Virus record (IMG/VR): IMGVR_UViG_3300036859_000155
Span: 1 to 41,268 of that record
Origin: a virus
Taxonomy: Duplodnaviria > Caudoviricetes
DNA length: 41,268 nucleotides
Strand: one strand, 5' to 3'
Part shown: piece by piece, positions 1-41,268 of the stretch
Numbering within the stretch: position 1 is the stretch's first letter
How the letters are laid out: the number at the start of each line of letters is the position of its first letter
Made by a program: the position numbers and the translations under genes
The notes under the pieces: generated by a model
The model's database searches: none
What the model was told of the DNA's origin: nothing
Seen by the model: the letters and a program-made list of their open reading frames with translations, nothing else

Positions 1-127
1 TGCTAGTGAGTCTACTCGCGCGCTTTGGGCACTCATAGAGGAGGAAAATGCTAGCGCGCATGATCCCGTTTGGTACGGCACTCAGGTTATCCCGCGCTAC
101 GCCTAAGCGGAGAGGAGGAAACGAATG
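1..127. repeat. Terminal direct repeat, copy 1 (identical to 41142-41268); circular contig overlap
   Basis: tgctagtgagtc...ggaaacgaatg occurs at both ends; 127 bp is a common assembler k-mer length. Confidence 0.95.
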
Positions 128-880
128 TCTAGCAATCATCGGAAGCGCCGCAAGCAACGCGGCACGCCACGCTATGATCGAAACGGAAACCGCTGGTATT
201 ACGATGAGAAGACCTGGCACCGCGCAACTAATGATCCCGCGCTTGCGCCATTCGCCGAATGGGCAGAAGAAGACTCCTCGGACGATACCCTCGCGCGCTT
301 TGAATCACTGCGTGAGGTCGACACTGCGCCAGGGAGTTACGCACGTGCCGGTACGTCCTGGTGGGACAGTGTCAACATAAAGAGCCTATGGTATCGACGT
401 TGCGAACACTGGCGCGTGCCATTCGCGCTAGAGAATGGGCTAACAGTCTTCGCTAGCGCTTGGACCGACCGACCGTCGAAGCATCGTTTGGCGCGCGGTT
501 GGGCAGACATCGGTTTCTACCTGGACAACGCCTGGGCCGGTAGTAGCGTATTCGTGTCAGCGGGCGCCGACGTGCCATTCGTCGCCAAGCGCGAGTGCCG
601 GTCGATTCTGTTTCCCTGGCCCGATTACAGTGTCCCGCGCGACTGTGAGACACTCTTCGCAGGGCTTCGTTGGTTAGTTGGCCAGGTAGCTCATCAGCGC
701 GTAGAGATCGGTTGCTTTGGTGGCCACGGGAGGACAGGTAGCGCACTGGCAGGATTGCTAGTCGCGCAAGGTATCGACCCGGACGTAGCAATCCGCAGGG
801 TACGCACGGAGTACTGCTTCGAAGCAATCGAAACCACCGAACAGGAAGCCCTACTCCGACTGCTAGGAGGGATGGTATGA
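125..880 (+). CDS. Protein-tyrosine/dual-specificity phosphatase-like protein
   Basis: CX5R P-loop IGCFGGHGRTGSAL, WPD loop (FPWPDYS), Q-loop ETTEQ; RBS gaggagg. Confidence 0.85.
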   Translation: MSSNHRKRRKQRGTPRYDRNGNRWYYDEKTWHRATNDPALAPFAEWAEEDSSDDTLARFESLREVDTAPGSYARAGTSWWDSVNIKSLWYRRCEHWRVPFALENGLTVFASAWTDRPSKHRLARGWADIGFYLDNAWAGSSVFVSAGADVPFVAKRECRSILFPWPDYSVPRDCETLFAGLRWLVGQVAHQRVEIGCFGGHGRTGSALAGLLVAQGIDPDVAIRRVRTEYCFEAIETTEQEALLRLLGGMV

Positions 881-1050
881 GGACGTGCGTAGCGTGCGAG
901 GAAGAACACTCTAGCGCTACCTGTTGCGACTGCGGCGCTCCCGCGCTAGGTATCGGGAGGTATGCCTGCTTGTGCGCGGAACACGGGTATGAGGCGTATG
1001 AGGACGCGCGCGCCGATGCCGCGCAAGATGAGAGAGGAGCGGGACTATGA
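877..1050 (+). CDS. Small Cys-rich (Zn-finger-like) protein, 57 aa
   Basis: Not in ORF track; MRTCVACEEEHSSATCCDCGAP...CLCAEH; ATGA overlaps at both ends. Confidence 0.65.
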   Translation: MRTCVACEEEHSSATCCDCGAPALGIGRYACLCAEHGYEAYEDARADAAQDERGAGL

Positions 1051-1301
1051 TCGAAAGCTCATTCGATCTACTAGGGGAAGCGACACTACATCGCACGCCT
1101 ATCTATGTTATGCCCGATGAGCTGATTCGCGTGCTGCCCGATGGCGTAGTGGCAATCGGCACTCAGAGGATTGTCTTCGCCGAGCCAGCGCAGGGACTTC
1201 AACTAGGCGAGGCGTTTACTCTGGCCGCTCGCGCTTTGGCCACTAGCCACGCTGTAGCGCGCCAGGACGCTCTAGAGGGAGAAGGGAGGGACGGCAACTA
1301 G
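1047..1301 (+). CDS. Hypothetical protein
   Basis: RBS gaggag; coupled to upstream stop. Confidence 0.65.
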   Translation: MIESSFDLLGEATLHRTPIYVMPDELIRVLPDGVVAIGTQRIVFAEPAQGLQLGEAFTLAARALATSHAVARQDALEGEGRDGN

Positions 1302-1345
1302 CACTAGGGCAATCTCCGCGCTGAGAGAGCCTCAGCAGGAGGAGT

Positions 1346-1385
1346 GAGAGAGGGATGCTACATCGGTCCCTCTCTCTTGCTTTGT
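1346..1385 (+). terminator. Intrinsic terminator of early operon
   Basis: gagagaggga...tccctctctc stem followed by ttgctttgt. Confidence 0.6.
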
Positions 1386-1502
1386 ATGCAAAATCTACTC
1401 TAAACAGACATTAGCCCTGCTCAGCGTGTCTGAATCATCCCGAATCCCTCTGAGACCCCCTTCTGAGCCCTGTAGCGCCCTGTGAGCCTATCTAGACTAT
1501 TG

Positions 1503-1668
1503 GGACATAGCGTCAGTAATGGTACAAAGCGGTAGCGCTAAGCGGGACAAACTAGGACATTCTGCCAGCCTGGCAATATGTCCGGTATGTCCTAGGACAA
1601 TCTACGCAAACAGGACAGGACGAAGCGGGATCAACCGGACATATCGGGATACCCCCTGGGGGTACCCC
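1503..1668. repeat. Cluster of GGACA/TGTCC motifs plus palindrome TACCCCC-T-GGGGGTA
   Basis: GGACA at 1503, 1545, 1555, 1595, 1613, 1637; TGTCC at 1579, 1588; lies in a ~500 bp non-coding gap. Confidence 0.65.
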
Positions 1669-1808
1669 TCCGAACCGACCCCAGGTCTATAAATGGGTGG
1701 TGGGGAGGGGGGCCGAAGGGGCTATCCTCTAAATTTCTGCTGTTTTCCTCACTCGGAGAGGCTAACCTTTACTAAGTCTCCATCTAAGCAAAGGTTGGTG
1801 TAGAATCT

Positions 1809-2027
1809 TTGTCTATGGGCTCCCTAGAGGATCATCCGCTGGGTATAATGGCTGGTCTTGTTCTTCCAGCAGCGGTGTATGAAGCGTGGGCGCTGGCGAC
1901 CGGGAGGGTGCCCACCATCTCCTCTCTGCTCTGGAGGGCGCCGCGGTGGGCTCTGTATACGGGATGGGTGATTCTTGGGTGGCACATCCTGGGAGGCAGG
2001 GATGTCCTGCGGCGAAGACCTGCTTGA
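1809..2027 (+). CDS. Small membrane protein
   Basis: Two hydrophobic segments; TG-n-TAGAAT at ~1798-1806 just upstream (leaderless). Confidence 0.6.
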   Translation: MSMGSLEDHPLGIMAGLVLPAAVYEAWALATGRVPTISSLLWRAPRWALYTGWVILGWHILGGRDVLRRRPA

Positions 2028-2089
2028 CCTTGAAGGCCAAGAGGGGTCGGAGGATTGTGGTAGAATGGCCTTTGGTGTAGGAGGAAGAC

Positions 2090-2239
2090 ATGCCCCTGAA
2101 GGGCGGCAAGCGAAACATCGGCAAGAACATCAAGACCGAGATGGCGCACGGGAAGCCCAAAAAGCAGGCCGTCGCTATCGCCCTGAATGTCGCCCGTAAG
2201 TCAGGAGCCAAGATACCCAAGAAGGGAAAGAGGTACTAA
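2090..2239 (+). CDS. Small basic phage protein (MPLK...GKPxKQAVAIAL family), 49 aa
   Basis: Not in ORF track; MPLKGGKRNIGKNIKTEMAHGKPKKQAVAIALNVARK; RBS aggagg; promoter TGTGGTAGAAT at ~2056. Confidence 0.8.
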   Translation: MPLKGGKRNIGKNIKTEMAHGKPKKQAVAIALNVARKSGAKIPKKGKRY

Positions 2240-2457
2240 TGCCACACGGTTCAGACTGGAGTGAAGGCCTGAACGCCCCTTCGGGCGAGCAGGACTCGAA
2301 GGACTCGTCTTTCTACGGTATCAATCGTCCGAAGACCGATTCCTCGACCGTTCCTGACGAGGGAGTCCCCAACGGCGGCTCGATGGGCGCGCATGGATCG
2401 GTGCCCGCCTCGCAGTTGGACGAGAAAGACGGCTACGCGCACATCCTCGGAGGATAG
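2239..2457 (+). CDS. Small acidic disordered protein
   Basis: Coupled via TAATG; GC3-rich codons. Confidence 0.7.
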   Translation: MPHGSDWSEGLNAPSGEQDSKDSSFYGINRPKTDSSTVPDEGVPNGGSMGAHGSVPASQLDEKDGYAHILGG

Positions 2458-2459
2458 GC

Positions 2460-2684
2460 ATGGAGAACCCGCAGAAGGGAACTGCGACCCACGGAGACAA
2501 GGGAGCCCATTCGGACTCCTCGGATGCGCGGGCGACTCAATTCACCCCCGATCCGCGTAACGAAGGGGCTACGGTGTCCTATCCGGCCCTGACCTCCAAC
2601 GCCGACTCGGTACAGCCCGGCAAGCCCTACGCTTCGCCCGGCGAGGTTCGCAAGGACGACCCGGACCCGTATGGGGTTTCCTAA
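2460..2684 (+). CDS. Small disordered protein
   Basis: RBS ggagg; operon context. Confidence 0.7.
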   Translation: MENPQKGTATHGDKGAHSDSSDARATQFTPDPRNEGATVSYPALTSNADSVQPGKPYASPGEVRKDDPDPYGVS

Positions 2685-3010
2685 TGCCGAAGGTAGAGCG
2701 CGAGTCACGCAGCGCGGTTAGGGTTCGCATCGGTACTGCCGCGAAGATTACCCGTGGGCAGGATCGCCCGGTTCCGCGCGGCGAGACAAGAGCTAACTTC
2801 GGACCTGAGTACCTGCGTTCGGTGGGTTTCACCAGACCAGCCGACCCAACCCAACGTCGCACGGGAGCCGGAAGAACCACTGTAGCCGATCTGGACCGCG
2901 AAATCGCTCGCGCGAAAGCTCTTGGGCGATATGAGGTCGGAAGTTACACCAGTCGCGCCACCACGGCCACCATCAAGGAATCCCAAAGGCGTAGCAAGAG
3001 GCGCGGATAA
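2684..3010 (+). CDS. Basic hypothetical protein
   Basis: TAATG coupling; motif VPRGETRANF. Confidence 0.65.
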   Translation: MPKVERESRSAVRVRIGTAAKITRGQDRPVPRGETRANFGPEYLRSVGFTRPADPTQRRTGAGRTTVADLDREIARAKALGRYEVGSYTSRATTATIKESQRRSKRRG

Positions 3011-3186
3011 TGGCTGCTACCGCTGGTGTCCAGGCGTATGAGGCCAGCCAAAAACTCAGAACGGGAACCCGGAAGCCCGCCACAACCGACGAACCGGGTA
3101 CGATGGTTCCCCGCGGCAAGGTTCGGGCGAACTTCAAGATCGGGAATGTTCCCTCGCCGCAAGTCCCGCGCTATGGCGCGGTTTGA
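3010..3186 (+). CDS. Small basic protein, 58 aa, partial paralog of upstream gene
   Basis: Not in ORF track; TAATG coupling; MAATAGVQ...VPRGKVRANF...RYGAV. Confidence 0.65.
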   Translation: MAATAGVQAYEASQKLRTGTRKPATTDEPGTMVPRGKVRANFKIGNVPSPQVPRYGAV

Positions 3187-3212
3187 CGAAACTTCCGATC
3201 ATCTGATATACT
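3183..3212 (+). promoter_or_regulatory. Sigma70-type promoter of tRNA array
   Basis: TTGACG-18nt-TATACT with TG extension, ~7 nt before the first tRNA. Confidence 0.8.
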
Positions 3213-3219
3213 GATCCCT

Positions 3220-3289
3220 GCGGTGGTTCTCCTGGGAGAGAACCGAGCCTCCAAAACTCGTTCAGTCGGTTCGAATCCGGCCCGCCGTG
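3220..3289 (+). tRNA. tRNA-Trp(CCA)
   Basis: Acceptor gcggtgg/ccgccgt, loop ct-CCA-aa, T-loop ttcgaat; atypical D-arm. Confidence 0.85.
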
Positions 3290-3290
3290 C

Positions 3291-3362
3291 TCACCAGTAG
3301 CTCAACAGCAGAGCGTCCGTCTGATACGCGGGAGGCACCAGGGGCAGCACCTGGTTGGTGAA
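3291..3362 (+). tRNA. tRNA-Ile(GAT)
   Basis: tcaccag/ttggtga, D-stem gctc/gagc, ct-GAT-ac; non-canonical T-loop ggcagca. Confidence 0.8.
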
Positions 3363-3364
3363 CG

Positions 3365-3436
3365 TCAGCAGTGGTGTAATTGGCAGCACAAGAGGCTCTG
3401 AACCTCTTAGTTCGGGTTCGATTCCCGGCTGAGGAT
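3365..3436 (+). tRNA. tRNA-Gln(CTG)
   Basis: agagg-ct-CTG-aa-cctct, T-loop ttcgatt; two acceptor-stem mismatches. Confidence 0.85.
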
Positions 3437-3437
3437 C

Positions 3438-3506
3438 GGCCTTGTGACTTCGGAAGCGGGAGCCTTTCGTAAGGGTTCCAACGCGGTTCGACTCCGCGCT
3501 CGGCCT
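3438..3506 (+). tRNA. tRNA-Thr(CGT), atypical
   Basis: ggagcct-tt-CGT-aa-gggttcc, T-arm cgcgg-ttcgact-ccgcg, minimal D-arm. Confidence 0.7.
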
Positions 3507-3507
3507 C

Positions 3508-3575
3508 GCCAGAGGAGATGGACTCGGAAGTCACTTGTAACGACTTCCTTCTCAGTTCGATTCTGAGTTCTGGCT
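3508..3575 (+). tRNA. tRNA-Thr(TGT), atypical
   Basis: gccagag/ttctggc, ggaagtca-ct-TGT-aa-cgacttcc, T-arm ctcag-ttcgatt-ctgag, minimal D-arm. Confidence 0.7.
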
Positions 3576-3576
3576 C

Positions 3577-3649
3577 TGCGCGTTGGAGGAGAGGTTGCCT
3601 CGGAGGGCTCATAACCCTCAGACGTGGGATCGTCGGCCCACACGCGCTA
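3577..3649 (+). tRNA. tRNA-Met(CAT), initiator-like
   Basis: gaggg-ct-CAT-aa-ccctc (three G-C pairs), 1:72 mismatch; T-loop atcgtcgg. Confidence 0.8.
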
Positions 3650-3650
3650 C

Positions 3651-3734
3651 GGAGGGCTCTGCTGCATGGGCGGCAACCGGCGTCGAATACCGGGGTGGCG
3701 GGAACGCCAGGGGTTCGATTCCTCAGCCTCTCCG
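3651..3734 (+). tRNA. tRNA-Ser(CGA)
   Basis: ccggc-gt-CGA-at-accgg, long variable arm tggcg/cgcca, G discriminator. Confidence 0.85.
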
Positions 3735-3735
3735 C

Positions 3736-3807
3736 TGAGCGTGGCGGGCCTAGTGGCCCAGCAGTTCTTATAAAGCTGCGAGCCGAGTGCGATCCTCGGG
3801 CGCTCTA
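3736..3807 (+). tRNA. tRNA-Ile(TAT)
   Basis: gcagtt-ct-TAT-aa-agctgc, T-arm ccgag/ctcgg, acceptor tgagcgt/gcgctct. Confidence 0.75.
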
Positions 3808-3808
3808 C

Positions 3809-3879
3809 TCTAGGCTCGCCAATTGGCAGGCATGGAGGCTTTGAACCTCCCGATGCTGGTTCGAATCCAGCGCCTAGAA
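3809..3879 (+). tRNA. tRNA-Gln(TTG)
   Basis: Canonical cloverleaf: tctaggc/gcctaga, ggagg-ct-TTG-aa-cctcc. Confidence 0.92.
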
Positions 3880-3880
3880 C

Positions 3881-3950
3881 GCCCTTCGTGCCGGACGCAC
3901 AGGCAGGACTTCTAATCCCGCCAGGCGGAGTTCAACTCTTCGGAGGGGCG
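3881..3950 (+). tRNA. tRNA-Arg(TCT)
   Basis: gcccttc/gaggggc, ct-TCT-aa, T-loop ttcaact, short D-arm. Confidence 0.8.
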
Positions 3951-3951
3951 C

Positions 3952-4024
3952 GTGCGTGTAGCCCAACGGTAGAGGCACCGGCGTCAAGACCCGGCCAGTG
4001 TGGGTTCGAATCCCTCGGCGCACA
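3952..4024 (+). tRNA. tRNA-Leu(CAA), short variable loop
   Basis: gtgcgtg/ggcgcac, tagcccaacggtagaggc D-arm, gt-CAA-ga. Confidence 0.85.
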
Positions 4025-4025
4025 C

Positions 4026-4098
4026 GGGATCGTCGTCCAACGGCTAGGATCGCCGCCTTTTAAGCGGAGTGATGAGGGTTCGAATCCTTCCGGTCCCA
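4026..4098 (+). tRNA. tRNA-Lys(TTT)
   Basis: gggatcg/cggtccc, ccgc-ct-TTT-aa-gcgg, T-loop ttcgaat. Confidence 0.85.
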
Positions 4099-4099
4099 C

Positions 4100-4166
4100 G
4101 ACTGCGAGCCGAGTGTAGACAGGGATTGCAACCCCCTGGACGTGGGCGCGACTCCCACCGCAGTCT
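4100..4166 (+). tRNA. tRNA-Cys(GCA), D-arm degenerate
   Basis: gactgcg/cgcagtc, tt-GCA-ac, U discriminator, T-stem gtggg/cccac. Confidence 0.75.
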
Positions 4167-4167
4167 C

Positions 4168-4233
4168 TCCCTCGGGATAGACCGATGCGGCTCTCCTAAA
4201 GCCGCTGCCCAGGTGCGATTCCTGGCGGGGGAA
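4168..4233 (+). tRNA. tRNA-Arg(CCT), D-arm degenerate
   Basis: tccctcg/cggggga, gcggct-ct-CCT-aa-agccgc, T-stem ccagg/cctgg; only 66 nt. Confidence 0.75.
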
Positions 4234-4279
4234 CATATTATCGCACGGTGCGAGAAATGGGGCACTTGCGAGAAAAGAT

Positions 4280-4353
4280 GTGACCCAACCCAAAGAGTGC
4301 GGGGGGATGGCTGTGAACCATCTCGCTAGTGGGTGCGACTCCCACGGGCCACC
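4280..4353 (+). tRNA. tRNA-His(GTG)
   Basis: gtgaccc/gggccac, gatgg-ct-GTG-aa-ccatc, C discriminator. Confidence 0.75.
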
Positions 4354-4675
4354 AACTAGGCGTGTTCTTCAGCGTGACAGTTCGCACACATAAGAACACA
4401 ATTCTTCAATTCCTGCTCGATTTCTTCCCAGGACTTAGTGTAGGATTCATTGATCCCAAATTTCTTGATTCCGTGATGATGGGCGTGAAGAGCAGCGAGG
4501 CATTTTTTGTATCCACAGCGCAGACATTCCCCACCCAGATATAACACGATCCGCTCTTTGAGGGCACGCCGCTTCTTCTTGAAGTGTTCGCGTTGATACG
4601 CTCTATGAACCGCTGGGTCTTTGTAGGGCATTGGGTTATAAGTATAGCATATAACCCAATAACGGGCCACCCTAG
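4344..4675. mobile_element. Candidate HNH insertion cassette bounded by a direct repeat of the tRNA-His 3' end
   Basis: acgggccacc at 4344-4353 and 4662-4671, each followed closely by ctag; 11-bp inverted repeat 4630-4640/4650-4660. Confidence 0.6.
4356..4631 (-). CDS. HNH endonuclease (start reassigned to MPYKDP)
   Basis: CLRCG...LHAHH...CVLMCANCHAEEH; ATG at 4631 lies 9 nt after TG-c-TATACT. Confidence 0.85.
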   Translation of the reverse strand: MPYKDPAVHRAYQREHFKKKRRALKERIVLYLGGECLRCGYKKCLAALHAHHHGIKKFGINESYTKSWEEIEQELKNCVLMCANCHAEEHA

Positions 4676-4720
4676 AGGGGTACCGCCCCGGCCGCTTGTG
4701 CCGGGTGAGCGGGCTCCTCG

Positions 4721-4756
4721 TTGACTATTATGTCACCCACCTGGTAGAATCTTCCA
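4721..4756 (+). promoter_or_regulatory. Promoter for leaderless gene at 4758
   Basis: TTGACT-18nt-TAGAAT, TG extension, ATG 7 nt downstream. Confidence 0.75.
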
Positions 4757-4757
4757 T

Positions 4758-5189
4758 ATGCCCAATGAGCAGCAGTGGAAGAGCCTTGAAGATGCGGTGC
4801 GCCGGTATGCCGACCTGCTGGGCTTGAAGGATTGGCGCATCGAAGTTATGCGGGAACACCCCAAGGAAGATTCTGACCTCGGAGAGTGTAGAGTCATTTA
4901 CGGGCGGCGGATGGCGCAGATTCTATTCTGCCAGTCCTTTTTCGAAGTTAACCCGGAGGAGCAGCGCAGCACCATCATCCACGAACTACTCCACTGTCAC
5001 TTCGACAGCCCCTTCCAGGAAGCCGCCAAACTCCAGGATCACGTAAATCCCGCCGTATGGCATGTCTTTCATGCCTCATATCACGAGAGAACGGAGCTAG
5101 TGGTGGACACTATCGCCGAGGCGATTGGAAGGTTGATGCCCCTACCGGGGCTAGTGAGTAATGCTTCGCTGTCTTCGGTGAGGGAATGA
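4758..5189 (+). CDS. Zincin-like metallopeptidase (HEXXH)
   Basis: STIIHELLHCH followed by a downstream Glu (ERTE). Confidence 0.7.
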   Translation: MPNEQQWKSLEDAVRRYADLLGLKDWRIEVMREHPKEDSDLGECRVIYGRRMAQILFCQSFFEVNPEEQRSTIIHELLHCHFDSPFQEAAKLQDHVNPAVWHVFHASYHERTELVVDTIAEAIGRLMPLPGLVSNASLSSVRE

Positions 5190-5224
5190 GACTATATCTC
5201 TTCCTTACTTCCCCTGATCGGTGC

Positions 5225-5254
5225 ATTATAATTAATACTAATAGGGTTTGTCAA
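5225..5254 (-). promoter_or_regulatory. Consensus sigma70 promoter, antisense to the 4758-5189 gene
   Basis: Reverse complement reads TTGACA-aaccctattagtattaat-TATAAT in an AT-rich island. Confidence 0.75.
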
Positions 5255-5287
5255 CTCTAAAGTAGTGGTTGAGGGTTTGGAGAAATT

Positions 5288-7186
5288 TTGGCAAGACCCA
5301 CGATAGAGGAAATGAACCGGATCAAGTCGGAGCGCCAGCGCGACCGGCAAGAGATGGTGATTGCCCGCAAGATCGCCTCTCCCCGTTCCCCTATCTCCGC
5401 CCTGGTCAAGGACATCGTTTCCGAGCGCACGTTCACGAACTGGATGCAGTACCCGGATTTCAAGGAGCGCTACCTCGCTGCCGGGGAAGCCCAGGTACCG
5501 GAGGATCGTCGTCTTGGTGATCCCAGCGCGAAGTTGGACTTTGTGGCGTTCCGACGAATAGTGCTCGGCCGACATACCTTCCCCCACCAGCAAGAATGGA
5601 TCAACTGGTTCAACACCGACGCGAACGATCACATCCTCATTCTCTGCCCCCCGGAGTCCTCCAAGACCTCGGTGGTGCTTGACTATATTCTCTATCTGAT
5701 CTACCTGGACCCGAACATCAAGGTTGGCTACGCCTCGAAAGCCCTTCCTCACTCCATCAAGCAGGTTTCCAAGGTCAAGAACATCATCGAGCAGAACGCG
5801 GCTCTGCGGAACCTATGCGGGGAGATGGTTCCCCAGTCCGGCGACCCGCACCCCTGGCGAGATACCTACTTCACGGTGCGCCTGCGTTCCTGGACCGCAG
5901 GTCAGGACGAGGCCGACTACACCCTCGCCGCTTTCGGCGCGGGGTCGCAGATTACGGGTTCCCGGTTCGACCTCCTGGTTTTCGATGACCCCGACGACGT
6001 GAACATCGGACCTGCCGACCGGGAGAAAATCTGGAATGTCATTCTCCAGGCAGGAGAAACTCGCTTGGGAACCTCCGGCCGGATGATCGTCATTGGGAAC
6101 CGCCAGGATGACGAGGATGTGTACCGCCGCATCCTGGAGCAGTGGCAGGAGGAACCTTCCCTGTGGGCGGTCTACACACAGAAGGCAATTCTGCGGGAGC
6201 CGGGGGCAGGCTGGCCCCAGGATGCCCATTCCGAGCCCCCAATTGTCTTCTGGCCGGAGAAATTCGGGCTTGACAGGAAAGATAGGGCCTCACAGAAGAA
6301 CGTCCGTCCTGACGGACTCTGGACGCTTGAGAGGGCTTTTGAGTTCTTCGACCGGAAGCGTCGTCGCCTGGGCCACAGATTCCATCTTGTTTATCAGAAC
6401 GATCCCCAAGGGGACCGGGAGAAAGACTTCACGAGGGAGATGGTGGATCGTGCGCTCGACAGTGGTGAAATTGTTGGTAAAGTCCCAGCGGGAAGTCTGG
6501 TTGTCTGCGCCCTTGACCCGGCTCCTTCTGGCGGCGCGGCGGTGCTCGTGTACGCCGTGTGTCCTCCTGACAAGGATGGTCGCATACGCCGAAAGGTCGT
6601 TGATTTCGAGTATGGCTCCAACTGGCGTCACACCGGCCATGTTGAGAGAATCAAGCGATTCGGCGAGCAGTACCATCCTCGCTGGTGGGTGATCGAGCGA
6701 AGCGCGACCTCCAAGCTCTTTCTTCAAGACAAGCATATTCTGGACATGATCGCAGGTCAAGGGGCATGGCTCTATGACTTGACCACCACGGCCAACAAGG
6801 AATCGGGGGACTTCGCCGTCAGCAGCCTCCGCGAGTTGTTCCTGGGCGACCCTACCCCGGTCATCCTTCCCGGCGCTACCGCGCTCGACAAGGATCGTAC
6901 CAAGGCCCTCAGGGATCAGTTGGTGGACTACTATCCCGGCACCACCGCGCCCCATGACGGCCCGATGGCCCTGTGGTTCGCCGAACGCTGCGTCCGAGAC
7001 AAGGGCCTAGCTAATCAGATTCGCCGTCGAAACGTCGGACAGAAGATGGCTGGGTTTAAGTCCTCCTATGGCGGGGAATGGAAGGGTGGGGCCTGGAGTA
7101 TGGCAAAACCGGGTTCCAACCCTATCATACCTGGAAATATGGTAGAATCTTCCAGTGGTGAACCAATCAAGATCACTCCGAGGTAG
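5288..7186 (+). CDS. terL: Terminase large subunit
   Basis: Q motif FPHQQ, Walker A-like PPESSKT, Walker B GSRFDLLVFDD, coupling motif IGN, nuclease ALDPA...HDGPMA. Confidence 0.9.
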   Translation: MARPTIEEMNRIKSERQRDRQEMVIARKIASPRSPISALVKDIVSERTFTNWMQYPDFKERYLAAGEAQVPEDRRLGDPSAKLDFVAFRRIVLGRHTFPHQQEWINWFNTDANDHILILCPPESSKTSVVLDYILYLIYLDPNIKVGYASKALPHSIKQVSKVKNIIEQNAALRNLCGEMVPQSGDPHPWRDTYFTVRLRSWTAGQDEADYTLAAFGAGSQITGSRFDLLVFDDPDDVNIGPADREKIWNVILQAGETRLGTSGRMIVIGNRQDDEDVYRRILEQWQEEPSLWAVYTQKAILREPGAGWPQDAHSEPPIVFWPEKFGLDRKDRASQKNVRPDGLWTLERAFEFFDRKRRRLGHRFHLVYQNDPQGDREKDFTREMVDRALDSGEIVGKVPAGSLVVCALDPAPSGGAAVLVYAVCPPDKDGRIRRKVVDFEYGSNWRHTGHVERIKRFGEQYHPRWWVIERSATSKLFLQDKHILDMIAGQGAWLYDLTTTANKESGDFAVSSLRELFLGDPTPVILPGATALDKDRTKALRDQLVDYYPGTTAPHDGPMALWFAERCVRDKGLANQIRRRNVGQKMAGFKSSYGGEWKGGAWSMAKPGSNPIIPGNMVESSSGEPIKITPR

Positions 7187-7188
7187 GT

Positions 7189-7602
7189 ATGGCTAAGCGC
7201 CCTAAGTGTCAGCGCTGTGGAACCGACCAGGAGGTTTACTGGAACAGGATTAGACGGTGTTGGCAATTGTGTCGCCCATGTAATTCTCTTCGGGGGAAGG
7301 AATATAGATCCCGCAAGCGTTCCGAGGGGATTGTTGTGGGGTCGGAGTGGGCGCGGTGGAATGGAAGAAAAAAACTTGGGGTAAGCAAGGAAGAATTCTT
7401 GCGGTTGCTGGGTGAGCAGGGCAGCCTTTGTGCTATCTGCGGTGCATGGATTGATGAATCTGCTCACGTAGACCACGATCACGAGTCTGGAACGGTACGC
7501 GGACTCCTCTGTCGGGCCTGCAACGTTGGCCTAGGGCAATTCGGAGATGATCCGAAGAGGCTCGTTCTTGCAGCCGAGTACCTGCTGCGTCCGAGGGGGT
7601 GA
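7189..7602 (+). CDS. Endonuclease VII-family (homing-type) nuclease
   Basis: CAICG...HVDHDHESGTVRGLLCRACNVGLG. Confidence 0.92.
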   Translation: MAKRPKCQRCGTDQEVYWNRIRRCWQLCRPCNSLRGKEYRSRKRSEGIVVGSEWARWNGRKKLGVSKEEFLRLLGEQGSLCAICGAWIDESAHVDHDHESGTVRGLLCRACNVGLGQFGDDPKRLVLAAEYLLRPRG

Positions 7603-7607
7603 GGCCC

Positions 7608-9449
7608 ATGACTTCTCGTCCAACCGTGCGCGATGTGGTAGAAGCAAGAGAATCGCGCAAGTACGAGGAGTTCTGACGCTTCATCCTTGATGCCTGGAGT
7701 ACCCGCAGAGAATATCTCAATGAGTGGCACAACAGGCTCCGCAAGCTAGACGCCTTTATCGTCGGTGATTGGGCGGTAGAGTTTCCCGATGGACGTATCG
7801 TGCGGGATCGCCCAAAGACCGAGAATCGCGTCGTCACCAAGATTGAGGACACCGGCTCCCTGGCGGGGTCCATGCTTCCCACGATCCGCGTGGAGCCCAT
7901 CAACGAGCGGGACTACACCAACGCGGAGATGCGCGAGCGAGTGCTTCAGTATTACTGGCAACTCAGCGACATGAAGTTGATCCTGCCGCGGATGTTCATG
8001 GATATGATTGGCACTGGGCTTTGTGCCTTGCTGGTGTGGCCGGACTTTTCCAAAGATCGGGACGTGCGCTTCCCCCTCTTCCGTCGCATCGACCCCAGGT
8101 TCCTTCTGCCGCCGCTCGACTACGTGATTGAGGGTACCCTGGAACCACATGACGTGATAACGCATCGCAGCGTGAAGCTCCGCAACTTGGCGCGAGACTA
8201 CCCGGAGCAATCGGCGACGCTCACCGCGCTCGCCACGAAGATCGCCACCAAGAACACAAGCCGCAAGAACCAGGGCATCATCGTAGACACGTCGCAGGTG
8301 CTCGTAGTCGAGTATTGGGGCCGCGACGCCATCATGCGCCTCGCGCTCGTAGAGAACTTCCCCGAGACGGCCGTTATTTTGGAGAACGAATACAACGCCA
8401 CGGATTGCTGTCCCGTAACGCTCGGAGTGCGCCCAACGTCAGACGGGCGCATCCGTGGCAAAGTGGAACACATGATGCCTCAGCTTGCCGCTGAGAACCG
8501 ACTCTTGACCTACGTTCTGGATTACACCGATCAGGCTGTGTACGCGCCTCTCGCCAAGAAAGGCACGGTTGTCAACGCAGAGGACTTCGGCCCGAACGCG
8601 ATCATTGATTTGGGGCCTGACGGTGAACTGACTCGTGTGCCTCCGGCCGTGATCCGCCCTGAGGTCTTCAAGATCATTCAAGACCTGGAGCGCCACAGCC
8701 GACGCCAGGGGAACATGCCCGAGGCGCGGGCCGGTGACGTATCGCAGAGTATCGGCTCCGCTGCCTTCGTGGAATCACTGATGGGTGGACTGACCACTGA
8801 GGTTCAGTCTCTCCAGGCGGTGATGGAGGTCTTGCTACGCAAGGGCAACGAGATTGCCCAGGTACAAGACAAGACTTACTGCGACGCTGAGAACAAGATC
8901 GTGTACGGATTGGCGAAGGGTGGTTCCTACCGCGAGAAATACACGCCCTCCGTGCTCTTCAAGGACATCTCGAACTTTGTGAGCTACGGAGCAGGCCAGG
9001 GGCTCGACAAGTTCAACGCCGAGATTCGTATTTCCAATCGTCAGAAGATGGGCTATGTCTCGGAGCGTTGGGTACGCGAGAATCTGGACGGAGTGGAGAA
9101 CGTGACCCAGCAGGAGCGCCAGATCATCGAGGAGGCCATGCTGAAAGCGATGTTGTCTGGCCTCTTTGCGCAGGCACAACAGGCTGGCAACATCGCGCCC
9201 GTGGCCGAGTTCTACAAGGTTCTCCAGAAGGAAGAGAACCCACTCGTGGCGCTTGACGCGGTGGTTGCTGCGTCGGTGCCCCTCCAGGGGGTTCCTGGTC
9301 CTGAAGCGGCGATGGCAGGCGCTAATCCTGCCGCCGAAGCAGCCTCCCTACGCAAGGGTGGCATTGTAGGAAACGCGGCTGGGTTGCCGCCTCCCGCGGG
9401 GGCTCCACCTAAGCAGTTGCCGCAGTTGTCGCAGGTTCTCGCAGGTTAA
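7608..9449 (+). CDS. Portal protein, with in-frame TGA at 7674-7676
   Basis: Follows TerL; helical ~600 aa; ATG 7608 with RBS is in frame with the 7800-9449 ORF, interrupted by one TGA at codon 23. Confidence 0.8.
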
Positions 9450-9481
9450 TGTGGTAGAATTCACAGGAGAGGAGGGAAAAC

Positions 9482-9787
9482 ATGGCTAGCGAAATGGGAT
9501 ACCCGGATTCAGTAGATCGTGACGCAGGCGCTCACGGCCCCGACAGCCAAGAGGACAACAGTTCTCAAACGTCGGCGAACACCAGCGCAGGCGAGGGCCT
9601 GAAGCACATGGGTCCGGCTCGCACAGAGTTCGCGGCACCAGGTCACGCTGGGCGCTCGGAGACGACCACGCCCATCGGCCCGCAGTCCGGCTTTGCGCCG
9701 CTCGGAGAAGAGAAGGCTCCGCACGGTAGCGGCGAATACACCGGCGACGAGTCTAACTATCGCCAGGAATGGGGATCGAAGGTCTAA
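9482..9787 (+). CDS. Small acidic disordered protein
   Basis: RBS ggaggg; promoter TGTGGTAGAAT at ~9450. Confidence 0.75.
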   Translation: MASEMGYPDSVDRDAGAHGPDSQEDNSSQTSANTSAGEGLKHMGPARTEFAAPGHAGRSETTTPIGPQSGFAPLGEEKAPHGSGEYTGDESNYRQEWGSKV

Positions 9788-9807
9788 CCAGGAGGTAGGC
9801 TAGTATC

Positions 9808-10212
9808 ATGCCGACTCCCGATGTTACTCCCCACGGACTTCCATATGGGGCAGAGAAGGCACAGCAGGAATTCCAGCAGGCGTCGAATGCGCCTGCGCTT
9901 CAGCCTACTGTAGCCCAACTCGCGGCAGAGAAAACCGGCCGTCAGGTTCCGGCTCTCGCGCCACAACTCGAAGAGAGCGGGCTCCCGCCCGACATGCTCC
10001 GCCCGCCCTCGTTAGAGATGGAGGGACTGGGCAACCTGGGAGACGCACTCTTCGCTCCAACCGACCGCCCTTACGAAAGCCAAACCGCGGGCATCGGACT
10101 CCCTACCGGCCGCGAGCGTCTGTCGGACGTGCTGTACGACATGGCCTCGCGAGCGAACTTTGCCCCCGACATCATGGCGCTTGCAGAGCAAGCAGAAGTG
10201 TTTGGATTCTAA
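9808..10212 (+). CDS. Probable virion/internal protein
   Basis: RBS aggaggt; Pro/Gln-rich; motifs GLPYG and LFAPTDRP. Confidence 0.7.
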   Translation: MPTPDVTPHGLPYGAEKAQQEFQQASNAPALQPTVAQLAAEKTGRQVPALAPQLEESGLPPDMLRPPSLEMEGLGNLGDALFAPTDRPYESQTAGIGLPTGRERLSDVLYDMASRANFAPDIMALAEQAEVFGF

Positions 10213-13200
10213 TTGGACCCGAACGATCTGAAGGCTATCCTGACGGTAGCCCCCTACTCTAGCCCCGGCGTCGCATACGGGGCCGCTTCTTCGTCGTCCC
10301 CCGTTCGCAACATCGCCGCAGTGACAGCATTTCAGGAGGGCATGTACCTCCGAGATAAACTCTCGCGCCTCGACAACCGCCATCAGTTCTCCGCGTGGGA
10401 GTCCATGAATGAGGCCCAGCACAGCATTCTGCTTCGCATGGGTTACACCCCTCCCCATCTCCTGCCCGACCATCGCGCCTGGTGGCAGAAGACCCTTGGC
10501 GCTATCGGCGGTGGCATCAAGGCGGGTATCACCACCGCAGAGTCGGCCATAGCGGGAGCGGGGGGCGGAATCGCCGTCGGCACCACTCTTGCCGCTCTCG
10601 CGGCTGCTCCCTTTACGGGTGGGCTCTCCCTTGCCGTTGCTGCGGGGTTCGGCGCTGCCGCTGGCGCAGCAGTGGGTGGAGCTTATGGCGCCGCTCGCGG
10701 AATGCACAAGGTAGCGCAGGGCGAGGCGGGATATCTGTCCGGATTCGGTATTCCCTATGAAGACATGAAGCAGGTCTACCGTACCACCAAGTTGCTTGCT
10801 AGGGATGCCTCGGCTGGTAAGAACCTGTGGGACTGGTCGGTAGATGAGTGGGCGAAGAAGTGGCGACAGGCAGGCGACGACATTCCTGACTTTTTTGAAG
10901 ACCCGCATAAGGCGCTAGAAACTATGCGGATCGAGGTTGACCCCGAACAGGTAGACATGGCGGTTGACATGGTGGGCGGTTCAACCGAGTGGGACTTGTA
11001 CGGCAAGTACGGTATCGAAAAGACCCAGGCCGCATTCGGAAACCCGAACTTCGACAAGGCGTTCAAGGCCCTCTCGCAGATTCAGATTTCTCCCGGTCGA
11101 GGGTTGATGCTTGCGCTTGGACTGAAGCCCCTATCGAAGCCTTTCGACTTGCTCTCCGGTTCGATAGACGGCACCCTGGCTTTCTTCGCTGACCCCGGCA
11201 TGCGCGCAGACAAGGGCATCAAGGGAATCCAGGGACTCCGCGCTATGCGCCATGTTGTCAAGGACGCCTCCTCGGTAGACGTGATTATGAAGGGTGCCGC
11301 AGGACGCCGCAAGGCATTCCGTATCGCGCAGCACTTTCAAGAGGGAGGCCGGGGGCTCAACGGAGTCCTGGATGAGATGCCGGAACTGCGTGGTCTGGCC
11401 GACGACCTGCATAAGTACCGTCCCAACACCGCCGAAAAGGTTGTCGAACTTCTGAAGATGAATGCTGGCCTGACGGCGGTTCTGGATGGTCGCTCCGCAA
11501 ATCAGATTGCTCGCCTGACGCACTTGCCCACACTGTCACGCATGAAGCAGTTCCAGGTTGCCGTGCGCCAGGGATGGATCAGGGGATTCGAGAAACTAGA
11601 GAAGGCGACAGCGGAGATTCCCGTTCTAAGTAAGGCCGCCAAGGCTCCTCGCCGTCTGACCTACCTAATTCACGTCGGCACCGAGATTCCCCGCGACAAC
11701 GCTCCTGCGACAGTCGAACGACTGAAGGCGCTGCTCCGCATCGGCACCACGCAGGAGACAGAAGACAAGATCGTGATGGCCTGGTTCGATGCTACTGCCG
11801 CGGGCAAGGAAGACATCGTTGAGGGTGCGATTCGTTCGGCTGAGGCCAGCCTGGGACACAACCGGGAGATTGGTTCATACCTCAGTGAGGTTCTGAACCG
11901 AATCAATCAGGACAGGGCACTTCGTAATGCGGGTATCGCCGGAGACGACCTGTCGTCGGTCAGCATGAAGGGCGCTCGCAGGCGCAACCTGCCGACCACC
12001 GAGAAGGAAATCTCCGGGCCTATCCAGATTCCGAGCTTCCGCGCCATGCTGAAAGCGCATCGAGAGGTTGCCGCGTGGCGGCAGGTGAAAGGAATCCGCA
12101 GCCTGCCCTGGGGCCTGACCGACAGGCTGATTCAGGGCGTGTGGAAGCCGGTCGTGTTGTTGCGTCTAGGATTTCCGCTGCGCGTCGGTGGAGAAGAGGC
12201 CACCCGCGCCATCCTGGAAATCGGTATTGGTCGGTATGCTCGCGCTCGCCTCGCGGGAACGGCCATGAAACGCATGGCTTACCTCGCTAAGAGGCTGAAT
12301 GTCTCGGAATCCGAGGCAACCTTCCTGTCCTGGGTCGCGGATAAGACTTCTACCGCCGTGGGAGGCTTGGCTTATGGCCTAGCGGGAGAGTCCTACATCA
12401 AGGCGGCGAAGACGGCCGCTGAGATGTTCGGCTATGACAAGCTTACTGCTCCAATGATCCGCGCAGGTCGCGACGCCGCAGGTTTCCTGGATCGGGGCGA
12501 GTCGGTGATGGTTCGAATCGCTCGCGGCGATGGTGAATATGACTACGCGCGCATGAACCCCACCAAGCGACGCAAGGGCTACATGCCCGGCGATCAACTC
12601 CACACCTACATCCGCCAGCGCGAACTCGCTTTCCATGTGGACGAGCCCTCCATGCAGATCGTCCTGCGGAACGTGGATGACCGGGAGCGGGGGGTTCGTG
12701 AACTCACCGAGTACCTGGGCCACCAGGATCAGGTAGGACTGCGGGACATCGCCGACCGTTCACGACTGACCGCCTATGGCAAGCGTGTCGGGGTGGACAT
12801 TACGCCGGAGGGGGCGCTGCGCGATTGGGCCGAGCACCTATACGACTCGCAGTATAGCCTCCTCCAGGGTGACATCGGTGTTGTCCAACAGGAGATAGTG
12901 GACTCGCTTCGCAAGGGCATCGTGCCGAGCTACGAAGAACTGGAGAAGCTGGGCGGCGGTGCGGTCTACGGTCAGGAGATGATCCCGGTGAAGTCCTCCT
13001 CGTGGGAGGAGATTGTCAACCGGGGGTTCGGCCCGCTCGAGCGCATCATCAACTGGATCGCCCGCGAGCCTATCTTCATTCACGAGTTGGCCGTGGCGCA
13101 GAATGAACTGCGCCCGATTCTCGGAATGCTCCAGGGCGTCACCGCCGCCGAAGAGAAGAAAGGCTTCCTGGCGAATCCAAAGGTCGTCCCCTCAAAGAAC

Positions 13201-15279
13201 GTGTGGTTCCACGGCAGCAGGCGGGAGTTCGAGCAGTTCGCCACAAAGGGTTACCAGTTCCCTACCGGCCCCGGATTGCGTCGTCACGCCAGCGGTGACG
13301 ACATGAATGCTCTCCTCGGGGCGCACTTCACCGACGAGTACGACGTTGCTGCTGAGTTTGGAAACATAGAAGACATCCGGGGTGCGCGCTTGTCTATCGC
13401 CAGGCCGCGTATCTATCTCTCGGAGAATGCGCTCACGAACGAACTCTATCAATTCGGCAGGGACAGGGGTTATGTCTCCAAGAAGGGAGAAATCCTGCCC
13501 GAGGTTAGCGGTGTTGGTGGTGCTGATTGGAAATTCCAAGAGATGAAGATGCATGGACTCGGGGGTGAACAGAAAGAACGTCTGGCGCGCGAGTTCGTGA
13601 CACATCTGGAGTCCCGTGGATACGATGGCATACTCTACAAGAACGACGTGGAGGGCGGAAACGCCGCTATCGTCTTTCATACCCGCCAGATCAAGTCCCC
13701 CGTCAACCATCTCCCCCTGTTCGACGCTGAGCGGGTGGCCAACGAGCGCGCTGTGGAGTTGGCCTGGCAGAGGATGTATCCCTTCATCCACCGTACCGAG
13801 ATTCGCTCACAGGCAGCGGTGGCGCTGAGGAACTGGATGCCGTTCTACCACGCCCACCAGCAGTGGTTGATCCGTTGGGGCAAGACCTTCCTGCGTACCC
13901 CAACCGCTGCACGCAGAGCGCAACTCTACATGATGGGCCTGCGACACGCGGGCGTGATCCATCGTGACGAGGAGACGGGCGAGGAATACTTCATCTATCC
14001 GATGACCGGCTTCGTCCAGACGGTCTTGGAGAAGGCCGCGAGCACAATCACGGGACGTGACGTGAGTCTTCCGGTTCCGGTTCGACTCACCGGACGGGTC
14101 AAGATGCTCACGCCGGGACTCCACGGCCCGCTGGGTGGCATCGCGCCCTCGTTCGGTCCATTGATGGCCGTCTCGACGCATATGATGAAGGTTCGCTTCC
14201 CTGAGTTCTCCGCCCAGCTAGAAGAGGCAGCAGAGCAGCGCAAGGTTCCCCTGTGGGAACAGCTTGTGCCAACTACCCTTACGCGATTGGTCAAGACCTT
14301 CTTCGCCGATGCCGACAAAGACGCTCAGTTGATGTCGGCCATCAACCAAGCACAACTCTACCTGGAGGCTAACGGTCAGGGACTCAAAGAGAACCCCACG
14401 CCGAATGAGAAAGACGAGTACCAGAGTCGCGTTCAGACCTGGGGGCGTTCATTCCTGCTGCTGCGCGCCATCTATGGATTCGTTGGTCCCGCTGCGCCGC
14501 AGCCCGAGTTTCACGCAAACCTGGCGAAGGACTTTCAGCGTCTCCTGCGAGTCATGCCCTACGAGGATGCGCTCGGTGAGTTCATTCGCCGCAACCCGGA
14601 TGGCACTCCCTGGACAGTCTTCCCCACGGAGAGTCTGACTGACCGCGTGCTGAATCCCGACGCGCAGGTGGGTAAGTGGCTGCGCTCCAATAAGGCGCTT
14701 CTCGGGAAGTACGGTGCTGCTGCTGCTTGGCTGATTCCTCCCACCCAGGACAAGTTCGACTACAATACCTACCTAGAGGAATTCGCTGTCGGCCTGCGCC
14801 GTCGCCGTACACCCGAGGAACTCTGGAAGGCGGTCAAGGTTCGAGTGGCCTCGGAGAAATACTTCCCCGTGCGCGACGAGCGAGACGCGGCTCTGGCCGG
14901 GGCGCAGAACGCCTCCCAGCGCCGATTCATCATGGACGCCTGGGATGCCTGGAAGACCGGGTTCTTCAATACCCACCCCATCTTTGCCGAATATCTGACC
15001 TCCGGTGGCGAACGCGCACGCCAGCGCAACGAGCAGATCGAGAGTGTCAGGCAGATGTTGGTAGACCCCAAAGTCCCCAATGTCTACAAGTCCCCGCTGC
15101 TTCCTGTGCTAGAGGCGTATAATCTGTACCAGCAGGCTGTGGCTGACCTGGGGCGCACCGACGCGGAGCGGAAATACAAGCAGCAAGTTCGCACCGCGCT
15201 GATGGCCTGGGGGGCTTCGCTCGACAACGATGTGTCGAGACAGTTCTTTCGGGCATTGATCCTACCAGACCTGGAGTAA
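10213..15279 (+). CDS. Large internal virion/ejection-type protein with ADP-ribosyltransferase-like insert
   Basis: 1688 aa; N-terminal Gly/Ala hydrophobic hairpin; WFHGS...GAHFTD...GYDGI...IVF...QIKS at ~13198-13698. Confidence 0.75.
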   Translation: MDPNDLKAILTVAPYSSPGVAYGAASSSSPVRNIAAVTAFQEGMYLRDKLSRLDNRHQFSAWESMNEAQHSILLRMGYTPPHLLPDHRAWWQKTLGAIGGGIKAGITTAESAIAGAGGGIAVGTTLAALAAAPFTGGLSLAVAAGFGAAAGAAVGGAYGAARGMHKVAQGEAGYLSGFGIPYEDMKQVYRTTKLLARDASAGKNLWDWSVDEWAKKWRQAGDDIPDFFEDPHKALETMRIEVDPEQVDMAVDMVGGSTEWDLYGKYGIEKTQAAFGNPNFDKAFKALSQIQISPGRGLMLALGLKPLSKPFDLLSGSIDGTLAFFADPGMRADKGIKGIQGLRAMRHVVKDASSVDVIMKGAAGRRKAFRIAQHFQEGGRGLNGVLDEMPELRGLADDLHKYRPNTAEKVVELLKMNAGLTAVLDGRSANQIARLTHLPTLSRMKQFQVAVRQGWIRGFEKLEKATAEIPVLSKAAKAPRRLTYLIHVGTEIPRDNAPATVERLKALLRIGTTQETEDKIVMAWFDATAAGKEDIVEGAIRSAEASLGHNREIGSYLSEVLNRINQDRALRNAGIAGDDLSSVSMKGARRRNLPTTEKEISGPIQIPSFRAMLKAHREVAAWRQVKGIRSLPWGLTDRLIQGVWKPVVLLRLGFPLRVGGEEATRAILEIGIGRYARARLAGTAMKRMAYLAKRLNVSESEATFLSWVADKTSTAVGGLAYGLAGESYIKAAKTAAEMFGYDKLTAPMIRAGRDAAGFLDRGESVMVRIARGDGEYDYARMNPTKRRKGYMPGDQLHTYIRQRELAFHVDEPSMQIVLRNVDDRERGVRELTEYLGHQDQVGLRDIADRSRLTAYGKRVGVDITPEGALRDWAEHLYDSQYSLLQGDIGVVQQEIVDSLRKGIVPSYEELEKLGGGAVYGQEMIPVKSSSWEEIVNRGFGPLERIINWIAREPIFIHELAVAQNELRPILGMLQGVTAAEEKKGFLANPKVVPSKNVWFHGSRREFEQFATKGYQFPTGPGLRRHASGDDMNALLGAHFTDEYDVAAEFGNIEDIRGARLSIARPRIYLSENALTNELYQFGRDRGYVSKKGEILPEVSGVGGADWKFQEMKMHGLGGEQKERLAREFVTHLESRGYDGILYKNDVEGGNAAIVFHTRQIKSPVNHLPLFDAERVANERAVELAWQRMYPFIHRTEIRSQAAVALRNWMPFYHAHQQWLIRWGKTFLRTPTAARRAQLYMMGLRHAGVIHRDEETGEEYFIYPMTGFVQTVLEKAASTITGRDVSLPVPVRLTGRVKMLTPGLHGPLGGIAPSFGPLMAVSTHMMKVRFPEFSAQLEEAAEQRKVPLWEQLVPTTLTRLVKTFFADADKDAQLMSAINQAQLYLEANGQGLKENPTPNEKDEYQSRVQTWGRSFLLLRAIYGFVGPAAPQPEFHANLAKDFQRLLRVMPYEDALGEFIRRNPDGTPWTVFPTESLTDRVLNPDAQVGKWLRSNKALLGKYGAAAAWLIPPTQDKFDYNTYLEEFAVGLRRRRTPEELWKAVKVRVASEKYFPVRDERDAALAGAQNASQRRFIMDAWDAWKTGFFNTHPIFAEYLTSGGERARQRNEQIESVRQMLVDPKVPNVYKSPLLPVLEAYNLYQQAVADLGRTDAERKYKQQVRTALMAWGASLDNDVSRQFFRALILPDLE

Positions 15280-15283
15280 GAGC

Positions 15284-16375
15284 GTGACGGAACAGCAGCG
15301 TATAGAGTGGGAAGGCTTTCTAGCCCGCCTGCCCAAGTTTCTTCTGAGGGCCCTGAAGGTTGAATCCTTGTCTGACGAAGACAAGATCGCCATGATGGAG
15401 GCGTACAAGAAAGAACACCCGAATGAGGTTTTGTCACAAACCGATCCCCTGGTCAAGCCCGCCGTTTTCGGTACTGTTCCCCAGGGGCCGGGCACGTTGG
15501 CATATGAGGCTGGAGCGCGCCCCGCTTCAGCACCCACAGGCAGTGGTGCTCCCCCGCAGTTCACTCTACCGGATTTTAGTGGCGGCGCTGGTGGCCCCGC
15601 GCAGTTTATTACCCCCGAGACGTTTGCCGCAGGCACGCGAGGGGTGAACGTAGATGACTTCAAGTTCAATCTCTTCCAGCGCTTCGGCGGGGCATACGAA
15701 GGACCAACCAAGACTTTTACTCAGTGGCTGGGGGTGAATCCCTCCTCGCTATCCCCGGGGCTTCTGAAAGACGCCCAGGGCGACTACAAGGAATACCTGA
15801 GGCTTCACAAGCAACTCCAGGATGATCCCAATGCGGCCATTTTTGGGCCATACGGCGATCCAGGAGCCGAGCAGACATGGGTGGCCTACAACCGCGATCT
15901 GGCGCACGCAACGCCAGAGAAGGTTGCCAGCATTCAGAATCTCCTCCTCGCGGCCGGACTCCTGACTGAAGACAATCTGAAGGAAGACGGTCTGGGATGG
16001 TATGGCGACAACACGATCTTCTCCCTGCGCCGCGCCGCTATCGAGGCATCGGCTAAAGGACTGAACCTCGGTGATCTTTTGACCAAGAAGGGTGCACACT
16101 TTCAGGAAGAGCAACGCAAGGCCAAGAGGGGTACCGCCGCTGCTCACGCAGAGCAATCCAAAGAAGCGCATATCCAGGCGCTCACGGGGAAGTACTACTC
16201 GATATGGGGCACCCCGCCTCCTCCCGGCCTGGTGGACAAGTCGGCGGGTATGAACATCTTTGAGTTCGAGTACCTCCAGCGCCAGAATCCCGCCTTCAAG
16301 ATGTCTCCGAGGTTCCAACAGGAGCGCATTGAGGTCGAGTCGGACCTGGCGCGCAAGTTGGGATCGGCGGTATAG
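15284..16375 (+). CDS. Virion protein with possible peptidoglycan-binding-like motif
   Basis: IQNLLLAAGL...DGLGWYGDNTIFSLR resembles PG_binding_1; structural-module context. Confidence 0.55.
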   Translation: MTEQQRIEWEGFLARLPKFLLRALKVESLSDEDKIAMMEAYKKEHPNEVLSQTDPLVKPAVFGTVPQGPGTLAYEAGARPASAPTGSGAPPQFTLPDFSGGAGGPAQFITPETFAAGTRGVNVDDFKFNLFQRFGGAYEGPTKTFTQWLGVNPSSLSPGLLKDAQGDYKEYLRLHKQLQDDPNAAIFGPYGDPGAEQTWVAYNRDLAHATPEKVASIQNLLLAAGLLTEDNLKEDGLGWYGDNTIFSLRRAAIEASAKGLNLGDLLTKKGAHFQEEQRKAKRGTAAAHAEQSKEAHIQALTGKYYSIWGTPPPPGLVDKSAGMNIFEFEYLQRQNPAFKMSPRFQQERIEVESDLARKLGSAV

Positions 16376-16377
16376 GC

Positions 16378-17211
16378 ATGGCTAGCACGGCGTTGACGCG
16401 GAAGCTTCAGCAGGTTGGGTTCAATCTGCCATTCGACATTTCTCGCTACATCGAGCAAGCCATTCGGGAATTCCCCGAAGACCCGATGACCTATGCCTGG
16501 GCGCTGGTGATTCGTTCACCGGAATTCGACCGCGCCTTTCCCGGTATCAAGCGCAAGGACGGCACGCTCCGCATGAATATCCCTGACTACATGCACACCA
16601 CTGAGGCATACCGCTCCATCGCTGCGCGCTATGGCTTTGCCATCAACAATCTCACGGCGGGGCACTTGGTCAGCATGGAGGTTTCCCCCGACGAGTTCGT
16701 GGAACGCGCGGCTGCGGTACAGATTGTCAAGGCACACCCGGACGTGTTCCGTTTCCTCCAGCAGGCCGACCCGGGCAAGATGACCACCGTTCGGGACGCG
16801 GTGAACTTCGTGCTCCGCAAGGCCGACCCCGAATTCTACTCCGCATACGAGACGGCCACTTTCCAGGCCGCAGCCAAGGGAGCAGAACTGCCTATCACGC
16901 GCTCTCGCGCGCAGCAGATCGCTGCCGCTACGGCTGGGGTTATGTCTCTGGCTGAGCAGGAGTCGGCCTATCAGAAGATCGCCAAGCAGATCAGGGAGGC
17001 CGGGGCGGAGTTGAGCGCCTTCGGACTCACCCAGGCCGACCTGGAGACTATCGAGTTTGGGGTTGGGGATGATCGCGCAGGCAAGGCCCTGAGGGCCGAA
17101 CAAGCCCTGAAGCAATACCAAACCGCCGTGGGTACCGAAATTCAGGGAGAGAGCCTGGTCTTCCCGCAGGGCCGTCCTCAGACGCCCTACAGGGTTGAGG
17201 CCACCCAGTAA
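16378..17211 (+). CDS. Probable virion (internal/ejection) protein
   Basis: Helical 277 aa between large virion protein and scaffold. Confidence 0.6.
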   Translation: MASTALTRKLQQVGFNLPFDISRYIEQAIREFPEDPMTYAWALVIRSPEFDRAFPGIKRKDGTLRMNIPDYMHTTEAYRSIAARYGFAINNLTAGHLVSMEVSPDEFVERAAAVQIVKAHPDVFRFLQQADPGKMTTVRDAVNFVLRKADPEFYSAYETATFQAAAKGAELPITRSRAQQIAAATAGVMSLAEQESAYQKIAKQIREAGAELSAFGLTQADLETIEFGVGDDRAGKALRAEQALKQYQTAVGTEIQGESLVFPQGRPQTPYRVEATQ

Positions 17212-17287
17212 GCCTTCCAAGTTCTTCCAGGTATGGTATACTGTTCCTCAGTCAGCGCGATGCTGGCGATAGAGGAAGGAAGGCGCG

Positions 17288-17791
17288 ATGCCTGAGACTC
17301 CCGAGAACGAGGAGTTCGCAGAACTGGACTCCGACCACCCGGCATTGAAGGCGCTCCAGGCTGAGCGGAAGCTCAACAGGGAGCTTCGGGGGGCACTAGC
17401 ACTATCGGCAATCGTAGGGAAGTACCCCGACTTGGGGCTCTCTCCCGAGGATTTCGAAGGGCTGACTCCCGATAAGTACGAGGCTCGTGCTGCGAGATTG
17501 GCAAGCCTGCGACAGGCCGCTGCCACTCCCCCGCCAGCACCCGCCCCCGCGCTGACGCCCGAGCCGGAGCAGCAGGTAGAGTTGAGCGAAACCGAGAAGG
17601 CGTTCGCTCGCATGTCTCAGCCGTTGTCGGCAACACCGCCAGCGGCAGAGAAGAAGCTCTCCCTGAACGAAGCGCAAACGCTGTTCAAGCGTGATCGCGC
17701 CGAGTTTGAGAGGCTCCGGGCAGCAGGGCGCATCGAACTAGGCGTGAAGGCAGTGGATCGCGGAGGTTCCGTGATCTTCGAGGCGAACTGA
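17288..17791 (+). CDS. Capsid scaffolding protein
   Basis: Acidic, coiled, Pro-rich linker; directly before capsid; own promoter TGGTATACT at ~17234. Confidence 0.7.
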   Translation: MPETPENEEFAELDSDHPALKALQAERKLNRELRGALALSAIVGKYPDLGLSPEDFEGLTPDKYEARAARLASLRQAAATPPPAPAPALTPEPEQQVELSETEKAFARMSQPLSATPPAAEKKLSLNEAQTLFKRDRAEFERLRAAGRIELGVKAVDRGGSVIFEAN

Positions 17792-17821
17792 TCCCGCTGC
17801 CAGGGGGTAGGTGAAACTAAC

Positions 17822-18694
17822 ATGGCTGTAACAACTACGACCACAGCCGCCGAGCTACTCTTCGCTGAGTGGGTCAGCGCGTTTGTGATCCCCAACCTGT
17901 ACGCCTTCACGGCGGCTATTCCTTATTCGCGTCACGAGGACATGAACGGCAAGCCCGCGAAGGTTGTGTCGTGGCCCGTGGCCCCGGCCCTGACTTCGGC
18001 TGGCCTCACAGAGGGCACCGATGTCGCGCCCACCACGATCAGCGTTACGACCCAGGTACAGGCCACTCTGTCGGAAGTCGGACTCGGAATCGAGTTGACC
18101 GACCTTCTGCTGGAGTCGGACATCCTGTCGTCGGCAGACTGGTACAGCCGCCAGATGCTCCAGGCGAACGAGGTCAAGGTCAACACCGATACGACCGCGC
18201 TCTACACCGGATTCAGCACCATCGTCGGTGGTGGTGCGGCGCTGTCGGAGGCGAATTTCCTCGACGCGATCAACAAACTGGAGCAGGCTAACGCCCCGAA
18301 GCCCTTCGTCGCTGTTGTCAAGTCCAAGAACATCGGCGACCTGCGTTCGGCGCTGGCGGTTCCCGCCACGGCTGCTCTCCAGAAGTTCTCTGGAGGTCAG
18401 GACTTGGAGGCCAAGACGCGCGCCTACGGACCCGTCAACGCGGGTCAGGCGTTCGAGCACTTCGGCGTGCCGATCTTCAACGACAACACCATCACCACGA
18501 CCGACGCGGGCGTGAACAACGGAAACGCTGTTTACTCCTCGGAGTTCGCGCTGGGTTATGCCCACAAGTGGCAGAACCGCGTGGAGCTTCAGAGGCGCGC
18601 TGTCGGACGCAGCACGGCTGTTGTCCTGAGCACGGCAAAGGCTGAAGCTGAACTCAAAGATGCGGCTGGCGTCCTCTTGAAGGCCGCTGTGTAA
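17822..18694 (+). CDS. Major capsid protein
   Basis: 290 aa after scaffold; HK97-like features LTEGTD, KLEQANAP, FGVPIF; strong codon bias. Confidence 0.85.
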   Translation: MAVTTTTTAAELLFAEWVSAFVIPNLYAFTAAIPYSRHEDMNGKPAKVVSWPVAPALTSAGLTEGTDVAPTTISVTTQVQATLSEVGLGIELTDLLLESDILSSADWYSRQMLQANEVKVNTDTTALYTGFSTIVGGGAALSEANFLDAINKLEQANAPKPFVAVVKSKNIGDLRSALAVPATAALQKFSGGQDLEAKTRAYGPVNAGQAFEHFGVPIFNDNTITTTDAGVNNGNAVYSSEFALGYAHKWQNRVELQRRAVGRSTAVVLSTAKAEAELKDAAGVLLKAAV

Positions 18695-19128
18695 TGCCTC
18701 GTCCTAGCGTGGAAGCACTGTCTGGGGAGCGCGAGGCTCCTCGGGCAGTGCTTCTAGCACGAGAACGAAGACGTAGGTGGCGGGAGAAGAATCCTGATTA
18801 CATGCGTCAGTATCGAGCGGATCATCCTGAGAAATGGATATTCCCGCTGACCGAAGCCCAGCGAGAATCCAAGCGACGCTGGGATCGCAAGAACCGCAGG
18901 CTGAAAAACGCACAAAGGCGAACACGGGAGCGGAGAGCCGGGGGATTCAGTACGGCGACCGATGTCGCTGCCAGGATGTCCTTCTGGGGCTACCGCTGTT
19001 GGAGATGTGGTGGTCCCTTCGAACACGTAGATCACGTAATTCCGCTGGCGCGTGGTGGAACTAACTGGCCCGCGAATTTACGCCCATCATGTGCCCATTG
19101 TAACTTGTCGGCAGGAGGGAGATTGTAG
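18694..19128 (+). CDS. HNH endonuclease
   Basis: CWRCG...HVDHVIPLARGGTNWPANLRPSCAHCN. Confidence 0.92.
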   Translation: MPRPSVEALSGEREAPRAVLLARERRRRWREKNPDYMRQYRADHPEKWIFPLTEAQRESKRRWDRKNRRLKNAQRRTRERRAGGFSTATDVAARMSFWGYRCWRCGGPFEHVDHVIPLARGGTNWPANLRPSCAHCNLSAGGRL

Positions 19129-19331
19129 TGTCCAAGAAAGAGAAGGAACGAGTGCAGGTCGGTAGCGTCAAGGCTGTCTTTGCCGACCCGGAAGTGGGCA
19201 AGGTAGTAGTGCGCGTCCCGGTCTTCGAAGACGACGATGCTGCTGCCGTGGAGGCAGAGGTTCGCGCCGCAGCCAACGCAACAAGGGCTGTACGCGATCT
19301 GAAGCCCGAAGAGGAAACAGGGGAGGAGTAG
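19128..19331 (+). CDS. Hypothetical protein
   Basis: RBS ggaggg; operon context. Confidence 0.65.
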   Translation: MSKKEKERVQVGSVKAVFADPEVGKVVVRVPVFEDDDAAAVEAEVRAAANATRAVRDLKPEEETGEE

Positions 19332-19334
19332 TCA

Positions 19335-19865
19335 ATGAGCGATGTCGAGACAGCGGTGGCCGAGATGGTTGCCGAAGGCTCGCCCGAAACCTCGGTGGGG
19401 ACGGAAGAGCAGTCCGAACTCGAAGCTCTGAGAGCCCGCATCCGAGAGTTGGAGGCGGTGAACGAGGTCAAGATCGTTCGGACGGAAGTGGAGCCGGACT
19501 ATGCTTGGCCGAAGATGACAGAGGAGCAACGCAAGCGCAACATCGTTGGGGGCCAAGCGGTAACTCGCGTGGTCAAGGTCACATATACTGACCCGGAGAA
19601 GCGTTTCTGGAGCGGCCCGCAGGGCAAAACTGTCCATATCGGCCAGCACCGCGTACCGATGGCTGATGGCAAGTGGGACGTGGATCGTCTCTTCCTGGAG
19701 CTACGTCGCAACAAGCTCGTGCTCCTAGAGGAAGCCTTCGCCGAGGCCCCGCACTACTGCGAAATCAACGAGTGCTGGGACGCGGCAACCGATGGTTCGT
19801 TCTGTACCAATCGACATCGTGACGCCGCGTTGTCGGCCCACGAGAGGATGTACAAGTTCGAATGA
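19335..19865 (+). CDS. Hypothetical protein
   Basis: RBS ggagga; C-terminal C/H cluster. Confidence 0.7.
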   Translation: MSDVETAVAEMVAEGSPETSVGTEEQSELEALRARIRELEAVNEVKIVRTEVEPDYAWPKMTEEQRKRNIVGGQAVTRVVKVTYTDPEKRFWSGPQGKTVHIGQHRVPMADGKWDVDRLFLELRRNKLVLLEEAFAEAPHYCEINECWDAATDGSFCTNRHRDAALSAHERMYKFE

Positions 19866-20437
19866 CACTGGGAATCAATCTTGAACAGCCCTTCGCTTCC
19901 GAAGAACGTCAGGCTATTCTCGAAGCGGAGAGGTCTGCGGCGGCTATGGGCGTTCTGCCGGATGATCGGGAGAAACGCCAGGCGATCATCGGCCGTCTCC
20001 GGCGTCGTCTTGCGGCTGCCGGTAAGGGGTTTGCGTTCAACCTACCGGAAACGGTAGTTCGAGTAGACGAACAGGGTGTCGCCAGGATCATCCCCAAGTC
20101 ACAAGCGGTGGGATGGATGCCGGGGCTTCCGGCCTCGCCGGATACCAAGGATGTCACGTCGCGCGGCGCGCAGGACGGCAGAACCCGCCCGCACCGTGAG
20201 CGTGTGGCGTTCTCGGACCCCGGCCCCATCCAGCCCGTAGACCCCAGGGTTGCCGCATCGCGCTTCCATGCTAGAATACGGGATGAACTGGTGCAAACCG
20301 GGCGTATTCCTCTCGCGCTACAGCAGGAACTAGCAGTAGAAGGGTGGAAACTCGGTCAGCCGGTGCCGCTCAAGAAGGTTGCCGACTGGTGCGCTCGATT
20401 CCAGACGGAATTTCACAACCGCTACGGAGGAAGATAA
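19862..20437 (+). CDS. Hypothetical protein
   Basis: ATGA coupling. Confidence 0.65.
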   Translation: MTLGINLEQPFASEERQAILEAERSAAAMGVLPDDREKRQAIIGRLRRRLAAAGKGFAFNLPETVVRVDEQGVARIIPKSQAVGWMPGLPASPDTKDVTSRGAQDGRTRPHRERVAFSDPGPIQPVDPRVAASRFHARIRDELVQTGRIPLALQQELAVEGWKLGQPVPLKKVADWCARFQTEFHNRYGGR

Positions 20438-20742
20438 TGGCTGCTAGGGCCTTCCCAAAGAAGTTCACCGCCTCGGGCGCTCTCGCGCTGTCGCAAGTAG
20501 TGTCATGGTCGGTACGTGAGAACAACGCCGTTGCCGCCCCCGCCACGGTTCTGCTCCGCAGGGGCACCGTCGCTGGAGATATCATCATCGCCATCGAACT
20601 TGCGGCCAACGCCAGCGATCACGCTGAGTATGTCTCCCCGATAGATTTCTCCGTCGATGACACGGGCGCTCCGGTCGCCGGACAGCGCGTCTTCGTAGAT
20701 GTGGTGTCGGGCACGGTTGATGGCGCCGTCTGCGGGTTCTAA
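20437..20742 (+). CDS. Small beta-rich virion protein
   Basis: Start reassigned to MAARAF (TAATG coupling, RBS ggagg). Confidence 0.65.
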   Translation: MAARAFPKKFTASGALALSQVVSWSVRENNAVAAPATVLLRRGTVAGDIIIAIELAANASDHAEYVSPIDFSVDDTGAPVAGQRVFVDVVSGTVDGAVCGF

Positions 20743-20745
20743 AAC

Positions 20746-22044
20746 ATGGCTGGCATCATTGAGGGTCGCAGGGCGGGCGACCCAAGGCCCATTTCCTCGA
20801 TAGATGACGCGGGTGTAGAGCGCCTCGCGGTTGACTCCGTTGTATCTGCCGTCTCTGAGATCAATACCGACGCAGAGAACGACGAGATGGCAGTTTTTGG
20901 TGGCGTGAATGGTAGCGAAACCGCCGACGCCGCCACTCGCCAGATCATCAATGTTGGAGCCGAGGGCTCCGTTCGCACCGACACGAAGTTCGTTGGTGGC
21001 AACCTGACCTCGGTTGATGGCGGTAGGCAACAAGTGAACGCCACCCTCCAGGTCGCCGACACTGATGTAGCTAACGGTAATCCGGTTCCGGTTTCAGACG
21101 CCGCAGGCTCTCTGACCGTAGATAACCCCGCTCTCTCCGTGGTTGGTGCTGGCGCGGAGGCTACCGCCCAGCGCGTAACCCTCGCTACCGAATCCCTGAG
21201 CGCCCTAGAGGCAATCACGGTACAGAACCCCGCAGGGGCATCTGCGGTCAATGTTCAAGATGGTGGCAACGTCCTCTCCGTTGACGACGCAGCGGGCTCC
21301 CTGACGGTAGATAACCCTACCCTGTCGGTTGTTGGTGCTGGCGCGGAGGCTACCGCACAGAGGGTCACTCTTGCTACCGAGTCTTTGTCGGCCCTGGAAT
21401 CAATTACTGTCCAGAACCCTGCTGGTGCTAGTGCGGTAAACGTACAAGATGGTGGCAACAGTCTCACCGTAGATCAGGTCACGGCTGCCAATCTCAACGC
21501 TCAGGTCGTTGGTGATGTTGCTCACGATGGCGTGGACGCAGGCAACCCAGTCAAGATGGGCGGAAAGGCTGTCGCTCATGGTGCTAACCCTGTTGCGGTT
21601 GCCGCGGCCGACCGGACCAACTTCTACGCCAACCGGCACGGTGTTCAGTTCGTCATGGGTGGACACCCGAACTCGATCACGGTGGAATACAACACCACTG
21701 CCGCACAGACGGACGATGAAATCCTGGGTATCACAGTCGCGGCAGGGACCATTGTCGTAGTGACCAGGATTGATGTGACTCTGGACGAAGCCACCACGGT
21801 TGGAGTGGGCTTCCGTGTCGGCTTCGGCGCTGCCAGCGTGCCTGCAGAGGCCGTTTCGGGATCGAGCGTCAGCGGTATAGTGGCCTCGCACCCCGGCCTG
21901 GTTCCTGGTGGAGGTATGACCAAGGGAGACGGAGGCGGGATCATTGGGATTGGCGCCGATGGACAGGAACTCCGCATCACCAATGAGGTTCCCACCAGTG
22001 GTAAGCTTCGCGTTGTGACCACCTACTACACCATCGAGAGTTGA
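20746..22044 (+). CDS. Fibre/decoration-like structural protein with internal 63-aa tandem repeat
   Basis: V/A/G/T-rich; DAAGSLTVDNP...VQDGGN occurs twice. Confidence 0.7.
   Translation: MAGIIEGRRAGDPRPISSIDDAGVERLAVDSVVSAVSEINTDAENDEMAVFGGVNGSETADAATRQIINVGAEGSVRTDTKFVGGNLTSVDGGRQQVNATLQVADTDVANGNPVPVSDAAGSLTVDNPALSVVGAGAEATAQRVTLATESLSALEAITVQNPAGASAVNVQDGGNVLSVDDAAGSLTVDNPTLSVVGAGAEATAQRVTLATESLSALESITVQNPAGASAVNVQDGGNSLTVDQVTAANLNAQVVGDVAHDGVDAGNPVKMGGKAVAHGANPVAVAAADRTNFYANRHGVQFVMGGHPNSITVEYNTTAAQTDDEILGITVAAGTIVVVTRIDVTLDEATTVGVGFRVGFGAASVPAEAVSGSSVSGIVASHPGLVPGGGMTKGDGGGIIGIGADGQELRITNEVPTSGKLRVVTTYYTIES
21097..21474 (+). repeat. Two tandem 189-bp coding repeats
   Basis: Units at 21097 and 21286; near-identical peptide, many synonymous differences. 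Confidence 0.85.
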
Positions 22045-22045
22045 G

Positions 22046-22273
22046 ATGTTCCGCAAGGCGGACCCGACCTCGGACATGACCCTACGCCAGAAAGCTAACT
22101 TCGAGTATGAGCGACTGAAGAGACGCGAGCGCATCAAGATTAGGGCCAAGTGGAAGAAGACGCTCTATAAGCGCGCACGTCATTTTGAGCAGGAGATGCT
22201 GAAGGCGCGTGCCGAGCGGGACCAGTTGGAGATTCTCGTGAAGCAATACCGAGCGAGGTTGAAGGATGGGTAG
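22046..22273 (+). CDS. Basic coiled-coil protein
   Basis: Fills gap in operon. Confidence 0.55.
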   Translation: MFRKADPTSDMTLRQKANFEYERLKRRERIKIRAKWKKTLYKRARHFEQEMLKARAERDQLEILVKQYRARLKDG

Positions 22274-22967
22274 AAAACTTTTGGCTGGCGCCAACCCTCC
22301 GACGTTTGGCTCCGATGCTTCTATTGATAACTTTTCCACTGCTTCGAGGGCGTTGTGGACGTTCCTCTCCGCCGCCGATCCCGGCACTGTCGGGCCGGTC
22401 AACATTCTGACCAAAAGTGACGGGGTCGATTTGACACCTACAGGTTGGCAAATCAAATTTCAGGGGAGTGTAACCTCTGATGGGCATATTCTTTTTGTCC
22501 AGGATTTTGCCACTACGGATGGGACTTGGATTACTCCAGATAATAGTTTCATCGGAGCAAAGCCCGCCCATCTTGCCGTTTCTTATGACAGGGGTAGCAC
22601 AGCCAATGACCCCGATATTTACATAGATGGAGCACTTCAGGCAGAACTAGAACTAGGGACACCGCTAGGAGCGTCTAATGGAGATGCTGCTGAAGTTCTA
22701 ACCCTCCAATCGTTCAATGACGACGACAAGGTTGGCTGGTTAGTTTATGACGACCAGACCTTTACTGCTGCTGATGTCAACCGCCATCGTTGGTGGGGCG
22801 TTGCTCCTGGCGGCCCCTCAACAGTAGCGGTGTGGCATCCGATGTGGACAAGCGCAACAGGGAACAAGGGAACGGCCAGCGCCGACCTGATCGTTGGTGA
22901 TTCACAAATGATTGACTTTTCTCGCGTAGAGCGAATGTACGGCTCCATGATGGGTGTTGGCCGGTGA
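22266..22967 (+). CDS. LamG/concanavalin A-like lectin-fold protein
   Basis: HLAVSYD...IYIDG motif; lower GC than neighbours. Confidence 0.65.
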   Translation: MGRKLLAGANPPTFGSDASIDNFSTASRALWTFLSAADPGTVGPVNILTKSDGVDLTPTGWQIKFQGSVTSDGHILFVQDFATTDGTWITPDNSFIGAKPAHLAVSYDRGSTANDPDIYIDGALQAELELGTPLGASNGDAAEVLTLQSFNDDDKVGWLVYDDQTFTAADVNRHRWWGVAPGGPSTVAVWHPMWTSATGNKGTASADLIVGDSQMIDFSRVERMYGSMMGVGR

Positions 22968-23006
22968 GCAAGGTAGCCTGGTATAATCTTCCAGGGAGGT
23001 AGAAAA

Positions 23007-23432
23007 GTGCCGTCTTACCTGATAATGGGCGATGCCGCCAAGAGGTATCCGAGTCGCCTGAAGAGTGTCGAGCATCGCCTGTTGGTGATCGAAGTCCTTC
23101 TGGTGGTTCCCCTGCTCTACAAATTCGCAGAGCGGCTCTACTACAAGGCGACTCGTCGCCGCATCCTGAAATGGGCAGGTTACAACCTGCGGGAGGAGAG
23201 GATTTTCGTGAACTGGAAGGATATCGTAGAGCGTGCGGGCTTTGCTGGGGCCTTCGCTGCTGCTGGAGTGCTCTTGGCTGATTCAGCCAACTTGATGTCG
23301 GTGGCGCTCTGGAAGGCTGCCGGAGTGGCGGGCTTCGCCGCCGCGCTCTCCGTGCTGAAGAATTACTACAAGCAGTGGAAGGCTCTACCCAAGGAACCTA
23401 CGGAGGCTACCCCAATTGCCGACTCTTCCTAA
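23007..23432 (+). CDS. Holin (r1t-like) with in-frame internal start at 23208
   Basis: NWKDIVERA...W-KAAGVAGFAAALSVLK; RBS before both GTG 23007 and GTG 23208. Confidence 0.7.
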   Translation: MPSYLIMGDAAKRYPSRLKSVEHRLLVIEVLLVVPLLYKFAERLYYKATRRRILKWAGYNLREERIFVNWKDIVERAGFAGAFAAAGVLLADSANLMSVALWKAAGVAGFAAALSVLKNYYKQWKALPKEPTEATPIADSS

Positions 23433-24378
23433 CGCAACGGTAGACCTGAGCGGCGGTGCCGGGATCACCAAGGCACTTTTGGTGGCCCGGCTCCTGCGTA
23501 GGCTGGACGATAACCCCTGGGTGGATGTCCACACAAACGCAATAAACACAACGGACGCCAGCCTTACCGTTGCTTCGGATGCCACCAAGAAGTATCAGAT
23601 CGGTGGCTATATTGATTGGGTGGCCGATGGTACGTTCGAGACGGCCAAGATCACCGCTGTCACGGCCACCACGCTGACTATCGAGCGGGGGCACCGCGAG
23701 ACGACCGCTGGCGTCCACGCCGCGGGGGCCAAGTTCCGCTACTTGGGACGCTTCCAGCCGCTCATGCTCTCTGAAGTTGTAGACGACATCCTGGATTCAA
23801 TGTGGCCCGAACTTTTCGACGTGCGACACGTCGATTGGACTATCTCCACCAGCGCAACACCTGAGTTGTGGTACGGTCTGCCCGCCGACGCGGAGCGGGT
23901 GCTGGAGTTGTATCAACACACCAACTCGACGCCGGTGGATAACCGTGTACCGTCGGCCTGGATGGGACCGCATTGGCAGGAGACGGCCTTTCTCGGTGGC
24001 TCGGTCCCGAAGGCACTACAGGTCTACGGAACGGCCATGAACAGCAATGACAACAAACTCCACGGTATCTACATCGCCCGCCTGTTGCTCACCAACCTGA
24101 CCTCAGAGCAGACCGCCATTCTCGTCTACATGGCTGGCGCTGTGGCGCTTCAGACGGTGATCGCGGGAGAGACTAAGCCCGAGCGTCGTTCGAGTGTCCA
24201 GGGAGCACCCACTCCCGACGTGGCAGCGCAATTCTGGATGCGAGAAGCGGCCGAGTTGAAGCGCAAGGAACAGGAACGCTTGATGGAGTACCTGCCTCGC
24301 CGCAACCGCGTGAAGTACCGTGGTGGTAGGCATTACACCGATGCCACGTTCGCCTACCATCCTGTTCGTTCCTACTGA
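23416..24378 (+). CDS. Tail adaptor/tubular protein A-like
   Basis: Context before nozzle-like gene; LTIERG...TTAGVHAAGA; YGLPAD motif. Confidence 0.55.
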   Translation: MPTLPNATVDLSGGAGITKALLVARLLRRLDDNPWVDVHTNAINTTDASLTVASDATKKYQIGGYIDWVADGTFETAKITAVTATTLTIERGHRETTAGVHAAGAKFRYLGRFQPLMLSEVVDDILDSMWPELFDVRHVDWTISTSATPELWYGLPADAERVLELYQHTNSTPVDNRVPSAWMGPHWQETAFLGGSVPKALQVYGTAMNSNDNKLHGIYIARLLLTNLTSEQTAILVYMAGAVALQTVIAGETKPERRSSVQGAPTPDVAAQFWMREAAELKRKEQERLMEYLPRRNRVKYRGGRHYTDATFAYHPVRSY

Positions 24379-24388
24379 GGATGCGGCG

Positions 24389-24619
24389 ATGGCCTGGTTC
24401 AAGATGGCAGCGATCACCTGGGCTTTGGTGGTGGGTACGGTTGTTGGGCTTCGTGTTAGTTCGCCTACCGTCGAAATCAAGGTACCGAACAAGATCGAAG
24501 TGGGAGGCGCGGTGAAGGTAGACCATCAGGTGAACGGCATTCCCTCTATCCCGAAGCAATTCACTATCGTTGTCGAAGGCAAGACCTATGTTGTTGTTGA
24601 AGGAATCCCGACCCCATGA
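24389..24619 (+). CDS. Small membrane-anchored protein
   Basis: MAWFKMAAITWALVVGTVVGL transmembrane segment; ATGA coupling downstream. Confidence 0.55.
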   Translation: MAWFKMAAITWALVVGTVVGLRVSSPTVEIKVPNKIEVGGAVKVDHQVNGIPSIPKQFTIVVEGKTYVVVEGIPTP

Positions 24620-26667
24620 GCAACCTGATCCCGGCCGCTGTCGAGTTGAACGGAGTTCTCTATCCGGTGCTGGACCGCACCGACCTGGAGGACTCTCTCC
24701 CCTATTCCTGGCGTCCATACCAGGAGAAAGTCGAGCCTGCGGTTGTTCAACAGGCGGAACTCGCGGGTTCCTCTCGTCCTGCCAGGGGTCCACGCCCCGA
24801 CATCCTGGAGTGGCGCTGGGACAGTTGGGCAGGTGGAGAGGGCCAGAAGTTCATTGACTCCCGCGAGGATGACTCATTCGACCAGTATTACTACTCCACT
24901 ACGGGGGGTGTGGACGTTCGCACCAAAGGACAGGTGACGCTCGGGGTCCAGATGACGGACGATGTTGCGGGGTTGAGCACGGTGACGCATGGTCCCTTCC
25001 TGGCGGTGACGAATGGATACCTGTGTGCGGTGGCTTCTGATCGGGACCAGGCCGCTACTCCTGGCGCTAGCGCGCAGCGCAGCCGCCGCAAGAACCTCTC
25101 AACCGGAGTCTGGAGCGCGCTGACCACTGGTGCCGCCGCCGAAGCGGAACCCACCGGCAAGGTTGTCACGATGGGCACATTCCTCTATGTCGCCCACCGT
25201 TCGGTGGCGACTATCCGTCGTGTGGATCCCAACGCAAACACCAACGTCAACTTCGTGGCGAACACCGGAGAGAGCCCCAACGCCACCGACTCGAAACTGT
25301 TCTTCATTCAGGACATCTCCACTGGCAACGGAGGCAAGCTCGATCTTCGTACCGTGGCTCTCCTCCAGGCTGCCTTCCCCGCTGCTACGGTTACAAGCCG
25401 CTTCGGTATCGAGGGGATCGGCCTCTCGGTGGGTGCCGATGCGCTGGGCAAGAGAGTGGCGGTTGTTACCCAGGCGGTAGACGAGGAGCCTCGCGTCCAA
25501 CTGTGGGACGGTTCGGCCGGAGCCGAGCGCGAGCGCCTCCCCGTGGGCTTCCGGATGGAATCGGGGACGCTCAGCGCCGCGGGAATTTCGAAGGGTGACG
25601 GTCCCTTCCCGGCCGTCATCTACTTTGCCAACCTCCTGTGGTGCGTAGGCTGGCGGGATGGTAGTGGTGCTTCCCTCCCCAAGGTTCCCATGATTGCCGT
25701 GGTGACGGGACAGAACTCCGGACGCAGCGGTACGGTTGGACTCATTCGTGATGGCGTCTACGCCGCCGACACAAAGGGAGTCTGCCTGGCCGATGGTTTC
25801 CGCAACCAACTTCTGATCGGCACCGATAGCGGAGACGCCTTCATCTACGACATCCAGAACGCGGGGATCAGTCAACTCTTCAGCGGGGTGCCTTCCACCG
25901 AAGAGATTCGCAGTATGGTCTATACGCAGGGGAAGTATTTCTTCGGCGTGCGGGTCAAGGGGTCGCTCTCGCAGAATGGCAAGGTCTACTCCTCCATGCT
26001 CTCCGGGGCTAATCGCTACCCTGCTACCGCCACGCTGATCGGTTCCACCTGGGACTTCAACTACCCAGGCGTGCGAAAGCTCATCACGGAACTAGAGATT
26101 CAAACTGCCCCTCTGCCCGCAGGGACCACCGTGACATTGAAAATCATTCTCAACGACGAGACCACGATCACTACGGACAAGGACGCCGTGGCGCTGACCC
26201 ATAGCGGTACCGGCGCAACACGAACCGTGTTCAAGATCAGTGGGCTCAACGGTGCTGGCGCAAGCATCGCCCGAGACGGGCGCATCGCTCGTATCGAGAT
26301 GACCCTGAACGCTGATGGAACTGGAGCCAACACTCCCACCGTGTTTGGCGTCTACCTCCGGGCACTCGCCAAGCAGTTTGTTCAGTTCTTCGAGTTCACC
26401 GCTCGGCTGGAAGATGATGCTCCCGGTACCTACACATTCGGCGGCGGCGCTACGACCGGACTCCAGAAGGCAAACAACCTCCGCACCCTGCGGGACAACG
26501 ACCTCGCCCCTCCGGTGAACTTCATTCCGCACTACCGCGCGGGGGAGGGTTACATGATGCCCGAGACGGACGCCCCCCAGTTCACCGTCATCCTGGAAGA
26601 GGCTGACATAGTCTTGACGCGCAAGGGTAATGGCTTTGCGCGCGTGCTGGTTCGGAGGATGCCGTGA
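24616..26667 (+). CDS. Tail nozzle/tubular protein B-like (beta-propeller)
   Basis: 683 aa beta-rich; WxGGxGQ...GVDV...GQVTL N-terminus typical of podovirus-type tail proteins. Confidence 0.6.
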   Translation: MSNLIPAAVELNGVLYPVLDRTDLEDSLPYSWRPYQEKVEPAVVQQAELAGSSRPARGPRPDILEWRWDSWAGGEGQKFIDSREDDSFDQYYYSTTGGVDVRTKGQVTLGVQMTDDVAGLSTVTHGPFLAVTNGYLCAVASDRDQAATPGASAQRSRRKNLSTGVWSALTTGAAAEAEPTGKVVTMGTFLYVAHRSVATIRRVDPNANTNVNFVANTGESPNATDSKLFFIQDISTGNGGKLDLRTVALLQAAFPAATVTSRFGIEGIGLSVGADALGKRVAVVTQAVDEEPRVQLWDGSAGAERERLPVGFRMESGTLSAAGISKGDGPFPAVIYFANLLWCVGWRDGSGASLPKVPMIAVVTGQNSGRSGTVGLIRDGVYAADTKGVCLADGFRNQLLIGTDSGDAFIYDIQNAGISQLFSGVPSTEEIRSMVYTQGKYFFGVRVKGSLSQNGKVYSSMLSGANRYPATATLIGSTWDFNYPGVRKLITELEIQTAPLPAGTTVTLKIILNDETTITTDKDAVALTHSGTGATRTVFKISGLNGAGASIARDGRIARIEMTLNADGTGANTPTVFGVYLRALAKQFVQFFEFTARLEDDAPGTYTFGGGATTGLQKANNLRTLRDNDLAPPVNFIPHYRAGEGYMMPETDAPQFTVILEEADIVLTRKGNGFARVLVRRMP

Positions 26668-27851
26668 TTCCTACCCTCGACAATGCTGTCGGCCCGGACC
26701 AGGAGTGGGGCGAGGAACAAAATCCTCTACTCACCCGAGATTGGGGCAAGGTCAACCGTGCCTTTCCTAGCGACGAGGATATTGTTCAGAACTTTGCGCC
26801 CTCCGGCCAGTCCTTCTTCGACGCGATCATCCCCGATGATTTTGCCAGTGTTAGTGCTGCTGTCACGGCTCTCGCTCCCACCCTCGGCCGCACGATCACT
26901 ATTGGGATCAGGCCAGGGCAAAACACCACCGAATCGGCCATAACCTTCACGCAGGGTGTGGTCTTGGTCGCCCTGACCCATCTGAACGACTCGCTCCCTG
27001 GAGGGGCTCCCGTGATTGGGTCTAATGCCCCGGTATGGACGGGTGGTCTTACGCTGGATTTCGTGGGATACGGAGTCCAGGTTCTCGCCACTCTTTCTTC
27101 TTGGGAAACCGTTTCTATCATTAACGGCCAAGTACGCCTGGGTGCAGGAACAACATCGAATCTGCGAGCATACGACTCACAGGTCATCTGTACTCAGTCG
27201 GCTATCGCCGCCAACCGAACCAAAATTGACATCACCTGTCTCTTGGTCGGCAGTGATATGTCTACGAACCCCGGCGGGGCGGGCACGTTTACCGATATTG
27301 CGGAATGGTATGCGGTAGATTCCACCATAAGTGGGCGCTATGAGATGGCTGATCCAACGGTAAACACAAACAAATGGCTTTTTGCTAATTGTGTTTTCAA
27401 AAATAGCCCCGTATTTCAGGGCGGTACTGTGTCGGCAAGTACGCAAGCCCACCGAATCAACATCCGTGGATGCTCATGGAACGGCACTCTCCTCTTGGAC
27501 TTTTGGGACGAAATCACTATCAGCGGTTGCGTACTCAATCAGCCCCTCGGCACGACAGCACTGATCTCAATTCCGAGCATCACCACCGATGCGGGTGGTC
27601 GCAGGTGTATCATCATCGAGAATAACATCTTGGTCAGCAGTACCACGACACTCAATATCAACGCGGCAGGAATTCAGTCTGTCATCTGCCGGGGAAACCG
27701 CTTCTCCGGTACGGGAACTCTGACTATCTCGATCCATACCACCACGGGCTCCATCATCTTCGCCGACAATATCATTAACACCACGACCGCTGCGGCACTT
27801 ACCGCAGGACGCATCGTCCAGCATGACAACATCTACGGAGCGACAGGATGA
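26664..27851 (+). CDS. Tail spike, right-handed beta-helix-like
   Basis: Repeating IIENN/ICRGNRF/FADNII strands after SVSAAVTAL...IRPG. Confidence 0.65.
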   Translation: MIPTLDNAVGPDQEWGEEQNPLLTRDWGKVNRAFPSDEDIVQNFAPSGQSFFDAIIPDDFASVSAAVTALAPTLGRTITIGIRPGQNTTESAITFTQGVVLVALTHLNDSLPGGAPVIGSNAPVWTGGLTLDFVGYGVQVLATLSSWETVSIINGQVRLGAGTTSNLRAYDSQVICTQSAIAANRTKIDITCLLVGSDMSTNPGGAGTFTDIAEWYAVDSTISGRYEMADPTVNTNKWLFANCVFKNSPVFQGGTVSASTQAHRINIRGCSWNGTLLLDFWDEITISGCVLNQPLGTTALISIPSITTDAGGRRCIIIENNILVSSTTTLNINAAGIQSVICRGNRFSGTGTLTISIHTTTGSIIFADNIINTTTAAALTAGRIVQHDNIYGATG

Positions 27852-28162
27852 ACGTATGGCATGTTGAGAAGAAGACGGCGGCGTTCACCGCCAATGCCGC
27901 CACGGTCTACGTCTGTGATGCCACGGCTGCTGCCTTTGCTGCTACGCTGCCCCCAGTGACAGCGGCGATGGTGGGATCGGTCTTCTTCTTCAAGAAGATT
28001 GACGCCAGCGCCAATGCCGTGACGGTGACGGCTGACGCCACAGGTACTGCTGACCTGATCGACGGAGCCGCGACCGCTGTTCTCGCAGCACAGTACGATG
28101 CTGTAATCATGGTTGCGACAGAAGTAGATAAATGGTCAATCTTCCAGTTCGGTAGCCCATGA
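27848..28162 (+). CDS. Tail fibre/baseplate-associated small protein
   Basis: CDAT..AFAATLP...KKIDASANAVTV...IDG motif typical of phage fibre domains. Confidence 0.65.
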   Translation: MNVWHVEKKTAAFTANAATVYVCDATAAAFAATLPPVTAAMVGSVFFFKKIDASANAVTVTADATGTADLIDGAATAVLAAQYDAVIMVATEVDKWSIFQFGSP

Positions 28163-28581
28163 GGTACTTGGTTGTGGCGCTGGTGGCCGTCGCGGCCTTG
28201 ACCTTCACGGGCGAAAATAGTTCCTACGTGCCCAACAAGTATGAATGGTACACGGCGGGACAGGTGGAGGGTTCACGCTTGGGAGCGGGCCGAGCGCCCC
28301 TGTCCTTCAACGCCGCAGCCTCTTACTGTGCCCATCTCCATGCTCAGGAGATGGCGAACCGGGGCTACATCTACCACTCAGCGGCTGGGTTCTGCGCGCC
28401 TGGAGCGAGATACTGGGGTGAGAACGTGGGGGTTGGTCCCTACCTGGCCGCGATTCACCGGGCGTTCCTGTCTTCCGCCGCGCACAGGTATAATGTCTTG
28501 TGTTCCTGTTTCCGTAGGATCGGAACAGGGGTGGTATACAAGAACGGCACCTATTGGGTATCGGAGATTTTCTATGGCTGA
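28159..28581 (+). CDS. Secreted CAP/SCP-domain protein
   Basis: Signal peptide; HAQEMA...YHS, WGENV, SAAHRYNVL, IGTGV. Confidence 0.88.
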   Translation: MRYLVVALVAVAALTFTGENSSYVPNKYEWYTAGQVEGSRLGAGRAPLSFNAAASYCAHLHAQEMANRGYIYHSAAGFCAPGARYWGENVGVGPYLAAIHRAFLSSAAHRYNVLCSCFRRIGTGVVYKNGTYWVSEIFYG

Positions 28582-28780
28582 GGAAATGAGAGCGGATCGC
28601 CTGACTGCTGTCGAAACTCAGGTGATAGGGCTTGTGGCCGATGTCGCCGAGGTCAAAGCCGACGTGAGATACCTTCGTGACACCCTAGTTCGCCGTCCCT
28701 CCTGGCCGATGGTGGCCTTTATTACGCTGTCCACGAGTTTCAATGTGGGCCTCGTTGTGGCGCTATTCAATCACCTATAG
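28574..28780 (+). CDS. Coiled-coil plus C-terminal TM protein (XhlA/holin-like)
   Basis: Start reassigned to MAEEMRADRLTAVE. Confidence 0.6.
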   Translation: MAEEMRADRLTAVETQVIGLVADVAEVKADVRYLRDTLVRRPSWPMVAFITLSTSFNVGLVVALFNHL

Positions 28781-28810
28781 TTGACAGTCGCAATCGGAAG
28801 CGAGTAGTCT
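28781..28810 (+). promoter_or_regulatory. Promoter for DNA-metabolism module (leaderless)
   Basis: TTGACA-18nt-TAGTCT, GTG start 6 nt later. Confidence 0.7.
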
Positions 28811-28816
28811 AACTTC

Positions 28817-29587
28817 GTGAGCCAAGCCGAGTCGGTTATTTCTCTCTTTGAGCAGGCTCTTTTCCTAGATCGAGAACTTCAGCAGCGCGCTCGCGCTGAG
28901 GAGAAGGGCACCACGCTCAAAACCAATCCCTACGTCACCGACGCTGGAAGTAAGTGCCCTCGCAAGACCTGGTACACCCTCCGCAACTACCCCGTCACCG
29001 ATCCCCCCACCGCAGACTCCCTTGCTAACTTTCTTTTGGGTAAGGCAGCCGAAGAGGCGTTCGCCAAAATACTAGAGCAGATGGGTGTCCGGGTTGTCCG
29101 AGAAGTTCGAGTTGCCCTGCCCTGTGCGGCACCGGACGGAGAGATGCTGGATGTGACCGGGCGCCTGGACTTCCTTCTCTATTTCGAGAACGGGGAATCC
29201 CCTGTCTTGATCGAGATGAAGACTACCAGCCGCCTTGCCATGAAGCTCCACGGCTACAAGCCCTACGATGACCACGTATCTCAACTGAACCTGTATCTAC
29301 ATGCCTCCCAGGAGGGCCTCATTTCGAATCTCCCGCCCGTTCAGGCCGGGGTGGTCTTCTATTACATCAAGGACGCCTCAAAGCGGCAGAGGGCATTCTA
29401 CGCATTCGACGTACCCTATGATCCCGCTCGCGCACTGGACGACCTAGCGCTCCTGGTGAACCTGGATGGCTGGGCTCGCCTGGACCCCTCGCCGCCAGAG
29501 CGTCCCGCAGGATTCAACCCGGAGAAATTCCCGTGTAGCTACTGCGATTTCAGGACGGAATGTTGGGGTGCTAGAAGTGGAACTTGA
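28817..29587 (+). CDS. Cas4-like PD-(D/E)xK exonuclease
   Basis: CPRK, GRLD...IEMKT, QLNLY, CSYCDFRTEC Fe-S cysteines. Confidence 0.88.
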   Translation: MSQAESVISLFEQALFLDRELQQRARAEEKGTTLKTNPYVTDAGSKCPRKTWYTLRNYPVTDPPTADSLANFLLGKAAEEAFAKILEQMGVRVVREVRVALPCAAPDGEMLDVTGRLDFLLYFENGESPVLIEMKTTSRLAMKLHGYKPYDDHVSQLNLYLHASQEGLISNLPPVQAGVVFYYIKDASKRQRAFYAFDVPYDPARALDDLALLVNLDGWARLDPSPPERPAGFNPEKFPCSYCDFRTECWGARSGT

Positions 29588-29732
29588 CAACGAGATAGTC
29601 TTTCCTGTACCCTTCTGGCTACTTGTGGAGGAGCCCGACGAGTATATCGCCCGCGCCATATTCCAAGCAGAAGAGAAGTTGGGCGCGGAGCACTGCTACC
29701 GATGGCTGACACCGATGGAGGGAGTAGCATGA
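29577..29732 (+). CDS. Hypothetical protein
   Basis: GTG start reassigned; ATGA coupling downstream. Confidence 0.45.
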   Translation: MELDNEIVFPVPFWLLVEEPDEYIARAIFQAEEKLGAEHCYRWLTPMEGVA

Positions 29733-30487
29733 GCGACCAGGACGACTCGGACTTCGCCGAACAGGCCGAGAGGGAACCCGATCTTCTGATCGGGACCATC
29801 GAGAAGTGGACCCCTCCGAAGGGCGCAGGACCAGCCAAGTTCGACCTTCGGGTGGACGAAACAGAGGTCATCAAGTGCCAGGTGTGGCCGCGGGAATACA
29901 ACAGCACCGAAGAGAACCCGATCTATGGTGATTGCAAGAACGCCGCGATGGACGGGTTCACCGTGCGGCTGGAGGGACGGGGAGAATGGCAAACCTTCGT
30001 GGCGAAGAAGGGGCCGCGCGCGGGCCGCGAGACAAAGAGTTATCAGTTCACAGTGTGGTCGGTGGGGGCCGAGGGCCTAGACGAAACCTCGACACCGGAC
30101 TTGGGGAAGGCCGGAACGGATACCGACGCCCCGGTCCCCATCAACCAGCCGCTCTCGAAGGCGAAGGAAACGGTGGAGCGCATTCTCAAAGAGCGGCAGT
30201 CCAACCGCCGCTCTTCGGGGAATCCCACCAGGTCTACGAGCGGGGGAAATGGCGGGACGTACCGGGGGCTGAGTCAGGAGGAGTGGGATCGCAAGTCTCT
30301 GGAGAAGAGAACTCAGATCACCGGAGGCCAGGCCGTAAACCTCGCCGCAGAGCTGCTCCTCAAGCGGGACGGGAAACTGGAGGCAGCGGCACTCCTCGAA
30401 AGCGCAGTCGTGATCGGGGAAGTGATCCTGGAGGTTCAGGCGAAGCTTCTGGAATCCGTTTCTGGCTCTACTACGTCAGGAGGATAG
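29729..30487 (+). CDS. Hypothetical protein, possible ssDNA-binding (OB-fold-like N-terminus)
   Basis: Follows exonuclease; beta-rich N-terminus; RBS ggagggag. Confidence 0.5.
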   Translation: MSDQDDSDFAEQAEREPDLLIGTIEKWTPPKGAGPAKFDLRVDETEVIKCQVWPREYNSTEENPIYGDCKNAAMDGFTVRLEGRGEWQTFVAKKGPRAGRETKSYQFTVWSVGAEGLDETSTPDLGKAGTDTDAPVPINQPLSKAKETVERILKERQSNRRSSGNPTRSTSGGNGGTYRGLSQEEWDRKSLEKRTQITGGQAVNLAAELLLKRDGKLEAAALLESAVVIGEVILEVQAKLLESVSGSTTSGG

Positions 30488-30490
30488 ACA

Positions 30491-30709
30491 ATGAGGGCAA
30501 GCCTTCGTTTGGGCGGCTCGGACCCTATCCGACGGCGCCGGAAGCTCGTGAGGCTTGCCAGAAGGTTGTCACGGAATGGTGGTCCGGTGTTCTTCCTTAC
30601 TCCTGGTGGGCAGGGGTATGGGATACTTTTCGACGGGTCGGACCCCCATTGGTTGCTTACCAGTGGTGCTCGGATTGTCCCCACGTTCCACTACGAGCAG
30701 ATCGGCTAG
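30491..30709 (+). CDS. Hypothetical protein
   Basis: RBS aggagg. Confidence 0.55.
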   Translation: MRASLRLGGSDPIRRRRKLVRLARRLSRNGGPVFFLTPGGQGYGILFDGSDPHWLLTSGARIVPTFHYEQIG

Positions 30710-30728
30710 GATACGAGAGGGGTAAAGG

Positions 30729-31460
30729 ATGGGAGCGGTATACCTCGCGGCAGGTCATGGCGGGAACGATCCGGGGTCGTCGGGTAACGGGCTCGTTGAG
30801 AGAGAACTCAACGCCGCAATCGCCCGAGTCGCAGTCCTCGCTCTTCGCCGCTCCGGTGTCAAAACCTACACCGATCTCGACGTAGGGAACCCACCAGCCT
30901 CGGCGACACCGAATCAGGTGTCGGATTCCAAGAAGCATCCCGACGTGGAACTCTATGTTGAGGTTCATCACAACGCCTTTGGCTCACCGGACCCGAGGGG
31001 AATTGAGGTCTACGGTACAGGTACCGGAGTGTCCATGCTTTTTGGTAAAGCGCTACTCGCGGCGCTCTTCACGAAACTCCAGGCACTCGATTCTTCCTTC
31101 CCCTCCAGGGGATACAAGGAAGCAAGGGGTACTCGTGCCGAGTACGCCGTGGTACAGAGTCAGGGTTCCTCTGCGCTGGTGGAGTGTCTCTTCATTACCA
31201 GTTCGCGAGATTCACTTATCGCCAAACGAGCAGACTACGCCGCGCAGGTAGGCGAAACGCTTGCGCGCGCTACGGTGGACTTCGGCAGGGCTAGGGGGTT
31301 CTGGACAAGTCAATACGTCGCCCCCGGCCCCGCACCAACCGACCCCTGCGCGCAGGTGAAGAAAGACCTGACGGCGGAGAAGGCAGCGCACGCCAAGACG
31401 AGAGAGGCCCTCGCTACCGCGAATCAAAAGTTGGCTCAGGTGAGGAGTATCGTCTGTTGA
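30729..31460 (+). CDS. Endolysin, N-acetylmuramoyl-L-alanine amidase (Amidase_3)
   Basis: AGHGGNDPG, ERELN, EVHHNA, LVECLF; C-terminal coiled coil. Confidence 0.92.
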   Translation: MGAVYLAAGHGGNDPGSSGNGLVERELNAAIARVAVLALRRSGVKTYTDLDVGNPPASATPNQVSDSKKHPDVELYVEVHHNAFGSPDPRGIEVYGTGTGVSMLFGKALLAALFTKLQALDSSFPSRGYKEARGTRAEYAVVQSQGSSALVECLFITSSRDSLIAKRADYAAQVGETLARATVDFGRARGFWTSQYVAPGPAPTDPCAQVKKDLTAEKAAHAKTREALATANQKLAQVRSIVC

Positions 31461-31885
31461 TCGACAAGCCCTGGTTGACCAAGCCTGCCCGGATTCCAGG
31501 CATGGCCCCATTCCGCATGATTCTCAGCGACAATCGGAAGGCATCCTATACCACACCCCCCGTTCCTCCGTCCTTCGCTGAGGGTGAGTGCGCCAACGCT
31601 GACAAGAAAGACAGGGAACGCTTCTTCATTCTGAACCAGTTGAACAACAATGAGGAGCCCGAGAAGGTAGCTGAGAATCGAGACTATCTGTGGGCCAAGT
31701 TCTGTAGCAAGTGCCCAATCCAAAAGCCGTGTTTCGAGTGGGGAATGGCCTATGAGGATTGGGGGGTGTGGGCGGGGACCACGGAGTTCGACCGACAGAA
31801 GGCGCGCAAGGACTCGGCGCTGTTAGAGTACGGACGCAACAGACTCGGTGCTGGTTACCAACCTTACAGGCGGAGGAAGGCATGA
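31457..31885 (+). CDS. whiB: WhiB-family transcription factor
   Basis: C...FF...CSKCPIQKPC...GVWAGTT..DR. Confidence 0.88.
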   Translation: MIDKPWLTKPARIPGMAPFRMILSDNRKASYTTPPVPPSFAEGECANADKKDRERFFILNQLNNNEEPEKVAENRDYLWAKFCSKCPIQKPCFEWGMAYEDWGVWAGTTEFDRQKARKDSALLEYGRNRLGAGYQPYRRRKA

Positions 31886-32616
31886 GTCGTGACCGTGACC
31901 GCACGATCTACGTATCAGGCCCTATGAGGGGCTACGACAAGTTCAACTTCCCCGCATTCGATGCTGCGCGCGTCACCCTGGTTCATCTCGGGTGGATTGT
32001 TGTGTCTCCTGCTGACCTAGACCGTGAGGAAGGGTTCGATCCCGACAGGGATAGCGGATATGACTTTGATGTTCAGTCGGCGCTACGTCGGGACTTTGCG
32101 GCTATCGCAGAACGCTGTGGTCATATCGCTTTCCTCCCAGGCTGGGAAAAGTCTACTGGCGCCAACGCCGAGAAGCTTCTCGCAGAAATGACTGGTTGCT
32201 CGCTCTGGATTTACGATCCTGAGTATAGGGAAGAGGGATCACCTACTGCGCTGCGTCCTTTCGGTGACCGGAACAGGGACCAAAAGGAAATCATCACCAA
32301 CCCAGTGACCGGAGGTCAAAAAGAGACACGGCTAGCGCGCACCGATCTGATCCCCGCACGTCCCCTGTGGCTTCTCGCTGAGTTGTATGGTCGCGGAGCA
32401 CGTAAGTATAGTGACCGAAATTGGGAGCGCGGCTATGCCTGGTCACTCTCCTATGGTGCGATGCTGCGCCACGCTCTCCTGTTTTGGACTGGCGAGGAAG
32501 ACGATCCCGAAACAGGCTCACCGCACTTGGCGAGTGTGGCCTGGCACGCTCTGGCACTACTGGAATTCGGAGTGACACATCGCGAGTTGGATGACCGCCC
32601 TCTCACCAGGACGTAA
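31882..32616 (+). CDS. DUF4406 (deoxyribosyltransferase-like) fused to dATP/dGTP diphosphohydrolase (DUF5664)
   Basis: IYVSGPMRG..FNFPAF...LPGWEKSTGA; GARKY..RNWERG...GEEDDPETGSPHLA; start reassigned. Confidence 0.85.
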   Translation: MSRDRDRTIYVSGPMRGYDKFNFPAFDAARVTLVHLGWIVVSPADLDREEGFDPDRDSGYDFDVQSALRRDFAAIAERCGHIAFLPGWEKSTGANAEKLLAEMTGCSLWIYDPEYREEGSPTALRPFGDRNRDQKEIITNPVTGGQKETRLARTDLIPARPLWLLAELYGRGARKYSDRNWERGYAWSLSYGAMLRHALLFWTGEEDDPETGSPHLASVAWHALALLEFGVTHRELDDRPLTRT

Positions 32617-32617
32617 G

Positions 32618-32896
32618 ATGAGCCGAAAGAGAACTGCCCGATACGAGATTATTACCTGGCGCGACGCCTGGAGTGGTTATAACGAACCAACCGAACTAGG
32701 TGATATTCGATTCGGTCATTACCTGGTATCTACTGGTTGGCTTGTGAAGGAAAATCGCGCGGAAGTGATTCTGGCGGCGCAGATCAATTTACACCCTAAT
32801 GATACCCGAATAAGACATGCATTCGGAATCTTAAAGCGCAATATCGTTTCTCGTTGCTCTCGGCAGGTGTGCCTCCCCCGCTACCCCGAGGATTGA
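32618..32896 (+). CDS. Conserved phage hypothetical protein (WxDA...SxG motif)
   Basis: IITWRDAW...STGWL. Confidence 0.6.
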   Translation: MSRKRTARYEIITWRDAWSGYNEPTELGDIRFGHYLVSTGWLVKENRAEVILAAQINLHPNDTRIRHAFGILKRNIVSRCSRQVCLPRYPED

Positions 32897-32898
32897 AA

Positions 32899-33306
32899 AT
32901 GCGAGACGTTAAGGGCAAGGGCCGTAAGGGCGAGCATGAAGTTGCTCGTCTCTTGGGGGGCAAACGTGCTCCTCTCAGCGGCGCCGTCGGCGGAATGGGC
33001 GACGTGGTCATTCCTCTTTCCGGCATCTTTGGCGATTGGATTGTGGAAGTGAAGCGCCGCAAGAAACTTGGTGGTGTCTCCCTCCAAGCAGCGCTGTATC
33101 AAGCCGAGGCTGGGCGTTCCGTCGGCGACCGACGCAAGCCTATGGTGGTGGCGCGCGAGGATCATGGGGAATGGTATGTCTTCTGCCGCGCCGATGATCT
33201 GGTGGGATGGGCTTCCGCGCTTGCCGAAGTGGGCAACGGACAACAGATCAAGACGCTACTCCGACAAGCCTCTTCTATCATGAGGGATGTCAATGACCTC
33301 CTCTGA
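32899..33306 (+). CDS. Holliday junction resolvase-like (Hjc-type PD-(D/E)xK)
   Basis: KGRKGEHEV...GD...VEVKRR. Confidence 0.8.
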   Translation: MRDVKGKGRKGEHEVARLLGGKRAPLSGAVGGMGDVVIPLSGIFGDWIVEVKRRKKLGGVSLQAALYQAEAGRSVGDRRKPMVVAREDHGEWYVFCRADDLVGWASALAEVGNGQQIKTLLRQASSIMRDVNDLL

Positions 33307-33889
33307 AAATTTTTCGGAAATTCCTAGAGTCTGTGCTTGTGGCTGTGGGAAACCGCTGGTCAGCGTGGCGAAGCATCCTACCTGGGGTGGGCGAGACAAA
33401 AAACAACGCTACCTGAAGTACCATTTTCAGCAACAGGCATTCAAGAACGTAGAGAATTGCGGGTCGAGAGGGAAGCCCTGGGCTGGTCAACTAGCTCATC
33501 GCCGGGATGTTCCCGCTGCCCCGGTTCAGGCCGTCTTGAAGCGTAGGGGCTATACCACTCGTTCGCTTGCGAAGGCGCTCGGTGTATCCCCGCGCTGGGG
33601 ATGGGGTCTGCTTTCCCAGGCTACCAAGTTTCGCCCCGAAACAGCGGAACGTTTGCTGCGACTCGCCGCAGGGATGCCTCACTCGCCCACCAAGACACAG
33701 ATCAAGTTGGCCGACCGGGAAGATTGGCGTAGTAAAAAGCGCATGGAGCGAGAGGGAATCTACAGCAGGGTTCGGACGATGACCGAGAAAGAAGAACTTG
33801 CCGCCACACAGCACCTAGCCGACCGCAACCGAATGCGTATCCATATCAAGGCTGTAGCCGATGCTAACAAGCGAGGCCAGAATGGTTGA
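33287..33889 (+). CDS. DNA-binding protein (CxCGCG plus HTH)
   Basis: CACGCG; TTRSLAKALGVS. Confidence 0.65.
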   Translation: MSMTSSENFSEIPRVCACGCGKPLVSVAKHPTWGGRDKKQRYLKYHFQQQAFKNVENCGSRGKPWAGQLAHRRDVPAAPVQAVLKRRGYTTRSLAKALGVSPRWGWGLLSQATKFRPETAERLLRLAAGMPHSPTKTQIKLADREDWRSKKRMEREGIYSRVRTMTEKEELAATQHLADRNRMRIHIKAVADANKRGQNG

Positions 33890-34008
33890 CCTCCGCCCAT
33901 GCCGCGGGTGTAAGATGGTCGCATTCCATCAGATTCTTCACGATGATGGGTCTACATGGGCCTGGTGTCTCCACTGCGGTGATGGCACGCTTGACCAGGA
34001 GTCGGATC

Positions 34009-34599
34009 ATGGCTAAGGTCACGTTCGAAGACCTGGTACAGGGGCTTGCCACGGCCATCGGGAACGTATGGGCGGCGGAGTGGGGACGGGCTGATTTTTG
34101 CTATACTCTGACCAAGCATTTCGACAAGAAGCAACTCAACGTCCTCGCGGGACAGGTAGGTCGCTCACACCAAGATTTGTATCGTTGGTCACGGCTGGCC
34201 GAGAGATTTCCGCCCGAGACAAGAGCGCAGGATAGATCGCCGCGCGAGCACGCGCGCTGGATGCGAGAGGAGATGAAGCGTGAGGGTCCGGCGCAGGTAC
34301 TCGATAAGGGGAAAGGATTGGAAAGTCCAACGGATCAGACTTCCAGTAAGGGTGTCGTCCGAAATAGACTGGCCGAGCAAGACCATCTCGCTCAACCTGG
34401 ACGAACCGGAAGACTCCGAAGCTCTGATTCACGAACTCCTGCACGCGGTACTCGAAAGGGCAAAGGATCAAAGGGAGCCGCACTACACCTGGGAGTTCAG
34501 CCACAACGGCCTCGCAAAGCTCGTCCACAGGATGTACCGCCTTCTGACGACCGGGACCGACCAATTTCCGAAGCCCCGCTCGTGAGGATGCGCCCATGA
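34009..34599 (+). CDS. Hypothetical protein; C-terminal half overlaps next gene
   Basis: RBS aggag before MAKVTF; HTH-like LAGQVGRSHQDLYRW. Confidence 0.55.
   Translation: MAKVTFEDLVQGLATAIGNVWAAEWGRADFCYTLTKHFDKKQLNVLAGQVGRSHQDLYRWSRLAERFPPETRAQDRSPREHARWMREEMKREGPAQVLDKGKGLESPTDQTSSKGVVRNRLAEQDHLAQPGRTGRLRSSDSRTPARGTRKGKGSKGAALHLGVQPQRPRKARPQDVPPSDDRDRPISEAPLVRMRP
34280..34585 (+). CDS. Small HEXXH metallopeptidase-like protein
   Basis: EALIHELLHAV; RBS gaggag. Confidence 0.7.
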   Translation: MRVRRRYSIRGKDWKVQRIRLPVRVSSEIDWPSKTISLNLDEPEDSEALIHELLHAVLERAKDQREPHYTWEFSHNGLAKLVHRMYRLLTTGTDQFPKPRS

Positions 34600-35039
34600 A
34601 ATTTTTCGAAAAATCGAACGAGCCTATCGAGATTCGCGTAAGCGATAAGCGGGGAAAATCTCGGGACAAGGGGGAAGTTCTAGCCAGCCCCCAAGAACCT
34701 GTTGGGGTAGACGACAGTGAACCCCTTCCCGAGATTCCCCCTCCGCCACAGCACCCATTCGCCCAGGGCGAACAGATTCCCCTAAAGGGTGTATGGTGGT
34801 TGGTGGTTGACATTGGGGAGCGTGGTGAGGTAGTCTTGGCCCCGATAGGCTTGACCGACAAGACCCGCCGCAAGGTCGAGGAGGCTAGACGCCATGCCGA
34901 CCGAAATCAGGCTAAAGGCAAAGTACCGAGAGCGAAAGACCTTCAAGAAGAACGCCTACAAGACAAGAACCGGCAACAGCACTGGGGTTCAAAAGATGTC
35001 CAAGGCGGCGCGCAAGGCAATCGGAAGGGGGCTGCGTAA
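34596..35039 (+). CDS. Hypothetical protein
   Basis: ORF with RBS gagg. Confidence 0.55.
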   Translation: MKFFEKSNEPIEIRVSDKRGKSRDKGEVLASPQEPVGVDDSEPLPEIPPPPQHPFAQGEQIPLKGVWWLVVDIGERGEVVLAPIGLTDKTRRKVEEARRHADRNQAKGKVPRAKDLQEERLQDKNRQQHWGSKDVQGGAQGNRKGAA

Positions 35040-35043
35040 GTGA
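34894..35043 (+). CDS. Highly basic 49-aa peptide overlapping upstream ORF
   Basis: RBS gaggagg; MPTEIRLKAKYRERKTFKK...GLRK; GTGA coupling to next gene. Confidence 0.55.
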   Translation: MPTEIRLKAKYRERKTFKKNAYKTRTGNSTGVQKMSKAARKAIGRGLRK

Positions 35044-35174
35044 AGCATCCATTCATGCTGGCGTTTGGAGTGTTCAATATCGCTGTTGCTTTCGTTGGTC
35101 CGTGGGATAACTGGTCTATCCTCAATATTATCGGTGGACCCGCCCTCATTCTCCTCGCGGTGTTCGACAGATGA
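35040..35174 (+). CDS. Small two-TM membrane peptide, 44 aa
   Basis: MKHPFMLAFGVFNIAVAFVGPW...; coupled on both sides. Confidence 0.6.
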   Translation: MKHPFMLAFGVFNIAVAFVGPWDNWSILNIIGGPALILLAVFDR

Positions 35175-35338
35175 GTTCCCACTGCTGTGTCTGCGCCGGA
35201 ATCTGCTCCCATACGGGCCGCCCCCCTCAATTCTGTGATAACCATTCGCCAGGTTTCTTGCGGCGCATCCCTCAATATCCCGACCCGCCCGTCAAGCTTG
35301 TTCCCAACTATTGCCCGAACTACGGGACCAAGCTGTGA
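35171..35338 (+). CDS. Small Cys-rich protein, 55 aa
   Basis: MSSHCCVCAGICSH...YCPNYG; ATGA/GTGA coupling. Confidence 0.5.
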   Translation: MSSHCCVCAGICSHTGRPPQFCDNHSPGFLRRIPQYPDPPVKLVPNYCPNYGTKL

Positions 35339-36114
35339 CCGAAGAGACGCGCATCTGTCGTTGTGGCTGCGGCTCTCTCTTCGAGACGAAGGACGCCCGC
35401 AAGATTTTCGCCAATAAGCAACATGCGGATCGTTCCCGCAACGCGGAATACAGTCAGCCTCGCATCATCACCTGGGCAACCATTGACGAATTGCGCCACT
35501 TCTCCAAACTGGACGACATTGGACGGAGTAAGGTACTCCTGGGTAAAACCAAGTTCTCGGTGGTGATGTTTGACATCGAGGCAACGCATCTCACCGCCAA
35601 TGTGGGCCGCATTCTCTGCTGCTCGTTCAAGCCTATCGGAAAGCCCGTCTATACGCTCTCGGCACAGGACTTCCGACGCGCTGATGTCTACGATGACTCC
35701 CGCCTCGCCGCCGCTATCAGAGATGAGTTGGAGAGATATGACATCATCGTGGGTTGGAACAGCCGAGGGTTCGATATCAAGTATATCAATGCGCGCAACT
35801 TGCGAGTGGCGCAGCGCACCAAGAAGGCGCAGTATCACGTAGACGGGTTGTGGTCCTTCAAGACCAAGGCCGCTGCCTGGGCAGGGCTAAAGTCCGTTCA
35901 GCAGTTTATCGCCCCCGAAGCGCCTGGTAAGACTGCTATCAGGTGGGAACAGTGGATGAGGGCGCTTGGCTGGAACAAGAAACTGCGCGACGCCGCCATG
36001 AAGGAAATAGTTGCTCACTGTGAACGCGACGTGATAGTGTTGGAAGAAGTCTACCGAGTACTGGTAAAGAACAATGTGGTTCGTTCACTTAGGGTAGATG
36101 GAGGGATTCTGTGA
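35335..36114 (+). CDS. RNase H-like DEDD exonuclease (RNase_H_2/YprB-like)
   Basis: FDIEAT, VGWNSRGFD, HCERDV; N-terminal CxCGC. Confidence 0.85.
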   Translation: MTEETRICRCGCGSLFETKDARKIFANKQHADRSRNAEYSQPRIITWATIDELRHFSKLDDIGRSKVLLGKTKFSVVMFDIEATHLTANVGRILCCSFKPIGKPVYTLSAQDFRRADVYDDSRLAAAIRDELERYDIIVGWNSRGFDIKYINARNLRVAQRTKKAQYHVDGLWSFKTKAAAWAGLKSVQQFIAPEAPGKTAIRWEQWMRALGWNKKLRDAAMKEIVAHCERDVIVLEEVYRVLVKNNVVRSLRVDGGIL

Positions 36115-36380
36115 CTTTCGCTGAGCGCCTGCGAGAACTGGATGCTGCGGCAACGCCGGGACCGTGGGAACTCTTCGGCTGGGCTATCCCCGAACGCGAC
36201 GCCGACCTCATCGCCTTCCTCCGCAACCACGCCGCAGACATCGCCGACTTGGTAGAGGCGGCGGAGCGGCTGATTGGTGGGACGAGTCTTCGCACACAAA
36301 CAGGGGCCTCTGGCTTATCGTGGTCGGCTCTGCGCGACGCCCTCTCTCGCCTCAACGAGACAACCGAAGGGAGCGAGTGA
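36111..36380 (+). CDS. Ead/Ea22-like small protein
   Basis: ATPGPW...DADLIAFLRN. Confidence 0.65.
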   Translation: MTFAERLRELDAAATPGPWELFGWAIPERDADLIAFLRNHAADIADLVEAAERLIGGTSLRTQTGASGLSWSALRDALSRLNETTEGSE

Positions 36381-36381
36381 A

Positions 36382-36606
36382 GTGAGCGCGTATCGGATTG
36401 GCTGGATCCGCAATTACTCGCGAAGGCGAAGCGGTTGCCTCATGGAACCTCCCCACCGATGGTGGCGACGACCATTTTGCGGGCATCAGAAGATTCGCCG
36501 ACCTTGGCAGGCGGAGACAGATGGAGCCGCCCGCGCGTATCGAGCGTTCACGGCCGCTGGGGCAGAACGGAAGGCACAACGGAGAGCGAAGCGGGGCGCA
36601 TCGTGA
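36382..36606 (+). CDS. Basic hypothetical protein
   Basis: GTG start after upstream stop; GTGA coupling downstream. Confidence 0.5.
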   Translation: MSAYRIGWIRNYSRRRSGCLMEPPHRWWRRPFCGHQKIRRPWQAETDGAARAYRAFTAAGAERKAQRRAKRGAS

Positions 36607-36914
36607 ACCTCCTCGACCGCCTCGAAGCGGCCGAGAAGGAAGCTATAGAGAACCCGATAGAAGATGGGATCTCTAACTCGGAAGCACTCAATCGCACTAG
36701 GCTACAACAAAGGCGTTGCGCCCTCGCTCGCGATGCCCTGCCTCATCTCATAGCGGTAGCGCGTCTGGCTCAATGGTTTAGGGAGAACGTTTACCCACCC
36801 GACATCTTCCCGCCAGATCCACCGCATGACGGCGTTCGGGACATCGGCGCGGAAAAGGCCGGTGCTCTCAATGCCGTCCTCGCACCCCTGCTTTCCGAGG
36901 AGGAGAAGACATGA
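36603..36914 (+). CDS. Hypothetical protein
   Basis: MNLLDRLEAAE; coupled on both sides. Confidence 0.6.
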   Translation: MNLLDRLEAAEKEAIENPIEDGISNSEALNRTRLQQRRCALARDALPHLIAVARLAQWFRENVYPPDIFPPDPPHDGVRDIGAEKAGALNAVLAPLLSEEEKT

Positions 36915-37060
36915 GACGCTTCATGTGGTGGCCTCCATCGAAGCTGACTGAGCCGTGGATACCGAGAGTTTGGCGGGGTGGCGATGAGTATGGCCGTCCC
37001 TCCTTGTGCTTCACGATCCCGCCACTTGGCTGCTTCATCTTCTTTCGGAGGAAGCCATGA
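36911..37060 (+). CDS. Small hypothetical protein, 49 aa
   Basis: RBS gaggaggag; MRRFMWWPP...GGDEYGR. Confidence 0.6.
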   Translation: MRRFMWWPPSKLTEPWIPRVWRGGDEYGRPSLCFTIPPLGCFIFFRRKP

Positions 37061-37248
37061 CCGACGACGCCCGAGAAGCAGCAAGACGTGAATGTGACTT
37101 TTTTGATCGAACGCTGGAATGCGAGGAGCATTATCCGAGTCGTCCTGGTCTGTGTTCGAAAGCGACGAGGCGTCTTTGGGCCGAGTGTTATCGCTTGAAG
37201 GCGGAGAATAAGAAGTTGCGAAAGGAAGTGAGACTGCTCCGTGGATGA
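37057..37248 (+). CDS. Hypothetical protein
   Basis: RBS ggagg; MTDDAREAA. Confidence 0.6.
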   Translation: MTDDAREAARRECDFFDRTLECEEHYPSRPGLCSKATRRLWAECYRLKAENKKLRKEVRLLRG

Positions 37249-37377
37249 CGCGCGAGCAGCAGCGGAGCGGATTCTTGGCATCGAGTTCGGTCTGTATTGC
37301 CGCGTTTTGGGAGAACTGCCGAAGGAAGGAACACCGCTGTACGGGCGGAGATTCCGGGTATCAGAGGAGCGGGAAGA

Positions 37378-37680
37378 ATGAGAATTCGCTTGCTGGAGGG
37401 TGGCCCTTACGACGGACTTGAAATTGAGGTCGGACAACTTCCTGTGGTATGGGAAATGCCAGCGGCGCCACCGTCTCCACTCTTGCAAGAGAGTGCACAG
37501 CGCTACGTTCGCGTTGGTTGGATTCCTGGCGTGAAGAACGCCGTACAGTATCTCACGCCTCGCCAAAACGAGGAACTACACGAGCGTCCTGGCGGGCGTT
37601 CTCAGGCATATCACGGCAAGGGTGCCGCGGTTATGTACGTCCGAGAAGATCAGCTTGGGCTGGTCAGAAAGGTAGAGTGA
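37378..37680 (+). CDS. Hypothetical protein (GGPxDG motif)
   Basis: MRIRLLEGGPYDG; RBS gaggag. Confidence 0.6.
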   Translation: MRIRLLEGGPYDGLEIEVGQLPVVWEMPAAPPSPLLQESAQRYVRVGWIPGVKNAVQYLTPRQNEELHERPGGRSQAYHGKGAAVMYVREDQLGLVRKVE

Positions 37681-37681
37681 G

Positions 37682-38011
37682 ATGCCGTATATTCCCAATG
37701 ACAACATTCCAGCCGAAGACGGTCGATTGCTTGACCCTGATATTGAGAACCTTGCTTTCTCCATTCAGGGTCGAGCTAGCGTCTATGGTTATGACGGAGC
37801 CTATGCGGGCTTGCTCAATTACGCTATCTCCCGCGTGGCCGCGCTCGTTACTCCTGTTCGCCGTTATTGGGCACTCGACTTGACACATGGAACCTTGATT
37901 GATGCGGCAGCAGAGTTCCGTCGCCGAATCATTGTTCCCTACGAAGACGAGCAGATCGCCAAGAATGGCGATGTGCCGGAGTATCGCGTGGGCTCCAGGT
38001 TGCGTCCGTGA
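37682..38011 (+). CDS. DUF6899-like phage protein
   Basis: MPYI...GLLNYAI...EFRRR..PYED....NGDV. Confidence 0.7.
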   Translation: MPYIPNDNIPAEDGRLLDPDIENLAFSIQGRASVYGYDGAYAGLLNYAISRVAALVTPVRRYWALDLTHGTLIDAAAEFRRRIIVPYEDEQIAKNGDVPEYRVGSRLRP

Positions 38012-38205
38012 GGGGTCCGTCTCGATTCTGCCCCAAGTGCGAGTGTTACGGCATCACACTACGCTGCTGGAATTGCGGTTCCTCACTGCGCCACAAGAAC
38101 AAGATTCACCGTCCTAATTTCTCCACGAACGGAACGATGGTATGGACGGAGCCCCGGCCGAAGACACCGGCCAGGGCTCCAGAGGGGTCAAACAGGGAGA
38201 GCTAG
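38008..38205 (+). CDS. Small Zn-ribbon protein
   Basis: CPKC...CWNCG. Confidence 0.55.
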   Translation: MRGPSRFCPKCECYGITLRCWNCGSSLRHKNKIHRPNFSTNGTMVWTEPRPKTPARAPEGSNRES

Positions 38206-38227
38206 TCCCGCACCTGCTCGACGCGGA

Positions 38228-38365
38228 TCACTCGGACATCAACCTCGCGCTCAGTATTTCCTCATGGTCGGGACACAACCAGTAGCCCCAGCGTTGTGCG
38301 CTCCCTAACGCCGCTGGCTCGTCGCAGAATTCTCCCCCCTCTTCCGGGTACTCACACGTCTCCAT
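38228..38365 (-). CDS. Small Zn-finger-like protein
   Basis: RBS ggagg; METC...FC...LCPDH. Confidence 0.55.
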   Translation of the reverse strand: METCEYPEEGGEFCDEPAALGSAQRWGYWLCPDHEEILSARLMSE

Positions 38366-38654
38366 AGCCATCCTCCAGCGAAATAGAGGGCTGCGAGGGG
38401 CCTTGTGAGCGCCCCCGCCTCCCGTGTTCCGCATCCCGCACGATCCTAAAGCACTCCACCCCGCAGAAGTAAGGCCGGTCCTCCTCGAAATCCTTTTGTC
38501 TTATGTCAACCAACCTGTTACAGCCTTTGCGAGAGCAGCGGGGCGGGGACCATCCGGGCTTCTGTGCTGGCCGACGGTTCACCCCACCCCGCCGCTTCAC
38601 GCGGTCGGAGATTGCCTTGGCGAGAAGGCGATCTTCCTCAGTTTGCTTTCGCAT
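38352..38654 (-). CDS. Zn-finger-like hypothetical protein
   Basis: RBS ggaggagagg; CSRKGC...FCGVEC. Confidence 0.6.
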   Translation of the reverse strand: MRKQTEEDRLLAKAISDRVKRRGGVNRRPAQKPGWSPPRCSRKGCNRLVDIRQKDFEEDRPYFCGVECFRIVRDAEHGRRGRSQGPSQPSISLEDGYGDV

Positions 38655-38788
38655 ACCTCTCCTCCGCCAGTAACCATAGCAGAATCTTGACCTGGCGTCC
38701 ACGCCCTGCTACTTGGCTGCGATGGAGGGCTAACTCGACCTCGCGCGCCGAGCAACAACGACACTCCGTCTTACCTGATGGACATGGA

Positions 38789-38974
38789 TCAAACTTGATC
38801 TGCTTCACTCGGCCAATACCCCCAATCTCGCTCGAACATGAATCGGAACCCGAAAATCTTGACTGCCAAAGGCGAGCGTTTGAGTGTTGTGTCAACTCGC
38901 TGCCTTAGGCATTCAGGACAGTTCGGCTCAACGCATTGATCTAAACTCCTCGGATGCCATTGCTTTTGCTTCAT
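38789..38974 (-). CDS. Hypothetical protein
   Basis: TGATG coupling to upstream gene; competing frame 38638-38895 unresolved. Confidence 0.45.
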   Translation of the reverse strand: MKQKQWHPRSLDQCVEPNCPECLRQRVDTTLKRSPLAVKIFGFRFMFERDWGYWPSEADQV

Positions 38975-39222
38975 CAGTTCATTGATACACCCGGAGCCTG
39001 CGGCTTGTCAAGACCGGACGCTTTCTGAAATTGTCTTACCTGATCTGGCGTCACCGGCGCAAAGAAAATCGGGGCCACGAATAGGTGGGGACCGCATGAG
39101 TCGGGAATACCCGCCTCGCGTCCCGCCGCCAGCACTGATTCCGCTACCTCTTTCGTCGGGAACGGCCCCACACCCTCTTTGTGGTCCGAGCACACGATCA
39201 CGAAACCTATAACGCTCGCCAT
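38974..39222 (-). CDS. Hypothetical protein
   Basis: RBS aggagaggaggg before MASVIG. Confidence 0.6.
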   Translation of the reverse strand: MASVIGFVIVCSDHKEGVGPFPTKEVAESVLAAGREAGIPDSCGPHLFVAPIFFAPVTPDQVRQFQKASGLDKPQAPGVSMN

Positions 39223-39247
39223 AGTGGCGTCCCTCCTCTCCTGGTAA

Positions 39248-39314
39248 AGAGTACCATGCCGCATAATCGCTGGTCAATCTGCTCTTGACAGCGCTAATTC
39301 CCGTATGCTACCGT
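39248..39314. promoter_or_regulatory. Back-to-back divergent promoters
   Basis: Minus: TTGACC-18-TACTCT; plus: TTGACA-18-TACCGT; both TG-extended; -35 boxes 7 bp apart. Confidence 0.65.
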
Positions 39315-39340
39315 GGGGTTCCGTTCGAGAGGAGGTAGAA

Positions 39341-40216
39341 ATGTTGGTCAAGGATGACCTACAGTGGGACGTGGTGGAGACGGACACCGTCTCAGTCCAC
39401 GAGCATCAGTTCGACGGTTCCTGGAGGGACTGGAAAGCAGAGGGCTACAAGGCCATTGTGCGCCCCGACACAAAGTCAGTCCTGGGGATTCACAAGGCGC
39501 GGTATGAGCCTGTCTTCAACCGTGACCTACGCGAATTCGCCGAGATTGTCCAGGGTGAGTCCGGCGCATCCGTGGCTGGTTCCTGGTCGATCAAGGGTGG
39601 CGCAGTGGTTGGGCTTCAACTTCAGGATGGCACCTACGCCATGCCCGGCGACCCGAGCGACTACCAGGACTTCTTCGTCCTGGGCAACTCGTTCGACGGT
39701 AGCCTGCCTTTCTTGCTTCACCCGACACAAGTGCGTATCATCTGCCAGAACACGTTCTACCGGGCGCTGAGGGAGCGCAGCAAGGGGGGCCTGGGCTACG
39801 TCTTCAAGCACACCGCTGGTATCACCGCAAAGGTCAAGGAAGCGCAACAGGCGATTCAACTCGCCTACCAGGACCGACGCAAGTTCCTGGAGTGGGGCGA
39901 GAAGCTCTTGAAGACTCCCGCGAATCAGGAGTCCTTCGTCGCAGCGCTGATTCGGGACACGGAGTCAGAACTGGAAGCAGCACAACAGGCAGTCGAAGAG
40001 GCTCGCGAGACGCTGAGAGGAGTCATCGGTCGCGCAACGAACGACCATATCCGAGACTCGGCCTGGGGGCTCTTCAACGCAGGAGTTGAGTACCTTGACC
40101 ACTTCGAGAAGCGCCGCAACACCAAAAACGCAAAACAAGCGAAGATGCTTCGGACAATCGGCTTCACTGCCGAAAAGGCCAATCGCCTGAGGGGCGCGCT
40201 CGCGCTATCACTGTAG
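39341..40216 (+). CDS. DUF932/DUF945 (TIGR03299-like) phage/plasmid protein
   Basis: NSFDGS...VRIICQNT...KHT...AWGLFNAGVEYLDH; RBS ggaggt. Confidence 0.88.
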   Translation: MLVKDDLQWDVVETDTVSVHEHQFDGSWRDWKAEGYKAIVRPDTKSVLGIHKARYEPVFNRDLREFAEIVQGESGASVAGSWSIKGGAVVGLQLQDGTYAMPGDPSDYQDFFVLGNSFDGSLPFLLHPTQVRIICQNTFYRALRERSKGGLGYVFKHTAGITAKVKEAQQAIQLAYQDRRKFLEWGEKLLKTPANQESFVAALIRDTESELEAAQQAVEEARETLRGVIGRATNDHIRDSAWGLFNAGVEYLDHFEKRRNTKNAKQAKMLRTIGFTAEKANRLRGALALSL

Positions 40217-40229
40217 AAGGTTGGTGCGG

Positions 40230-40263
40230 TGGGGTCGGGGCCGCGAGAGCCCCGGCCCTCTCT
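40230..40263 (+). terminator. GC-rich hairpin terminator
   Basis: gggtcggggc-cgcgaga-gccccggccc followed by tctct. Confidence 0.6.
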
Positions 40264-40300
40264 GTCATCGTATTACCTGATCCGTGTGCCGGAGCACAAA

Positions 40301-40350
40301 CGACAATTCGGACAAACCCGACCTGGTCGGGACAAACCGGACAGACCTGG
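40301..40350. repeat. Second cluster of ~10-bp periodic GGACA motifs
   Basis: cgacaattcg gacaaacccg acctggtcgg gacaaaccgg acagacctgg. Confidence 0.65.
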
Positions 40351-40431
40351 GTGAATCTTCCAGATCGCCTAGTTCCTGGTAATACTACCAGTGTAATTAC
40401 GTCACTGTCAAAAGGCCCTGGTGACGCGCGC

Positions 40432-40461
40432 TTGACTCCTCTATAGGCGCCGTGTTTTACT
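40432..40461 (+). promoter_or_regulatory. Promoter of early operon
   Basis: TTGACT-18nt-TTTACT with TG extension. Confidence 0.55.
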
Positions 40462-40506
40462 TGCTTTCGCGAGGGAGGTCCCTCGCTAGGAGGGAGGGAA
40501 GCTTCC

Positions 40507-41247
40507 GTGGAATGCTCTTGTGAATGTCCCTGCTCATCGTGTTGCGAATGCGGCGCCCAACGACGTAGGCGCCCGGCAAACATAGGCGAGAAGACCTACG
40601 CGCTAGAACTAGGTCTTCGTCCGAACTTGAACATGGTACGTGCCTGCGCCAACTTTTACCTGCTAGAGATAATGTCGGCGCGCGGAGACGGACGCGCGGA
40701 GAGGAGTTTACGCACGCTTGAAAACGCGCTAGCGCGCGAATTCACCACGTACCTTGATATGGCGATTGGCGGAGAGTTACGTTACGCCTATAACTACCAG
40801 TTACAGCCGCCCGTTTACCTGCCGAAGAGTGGACGTGGCCGATGCTGGCGATTGTGGACTATCGCGCGTGCCGCGCAAGGTATCGACCTGATAAGGGAAG
40901 CGGAAACGACGTTCAATGGCGGGACGTGGCACCGAACCTTTGGCGGGCCGTCCTGGGCGGCAATTTGTAACGTCCTACACTCCTACCTAACGGGCCTAAT
41001 CCCTGTCAGGGTCTTTGTGGATAGGGTCTGGAACCTGGAACATAACTCAGGATGCGTGCTAAATAAACTCTACAGCGTCAGTGACCTGCCGCATGTACTC
41101 GCCGCGCACGGAAACGACGATTATGCCAGATTGCTTATCCATGCTAGTGAGTCTACTCGCGCGCTTTGGGCACTCATAGAGGAGGAAAATGCTAGCGCGC
41201 ATGATCCCGTTTGGTACGGCACTCAGGTTATCCCGCGCTACGCCTAA
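40507..41247 (+). CDS. Conserved phage protein of unknown function (W-x3-FGGxxW ... DxxxxLxHNxG)
   Basis: RBS aggaggaggg; Cys-rich N-terminus; GGELRY, FGGPSWAAI, FVDRVWNLEHNSG. Confidence 0.75.
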   Translation: MECSCECPCSSCCECGAQRRRRPANIGEKTYALELGLRPNLNMVRACANFYLLEIMSARGDGRAERSLRTLENALAREFTTYLDMAIGGELRYAYNYQLQPPVYLPKSGRGRCWRLWTIARAAQGIDLIREAETTFNGGTWHRTFGGPSWAAICNVLHSYLTGLIPVRVFVDRVWNLEHNSGCVLNKLYSVSDLPHVLAAHGNDDYARLLIHASESTRALWALIEEENASAHDPVWYGTQVIPRYA

Positions 41248-41268
41248 GCGGAGAGGAGGAAACGAATG
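41142..41268. repeat. Terminal direct repeat, copy 2
   Basis: Identical to 1-127. Confidence 0.95.

Follow-up and report, generated by a model that had tools for sequence, protein, structure and literature searches.

The window, i.e. the whole stretch of 41,268 nucleotides analysed here, is a complete-looking 41-kb phage genome (41.1 kb and, at its ends, an overlap of 127 nt), in which 14 CCA-less plus-strand tRNA genes, read by hand as cloverleaves, lie head to tail at 3220-4233 with a single C as the spacer at 12 of the 13 junctions (Table 1). The remaining junction, Ile-Gln, is CG (3363-3364), and a further C (C4234) directly follows the last gene. This C is position 74, i.e. the first C of CCA, and not an invention of the phage. 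The sequence suggests a model, to which we assign a probability of roughly two in three, according to which the spacers have shrunk to C74 and one host cut 3' of each C, most likely made by RNase P, would be followed by CA addition. An earlier note on this DNA had listed the 12 single-C positions, the CG junction and the absence of an encoded CCA from all 14 genes; at each listed position exactly one C separates the discriminator from position 1 of the next tRNA, and the other two observations are borne out as well. The note had overlooked a fifteenth gene, tRNA-His(GUG) at 4280-4353, which lies 46 nt 3' of the chain, is followed by an A instead of a C and is missed by ARAGORN at default settings. 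With a packing density of 72.4 nt per tRNA, the array represents a limit case of tRNA gene packing.

Table 1. Coordinates of the tRNA array and of the features next to it; C74 gives the position of the C following each discriminator.
Feature	Position	Strand	Support
Putative promoter: sigma-70-type match TTGACG-18-TATACT, TG extension	3183..3212	+	
tRNA-Trp(CCA), G73; C74 = 3290	3220..3289	+	ARAGORN, hand reading, own covariance model
tRNA-Ile(GAU), A73, T-loop atypical; followed by CG 3363-3364	3291..3362	+	Rfam E-value mode, hand reading, own covariance model
tRNA-Gln(CUG), 5/7 acceptor pairs; C74 = 3437	3365..3436	+	Rfam gathering, hand reading, own covariance model
tRNA-Thr(CGU), 5/7 acceptor pairs, short D-arm; C74 = 3507	3438..3506	+	hand reading, parser, own covariance model
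tRNA-Thr(UGU), short D-arm; C74 = 3576	3508..3575	+	hand reading, parser, own covariance model
tRNA-Met(CAU), initiator-type; C74 = 3650	3577..3649	+	hand reading, own covariance model
tRNA-Ser(CGA), long variable arm, G73; C74 = 3735	3651..3734	+	Rfam Sec model, hand reading
tRNA-Ile(UAU); C74 = 3808	3736..3807	+	ARAGORN, own covariance model
tRNA-Gln(UUG); C74 = 3880	3809..3879	+	ARAGORN, Rfam E-value mode, own covariance model
tRNA-Arg(UCU), G73; C74 = 3951	3881..3950	+	ARAGORN, own covariance model
tRNA-Leu(CAA), short variable arm; C74 = 4025	3952..4024	+	Rfam gathering, own covariance model
tRNA-Lys(UUU); C74 = 4099	4026..4098	+	ARAGORN, Rfam gathering, own covariance model
tRNA-Cys(GCA), U73, short D-arm; C74 = 4167	4100..4166	+	hand reading, parser, own covariance model
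tRNA-Arg(CCU), short D-arm; C74 = 4234	4168..4233	+	parser, own covariance model
46-nt spacer with hairpin (z -3.4; 0/200 shuffles as stable)	4234..4279	+	
tRNA-His(GUG), 15th gene, C73, U at -1, without C74	4280..4353	+	parser, own covariance model
HNH endonuclease ORF adjoining the array (context)	4356..4670	-	

ARAGORN at default settings reports 10 genes in the array, and Rfam reports 4 at the gathering cut-off and, in E-value mode, 5 with the tRNA model plus 2 with the Sec model. Our own covariance model, built from 32 phage and metagenome tRNAs (32 of the 43 rows of the first alignment, none of them from the window), returns the hand-set ends exactly for 13 of the 14 genes plus tRNA-His and identifies no full-length plus-strand tRNA gene elsewhere in the window genome. 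Ser(CGA) is matched by this model in its T-arm only; its ends are taken from the Rfam Sec alignment, which spans 3651-3733, with G3734 added, and the parser offers an alternative register leaving GC as the spacer. For Thr(CGU), ARAGORN places the start 4 nt earlier than the hand-set one. Run on the real region, the parser yields 13 cloverleaves, compared to none in 49 and one in 1 of 50 dinucleotide shuffles, and the presence of C at 14 of 14 positions 74 corresponds to p = 4.5e-8 at the local base frequency. On these boundaries the single-C spacing stands. The discriminators agree with those of the cognates in cluster BF phages in most window genes, both Gln genes being the exceptions. The tRNA-Met(CAU) at 3577..3649 has a mismatch at 1:72 and three G-C pairs adjoining the anticodon loop, which we take to be initiator features and on which its initiator-type label is based.

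The C follows the discriminator in genomes in which tRNA genes are far less tightly packed. Among CCA-less genes parsed from the best 30 tRNA loci per genome (64 genes in total), C74 is present in 25/25 in Streptomyces alanosinicus, 18/18 in an Actinomycetota MAG and 21/21 in an Acidimicrobiia MAG, the shortest spacers at the sampled loci being 4, 21 and 6 nt, respectively. Seven cluster BF cassettes show C74 in 98 of 106 CCA-less genes with spacers from 1 to >200 nt, and since the C follows the discriminator at any spacer length in these cassettes, it belongs to the upstream gene. The Lyngbya control has C74 in 5 of 29 genes, showing that the rule is not a parser artefact; a genome titled B. 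subtilis (G011) was left out as a control, with 66% GC in its loci and CCA encoded in 31 of 32 genes. C74 is also present in 30 of 30 genes of Algoriphagus, a Bacteroidota genome, so that the rule alone does not name a host. It is a convention of some lineages, and what the window holds is the remainder after the loss of every other spacer base. The C had been understood in the earlier note as a phage punctuation mark; this has to be given up in favour of a convention of the host lineage, with C74 in all 64 sampled actinobacterial genes. A search covering mostly papers outside subscription turned up none that describes one-C tRNA arrays or a C74 rule for the genes of actinobacteria. Position -1 of the BF genes is U in 69 and C in 36 of 121, and this preference for U and not C counts against the favoured reading.

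For the processing of the array we propose that one transcript would run from the 3183 promoter, starting at tRNA-Trp or one base before it. A cut just 3' of each C would generate the mature 5' end of the downstream tRNA and an upstream tRNA ending in N73-C74; CA would then be supplied to the latter by the CCA-adding enzyme of the host. Release would proceed stepwise from the 3' end, each cut plus CA addition restoring the CCA handle preferred by RNase P, as for T4 Pro-Ser, and a published endonuclease cutting after C74 may help, its target being the same bond. At a one-base junction the bond 3' of C74 is the RNase P site, so that one cut likely finishes both neighbours. The RNase P RNA pairs with C74, and in B. 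subtilis a G74 slows cleavage more than 100-fold (PMC1874595). Standard RNase Z is inhibited by C74 (PMC3161902, PMC7479834), and the retention of C74 in the window array argues against this enzyme acting there. Directly linked synthetic tRNAs are separated by RNase P, the cut between tRNAs with full CCA seemingly being less efficient than a ribozyme design (PMC12381190), and T4 dimers are cleaved more readily when their 3' partner carries CCA (PMC11143913). The earlier proposal that one RNase P cut per junction yields both ends thus stands in its geometry and has precedents in T4 and in the linked synthetic tRNAs, while RNase P is not the sole candidate. Among 66 ORFs searched in Pfam and PHROGs and 24 ORFs searched in NCBIfam, none matches a family of CCA-adding enzymes, of RNase Z or of RNase P; with no processing enzyme thus identified in the phage, the enzymes would be those of the host.

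The -10 element of the putative 3183 promoter ends 7 nt 5' of G1 of tRNA-Trp (3220), and a promoter match at 4721 keeps the same 7-nt gap to an ATG at 4758 that has no evident ribosome-binding site. These are the only two plus-strand matches with an intact TTGAC and an 18-nt spacer, both with a functional first base 7 nt downstream, a geometry according to which the first tRNA may have a leader of 0-1 nt. Between 2900 and 4900 no match to an intrinsic terminator was found, and a hairpin after tRNA-His lacks significance (z -1.15). What RNase P would find in the precursor is C74 only, with neither C75 nor a single-stranded leader, which speaks against the favoured reading.

The basic chemistry is not new and goes back to the T4 dimers of the 1970s. 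T4 Gln-Leu, reportedly a characterised dimeric precursor, has exactly one C after the discriminator as in the window, and the spacer of T4 Pro-Ser is CT. In the T4 dimers the two tRNAs are separated by <5 nt, and maturation is carried out by host enzymes, namely RNase P, nucleotidyltransferase and BN nuclease; Pro-Ser and Thr-Ile are the dimeric precursors named in the source (PMC11143913). All window spacers, 12 of one and one of two nt, are likewise <5 nt, and the upstream genes lack CCA and have C74 as in T4 Gln-Leu. T4 differs in having one one-C junction among 7 and CCA in 4 of 8 genes, compared to 12 of 13 junctions and no gene in the window. From the E. coli valU and lysT polycistrons RNase P frees the tRNAs singly starting at the 3' end (PMC4176162), but every gene there encodes CCA and spacers measure 2-209 nt (PMC11143913). 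In a synthetic 'tRNA array' (Nat Commun 2025, PMC12381190) tRNAs are directly linked and one RNase P cut generates both ends; this array is engineered, is processed in vitro and consists of full-length tRNAs, whereas the window chain is natural, carries C74 only and would require the CCA-adding enzyme. For the design of compact synthetic tRNA cassettes the window array can serve as a model from nature, and it is also a good test substrate. Mitochondrial punctuation frees abutting genes by nucleases acting at tRNA ends, at His-Ser(AGY) with one enzyme making two ends (PMC3790967); that system uses RNase P plus RNase Z and releases mRNAs and rRNAs, whereas 3220-4233 holds tRNA genes only and C74 is kept. 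The window array appears to work like the tight precursors of T4 and not by mitochondrial punctuation, to which the earlier note had likened it and which is an analogy only.

A cultured parallel in layout is cluster BF (Beephvirinae: Stella, FlowerPower, Manuel, Percastrophe), with ~46-kb genomes and 16-21 tRNAs in one segment (PMC9753666). The array had been described as a very compact supply for a 41-kb phage, which is right with regard to nucleotides per tRNA and less so beside the tRNA numbers of these 46-kb phages. Both share C74 nearly always, short D-arm forms of Cys, Trp and Arg(CCU) and one-C junctions (6 of 21 in Stella), and with 15 genes the window fits the BF trait of a single cassette of about 15-22 tRNAs. 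BF spacers range from 1 to >200 nt, however, and the anticodon set, order and genome position are unlike those of the window, the cassette lying before the terminase in the window and before the capsid region in Stella. A search of Stella with the window capsid, WhiB, Cas4 and DUF932 proteins gave no match. BF genomes measure 44.9-46.5 kb, have a short terminal repeat and belong to podoviruses (PMC13097060), compared to 41.1 kb and the 127-nt end overlap of the window. The window phage is not a member of the Beephvirinae.

Lone one-C joints are routine, and whole chains are rare but recurrent in a few uncultured sequences. A one-base-junction pattern gave 124 matches in 120 viral loci (C 85, T 20, A 16, G 3), some of them by chance. 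The complete scan of viral contigs for long runs gave 47 stretches, including 11 loci with at least 3 one-C junctions, and a single strict array. This array, G001, occurs together with a WhiB gene and has one-C spacing at 22 of 31 junctions and C74 in 32/32 genes; its sole short exception, Glu-CG-His, fits the C74 model because CG is C74 plus G-1 of His. The metagenome scan covered 24 of 64 parts (119 loci). Locus L598 holds 41 tRNAs with one-C spacing at 35 of 40 junctions, 23 of them consecutive, and is adjoined by PTH2 and HNH genes, and locus L653 has a single C at 7 of 7 junctions; these two and G001 have only short tRNA-level matches in common with the window. Among cellular genomes, 2 of 64 parts were scanned and none of 120 loci has two or more one-C junctions. 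Chance matches in the pattern scans were parsed out, and the array counts are lower bounds because the patterns require canonical T-loops. Bacterial L-arrays comprise up to 43 tRNA genes; the accessible part of the report on them deals with intergenic distance only and gives no one-C rule (PMC8421152). The survey thus takes away the novelty of the lone one-C joint, found in T4 Gln-Leu and Stella, and leaves the rarity of the all-C chain.

The main alternative concerns the enzyme: a host 3'-end endonuclease cutting right after C74 could be the main cutter, making both ends in one cut and leaving RNase P largely dispensable, which we consider rather unlikely. In Table S4 of an RNA-seq study of S. 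coelicolor the 3' cut lies directly after C in 43 of 44 listed tRNAs, this C being read as position 74 in 39 rows and 4 'CCAc' rows being ambiguous; in the accessible text the authors stress only cuts within the encoded CCA (PMC4681348). These cuts after C74 point to a second enzyme and count against the favoured reading. In P. acnes cuts fall between the Cs and, as far as the accessible text goes, there is no obvious RNase Z (PMC3848588), and in human mitochondria the 5' end of Ser(AGY) is produced by RNase Z in this manner (PMC3790967). Short spacers 5' of His are mostly two bases (of 47 unique junctions, many of them in related phages, 24 are CT, 8 are CG and 1 is a lone C), as though His retains its -1 base, and the gap of the 3183 promoter to Trp G1 equals that of the 4721 promoter to its ATG, a leaderless tRNA-Trp favouring the endonuclease. 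Against this stands that RNase P, an essential enzyme, is present and cleaves T4 dimers as well as linked synthetic tRNAs, that RNase Z-type enzymes are described in the accessible literature as poor on 5'-extended precursors, that the leaderless start is a consensus match only and that the trailer would be a paired acceptor stem. RNase P and the after-C74 nuclease share one bond, so that sequence alone cannot separate the two enzymes; because their bonds coincide at the one-C joint, junction variants can do so. Carried further, one-C arrays might constitute an RNase P-independent supply, with a leaderless first tRNA and the after-C74 endonuclease cutting every junction and making both ends. 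We hold this to be improbable; if it were true, the C74 rule of Actinomycetota and Bacteroidota would be the sign of a third route by which bacteria mature tRNA 3' ends, and phages would use it to fit up to 40 tRNAs together at one-base joints.

It is very unlikely in our view that the array is a decaying or partly used copy of a compact cassette, with inherited spacing and several genes giving no working tRNA. Odd T-loops or mismatched stems are present in several genes, with incomplete acceptor stems in Gln(CUG) and Thr(CGU) and acceptor mismatches also in Ser, Leu and His. The sole CG junction lies directly 5' of the damaged Gln(CUG) stem, His is without C74, and 5 of the 15 genes score <26 bits with our covariance model, whereas in other arrays most genes reach 40-75 bits. 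Yet anticodon arms and order are kept in 15 of 15 genes and C74 in 14 of 14 chain genes, cultured BF phages likewise have the short D-arm forms conserved, and the match to the promoter consensus is intact. Pairing of C-1 with G73 is possible in Ser and Arg(UCU) and is a miscleavage risk for RNase P; this possibility in two genes, and the several deviant genes, tell against the favoured reading.

The RNase Z of Synechocystis reportedly has its cut shifted past C74. Two cuts per junction, by RNase Z after N73 and by RNase P trimming the C leader, with the whole CCA being added anew, are hardly probable: it is how textbooks describe the maturation of CCA-less bacterial tRNAs, a full-length RNase Z-like gene is present in S. 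alanosinicus (279.7 bits vs a cut-off of 293) and a cut after N73 is also seen in 2 of the 44 S. coelicolor rows (PMC4681348), but the constant C would be left without explanation, C74 is the strongest RNase Z antideterminant (PMC3161902) and RNase Z matches are weak in both actinobacterial MAGs with the C74 rule, which may be incomplete.

The window virus is likely a soil phage with an actinobacterial host. This is suggested by WhiB and by the short variable arm of its Leu(CAA), the type I tRNA-Leu(CAA) of S. coelicolor likewise having a short variable arm (PMC6614811); the terminase and portal being ~26% identical to those of the cluster BF Streptomyces phage Stella is counted as a further host clue. 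The one sequencing run that contains the window, and may be its source, covers it with a single contig (depth 54, 0 differences). No close terminase relatives with DNA context were found among the viral and metagenome contigs searched, and nine relatives at 38-62% identity are available as proteins only. A distant terminase match, OX376640, has no tRNA according to ARAGORN, and the window terminase gave no match when aligned against five array-bearing virus records. With regard to the purpose of the array, we rejected codon match to the phage's own genes as the main one, as the codons read by seven of the anticodons account for only 6-24% of use within their families; resistance to anticodon nucleases is another candidate purpose for phage tRNAs (PMC10264068). 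The phage encodes terminase, portal, capsid, amidase, holin and WhiB. Many of the window ORFs have no family, and a processing enzyme may be encoded among them; the ORF at 4758-5189 matches a viral family without a name, and the ORF at 125-880 is similar to tyrosine/dual-specificity phosphatases.

C74, the first C of CCA directly following the discriminator, is present in all CCA-less tRNA genes sampled from three actinobacterial genomes (64/64) and one Bacteroidota genome (30/30; G008, G009, G010 and G013 together; loci L669-L758 and L819-L848), and in only 5 of the 29 CCA-less tRNA genes sampled from the Lyngbya control genome. In the cassettes of cluster BF Streptomyces phages (L001, L004-L009) the main exception is the initiator tRNA-Met, which usually has T, not C, behind it. 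The fetched loci of the dropped control L404/G011, a record titled Bacillus subtilis, have a GC content of 66%, and this record looks mislabelled.

The 14 tRNA genes counted in the earlier note are all retained; the count overlooked a fifteenth, tRNA-His(GUG), which was picked up neither by default ARAGORN nor by Rfam. The Arg-His spacer contains a hairpin more stable than all of 200 shuffles. Short spacers preceding tRNA-His at 47 junctions of viral and metagenome loci mostly comprise two bases, with CT found 24 times, CG eight times and a lone C once, as if tRNA-His retained U-1 or G-1, judging from these two-base spacers.

Arrays of this type also occur in L598, a metagenome contig with 35 one-C junctions out of 40, 23 of them consecutive, and with PTH2 and HNH genes adjoining the array, and in a WhiB-encoding phage (G001; L257/L539), in which a strict one-C array is broken up by HNH- and LAGLIDADG-like ORFs and has an RNA ligase gene downstream.

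Coordinates of features in the window and in L598
Feature	Location	Strand	Remarks
tRNA-His(GUG)	window 4280-4353		U at -1, no C74
Arg-His spacer with hairpin	window 4234-4279
tRNA array	L598 1064-4334	minus	near-complete tRNA set
tRNA with CUA anticodon	L598 593-665		separate from array
Dual-specificity/tyrosine phosphatase-like ORF	window 125-880		PF22784 match below its cut-off; PDB matches are archaeal PTPs
1688-aa protein	window 10213-15279		ART-PolyVal domain, residues 997-1166
Promoter match	window 3183-3220 (through G1 of tRNA-Trp)		TTGACN-18-TANNNT
Promoter match	window 4721-4758 (through the first base of the ATG)		TTGACN-18-TANNNT
Promoter match	window 5254-5225	minus	TTGACA-18-TATAAT, perfect sequence match

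Two promoter matches share one form and are each followed by a gap of 7 nt, in one case to G1 of tRNA-Trp and in the other to an ATG, suggesting that one tRNA, the tRNA-Trp transcript, and one mRNA, starting at the ATG, would both be leaderless. The minus-strand match faces an HNH ORF (4356-4670) and, further on, the tRNA array, to which it is directed antisense.

Follow-up and report, generated by a model that had tools for sequence, protein, structure and literature searches.

Anticodon stems of 6-7 bp combined with a tiny D-arm have been described for tRNA-Pyl and in mitochondria, and G18 and U55 are regarded as nearly universal among bacterial tRNAs. The connector is missing from M. alvus tRNA-Pyl (PMC7609411). 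The synthetic ZtRNA (Sakamoto and Hayashi 2018) adopts a Pyl-type fold with a canonical GG/UUCRA elbow, is active in E. coli and may be a substrate of the endogenous GlyRS and GlnRS (PMC6337575). YGNRA T-loops of riboswitches accept an intercalated A bonded to the G at position 2, while tRNA T-loops carry U at this position, outside the YGNRA consensus (bioRxiv 2022.12.26.521914). Among tRNA-cutting enzymes, the recently described Schlafen nuclease Cash cleaves 5' of U55 at the UUC motif and, in some anticodon loops, at UC. Its cleavage is abolished in single U54 or U55 mutants, in which the replacement base is not necessarily G. The Cash characterised so far comes from a Chloroflexi bacterium, and the host of the phage studied here may or may not have such an enzyme; the description of Cash leaves open whether it targets phage tRNAs (PMC13462974). 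Phage Thr tRNAs resist OLD by means of shorter, not longer, anticodon stems (PMC12445682). The D-loop, T-loop and stem are not mentioned in work on nuclease-resistant phage tRNAs (PMC10264068). For the cluster BF Streptomyces phages, the accessible part of the genome announcement counts tRNAs and tests codon fit, with no mention of tRNA structure (PMC9753666).

We analysed a contig of 41,268 nucleotides (IMGVR_UViG_3300036859_000155, positions 1 to 41,268; hereafter the window) from an uncultured soil phage of actinobacterial type. A PHROGs search identified terminase, portal and capsid among its ORFs; one further PHROG label, 'sporulation protein', was set aside as a clue to the host because Pfam identifies a CAP domain there. 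The window carries a phage tRNA array of 15 co-oriented genes placed head to tail within 1134 bp of the plus strand (Table 1). A scan of the window gave no further tRNA on this strand after position 4400 and one stray parse on the whole minus strand. At 12 of the first 13 junctions, a single C separates the discriminator from the next tRNA. We take tRNA-Met(CAU) to be initiator-like, given its U1·U72 mismatch and the three G-C pairs adjoining the loop. When the array was compared with cultured phages by BLAST, only individual tRNAs matched; in this comparison tRNA-Ser(CGA) was about 85% similar to a mycobacteriophage cluster C tRNA-Ser.

Table 1. Features of the array region in the window; tRNA lengths are counted from +1 to the discriminator.
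Feature	Position	Strand	Characteristics
Sigma-70-type promoter-like site	3183..3212	+	TTGACG-18-extended -10 TATACT; ends 7 nt before first tRNA; putative function
tRNA-Trp(CCA)	3220..3289	+	70 nt; G18G19/UUC elbow
tRNA-Ile(GAU)	3291..3362	+	Standard length; T-loop ggcagca, G54-G55-C56; D-loop A18-G19
tRNA-Gln(CUG)	3365..3436	+	U1-A72; acceptor with two mismatches
Short tRNA-Thr(CGU)	3438..3506	+	69 nt; 7-bp anticodon stem; acceptor 5/7
Short tRNA-Thr(UGU)	3508..3575	+	68 nt; no connector; 3-bp D-stem; 5-nt D-loop with GG
tRNA-Met(CAU)	3577..3649	+	Standard length; 8-nt T-loop (atcgtcgg) with A54 and U58
tRNA-Ser(CGA)	3651..3734	+	Long variable arm
tRNA-Ile(UAU)	3736..3807	+	Standard length; T-loop UGCGA (tgcgatc); D-loop A18-G19
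tRNA-Gln(UUG)	3809..3879	+	U1-A72; canonical
Short tRNA-Arg(UCU)	3881..3950	+	70 nt; no connector; 4-bp D-stem; 5-nt loop with G18-G19-A20
tRNA-Leu(CAA)	3952..4024	+	Without long variable arm
tRNA-Lys(UUU)	4026..4098	+	Canonical
Short tRNA-Cys(GCA)	4100..4166	+	67 nt; U73; weak 2-bp D-stem, A18-G19; T-loop C54-G55 (cgcgact)
Short tRNA-Arg(CCU)	4168..4233	+	66 nt; 2-bp D-stem; 5-nt loop with A18-G19-A20; 6-bp anticodon stem; T-loop UGCGA (tgcgatt)
tRNA-His(GUG)	4280..4353	+	C73; T-loop UGCGA; D-loop A18-G19; 46-nt spacer upstream

The array is not a product of chance: our parser found 11 tRNAs in its region and none in each of 100 mononucleotide shuffles. ARAGORN detected two of the five short genes in default mode and all five in mitochondrial mode, and the Rfam tRNA model RF00005 matched none of them at E<=10. 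Standard annotation partly misses these phage tRNAs and, if our reading is true, phage tRNA counts are underestimates. The array region lies in one contig at depth 54, without alternative letters. This contig is probably the source itself, and contigs drop rare variants; an assembly error is not evident as the origin of the short genes. The promoter-like site has 10/12 consensus matches, and three such sites occur within 1.9 kb, compared with 0.4 in shuffles.

According to the original prediction, five genes of 66-70 nt share one minimal architecture with deviant T-loops. The lengths agree with our measurements; the architecture, in turn, is a merger of two separable traits, a short fold and an elbow swap. 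The distance from acceptor to anticodon loop is 18-21 nt in the five short genes and 22-24 nt in the other ten. In the short genes, connector and D-arm together have shrunk by 3-6 nt and the anticodon stem has gained 1-3 pairs, a trade-off also found in tRNA-Pyl and mt-tRNA-Ser(UCN). Their anticodon stems span 6-8 positions, with a variable region of 2-3 nt, and the predicted extension was found in each of them: seven pairs in Thr(CGU), seven beneath an A·C in Thr(UGU), six of seven positions in Arg(UCU), which has a 3-nt variable loop, five beneath an A·C in Cys(GCA) and six in Arg(CCU). The D-arms are tiny, as had been claimed, but not absent. Every short gene can form a hairpin of 2-4 bp with a 3-5 nt loop, which begins at position 8 in the MFE folds of Thr(UGU), Arg(UCU) and Arg(CCU) and was placed by eye only in Cys(GCA) and Thr(CGU). 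T-stems (5/5 in all five) and most acceptors (7/7 in four, all except Thr(CGU)) stay paired, also as predicted. All five keep a 7-nt anticodon loop, U33 and a purine at 37. They depart from the canonical U8, 2-nt connector, 7-11 nt D-loop and 5-bp anticodon stem. Pooled over loci, positions 26 and 44 pair in 64/79 short and 125/469 standard tRNAs, and U8 is present in 12/79 and 418/469, respectively. Thr(CGU), whose MFE fold is not a cloverleaf, is the weakest of the five. Folding z-scores of Thr(CGU), Cys(GCA) and Arg(CCU) range from -1.2 to -1.7, a single-sequence measure that does not discriminate, since canonical Lys(UUU) scores just -0.5.

Covariation among homologues had been named beforehand as a test of selection on the fold, and two Arg families gave a positive answer. 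Arg(UCU) of the window belongs to a covarying viral family. In the set formed by this gene and eight viral genes, 96.6% of 207 cells are paired, compared with just 37-48% in slid controls. Two-sided changes occur in 14/23 pairs (0/500 shuffles; neither shuffle nor Fisher values are probabilities, the sequences being related by descent). Among them are the two pairs by which the anticodon stem is lengthened (GC6/AU3; AU4/CG3/GC1/UG1). This count omits two duplicates, two 69-nt genes and one locus (L044), and its D-arm, imposed by the search pattern, is uninformative. In the 67-nt Arg(CCU) family (12 genes), 95.2% of cells are paired and 14/21 pairs show two-sided changes, including all six anticodon-stem pairs; the D-stem at position 8 occurs as GTG/CGC, GTG/CAC and GCA/TGC. 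Duplicates, 68-nt variants and the window's own 66-nt Arg(CCU), the latter because MAFFT misplaced its gap, were left out of this count. These comparisons support the view that, in both Arg families, the short fold is kept through compensatory changes, by selection and not decay, and we are highly confident that the fold is under selection.

Close homologues of the window's Thr(CGU), Thr(UGU) and Cys(GCA) were not found among the viral and metagenome loci scanned. A scan for Thr genes returned seven viral loci, of which four (three unique) hold true 68-nt genes, none near those of the window; the remaining three, standard genes that had been matched in a shifted register, were rejected, as were both metagenome loci, which hold standard 71-nt genes. 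Terminase queries, single or as an alignment, led to no confirmed array of a close relative in viral or metagenome contigs, and terminase relatives at 51-62% identity were found as proteins only.

Most of the deviant T-loops belong to the second trait. Only two of the five that had been ascribed to the short genes are in fact there, in Cys(GCA) and Arg(CCU). The other three lie in standard-length genes, namely Met(CAU), Ile(UAU) and Ile(GAU), the last outside the predicted range, and His(GUG) adds a sixth. Judged by eye, every G55 T-loop of the window (5/5) pairs with an AG D-loop, while AG occurs in 0/10 U55 genes, all of which carry GG. A18·G55 thus replaces G18·U55 in five of the 15 genes, two of them short, and G19 and C56 are retained in all 15. 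The T-loop sequence UGCGA appears three times and CGCGA once. The same coupling was observed in viral loci, with AG in 110/116 G55 genes and GG in 78/80 U55 genes. Leaving out the searched motif, AG is still found in 58/62 viral G55 genes, and in the 23 loci having both kinds it accompanies 43/46 G55, with GG in 64/65 U55 genes. One viral locus of the Thr scan (L191), with an AG loop and U55, is an exception. Four large phage records combine G55 and AG in 30/34, 34/38, 31/35 and 34/37 of their parsed tRNAs, for 19-20 amino acids, probably as a result of one event, since their arrays are homologous (67-77% identity). In a set of BF-like and other loci, U55 is kept in 298/299 unique tRNAs, so that the short fold does not require the elbow swap. 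Both are combined in the window's Arg(CCU). Overall, the claim of selection on a minimal fold is supported for the two Arg families, through compensatory changes, and for the odd T-loops, through D-loop/T-loop covariation. Thr(CGU) alone may be decaying, which we consider unlikely.

Identity elements are retained: A20, C35, U36 and A/G73 for Arg, U73 for Cys, G1-C72 for Thr and U1-A72 for Gln, with G2-C71 in place of C2-G71 in Thr(CGU). In one bacterial MAG (G002), the 70-nt form is the sole Arg(UCU) among 43 ARAGORN calls. It lies 20 nt after Gly(UCC) in a housekeeping locus where relatives have a canonical gene of 73-74 nt. Another short Arg(UCU) is directly upstream of rtcB in an Actinomycetales MAG. 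For many anticodons of the array, the codons read are minor ones in the genes of the phage itself; within their amino acids, AUA accounts for 8%, AGA 7%, AGG 12%, UUG 14%, ACA 12%, AAA 20% and CAA 26% (10,811 codons from 38 phage ORFs). No synthetase was matched among 42 ORFs searched against PHROGs and 14 window ORFs against Pfam. The retained identity elements and the sole Arg(UCU) of the MAG indirectly support a functional status of the short tRNAs, which are likely working tRNAs because other viruses show both changes as well, again together with compensating mutations. We think that the tRNAs of the array are probably used in translation.

On balance, we favour with moderate confidence a reading, built on sequence comparison, in which a 15-gene phage array with compact cores and A18·G55 elbows is likely transcribed from one promoter, charged and used for translation, and probably poorly recognised by tRNA-cutting defences. 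The whole array would be transcribed from the single upstream promoter. If RNase P cuts at every +1, the preceding tRNA would end in N73-C74, on which the CCA-adding enzyme could act. Because anticodon-stem pairs replace the lost D-stem pairs, the L-shape would be preserved, and A18 would intercalate into the YGNRA T-loop in riboswitch fashion. G55, together with A54 or C54, would abolish the UUC motif targeted by Cash-type Schlafen nucleases. The array tRNAs, once charged, would probably replace host tRNAs cut by defences.

Escape from structure-recognising toxins, as originally proposed, fares differently for the two traits. The specificity of Cash for UUC makes it plausible in the case of the elbow swap, and we give nuclease escape an even chance of being the cause of this change. 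For the short fold it found no direct support, and we consider such a cause rather doubtful; escape from OLD through a lengthened stem was rejected, as known resistance comes from shorter stems (PMC12445682). The T-loop UUC is missing in 6/15 window genes. Since 9/15 genes, including three of the five short ones, keep this motif, the greater part of the array would remain open to a broad T-loop nuclease. The anticodon loops of Arg(UCU) and Thr(CGU) also contain UUC, and Cash cuts some anticodon loops at UC.

The odd shapes might instead have nothing to do with defence. Working tRNAs could supplement scarce isoacceptors while their changes, as tolerated alternatives, were fixed by drift, by genome compaction or by independence from T-loop modification enzymes, pseudouridine 55 being dispensable; the swap could also delete a T-loop integration target of mobile elements. 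The frequent match of array anticodons to phage-minor codons agrees with this, as do the extreme compactness of the array, the tolerance of a short Arg(UCU) by a cellular genome (G002) and the fact that the short genes are mostly minor isoacceptors, under weaker constraint. Codon matching is moreover the view published for BF phage tRNAs (PMC9753666). However, each G55 requires a second change at position 18, across many isoacceptors per genome (~85-90% of 34-38 genes). Such a recurrent paired change is hard to obtain by drift and fits one pressure on a motif common to all tRNAs. We regard an origin unrelated to defence as unlikely, yet far from negligible.

Stable folded RNAs that do not translate, serving as decoys for tRNA toxins or synthetases or as processing marks in the primary transcript, would explain the loss of U8, of the connector and of most of the D-loop, why the Rfam tRNA model missed all five short genes and why one short Arg(UCU) lies beside rtcB, an RNA damage/repair setting. 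Against this, anticodon loops, discriminators and A20 fit the cognate amino acid, and the short gene is the only Arg(UCU) detected in MAG G002. The decoy idea, already present in the original prediction, received little support: decoys ought to retain the nuclease-recognised motif, not lose it. Non-translating RNAs are therefore improbable in our opinion. Decaying pseudogenes would account for the two acceptor mismatches each in Thr(CGU) and Gln(CUG), the weak D-stems of Cys(GCA) and Thr(CGU) and, by a weak test, the modest z-scores of Thr(CGU), Cys(GCA) and Arg(CCU). But the two-sided changes in the Arg homologues largely refute decay of the Arg genes, and the exact 18-55 coupling, the exact one-base spacers and the intact promoter-like site also argue against it, which makes decay of the array very improbable.

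Selections of D- and T-loops by the Steinberg laboratory reportedly discuss purines at 18 and 55 and may partly anticipate the elbow swap; a paper on cluster M mycobacteriophage tRNAs may likewise anticipate part of these findings. In the literature consulted, mostly papers outside subscription, neither the short fold nor the elbow swap was found described in phage tRNAs. Phage tRNAs for ordinary amino acids appear to break both rules, the canonical core and the G18·U55 elbow, repeatedly and with compensation. Tentatively, and with somewhat less than an even chance of being right, we propose that the A18·G55 elbow is a general phage counter to T-loop-cutting immune nucleases such as Cash, that some large phages rebuilt on it near-full sets for 20 amino acids and that actinobacterial-type phages add a Pyl-like mini scaffold charged by ordinary synthetases. 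If true, phage tRNA counter-defence extends from the anticodon to the elbow, and the short genes are natural compact scaffolds for genetic-code work. The G55/A18 genes allow a direct test in which each tRNA, in its U55/G18 form, serves as its own control, and the short fold is testable now thanks to cultured BF phages.

By terminase, the window phage has its nearest cultured relatives in cluster BF (Beephvirinae: Dennebes, Stella, FlowerPower, Manuel and others), at only 26% identity, with a weak N4-type capsid match and arrays not alignable as a whole. Their genomes of ~45 kb likewise carry one tightly packed tRNA segment, in which C follows the discriminator in 207/217 parsed genes, and, of the arrays read, 11/11 have a short Arg(CCU) of 67-68 nt and 10/11 a short Ala(UGC). 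They differ in gene set, in keeping U55 and in location, the window array lying before the terminase and the BF array between tail and scaffold genes. tRNA-Pyl and type I mt-tRNA-Ser(UCN) have a 0-1 nt connector, a 4-5 nt D-loop, a 6-bp anticodon stem and a 3-nt variable loop (PMC7609411). Arg(CCU), Cys(GCA) and Arg(UCU) come close to this Pyl fold, while the Thr genes have 7-8 stem positions and a 2-nt variable region. The CUA anticodon is absent here, and no PylRS was matched among the ORFs searched; the anticodons are CGU, UGU, UCU, GCA and CCU, stems reach seven pairs, and the Thr, Arg and Cys identity elements would need ordinary bacterial synthetases. Like Thr(UGU) and Arg(UCU) of the window, mt-tRNA-Ser(UCN) retains G18G19 and TΨC, but only the fold is in common, the window being a phage contig and not mitochondrial. 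ZtRNAs are engineered amber suppressors, of which the window genes appear to be natural counterparts. UGCGA and CGCGA fit the UGNRA/CGNRA T-loops, with G at position 2, of FMN and cobalamin riboswitches, although here the riboswitch-type loop sits inside tRNAs. Finally, the nuclease-resistant phage tRNAs (PMC10264068; PARIS, retron and OLD rescue tRNAs) differ from those of the host at the site read by the nuclease, as those of the window may do. The known changes affect the anticodon loop or stem, in contrast to the compensated elbow tertiary pair and changed core of the present array.

The tRNA genes of the window carry two separate traits, a compact fold and an altered elbow. The original prediction had merged them into five mini-tRNAs with tiny or absent D-arms and odd T-loops, since only two of the five T-loops that it quoted belong to short genes; the other three sit outside them. 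The lengths of Thr-CGT, Thr-TGT, Arg-TCT, Cys-GCA and Arg-CCT (69, 68, 70, 67 and 66 nt) and their long anticodon stems were borne out. Their D-arms are tiny (2-4 bp, loops of 3-5 nt) but shrunken rather than absent, and in three of these genes the arm immediately adjoins the acceptor stem.

Compensatory changes among homologues, expected if a minimal fold is selected rather than decaying, were found for both Arg families. A pattern derived from the window Arg(UCU) retrieved 12 viral loci, on contigs of up to 447 kb. In the window gene and eight viral ones, 96.6% of cells are paired and two-sided changes occur at 14 of 23 pairs, including all seven anticodon-stem pairs and thus both stem-extending ones; the D-arm, fixed by the search pattern, is uninformative here. 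The pattern from Arg(CCU) of the Streptomyces phage cluster BF gave 23 viral loci, of which 22 hold a short Arg gene. Among 12 Arg(CCU) genes of 67 nt, two of which came from a search with the D-stem left free, two-sided changes affect 14/21 pairs, one D-stem pair among them. As the sequences are related, shuffle results are not probabilities. With all loci pooled, pair 26-44 is formed in 64/79 short versus 125/469 standard genes, and U8 is retained in 12/79 versus 418/469. For the window Thr and Cys genes, searches gave analogues only and no close homologues, and Thr-CGT is the weakest of the five. The 11 BF arrays also contain a Tyr(GUA) with a long variable arm, a 6-bp anticodon stem and a short D-arm that begins at position 8, and an Ala(UGC) of 72 nt in Manuel and 68 nt in the other ten.

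The window spans a whole virus record (41,268 bases) and is present in one soil metagenome run. Its genes include those for terminase, portal, capsid, holin, endolysin and replication. We infer an actinobacterial host because it encodes a WhiB protein, TTA codons are near-absent (1% of Leu) and the nearest terminase match (26%) is to cluster BF phages. Default ARAGORN detects 10 of its tRNA genes and the Rfam tRNA model four. The array is no chance pattern (11 tRNA parses in the array region versus 0 in 100 shuffles), and the region bears no sign of misassembly. The first gene is preceded by a promoter-like site, which ends 7 nt upstream of it. The first 13 junctions are a single C (12) or CG (one); the His gene, with T rather than G at position -1, follows after 46 nt. 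Of 217 genes parsed in the BF arrays, 207 have C as the base 3' of the discriminator. Processing at each +1 would leave C74 on the upstream tRNA. Many anticodons of the array match minor codons of the phage's own genes, which fits both the supplementing of scarce isoacceptors and the replacement of toxin targets.

Coordinates of the tRNA array and of accompanying features
Location	Feature	Observation
Window 3220-4353	15 co-oriented tRNA genes	Trp, Ile-GAT, Gln-CTG, Thr-CGT, Thr-TGT, Met, Ser-CGA, Ile-TAT, Gln-TTG, Arg-TCT, Leu-CAA, Lys-TTT, Cys, Arg-CCT, His
Window 3577-3649	Met tRNA, presumably initiator-like	T-loop A54 and U58, inverting U54·A58
Window 3736-3807	Ile tRNA with UAU anticodon, rare in bacteria	The sole CAU gene of the array is the initiator-like one
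Window 3952-4024	Leu tRNA	No long variable arm, as in BF phage Leu(UAG); like window Ser, its anticodon arm begins CCGGC-G32 and has a 31-39 mismatch
Window 4234-4279	Spacer upstream of His	Short hairpin, possibly a remnant
Window 4356-4670 (-)	HNH endonuclease gene	Directly beyond the array, opposite strand
Window 7189-7602, 18694-19128	Endonuclease VII-type genes	After terminase and capsid genes
Window 10213-15279	1688-aa ORF, structural region	No PHROG or NCBIfam match
L004:1697-1768	JXY1-type Phe tRNA	T-loop also A54 and U58; JXY1 gene labelled pseudogene in GenBank
L175:1473-2794 (G003, Actinomycetales MAG)	rtcB RNA ligase gene	About 80 nt downstream of a short Arg(UCU); Pfam RtcB, E 1e-111
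G002:C13 ~431710-431871 (L176/L243)	70-nt Arg(UCU)	Gly(UCC)-Arg(UCU) housekeeping locus
	286-aa cysteine-rich ORF beyond the G002 locus	Opposite strand; HNH-looking by eye, no Pfam match

The second trait is an elbow in which A18·G55 replaces the usual G18·U55. By eye, G55 goes with an AG D-loop in five of five genes of the window (Ile-GAT, Ile-TAT, Cys, Arg-CCT and His), and U55 with GG in the other ten. Viral contigs were scanned independently for a G55 T-arm with the D-loop unspecified. In 200 unique parsed tRNAs from at least 121 loci, AG accompanies G55 in 110/116 (GG in five, one unassigned) and GG accompanies U55 in 78/80; four more carry C55. The coupling persists without the searched motif (AG in 58/62 G55 tRNAs), without near-duplicates (91/97) and within the 23 loci carrying both kinds (AG in 43/46 G55 versus GG in 64/65 U55). 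Scored more crudely, by any GG in the D region, the counts were 25/116 for G55 versus 78/80 for U55. In riboswitch YGNRA T-loops, an intercalated A is held against the position-2 G (bioRxiv 2022.12.26.521914, in part). Given this precedent and the 18-55 coupling, the sequences indicate that the odd T-loops of the window are compensated, not decayed.

Four large phage records of 120-275 kb (L185-L188) hold about 40 G55 T-arm motifs each, and G55 with AG occurs in 30/34, 34/38, 31/35 and 34/37 of their parsed tRNAs, covering 19-20 amino acids. Some of these tRNAs are also short; in L185 and L186, the few that keep U55 are Met(CAU) and one Asn. The four arrays are homologous and thus probably count as a single lineage. 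This near-whole-set conversion merits separate study.

Several observations bear on whether the remodelled tRNAs work. Identity elements, compared with those in PMC9976931 (in part), are retained: Arg A20 and A/G73, Cys U73, Thr G1-C72 and Gln U1-A72; C2-G71 is missing from Thr-CGT. Among 185,579 species genomes, 3 contain the exact Arg(UCU) pattern. In one of these three, the Capsulimonadaceae MAG G002, this short Arg(UCU) lies 20 nt downstream of Gly(UCC). It is the sole Arg(UCU) among 43 ARAGORN calls, which cover the stretches with 43 Rfam matches plus this locus; Val(UAC) and Leu(UAA) are also absent, so a gene may be missed. At 12 tRNA-like comparison loci, chosen by eye from the other 29, Arg(UCU) occurs at 11, seven of them adjoining Gly(UCC), and the 10 parsed are all canonical (73-74 nt). 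The G002 gene is the best sign that the compact fold may decode in a cell. Of the 26 tRNAs in a cyanobacterial array, 23 are charged in vivo (PMC8421152, in part); array tRNAs can thus work, an example from outside the window.

Nuclease escape is a candidate cause of the elbow swap. The Schlafen nuclease Cash, from type III CRISPR systems, cleaves many tRNAs at UUC, 5' of U55, and is defeated by single changes at U54 or U55; whether it targets phage tRNAs is a question that the authors do not settle in the available portion of that paper (PMC13462974). All six odd window T-loops lack UUC and keep C56. Escape from a UUC-cutting nuclease would explain the swap as a candidate mechanism, and pressure on a motif common to all tRNAs would explain conversion of a whole set. 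Against it, UUC is kept in 9/15 window genes and present in two window anticodon loops, and U55 is kept in 298/299 unique tRNAs from the loci found with the two Arg patterns. Escape from OLD was rejected for the short fold: the direction is opposite, as resistance there comes from shorter stems (PMC12445682, in part). A different bacterial Schlafen targets the anticodon arm, and a phage tRNA may be a better substrate for it than the host's (PMC13056530, in part).

In the phage tRNA literature covered, with subscription papers largely outside the search, we came across no description of either the compact fold or the A18·G55 elbow, and the available portions of PMC9753666 and PMC10264068 mention neither trait. 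The fold described for tRNA-Pyl and mt-tRNA-Ser(UCN) matches that of the short genes (PMC7609411, in part), although these are not tRNA-Pyl, and a synthetic version is active in E. coli (PMC6337575, in part). The window phage itself is only distantly like the Beephvirinae. A cluster M mycobacteriophage tRNA paper and the D/T-loop selections of the Steinberg laboratory may anticipate part of this. Both tRNA arrays and nuclease-resistant tRNAs are already known from phages; the remodelling seen in the window is real, with escape as a candidate mechanism for the elbow swap.
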